Shown here one piece after another: positions 1 through 10,881 of a stretch of 10,881 bases of DNA (positions within the stretch are counted from its first letter, which is position 1; every line of letters begins with the position of its first letter). The position numbers and the translations under genes were made by a program. The stretch comes from Candidatus Heimdallarchaeota archaeon (GTDB lineage: Archaea; Asgardarchaeota; Heimdallarchaeia; Heimdallarchaeales; Heimdallarchaeaceae). Under the pieces are notes generated by a model. That model made no database searches and had not been told where the DNA came from. It saw only the letters and a list, made by a program, of their open reading frames with translations. The stretch is taken from the NCBI GenBank assembly GCA_021399395.1, contig JAAFKJ010000128.1, forward strand, positions 1-10,881, given 5' to 3'.

Positions 1-1178
1 ATCTGTATCATTGGCTAGTAAAGGATAAGGATCATATGTATCATTGGTCACATCCTCTGAGGTTTCGAAGTAATATGATCCTGTTCCGTTCCAATCTGTC
101 CAAATATTTCCTTCACTTATCGTTTCATCAAACCACTGTGTTTCAAGTATCCCACTATCACAAAATACTTGTGAATGGTTAGAGTCTCCATTTCCATCAA
201 AATAGTTATGATATATGCGGATATTTTCAAGAACATATGATGTAACTTCAATTTCAATTCCGAAATCAGTATTATACTGTATCAGATTGTTATATATATC
301 GCAATTTTCTAAACGGCGTGAAAATATTCCAACTCTATTGTATTGAATGGTGTTGTTAAAGATGGAAGCATTTACAGAGAACGCTCTAATACCAGTGTTA
401 CTGTTCTTAATAACAATATTCTCTGATACATTCAACATTTGACCATCATCATTTGAAATAGCAATACCTATATAATTTCCAATACAGATATTGCGGCATA
501 TCGTGCCAATTACTGGTCCATCAAATAGAGAATATGTATGTAGATCAATGCCTATATATCCATTGTTTAAACAACGATTTGATTCTATTTTAAATCGATT
601 GGAGTATGTGAGAGATATTCCTTCAGAATTAAAAGCACAAGTATTGTTTATTATATTCATTTCATCACAAGCCCAAGCATAAATTCCTGGACCTGAGGCA
701 TATGCAATCGTATTATTTGAGATATTATGTCTAGCTGTATTAACAATATGAATTCCAGCATATTCTCCAAGTAAACAAGAATTATTAGTAATTGTAGCTA
801 TCCCATTTTCTATTGAATCTATATAGATATTGTATTGTCCTCCAATAATATAGCAGCCAGTAATAACAAAGTGTGAAGTTACATCCTTTATTGTAATAGC
901 TGGATCTGAATGTGCATTTTCAAGAATATACAAGTTGCTTATAACATATGGATCTTCCTCCACTCCTGAACCCGGAAATCCATAATCAAGAAAATCACTA
1001 TTTTCATCAATTTTGATAGCATCAGAGAAAACGAAATCATCAGGATTAGTATCTATAATTATGCTATATTTGCTTAGATATGAATCTAAACTGGAAGAAG
1101 TGTTGGAAGTTGAATAAATAGGAATAATAGCTAAAACTAGAAGAAAAACAAATAAACCACTTCCGTTTTTAGATTCAC
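1..1178 (-). CDS. Secreted/surface right-handed parallel beta-helix (NosD/pectin-lyase-like) protein. 3' end runs off the window; 5' end lacks an in-frame start (possible frameshift).
   Basis: Manual translation shows the minus frame open from 1179 to 1 (393 codons, no stop), bounded upstream by TAG at 1182-1180. It has a hydrophobic N-terminus (GLFVFLLVLAIIPIYS), the cap motif IKIDENSDFLDYGFPGSGVEEDPYVI, and repeated I-x-N-N-x...G-I-x-I/L beta-helix coils. The C-cap is QWFDETISEGNIWTDWNGTGSY...DPYPL. It ends in NDTD at the window edge, probably the start of DxDxD repeats. Confidence 0.88.
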
Positions 1179-1276
1179 ACTAAATTATAGCTTTGAACTT
1201 CTATAAGTTTTTCTTAACATAGACACCCCACCTTCTTAAAAGAGTATTATTTCCAAGATTCTATAATTAACTTCCC

Positions 1277-1328
1277 TAACGAGAAGGATGAGTTAACAAG
1301 AAGAATAGAGTTTACGAGAAGAAGGGAT
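1277..1328. repeat. Three imperfect tandem direct repeats (17-18 bp) in the divergent intergenic region
   Basis: TAACGAGAAGGATGAGT (1277-1293), TAACAAGAAGAATAGAGT (1294-1311), TTACGAGAAGAAGGGAT (1312-1328). Shared core TWACRAGAAGRA. Confidence 0.6.
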
Positions 1329-1373
1329 ATTCTAATAAGATAGGCTACTTTTGACCTTAATTCTCAACGATAA

Positions 1374-1391
1374 ATAGATAAGCTTTTTATT
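1374..1391 (+). promoter_or_regulatory. Putative archaeal BRE/TATA promoter of the hydrolase gene (likely leaderless mRNA)
   Basis: Purine-rich AATAGATAAG followed by TTTTTATT (1384-1391), centred about 26 nt upstream of GTG 1413. No SD motif before the start. Confidence 0.4.
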
Positions 1392-1412
1392 CAAATATAA
1401 ATTCTTAATATT

Positions 1413-2264
1413 GTGCTAGACTTATTGAAACTTAGGAATGCTTGTGAAGATTCTTATCATATTCTTACATCAAAAGATGATACCAAACTCTTTCTTCGGG
1501 AATGGAAGACTCCCCATTTATCAAAAACCGCCTTTCTTATTCATCATGGAATTACTGCCTATAGTGGACCTTATGGCATGATTGGTAATCGTCTCTCAGA
1601 TATGGGATATTCTACCTATGGTTTAGATCTCAGAGGTCACGGATTATCTGAAGGACCACGAGGTGATTATACTAGTAAGCATAAACTCTTTGAAGATCTC
1701 GAAGTAACTCTTGACTTTCTTAAATCAAAGCATGATAATATAGTCTTAATTGGGCACAGTCTTGGAGTTGTCACTAGTTCAATTTCTGTGAATCTATTTC
1801 CTGAGCAAATAGGAGGTTTAGTTTTTCTAAGTACAGCAAGAGAGGTGAGAGAAGGAGCTTCTTATTCAAGAAGAACATTTGCTACTACACTTAAGATTCT
1901 TTTCTGGTCCATCTTTAAACCTAGCAAACCAATTATTCATTTCTACCGAGAAGGAATTAGAGGGAAAGAAGATCCATTGTTCAATTTTTTCTATACGCTC
2001 AGATTTTTAAGAACGATTAATCCAGAGGATCTTGTTCTTCCAGAGGAGATAAATTATCCAGTTTTTGTTGGTGTAGGGGAGAGTGATGAACTATTCTCAG
2101 TTGATGCCACAAAAGCATTCTTTGAAGAAATTCAGAGTGAAACTAAGGAATTTGCATTACTTCCGGGGGCAAAGCATGCTCATTTCGAAGAGAATAGTTT
2201 TGATCCATTGTACAATTGGGTAAAAAAATCATTTGTCCTTGAAACACTGAAAGCTGAATATTAA
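1413..2264 (+). CDS. Alpha/beta hydrolase, Hydrolase_4 / lysophospholipase (PldB)-monoacylglycerol lipase-like
   Basis: Family motifs LIHHG...SGPY and DLRGHGLSEGPRG, nucleophile elbow GHSLG, acid GESDEL, and His in GAKHAH, giving a complete Ser-Asp-His triad. No signal peptide. Start could be GTG 1413 or TTG 1425. Confidence 0.9.
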   Translation: MLDLLKLRNACEDSYHILTSKDDTKLFLREWKTPHLSKTAFLIHHGITAYSGPYGMIGNRLSDMGYSTYGLDLRGHGLSEGPRGDYTSKHKLFEDLEVTLDFLKSKHDNIVLIGHSLGVVTSSISVNLFPEQIGGLVFLSTAREVREGASYSRRTFATTLKILFWSIFKPSKPIIHFYREGIRGKEDPLFNFFYTLRFLRTINPEDLVLPEEINYPVFVGVGESDELFSVDATKAFFEEIQSETKEFALLPGAKHAHFEENSFDPLYNWVKKSFVLETLKAEY

Positions 2265-2294
2265 GTGTATAATTTCTAAGAGAATGATATCTTC

Positions 2295-2308
2295 GATAGA
2301 AATTTATA
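2295..2308 (+). promoter_or_regulatory. Putative archaeal BRE/TATA promoter of the DUF998-like gene (likely leaderless mRNA)
   Basis: GATAGAAA (BRE-like) plus TTTATA at 2303-2308, 24-29 nt upstream of ATG 2332. The spacer is pyrimidine-rich with no SD. Confidence 0.5.
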
Positions 2309-2331
2309 CTACACCTTTTCTCTTTTCTTGA

Positions 2332-2994
2332 ATGCTAACAGAAAAAAGAACAAAACTATTCTTAAATTCCAGTTTAATTTTAGCAATTGTTTCTATTGTC
2401 ATCTTTATAACTGGTACATTGCTTGCCATGCTACTTGTTGAAGATCACGATTTTATCTATGATGTCTTCTCAACAACAGGACATGACAACGATTACGCCT
2501 GGTTATTCAATTCATCCTTAATAGTTTCAGGTATTCTTATGATACCATGTTTTCCAGCAATATATTTTGTAATGAAAAACGAACAAGATTCTAAACCAAG
2601 ATTACTTCTAGCAACAACCATCTTGGGGACATTGATAGGTCCATTCATGTCAATGGCTGGAGTTTTTAATGAAGGAGATTATTTTGTTCTTCATCTGGTC
2701 TTTGCTATTGGAGCATATGGCTTTGTTATATTCGCTGCATTCTGTTGGGGTATCTATGTTAAGCTGATGGATAAAGAGCATGCCTACAAAAGAAACAAGA
2801 TTTGGTATCTCGATTTTTCTGTAAACGTAATAATTTTATTATTTATCCTCGCTTATGTAATAACAGTAGGTTTCTTTCCATCATTCTTCTATGGTCATCT
2901 GGGAATCATGGAGAAATTAACAATATATGCATTCTTTGTCTTCTTCATTACTATTCTAGCTAGATTGCTCATCATTGTTAATAAAAAAGAATAA
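2332..2994 (+). CDS. Integral membrane protein, DUF998 / Frag1-DRAM-Sfk1-like (about 6 TM helices)
   Basis: About six hydrophobic segments. Pattern after TM1 FSTTG...WLFNSSLIVSG, then GVFNE...LHLVFA and a late G-x-x-E-K resemble the conserved S-x-x-G, F-N, H and E of DUF998 proteins. Family call is by recognition only. Confidence 0.7.
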   Translation: MLTEKRTKLFLNSSLILAIVSIVIFITGTLLAMLLVEDHDFIYDVFSTTGHDNDYAWLFNSSLIVSGILMIPCFPAIYFVMKNEQDSKPRLLLATTILGTLIGPFMSMAGVFNEGDYFVLHLVFAIGAYGFVIFAAFCWGIYVKLMDKEHAYKRNKIWYLDFSVNVIILLFILAYVITVGFFPSFFYGHLGIMEKLTIYAFFVFFITILARLLIIVNKKE

Positions 2995-3040
2995 CTATGG
3001 ATATTGCATAATGTTTTATTATTATTAAAAATCCCTTTCG

Positions 3041-3105
3041 AATAGAACATATTATAACTACTAATATTTTCTATCAACTTAACTATTCCAAACGTTGCAG
3101 GTGAT
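3041..3105 (+). promoter_or_regulatory. Putative promoter (AATAGAA + TATTATAA 3050-3057) and archaeal Shine-Dalgarno AGGTGAT (3099-3105) for the transporter operon
   Basis: Motifs read directly from the sequence. GGTGA is the typical archaeal SD core and lies 5 nt before an in-frame ATA at 3111. Confidence 0.5.
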
Positions 3106-3110
3106 ATATT

Positions 3111-4577
3111 ATACTACTAGTCAGTCAGATTATAATTTCTTTGTGTTTTCTAGCCGTTGTTGTGCTACTTTTCACAAATAAATTGAATAGGGCAATAGCA
3201 GCTATAACTGCTGCAATTATCACTTACTTTGTTTTAGTTTTTTCTGAAGGTAAAAGTTTCAGTGTAATAGTTGATTTACTTTTTGGAACACCTGATGATC
3301 AGTTTGTGAATCTCCACTCGCTTATGCTAATTGTAGGTATGATGTTTATAGTTCAAATCTCTGATGAAGCAGGTCTTTTCCAATTTCTTGGAGTCTTAGC
3401 AATAAAAATTACTAAAGGTAAACCATTAGCTTTGATGTCAGTAATGTGTACTTTGTCTGTCATCTTTTCGGCTTTGATAAATAACTTACTCACAGTAATG
3501 ATACTAATCCCTCTAACGATAACAATCTCGCGTATACTCAACATCGACCCAACACCGTACATCATTACTGAAGCAGTAATGGTCAACGTGGGTGGAACAT
3601 TCTTTTCAATTTCATCTATACCAAACATACTTATTGTCACAGAATCACTTTCTACAGACTCTCCAATAAGCTTCAATCAATTCTTTCTCAATGTTGGACT
3701 CTTCTCCTTACTGATTGCTGGAGTCACAATTGGATTCTTCATCTTTCTTTATAGAGCAGAACTAAGAGAACCAAGAAAAAGGACAGTAACAACTTTGGAA
3801 GAATTTAATCCTTGGAACTTTGTACAAAGTCGAAGACTTCTATTTGCATCGATGGGGTCATTAATCCTCTTGATAGTACTTCTTGTATCAATCAATTCTC
3901 CAACTATAACACCTGACATCATTGCACTTTCTATAGCGATGGTACTTACTATATTCAGTTCATTCAATGGAGTGAAACCGAGAGATATTATGAATAAGTT
4001 TGATGTTGAACTCCTGTTATATCTAATGGGTATTTTCGTTGTTGCAGGAGGTTTAGAGGAAGTTGGTATTATAGATGTAATAGGGATAGCTTTGAGCAAC
4101 ATAGGAGGTAGCAATCCCGTTTTTCAAATGATTTTCATTGTCTGGATATCGGCTTTTCTTAGTTCATTAATTGATAATATACCAATAACGAAGGTACTCA
4201 TACCCATTGTTGGTAGTATGTCAGCAGCCAACAATTTCTCATTTTATGCTTTGTCTTTTGGAGCTAATTGGGGAGATAATCTAACACCTTTAGGAGATAA
4301 TATTCTAGTACTAAATATTGCTGAACAACATAATCGTCCAGTTAAGATGAAAACATTCTGGAAAGTAGGTTTCACCACAACAATAATTCAACTTATTCTA
4401 GTTACTCTATACTTCACCTTCTTCTCTAAAGAAACATATCTAATAGGCTTAATCCTAGGTTTAGTGATAATTACATCAGTTGGAATAGTTTTTATAATTT
4501 CAAAGTATGGTAATGAACAGGTAAAATCATACTTGAACAAAGCAATCAACAAATTCAGATCAATTGTAATAGGTTAA
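3111..4577 (+). CDS. ArsB/NhaD/P-protein-like (CitMHS/SLC13, IT superfamily) secondary transporter. Start ATA 3111 proposed; the track gives TTG 3141.
   Basis: About 12-14 hydrophobic segments with two-fold internal repeat motifs: LIVGMMFIV..SDEAGLF, SALINNLLTVMILIP, NVGG...IPNILI, LYLMGIFVVAGGLEEVGII, SSLIDNIP, ALSFGANWG. The frame is open back to TGA 3102-3104. Confidence 0.88.
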   Translation: MLLVSQIIISLCFLAVVVLLFTNKLNRAIAAITAAIITYFVLVFSEGKSFSVIVDLLFGTPDDQFVNLHSLMLIVGMMFIVQISDEAGLFQFLGVLAIKITKGKPLALMSVMCTLSVIFSALINNLLTVMILIPLTITISRILNIDPTPYIITEAVMVNVGGTFFSISSIPNILIVTESLSTDSPISFNQFFLNVGLFSLLIAGVTIGFFIFLYRAELREPRKRTVTTLEEFNPWNFVQSRRLLFASMGSLILLIVLLVSINSPTITPDIIALSIAMVLTIFSSFNGVKPRDIMNKFDVELLLYLMGIFVVAGGLEEVGIIDVIGIALSNIGGSNPVFQMIFIVWISAFLSSLIDNIPITKVLIPIVGSMSAANNFSFYALSFGANWGDNLTPLGDNILVLNIAEQHNRPVKMKTFWKVGFTTTIIQLILVTLYFTFFSKETYLIGLILGLVIITSVGIVFIISKYGNEQVKSYLNKAINKFRSIVIG

Positions 4578-4578
4578 T

Positions 4579-6273
4579 GTGAAAAAAATGGTAATGAAAA
4601 CAATAGAAAGAATCAAAAGAGCTCTCCCTGAAGTGGAGCACATAGTCATGTTTTATAACGATGGAACAGTCTATCAAACAACTTTTGAACAATTCGAAGA
4701 ATCAGTCAATATTCCAAAAGTTGGTGAAGATTTCTCAAAGGTTCTTTCAACCATACGAGATTTGTATGATTTATCTAATTATAAATTCAAAGGGTATAAT
4801 CAGTTACTCTTTGACACAGATGACATTGATATTCTCATCATCAAAATTGGTGAAGATACTAATTTAGCTCTTTTCTTCAGAAAAACTTTGGTAAAGGATG
4901 AACTCAAAATCGATTCTGTTCGAAGATATATAGCGAAAATTGGTAAACTAATCGATATAGGTCAGATAGATCTTATTGGCCAAGACATTAGAACAGCAGA
5001 AAAAGCACTTAAAACTCTTTATGAGGAGTTAGAAGAGAAGCTGGAAAAACAGAAACAACTTCATATCAAACTGGGTGCTTCTACTGACGATCTTAAGGAT
5101 TTTGAAAAAATCACCAAAGACATTGAGGAATTAACAACAAACATAGAAATTGCTGAACACGAGATAGACATGAAGCAAGAGGAGATCACTATTCTGGATG
5201 AGAAAATTACTTCTGAAGAGGGAAGGTTAGAACTTGTTAAGAAGGAATTGAGACTTAAGAGAACAAATGTTAAGGATTTCGAAAATAGAATAAAGGATCG
5301 TGAAGAAAGAAAAGCAGCTCTTGAAGACAAACCAGATGAGGAGAGAGAAGAAAGCAAAATCACCGAGCTTTCCAAGGAGATTGAAGAAATCAGAGAGAAT
5401 CTTGATTCTGAGAAAATTGATGTCGAAAGTAATAGTGAACAAATGACTCTTCTTAAGGTAAAATTGGAAGAAGATAAACAAAGGTTGGAAGAAAGTAATT
5501 CAGATAAAATAAGAAAAGAAGAACACATGCAAGAATTGTATAAAGATCTTGAAGAAAAGATGAGTAGGGAACAATCCCACCTAGAAGTTGTAGGAATGAA
5601 AAAAGATATCGATAAACTCTCAAGCATTGAGGAAGAAATCAAAGAATTGAACACACAGATCACTTCAACAAAACAGAGGTTAGAAAACAAAAATCAAGAA
5701 ATCAAGGACATGCAAGATAAGATAAAAGACATCGACAAACAGATTGAAGATTTGGAAGATAATATTCAAGATAATCTTAAAGAGATAACCAAACTTCAAG
5801 AACAGATGGAAAAAGACAATAAAGAGATTGCTGACCTAAGAAGAGAACTGGCAACTGAAGATGATGATAAGAAACGAAAGAAAATAGAGAAAGAGATTGA
5901 AAAGTTAGAAGCTGATGTTAACTACTGCGTAGAATGTATGGAAGTAGATACAGCAAAAATGGAGAAAAACAAAGAAAATCTCAAAGAACTTTCTAAGAAA
6001 ATGAAAGAAGAAAAGAAATCTTTAGAAAGAGCTCAAAAAGAATTAGACCTCAAAGATCAGCAATTAGAGGGTTTGTACAAAGAACTAGAAGCTGAGTTAG
6101 AAATACAGAAAACCCTACTTAAAGGCGTAGACAAAGAAGAAGAGCTTCAAGGAGCAAGCAAAGTATCCAAGGAAATTGCTGAAATAGAGAACCAAATCAG
6201 TAAAGTCAAATCTGAGATAGCTACAAGAACTGCAGATCTTGAAGAGCTGAAAGAGAAATTTGAAGAAATTTAG
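4579..6273 (+). CDS. Roadblock/LC7 (MglB/LAMTOR-like) domain protein with a long C-terminal coiled coil
   Basis: aa ~6-126 show an alpha-beta-beta-alpha-beta-beta-beta-alpha pattern (PEVEHIVMFYNDGTVYQT; helix; YNQLLFDTDDIDILIIKIGEDTNLALFF; helix) typical of roadblock folds. aa ~130-564 are E/K-rich heptads. No Walker A and no TM segment. It begins 1 nt after the transporter stop; alternative starts are ATG 4588 or 4594. Confidence 0.75.
   Translation: MKKMVMKTIERIKRALPEVEHIVMFYNDGTVYQTTFEQFEESVNIPKVGEDFSKVLSTIRDLYDLSNYKFKGYNQLLFDTDDIDILIIKIGEDTNLALFFRKTLVKDELKIDSVRRYIAKIGKLIDIGQIDLIGQDIRTAEKALKTLYEELEEKLEKQKQLHIKLGASTDDLKDFEKITKDIEELTTNIEIAEHEIDMKQEEITILDEKITSEEGRLELVKKELRLKRTNVKDFENRIKDREERKAALEDKPDEEREESKITELSKEIEEIRENLDSEKIDVESNSEQMTLLKVKLEEDKQRLEESNSDKIRKEEHMQELYKDLEEKMSREQSHLEVVGMKKDIDKLSSIEEEIKELNTQITSTKQRLENKNQEIKDMQDKIKDIDKQIEDLEDNIQDNLKEITKLQEQMEKDNKEIADLRRELATEDDDKKRKKIEKEIEKLEADVNYCVECMEVDTAKMEKNKENLKELSKKMKEEKKSLERAQKELDLKDQQLEGLYKELEAELEIQKTLLKGVDKEEELQGASKVSKEIAEIENQISKVKSEIATRTADLEELKEKFEEI
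5017..6270 (+). repeat. Protein-level internal repeat (about 175 aa, x2.4) in the coiled coil
   Basis: LYEELEEK (aa147), LYKDLEEK (aa320) and LYKELEAE (aa499) are spaced 173 and 179 aa apart. Each is followed by a Gly-containing break and then I/V-x-K/E-D/E-I-x-E-L/I. Confidence 0.7.
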
Positions 6274-6343
6274 TCTCACAAATGTCTTAACTTTGTAAAA
6301 AACAAACCAATATAACACTGGAGTCATATTGTAGAAATAGAAT

Positions 6344-7465
6344 ATGAAGACCAAACCTGTAGTTGTATTTTCAATTTTATCAATAGGAATTATCGTTACT
6401 TTAGCTGTAACTATTCCTATGATGACTCAAGAAGAGAGTAGGGTACAATTTATTCACATAACTTCGGATGAGGAATTTGTAAACTATAATCTTCCAGGTT
6501 CTGGTTCAATTGAAGATCCCTATATTATCGAATCATTTAATCTAGGATTCGAAGAAAAAAATATCAAGGATTACTCGCCCCTGTTATATCTCACAAACAT
6601 CACAAAACATGTAATTATACGAAACAATTTGTTCAATGGGAGTCACATAGCAATTCTAATTGATGAAGTACAGAGTAGTTCAGTTTTGATCGAGGATAAC
6701 TATTTCATATCACAGGATCAATGTGTAAACGGGATTTGTTTCAATAGTTTCTATGGAATAAAAATTGTCGATTCAAACACTATTGTTATTCGAGACAATG
6801 AATTTCAAGAGAGTAATTATGAAGGGTATATCTATGGTATATTCTTCGAAAGATGCGAAAATTTAGAGATAATTGGAAACAAGATAAGCTCATTCTATGC
6901 AATCTATGCGCTGGAATCTTTCTATTTCACAATCGAGAATAATTACTATTATGAATCAGTTGATATTTATTTTGAACAATGCTCCTATTTTGATATTAAG
7001 AACAATATTCATGATTATATCCACCGGTTCAAGGTAAGATATTCTAGTTTCATGAATTTTGAAAACAATATAGTCTTAGGTTACAATGATAGTTTTGGAG
7101 TGATTTTGGAACAAAGCATTGCAATGGACATAATTAACAATACTTTCTTCCAAAATGTAGTTGGTGTAAGTCTTATCAATACACACGAGATCAGAATATT
7201 AAACAATTTTTTCGAAACTTGTACAGGTTATGCAATTGAACTCTTGGACGGTTCCAGTAGCAATATTATTCAGCTAAATGGTTTTGTGAATAATAATCTA
7301 AATTCAGCAACAGAGGTACAAGCATTGGATAACGGCTTTTTTAATTCCTGGAGCAATGAATTAACAGAGAAAGGTAATTATTGGTCGAATATTGGAACAA
7401 GATTAGTGTATGATATCGATGGGGAAGCGAAAGCAAGGGATTACTACCCTCTAACTGAATTTTAA
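6344..7465 (+). CDS. N-terminally membrane-anchored NosD/right-handed beta-helix protein (paralog of the gene at 1..1178)
   Basis: N-terminal TM/signal VVVFSILSIGIIVTLAVTIPM, cap IHITSDEEFVNYNLPGSGSIEDPYIIE, beta-helix coils (IIRNNLF, IRDNEF, IINNTF, ILNNFF), and C-cap QALDNG..NSW...GNYWSN...YDIDG...DYYPL. Confidence 0.88.
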   Translation: MKTKPVVVFSILSIGIIVTLAVTIPMMTQEESRVQFIHITSDEEFVNYNLPGSGSIEDPYIIESFNLGFEEKNIKDYSPLLYLTNITKHVIIRNNLFNGSHIAILIDEVQSSSVLIEDNYFISQDQCVNGICFNSFYGIKIVDSNTIVIRDNEFQESNYEGYIYGIFFERCENLEIIGNKISSFYAIYALESFYFTIENNYYYESVDIYFEQCSYFDIKNNIHDYIHRFKVRYSSFMNFENNIVLGYNDSFGVILEQSIAMDIINNTFFQNVVGVSLINTHEIRILNNFFETCTGYAIELLDGSSSNIIQLNGFVNNNLNSATEVQALDNGFFNSWSNELTEKGNYWSNIGTRLVYDIDGEAKARDYYPLTEF

Positions 7466-7918
7466 GATAGTTTCCAAATAGTTGTGTTTTTGTCATACTA
7501 ATGTCTTGTTTATGTATTAGACTAGATAATATAATGATTTGTGTACAAGGGGTTATTAGAGAAATGAGAATCAGTCAGATCATAAAACCTCCTTGCGATC
7601 TTGGTGATATAAAACAATCACCTCTAACTCTAGTCAAAATTCTAGTTCAGAATTGTGTTTCAATGATTAAACTAGATAAAGTTCTAATTATCGAAATGTT
7701 ACCTAAAAGGCTCAAACATTTATATACCTTTTCCCCGCCAAACATTCGTATAATTAAATTAGAGAGTGAATCTATATAAATGTATGAACGGATATTAATA
7801 GGATTAAGAAGAGAGTAGAAAAAAACGAGAGACAAGACGCAGCACAGTAATTTGGAGGTTATGTGAAGACAAAGATTAGCAAGTATTCTCATTCTTTGAA
7901 GTCATCGATGGGTTTAGA

Positions 7919-10881
7919 ATGGGCAGCAAGAAAACAACGCTTATAGTATTTGGTTTGCTTATAATTCTGTTTAGTAGCAGTAGTTTTATCTCTAAGGCAG
8001 AATCTAAAACATCAGACGAAAATCAAGATTACGCTTTAAATTTAGATCTTTCAAACGTTATTTTCCAAATTGAATGGATTTATCCTCTAGAATGGTGCTC
8101 ACAAACACCAACCATAATTGACATTAACTTAGACGGTACTCAAGAAATTCTTCTACCAGGCTACTGTATAGATAGTGATGGCGAACTCATTTGGTATAAA
8201 TCAAGTTTTGCTACAGTAGCCCAATCAACTATTTGTTATGCGGATGTAGACAATGATAATTCTCTGGAAATCATCATGGGTTTACCAGGAGCGATACGCT
8301 GTATTAATCACGATGGATCATTTGAATGGAAATATGAAAGAGTAGGAGACAGTTCATTATTCAAAACTCCTTGTATTGCAGATGTTGATGGAGATTCAAA
8401 TTTTGAGATCATCAGTAGCACTGATTGGGATGGCTTGTTCTGTATCTCTCATGGTGGGAACCTGCAATGGCATCTGGAATTTGAGGAGATAGGCAAAACT
8501 GGTGAGCCAGCTGTTGCAGACATTAATGGTGATGGTACAACAGAGATAATCATCACTCATGGTAAGAAACTATTTTGCATAGACGGTCAAGGGAATATTA
8601 TTTGGGAAACAGAATTTAGCAACTACTTAACAAGTTGTTTAGGTGTTTCGAATTTTGATATTATAACAACCAATTTAGAAATGATTGTTACTACAGACAC
8701 CCATTTACATTGTGTAAATAACCTTGGAATGATTCTCTGGTCCAGTCCTATTGGTTATGGGAATTATGATAACCCAATAATTGTAGATATTGATTCTAAT
8801 GGATTTATGGACATTGTAATGTGCTCAGATACTGGAGTAGTTTACTGTTTCAGTAGTGCAGGTACATTATGGTGGGAAACAAATGTTGAGGAGACACTTC
8901 TTGGAACCCCATCTGTCATAGATTTCAATTGCGATGGATTCCTGGAGATCATTGTAGGCTCCAGAAGTAATCATATAATTGTCCTGGATTGTTTAGGAAA
9001 TATACTCATCTCATATGATATGATTATGTCAGCAAGAACCCCTTTGATGATAGCAGATCTAGATGGGAATGATAGATTTGAAATTTTAGCTGTTTGTGAA
9101 GATGATTATCTATATTGTTGGGAGCTATTTGGGATTGCCATGTCGGGAGATCAAAGGATTCTAGCTTTTAATGGTGGTGTATCTAGAACTAGAGCTTTGG
9201 ATAGCGATGGAGATTATATTGATGACACTACTGAATTAGTAATGCAGAGTGATGGAGCGAAAAGGGATACAGATGGCGATCAGATAATTGATGGAGTTGA
9301 ACTGTATAACTTTGGTACAAGTTTGACATCAAACGACACGGATAGCGATGGTATTGATGACAAAACTGAGATTTATGTGTATGAAACGAGTCCTTTTACG
9401 AACGATACAGATGAAGATCAATTGAGTGATTTTGAGGAAATTAATACATACCATACCGATCCTCTAAATTTTGATTCAGACGGAGATTCCATGCCAGATA
9501 ACTGGGAAATCTCTGTCAATTTAGATCCTAACTACTATGATAAATACGCCGATCCAGATGATGATGATCTTTACAATTATAATGAGTATTTATTGAATCT
9601 TAACCCTCTCTCAAATGATACCGATAATGACTGTATACCTGACAAATGGGAAGTAGACATGTCCTTAGATCCTTTGGTTAATGATTCCTATAATGACCCT
9701 GATGCTGATAATCTAACCAACTTAGTGGAATACACTTATCGAACCAACCCCCTTTGCAATGATACAGATGGCGATTTATTATCAGATTACGATGAAATTT
9801 ATATTTATCCAACCAATCCACGTTTGAGTGATTCGGATTTTGATGGACTTACTGATTACGAGGAGATTATTATATATGGAACGAGTCCTATCCTTGTAGA
9901 CACAGACGGGGATCTAATCTACGATTGGTGGGAAATACTTCATGGACTTAATCCATTTGAAGACGATAGCCAAGAAGACTGGGATAACGACACGCTCAAT
10001 AATTTCGAGGAGTATGTTTATGGTACTTCACCATTGAATAACGACACAGATAGCGATACCCTTCCTGATTACTATGAGGTTCTTACAGGATTAAATCCTA
10101 ATTTGAATGACACCGCTCTAGATCCCGATTATGACGGTTTAACAAATTTAGAGGAATATATCTACAACACTAACCCACTATATTTTGATAGTGACTATGA
10201 TAGACTATCTGACGGAATTGAAGTTAATTATTATGGTACAAACCCCAATAGTAAAGATAGTGATAATGATGGGATGAGTGACAGTTATGAGGTTAATTGG
10301 TATCTTAATCCTCTGGTAGATGATGCCAATTTGGATATGGAGGGAGATGGTTTAATCAACATTAGAGAGTGCGAGAGCAGAACAAATCCTTGGTCGTGGG
10401 ACACAGATTCAGACCTGATGAATGATTATTGGGAAGTAACTTATCACACTAATCCTCTTCTCCCAGACCAAGATTATGACTTAGATTGGGATGATCTTAC
10501 CAATTATGAAGAATATCTTCTTGGTACATTCCCAACAGTTTACGACTCAGACGGAGATCAACTATACGACGGCTATGAAGTTGAAAATAATCTCGATCCT
10601 CTTGTTTATGATAGCCATTTAGACTTGGATGAAGACGGGCTAAGCAATCTAGTAGAATCCTATCATGATACCAACCCTCATGAATTTGACACAGATTTTG
10701 ACGATTTGAATGATTATCTGGAAATTAATGTTTACAATACCGATCCTTTGAGAGAAGACAGTGACAATGACAATATGAACGATGGCTATGAAGTTAGAAT
10801 GGGTTTAAACCCTCTTGCCAAAGATTCTGCAGCAGACCCTGACGGAGATCATCTTACCAATATTCAAGAGATGAGAAATAA
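7919..10881 (+). CDS. Large secreted protein: signal peptide + FG-GAP/VCBS-like 8-bladed beta-propeller + bacterial TSP3-like Ca2+-binding repeats (3' truncated by window)
   Basis: Manual translation from ATG 7919 (MGSKKTTLIVFGLLIILFSSSSFISKA) shows no stop to the window end (987 full codons). An upstream in-frame TAG at 7877-7879 fixes the start. Confidence 0.92.
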   Translation, partial: MGSKKTTLIVFGLLIILFSSSSFISKAESKTSDENQDYALNLDLSNVIFQIEWIYPLEWCSQTPTIIDINLDGTQEILLPGYCIDSDGELIWYKSSFATVAQSTICYADVDNDNSLEIIMGLPGAIRCINHDGSFEWKYERVGDSSLFKTPCIADVDGDSNFEIISSTDWDGLFCISHGGNLQWHLEFEEIGKTGEPAVADINGDGTTEIIITHGKKLFCIDGQGNIIWETEFSNYLTSCLGVSNFDIITTNLEMIVTTDTHLHCVNNLGMILWSSPIGYGNYDNPIIVDIDSNGFMDIVMCSDTGVVYCFSSAGTLWWETNVEETLLGTPSVIDFNCDGFLEIIVGSRSNHIIVLDCLGNILISYDMIMSARTPLMIADLDGNDRFEILAVCEDDYLYCWELFGIAMSGDQRILAFNGGVSRTRALDSDGDYIDDTTELVMQSDGAKRDTDGDQIIDGVELYNFGTSLTSNDTDSDGIDDKTEIYVYETSPFTNDTDEDQLSDFEEINTYHTDPLNFDSDGDSMPDNWEISVNLDPNYYDKYADPDDDDLYNYNEYLLNLNPLSNDTDNDCIPDKWEVDMSLDPLVNDSYNDPDADNLTNLVEYTYRTNPLCNDTDGDLLSDYDEIYIYPTNPRLSDSDFDGLTDYEEIIIYGTSPILVDTDGDLIYDWWEILHGLNPFEDDSQEDWDNDTLNNFEEYVYGTSPLNNDTDSDTLPDYYEVLTGLNPNLNDTALDPDYDGLTNLEEYIYNTNPLYFDSDYDRLSDGIEVNYYGTNPNSKDSDNDGMSDSYEVNWYLNPLVDDANLDMEGDGLINIRECESRTNPWSWDTDSDLMNDYWEVTYHTNPLLPDQDYDLDWDDLTNYEEYLLGTFPTVYDSDGDQLYDGYEVENNLDPLVYDSHLDLDEDGLSNLVESYHDTNPHEFDTDFDDLNDYLEINVYNTDPLREDSDNDNMNDGYEVRMGLNPLAKDSAADPDGDHLTNIQEMRN
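8063..9127 (+). repeat. Eight FG-GAP/VCBS-like propeller blades (P-x-I/V-x-D-I/V-D/N-x-D-G-x-x-E-I-I ... L-x-C-I-x-x-x-G-x-x-x-W)
   Basis: Loops DINLDGTQEI, DVDNDNSLEI, DVDGDSNFEI, DINGDGTTEI, NFDIITTNLEM (degenerate), DIDSNGFMDI, DFNCDGFLEI, DLDGNDRFEI. Confidence 0.85.
9200..10881 (+). repeat. At least 24 tandem D-x-D-x-D-x-x-x-D/N-x-x-E Ca2+-binding (TSP3-like) repeats of 22, 23 or 26 aa
   Basis: Counted by hand from DSDGDYIDDTTE to DPDGDHLTNIQE. Most are followed by a T/L-N/D/S-P motif. Confidence 0.9.

Follow-up and report, generated by a model that had tools for sequence, protein, structure and literature searches.

A Transporter Gene Paired with a Gene for a Predicted Roadblock-Fold Protein in Asgard Archaea

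Introduction

The eukaryote-like signature proteins of Asgard archaea include Roadblock and longin proteins, whose attachment partners in the archaeal cell are mostly obscure. The characterized Roadblock proteins (MglB, LAMTOR, and the C-terminal domains of the Rag proteins) have small GTPases, and not transporters, as their targets. In eukaryotes, Ragulator (LAMTOR1-5) docks on the lysosomal transporter SLC38A9 with the Rag GTPases; the complex contains several Roadblock subunits arranged as heterodimers, an amino acid transporter of the SLC38 fold, and Rag GTPases whose C-terminal domains are Roadblocks. OCA2 is a eukaryotic member of a different group, the IT superfamily. We know of no Roadblock partner of a characterized IT-superfamily transporter, and a literature search for such a partner found none.

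A published report (PMC10933270) is consistent with Roadblock proteins acting on small GTPases, and indicates that their partners can seldom be read from gene layout. Here we analyzed a 10,881-nucleotide stretch of DNA (referred to as the window) from a “Candidatus Heimdallarchaeota” archaeon (contig JAAFKJ010000128.1 of assembly GCA_021399395.1), in which a transporter gene is followed by a gene for a protein with a head and a long helical rod. An earlier note on the same DNA had proposed that the two could form a signaling or tethering pair analogous to SLC38A9 and Ragulator. We found no published description of a transporter–Roadblock-head pair; the supplementary asCOG lists of Liu et al. 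(130 Roadblock-superfamily clusters; bioRxiv 10.1101/2020.10.19.343400) may list the family and its gene neighborhood.

Results

A transporter gene and its partner gene. The features of the locus, all on the forward strand, are as follows.

3100..3105, + strand: GGTGAT, an SD-like motif before the transporter gene (by comparison with GGTG(A) in relatives; putative function)
3111..4577, + strand: gene for an IT-superfamily (CitMHS/ArsB/NhaD-like) secondary transporter (Pfam, PDB similarity, start analysis)
4578..4587, + strand: 10-nt spacer between the transporter and partner genes, with SD-like GTGA at 4579-4582 (sequence and relatives)
4588..6273, + strand: partner gene, with a predicted Roadblock-fold head and a helical rod (ORF reading, start of relatives)
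4588..4998, + strand: predicted divergent Roadblock-like domain, alpha1-beta1-beta2-alpha2-beta3-beta4-beta5 plus the start of alpha3 (AF2, Foldseek, alignments)
4996..5526, + strand: rod repeat R1, residues 140-316 (GTG numbering), two ~80-aa helices with a break at G-A-S-T (self-alignment, helix boundaries)
5527..6063, + strand: rod repeat R2, residues 317-495 (self-alignment, helix boundaries)
6064..6270, + strand: partial rod repeat R3, residues 496-564 (self-alignment)

The transporter ORF runs in one frame to the stop codon TAA at 4575-4577 and is followed by the gene with the coiled coil, as the earlier note had read it. Its assignment to the ArsB/NhaD type agrees with Pfam, since CitMHS (PF03600) matches with 156.2 bits against a gathering cutoff of 31.9 and ArsB (PF02040) with 45.2 bits against 22.2; the PDB matches are ArsB (E = 3.4e-8) and NaCT (E = 2e-4). 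A more specific identity did not emerge from NCBIfam, where the equivalog and subfamily models of the ArsB arsenite efflux pump scored 77.1, 69.9, and 59.9 bits against cutoffs of 457, 760, and 415, respectively, MamN 98.8 against 500, and DASS 55 against 198.6, placing the transporter far below every equivalog cutoff. Relatives carry source names such as “SLC13 family permease,” “YbiR,” and “NhaD/arsenite permease-like.” The source-named proteins among the best 120 relatives all come from Asgard archaea, to which the transporter is seemingly restricted. Motifs kept among the relatives include SISSIPN, GANWGDNLTPLGDN, and a loop with a nearly invariant W225-N226. The central-loop motif E-F-N-x-W-N-F-V was considered as a marker of partner-bearing transporters and discarded, as two partner-less transporters keep the W-N.

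The start of the transporter gene can be placed in two ways. Position 3111, used in the earlier note, is a noncanonical ATA, and coding conservation extends over the ten codons that precede TTG 3141. In relatives, the homologous start position is occupied by ATG, ATT, or ATA following GGTG(A), which lies 4 to 7 nt before the start codon. Because the relatives share this start position and motif, the window has GGTGAT at 3100-3105, and the codons upstream of 3141 are conserved, a start at ATT 3108 or ATA 3111 is plausible by homology; under canonical start rules, TTG 3141 is the conservative call.

The partner ORF lies in a second frame, offers GTG 4579, ATG 4588, and ATG 4594 as starts, and is open to TAG 6271-6273. 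It encodes 561 aa from ATG 4588 (564 aa from the alternative GTG 4579), made up of a globular head of ~137 aa and then the rod. In an alignment with 29 relatives, ATG 4588 coincides with the conserved start, and the upstream GTG is lacking in many of these relatives, so the partner most likely starts at ATG 4588 with a spacer of 10 nt rather than 1 nt. Of the gap described earlier, the close coupling of the two genes thus stands and the 1-nt figure does not. An SD-like GTGA/GGTGA located 5 to 7 nt before the ATG is conserved among relatives, and the spacer has a median of 10 nt across 60 gene pairs, 56 of which have 21 nt or less (three of these are overlaps). Sixteen homologs of the partner share 64 to 85% head identity, and their source names are those of Heimdall or other Asgard archaea only.

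The head is predicted to adopt a divergent Roadblock fold. The AF2 model of the head, of moderate confidence (pLDDT 65.9, pTM 0.61; in the full-length model the head falls below 50 pLDDT), has the order alpha-beta-beta-alpha-beta-beta-beta-alpha, with elements H2-15, E19-26, E31-34, H45-65, E75-79, E83-89, E94-101, and H112-139. This is the Roadblock/LC7 order, in which a helix comes first, unlike in longin. Foldseek returned 109 matches at E ≤ 0.001, and every PDB match listed is either a Roadblock-type protein or a complex that includes one (MglB, Asgard Roadblocks, dynein LC7, LAMTOR); among the matches listed, E values range from 3e-6 to 5e-5 and TM scores from 0.41 to 0.71.

Sequence searches gave fainter signals. 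Pfam Robl_LC7 (PF03259; gathering cutoff, 23 bits) did not match the window head at E up to 10, a phmmer search of the PDB with the head produced noise only, and the family profile, run against the PDB, yielded nothing but noise from the coiled-coil tails (best match, SNAP-25 at E = 0.005). Robl_LC7 does match 9 of 51 head relatives weakly (best E = 0.0013). The genome itself has eight Robl_LC7 matches at E up to 1, with six canonical genes above the Pfam cutoff, and the window head is not among the eight; aligned by hhalign to these six canonical Roadblocks, the head family gave E = 7.7e-4 and a probability of 25%, with 79 columns in register. A transitive link is provided by a 133-aa Asgard protein that is found by the head family profile (E = 1.2e-10) and itself matches Robl_LC7 with 26.6 bits, above the Pfam cutoff. 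The family has motifs of its own, which the alignments give as LPEVEH, FYNDG, NIPKxG, FDT/FET, and LGExSNxALFF. The roadblock-like N-terminal domain suggested by the earlier note is supported by the predicted fold (AF2, Foldseek), with sequence links that are weak but consistent, and the head would be a divergent Roadblock-type domain.

The two genes are paired across Asgard archaea. Head genes adjoin the transporter gene at 74 of about 75 distinct informative loci in eight Asgard families, the exception being a broken remnant. Adjacency is far beyond chance and recurs in every informative locus except this one decayed copy. Within the class of the window, the transporter gene is immediately upstream and on the same strand at 29 of 30 loci, and the 30th is cut by the contig end. 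The two genes were also adjacent at 30 of 30 further loci (five repeat places already counted, and one has the two genes in swapped order), at 19 of 19 wider loci from seven families, and at 80 of 80 loci of named Asgard MAGs, a set that overlaps the earlier ones and has the transporter upstream in 78 cases and downstream in two. No transporter was present at a control locus that carries a canonical Roadblock. The pair occurs in genomes labeled Heimdall, Hod, Loki/Promethearchaeota, Hermod, Odin, and Hel, all of them uncultured MAGs; the adjacency, whose conservation the earlier note had set as a check, is conserved in these six label groups. Pairing persists down to ~35% head identity, and domain-only forms of ~125 to 145 aa keep it as well. 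When the ORFs within about 5 kb were compared all against all at 20 loci, two clusters were present in 20 of 20, the next best cluster was present in four, and neither a third gene nor a GTPase is conserved near the pair.

Occurrence of the two genes is also strictly linked. Among 83 genomes of the class of the window, a transporter ortholog (E ≤ 1e-144) is present in 34, and these coincide with the 34 genomes that have a strong head match; after the orthologs, the best transporter matches in the class are paralogs at E = 1e-47. The pair is patchy, being present in 9 of 22 species of one genus, and was therefore gained or lost as a unit. No intact head gene without a transporter was found. Seven genomes outside the class have a related transporter (34 to 51% identical) with no head within 2 to 3 kb; the transporter fold can clearly work alone. 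Head and transporter are conserved to a similar degree (mean pairwise identity 0.51 and 0.56, respectively), and the pairwise identities of the two correlate with r = 0.79, which none of 1,000 Mantel permutations reached; a correlation would also be expected of any two vertically inherited genes. The region 3100-6300 occurs in DNA runs of sediment and cold-seep metagenomes, with no RNA run among them.

The rod varies between lineages. The rod (~425 aa; 21% E and 16% K) is predicted to form six long helices. Smith-Waterman self-alignment against shuffled sequences gave z = 7.1 for R1/R2, 7.7 for R2/R3, and 5.7 for R1/R3, values that are overstated since shuffling destroys the heptad periodicity; BLASTP of the rod against itself detected no repeats. 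By our reading of the alignment by eye, R3 matches the ~80-aa tail of short forms in other Asgard families. The long rod is specific to the Heimdall family of the window, and elsewhere the tail has ~80 aa or is absent, so that its length ranges from 0 to ~425 aa. As judged from the alignments, the conserved core of the partner is the head, and the coiled-coil rod lies outside it. The ~430-aa coiled coil of the earlier note is consequently present, at ~425 aa, without being part of what is conserved.

Outside the family, the rod matches generic long coiled coils only (Rad50, MukB, SMC, and axonemal proteins). We rejected an SMC/Rad50 reading: those proteins have ABC-type ATPase heads flanking the coiled coil, whereas the rod matches only the coiled-coil portions (49.6 against 567 bits for SMC and 21 against 700 for Rad50), with Foldseek TM scores mostly of 0.06 to 0.3. 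The SNAP-25 match and the architecture of head plus ~80-aa coil also raised a SNARE-like reading, which was dropped, as 10 short forms searched with an E limit of 1 matched no SNARE or synaptobrevin Pfam family and SNARE families are absent from the 25 most frequent Pfam families of 51 members. Longin-type SNAREs, which combine a globular head with a ~60-aa coiled coil and a membrane anchor, differ in that the head here begins with a helix, as in Roadblock and not longin, and no hydrophobic C terminus was seen.

Discussion

The transporter and its partner form a conserved two-gene module of Asgard archaea, probably an operon. Archaeal promoters can lie within upstream genes, so the short spacer is no proof of co-transcription; we infer that the genes are transcribed together and that their products bind and serve in regulation or as a scaffold. 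The pairing suggests, without proving it, that the Roadblock-head protein is a cytoplasmic accessory subunit of the transporter, a reading that we regard as reasonably probable. Like other Roadblock proteins, which dimerize through the beta-sheet edge and alpha2, the head is probably a dimer, and it would dock on a cytoplasmic surface of the transporter (candidates are the C-terminal tail and the central loop, which is conserved) and might there regulate, stabilize, or position the transporter. The helical tail, ~80 aa or absent in most lineages, would be an accessory part, which in the Heimdall family may have grown by duplication to the ~425-aa rod and could serve as a dimerization rod, spacer, or scaffold. 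Predictions of a 1:1 transporter-head complex from our own alignments, run without controls, scored 0.31, 0.44, and 0.30; their median, 0.31, falls next to the mark of 0.32, a result that favors neither binding nor its absence.

Several other readings of the pair were weighed. That an unrelated coiled-coil gene merely happens to follow a transporter gene is extremely improbable: it conflicts with pairing at all but one of about 75 distinct loci in eight families, including a swapped order, as well as with the strict co-occurrence in the 34 genomes of the class. The two products might instead share an operon for one process and never bind, the rod being, for example, a cytoskeletal or membrane-organizing element that depends on the transported ion or metabolite. 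The generic coiled-coil matches of the rod would be compatible with a structural filament or tether, and so would a tail whose length varies so widely between lineages. We nevertheless consider this fairly unlikely, since the conserved part is the head and not the rod, the domain-only forms retain the pairing, and the strict dependence of the head on the transporter, together with the 10-nt coupling, is more typical of subunits of one complex.

The head on the transporter could also recruit or regulate a small GTPase encoded elsewhere, which would link transport or substrate state to GTPase signaling in a way functionally akin to Ragulator on SLC38A9. Such a platform is compatible with an accessory subunit and adds a third, unlinked component. 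The closest structural matches of the head include MglB (alone and with MglA) and LAMTOR, and the same genome has the six canonical Robl_LC7 genes. Missing linkage is weak evidence against a GTPase, because small GTPase genes of the Asgard strain MK-D1 are generally not located in Roadblock operons, according to PMC10933270. Even so, the GTPase link and the Ragulator-like sensor raised by the earlier note gained no support, and we hold them unlikely. As that note had stated, the window has no GTPase gene, which holds for its seven scanned ORFs (80 aa or longer); at the 20 loci, the surrounding sequence out to about 5 kb has no third conserved gene, none of the 51 family members (0/51) is fused to a GTPase domain, and the module has one Roadblock gene in place of the heterodimer sets of Ragulator. 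The transporter, by Pfam and PDB similarity, belongs to the IT superfamily and not to the SLC38A9 fold, a difference already pointed out in the note.

If the accessory-subunit reading is right and the partner only tunes the transporter, it would represent a type of accessory subunit new to the ArsB/CitMHS/SLC13 superfamily. If the partner also binds a GTPase, the pair would bear on the origin of transporter-linked nutrient signaling. It is tempting to go further and imagine a Roadblock platform anchored on the transporter that recruits an unlinked GTPase, a prokaryotic “transceptor” and functional forerunner of Ragulator/Rag docking in which the Heimdall rod is a long spacer or tether to other cellular structures, a scenario that we consider quite improbable. 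Gene layout at this locus names a candidate partner of a Roadblock-like protein, namely one specific, seemingly Asgard-restricted transporter, in lineages from Heimdall to Loki. The pair thereby gives studies of the attachment of Roadblock platforms to membrane proteins a defined system of two proteins, in which it can also be asked whether GTPases play any part.

Comparison with known systems

Among IT-superfamily transporters, the window transporter resembles ArsB, NaCT/SLC13, CitMHS, and NhaD in its Pfam matches and its similarity to the ArsB and NaCT structures, and differs from ArsB, MamN, and DASS in scoring far below their NCBIfam cutoffs. The head model is like MglB (1j3w, 3t1r, 6h5b, 6izw) in fold, element order, and C-terminal helix, and has the same predicted fold as Roadblock2 and Roadblock3 of “Ca. 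Prometheoarchaeum syntrophicum” MK-D1 (9jq8, 9jue) and a Thorarchaeota Roadblock (7f8m); Foldseek aligned it to these prokaryotic and Asgard structures with E values of 3e-6 to 1e-5 and TM scores of 0.5 to 0.7. It differs from the solved Roadblock structures in its low sequence identity (7 to 16%), the missing Pfam match, and its own invariant motifs. The head family also differs from known prokaryotic Roadblocks in being linked to a gene for a transporter and not for a GTPase, and often in having a helical tail. An MglA-like GTPase gene adjacent to or in the same operon as the Roadblock gene, as in systems with an MglB-type GAP, was not found among the seven window ORFs, and the 20 loci share no third conserved gene.

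With respect to Ragulator and SLC38A9, the module differs in having a CitMHS/ArsB-like transporter of the IT superfamily, one Roadblock gene compared with five subunits, and no Rag-type GTPase. The likeness lies in a Roadblock-fold protein coupled to a transporter, here a candidate coupling, and LAMTOR chains (5y3a) are among the structural matches of the head. The Asgard pair would thus be at most an analog of Ragulator on SLC38A9.

Conservation of the Transporter-Head Gene Pair

The second protein of the window joins a ~137-aa N-terminal Roadblock-like part (the head) to a ~425-aa helical remainder (the rod), and its gene directly follows that of a CitMHS/ArsB-type transporter. The window, contig C34 of a 2.8-Mb genome (82% complete), carries the following genes, whose homologs bear source names of Heimdallarchaeota or other Asgard archaea.

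1-963 (-), NosD-like right-handed beta-helix protein, paralog of the 6344-7465 gene
1413-2264 (+), alpha/beta hydrolase
2332-2994 (+), DUF998 membrane protein
Stop TAA 4575-4577 (+), transporter, between the DUF998 gene and the 564-aa ORF
4579-6273 (+), 564-aa ORF, second protein (head and rod)
6344-7465 (+), NosD-like protein, right-handed beta-helix
7919-10879, running off the contig end (+), large FG-GAP/TSP3-repeat protein

The adjacency of transporter and head gene that the earlier note had asked about is conserved across Asgard relatives: counted by distinct places, a transporter lies beside ~74 of 75 informative head genes. Within Heimdallarchaeia, the two are immediate neighbors on the same strand at 29 of 30 loci, and a contig end interrupts the remaining one. 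A second set of 30 loci, 5 of them places already counted and one with the two genes in reverse order, shows the transporter next to the head gene in every case, as do all 19 loci of a wider set that spans seven families and includes duplicated pairs. The pair is adjacent at 80 of 80 loci from named metagenome-assembled genomes (MAGs), with the transporter upstream in 78 and downstream in 2, a set that overlaps the others because the same species collection was drawn on. No transporter accompanies the canonical Roadblock gene at a control locus. The head gene comes first, with the transporter directly after it, at L063/L088 (G264:C55), L159, and L172, all from Loki/Promethearchaeota-labelled genomes; the pairing outlasts rearrangement of gene order.

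A genome-wide search gave six genomes with a strong head match and no transporter at E ≤1e-70. Inspection of five revealed three contig-end truncations, one frameshifted transporter, and one broken head remnant (G216); in the sixth, G172, the head match is no more than partial and lies on a short contig. This remnant (L096, G216:C70:20000-26500, ~3216-3647) alone among the head genes found lacks a transporter. It is decayed, with only profile positions 68-128 left and a TAG inside the match. At another locus (L097, G266:C2:60400-66900), the head gene is intact but the transporter next to it reads in two frames (3453-4771, -), owing to a frameshift or to an assembly error.

Among 20 loci taken with ~5 kb on each side, only the transporter and the head are common to all, and the next most widespread gene cluster occurs in 4. 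The orthologous transporter (E ≤1e-144) is found in 34 of the 83 Heimdallarchaeia genomes and a strong head match in precisely these 34; the remaining genomes have only transporter paralogs (E 1e-47 or worse). The pair is present in just 9 of the 22 species of one genus. Phylum-wide, 114 of 400 genomes have a transporter match at E ≤1e-70 and 153 a head profile match, ~111 of them strong. Seven genomes (families f15, f16, f19, and f21) carry a related transporter (34-51% identity) with no head gene within 2-3 kb, which indicates a one-way dependence, of the head on the transporter and not the reverse. Transporter and head show a similar degree of conservation, and pairwise identities of the one correlate with those of the other (r = 0.79, reached by 0 of 1000 permutations), which fits co-inheritance although it is expected for any two vertically inherited genes.

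In a Heimdall-family genome (L081, G005:C31:11250-24927), the module is amplified in tandem within 9 kb, with three transporter paralogs 49-56% identical to that of the window and two head-plus-rod genes (~553 aa); L073 (G129) has two pairs. An Asgard pair with a 51% identical head also occurs under the label 'Candidatus Nanopelagicaceae bacterium' (L140, DATKTW010000125.1), probably an Asgard contig mis-binned into a bacterial MAG. The NosD-like paralogs at 1-963 (-) and 6344-7465 (+) flank the region in the window, and four such genes lie in L082, the locus of the closest relative; in other families they are not kept alongside the pair. The 7919-10879 protein (>987 aa) combines a signal-like N terminus with FG-GAP/beta-propeller repeats and an extended run of calcium-binding, D-rich TSP3 repeats of the bacterial type.

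Start Codons and Spacing

The TAA at 4575-4577, the single T after it, and a GTG at 4579 are all in the sequence as described earlier, but the 1-nt gap that was read from them is most likely too short. In 29 related loci the aligned start is an ATG equivalent to position 4588, the GTG three codons upstream is missing in many of them, and a purine-rich GTGA/GGTGA-like motif precedes the ATG by 5-7 nt in all relatives compared. The second gene is therefore placed at 4588, with a 10-nt spacer. In the 60 pairs measured, the median distance from transporter stop to head ATG is also 10 nt, with ≤21 nt in 56, three being overlaps; 16 further genes, mostly lacking an ATG near the profile start, gave no value.

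The first canonical start of the transporter is TTG 3141, and the ten codons upstream of it are conserved as coding. The first codon of homologous genes is ATG, ATT, or ATA, preceded by a GGTG(A) motif, and in the window a GGTGAT (3100-3105) comes just before ATT 3108 and ATA 3111. The start at 3111 proposed before is thus reasonable. The gene seems to begin at a non-canonical ATT 3108 or ATA 3111, just past the strong GGTGAT, and such starts may be in use in this lineage.

Transporter, Head, and Rod

The transporter exceeds the Pfam cut-offs for CitMHS (156 bits) and ArsB (45 bits) and matches the solved structures of ArsB (E 3.4e-8) and NaCT/SLC13A5 (E 2e-4); it falls far under every NCBIfam equivalog cut-off. 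All source-named proteins among its best 120 relatives are from Asgard archaea, with labels such as 'SLC13 family permease', 'YbiR', and 'NhaD/arsenite permease-like'. Across 36 aligned orthologs, two motifs of hairpin-like character, SISSIPN and GANWGDNLTPLGDN, are invariant, and W225-N226 in the basic central loop is nearly so.

Direct searches with the head gave no match in Pfam at E up to 10 or among PDB sequences, and a Robl_LC7 search of its own genome picked up 8 genes, 6 of them over the cut-off, none of which encodes the head. The AlphaFold2 model, built with 28 homologs, is of moderate confidence (pLDDT 65.9, pTM 0.61) and has the order helix, strand, strand, helix, strand, strand, strand, helix. 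Against the PDB it gave 109 Foldseek matches at E ≤0.001. All those listed (E 3e-6 to 5e-5, TM 0.41 to 0.71) are Roadblock-type proteins or complexes containing them: MglB alone or with MglA, Roadblock2 and Roadblock3 of Ca. Prometheoarchaeum, a Thorarchaeota Roadblock, dynein LC7 chains, and LAMTOR. The sequence evidence is weak, though it agrees in direction. Sub-threshold Robl_LC7 matches occur in 9 of 51 family members, more than for any other Pfam family; hhalign places the head in register with six canonical Roadblocks from its own genome over 79 columns (E 7.7e-4, probability 25%); and the family profile retrieves (E 1.2e-10) a 133-aa Asgard protein that passes Robl_LC7 (26.6 bits, cut-off 23). 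In line with the roadblock-like domain suggested earlier, we assign the head to the Roadblock superfamily as a divergent member, in a family of its own that is marked by the invariant motifs LPEVEH, FYNDG, NIPKxG, FDT, and LGExSNxALFF.

The profile of this family retrieves only 71 clusters at E ≤0.001 among 1.84 billion representative proteins, with lengths of ~120-145 aa (head only), ~200-300 aa (short helical tail added), and 561 aa. At the 80 named MAG loci the ORFs measure ~142 aa (3), 186-229 aa (58), 303 aa (1), and 380-572 aa (18), the last labelled Heimdallarchaeota, 'uncultured archaeon', or 'Promethearchaeati', so the long rod is a lineage-specific elaboration. In the window it comprises six predicted helices (109-161, 166-246, 255-334, 337-423, 427-512, and 517-560, numbered from the ATG), with pLDDT >90 in most segments and breaks about every 88 residues. 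A ~177-aa unit recurs two and a half times along it, and the copies align end to end (z = 5.7-7.7 versus shuffles, overstated for heptad sequences). Structure and family searches with the rod returned generic coiled-coil matches only.

Possible Role of the Head Protein

Read most simply from these genomic patterns, the head protein would be an accessory subunit of the adjoining transporter, since the head is small, highly conserved, and cytoplasmic, no intact gene was found away from a transporter, the spacing is 10 nt, and the two are gained and lost jointly. That it is a physically bound regulatory or scaffolding partner we consider somewhat probable. Transporters of this fold class are reportedly dimeric, going by the title of PMC4621753. 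Roadblock domains are described as dimeric platforms in PMC10933270. Dimers on both sides make a dimer-on-dimer arrangement plausible, in which a head dimer would sit on a transporter dimer. GTPase signalling, which the earlier note had proposed by analogy with SLC38A9-Ragulator, could be layered on top of such binding, but the present data lend it no support: the pair has no GTPase linked or fused to it or conserved nearby, and the 7 window ORFs scanned include no GTPase domain.

In full-text searches of the literature, we found no coupling of Roadblocks to this transporter superfamily, and the words 'transporter' and 'coiled' are absent from the searched passages of PMC10933270. The pairing is clean and testable, with a putative functional role. 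The Roadblock passages of bioRxiv 10.1101/2020.10.19.343400, whose supplementary asCOG tables may list the family, describe a LAMTOR1-like/Rab-like/DENN operon and not the transporter-head pair. What appears to be new here is the kind of partner, which is coupled to a divergent subfamily of Roadblocks.
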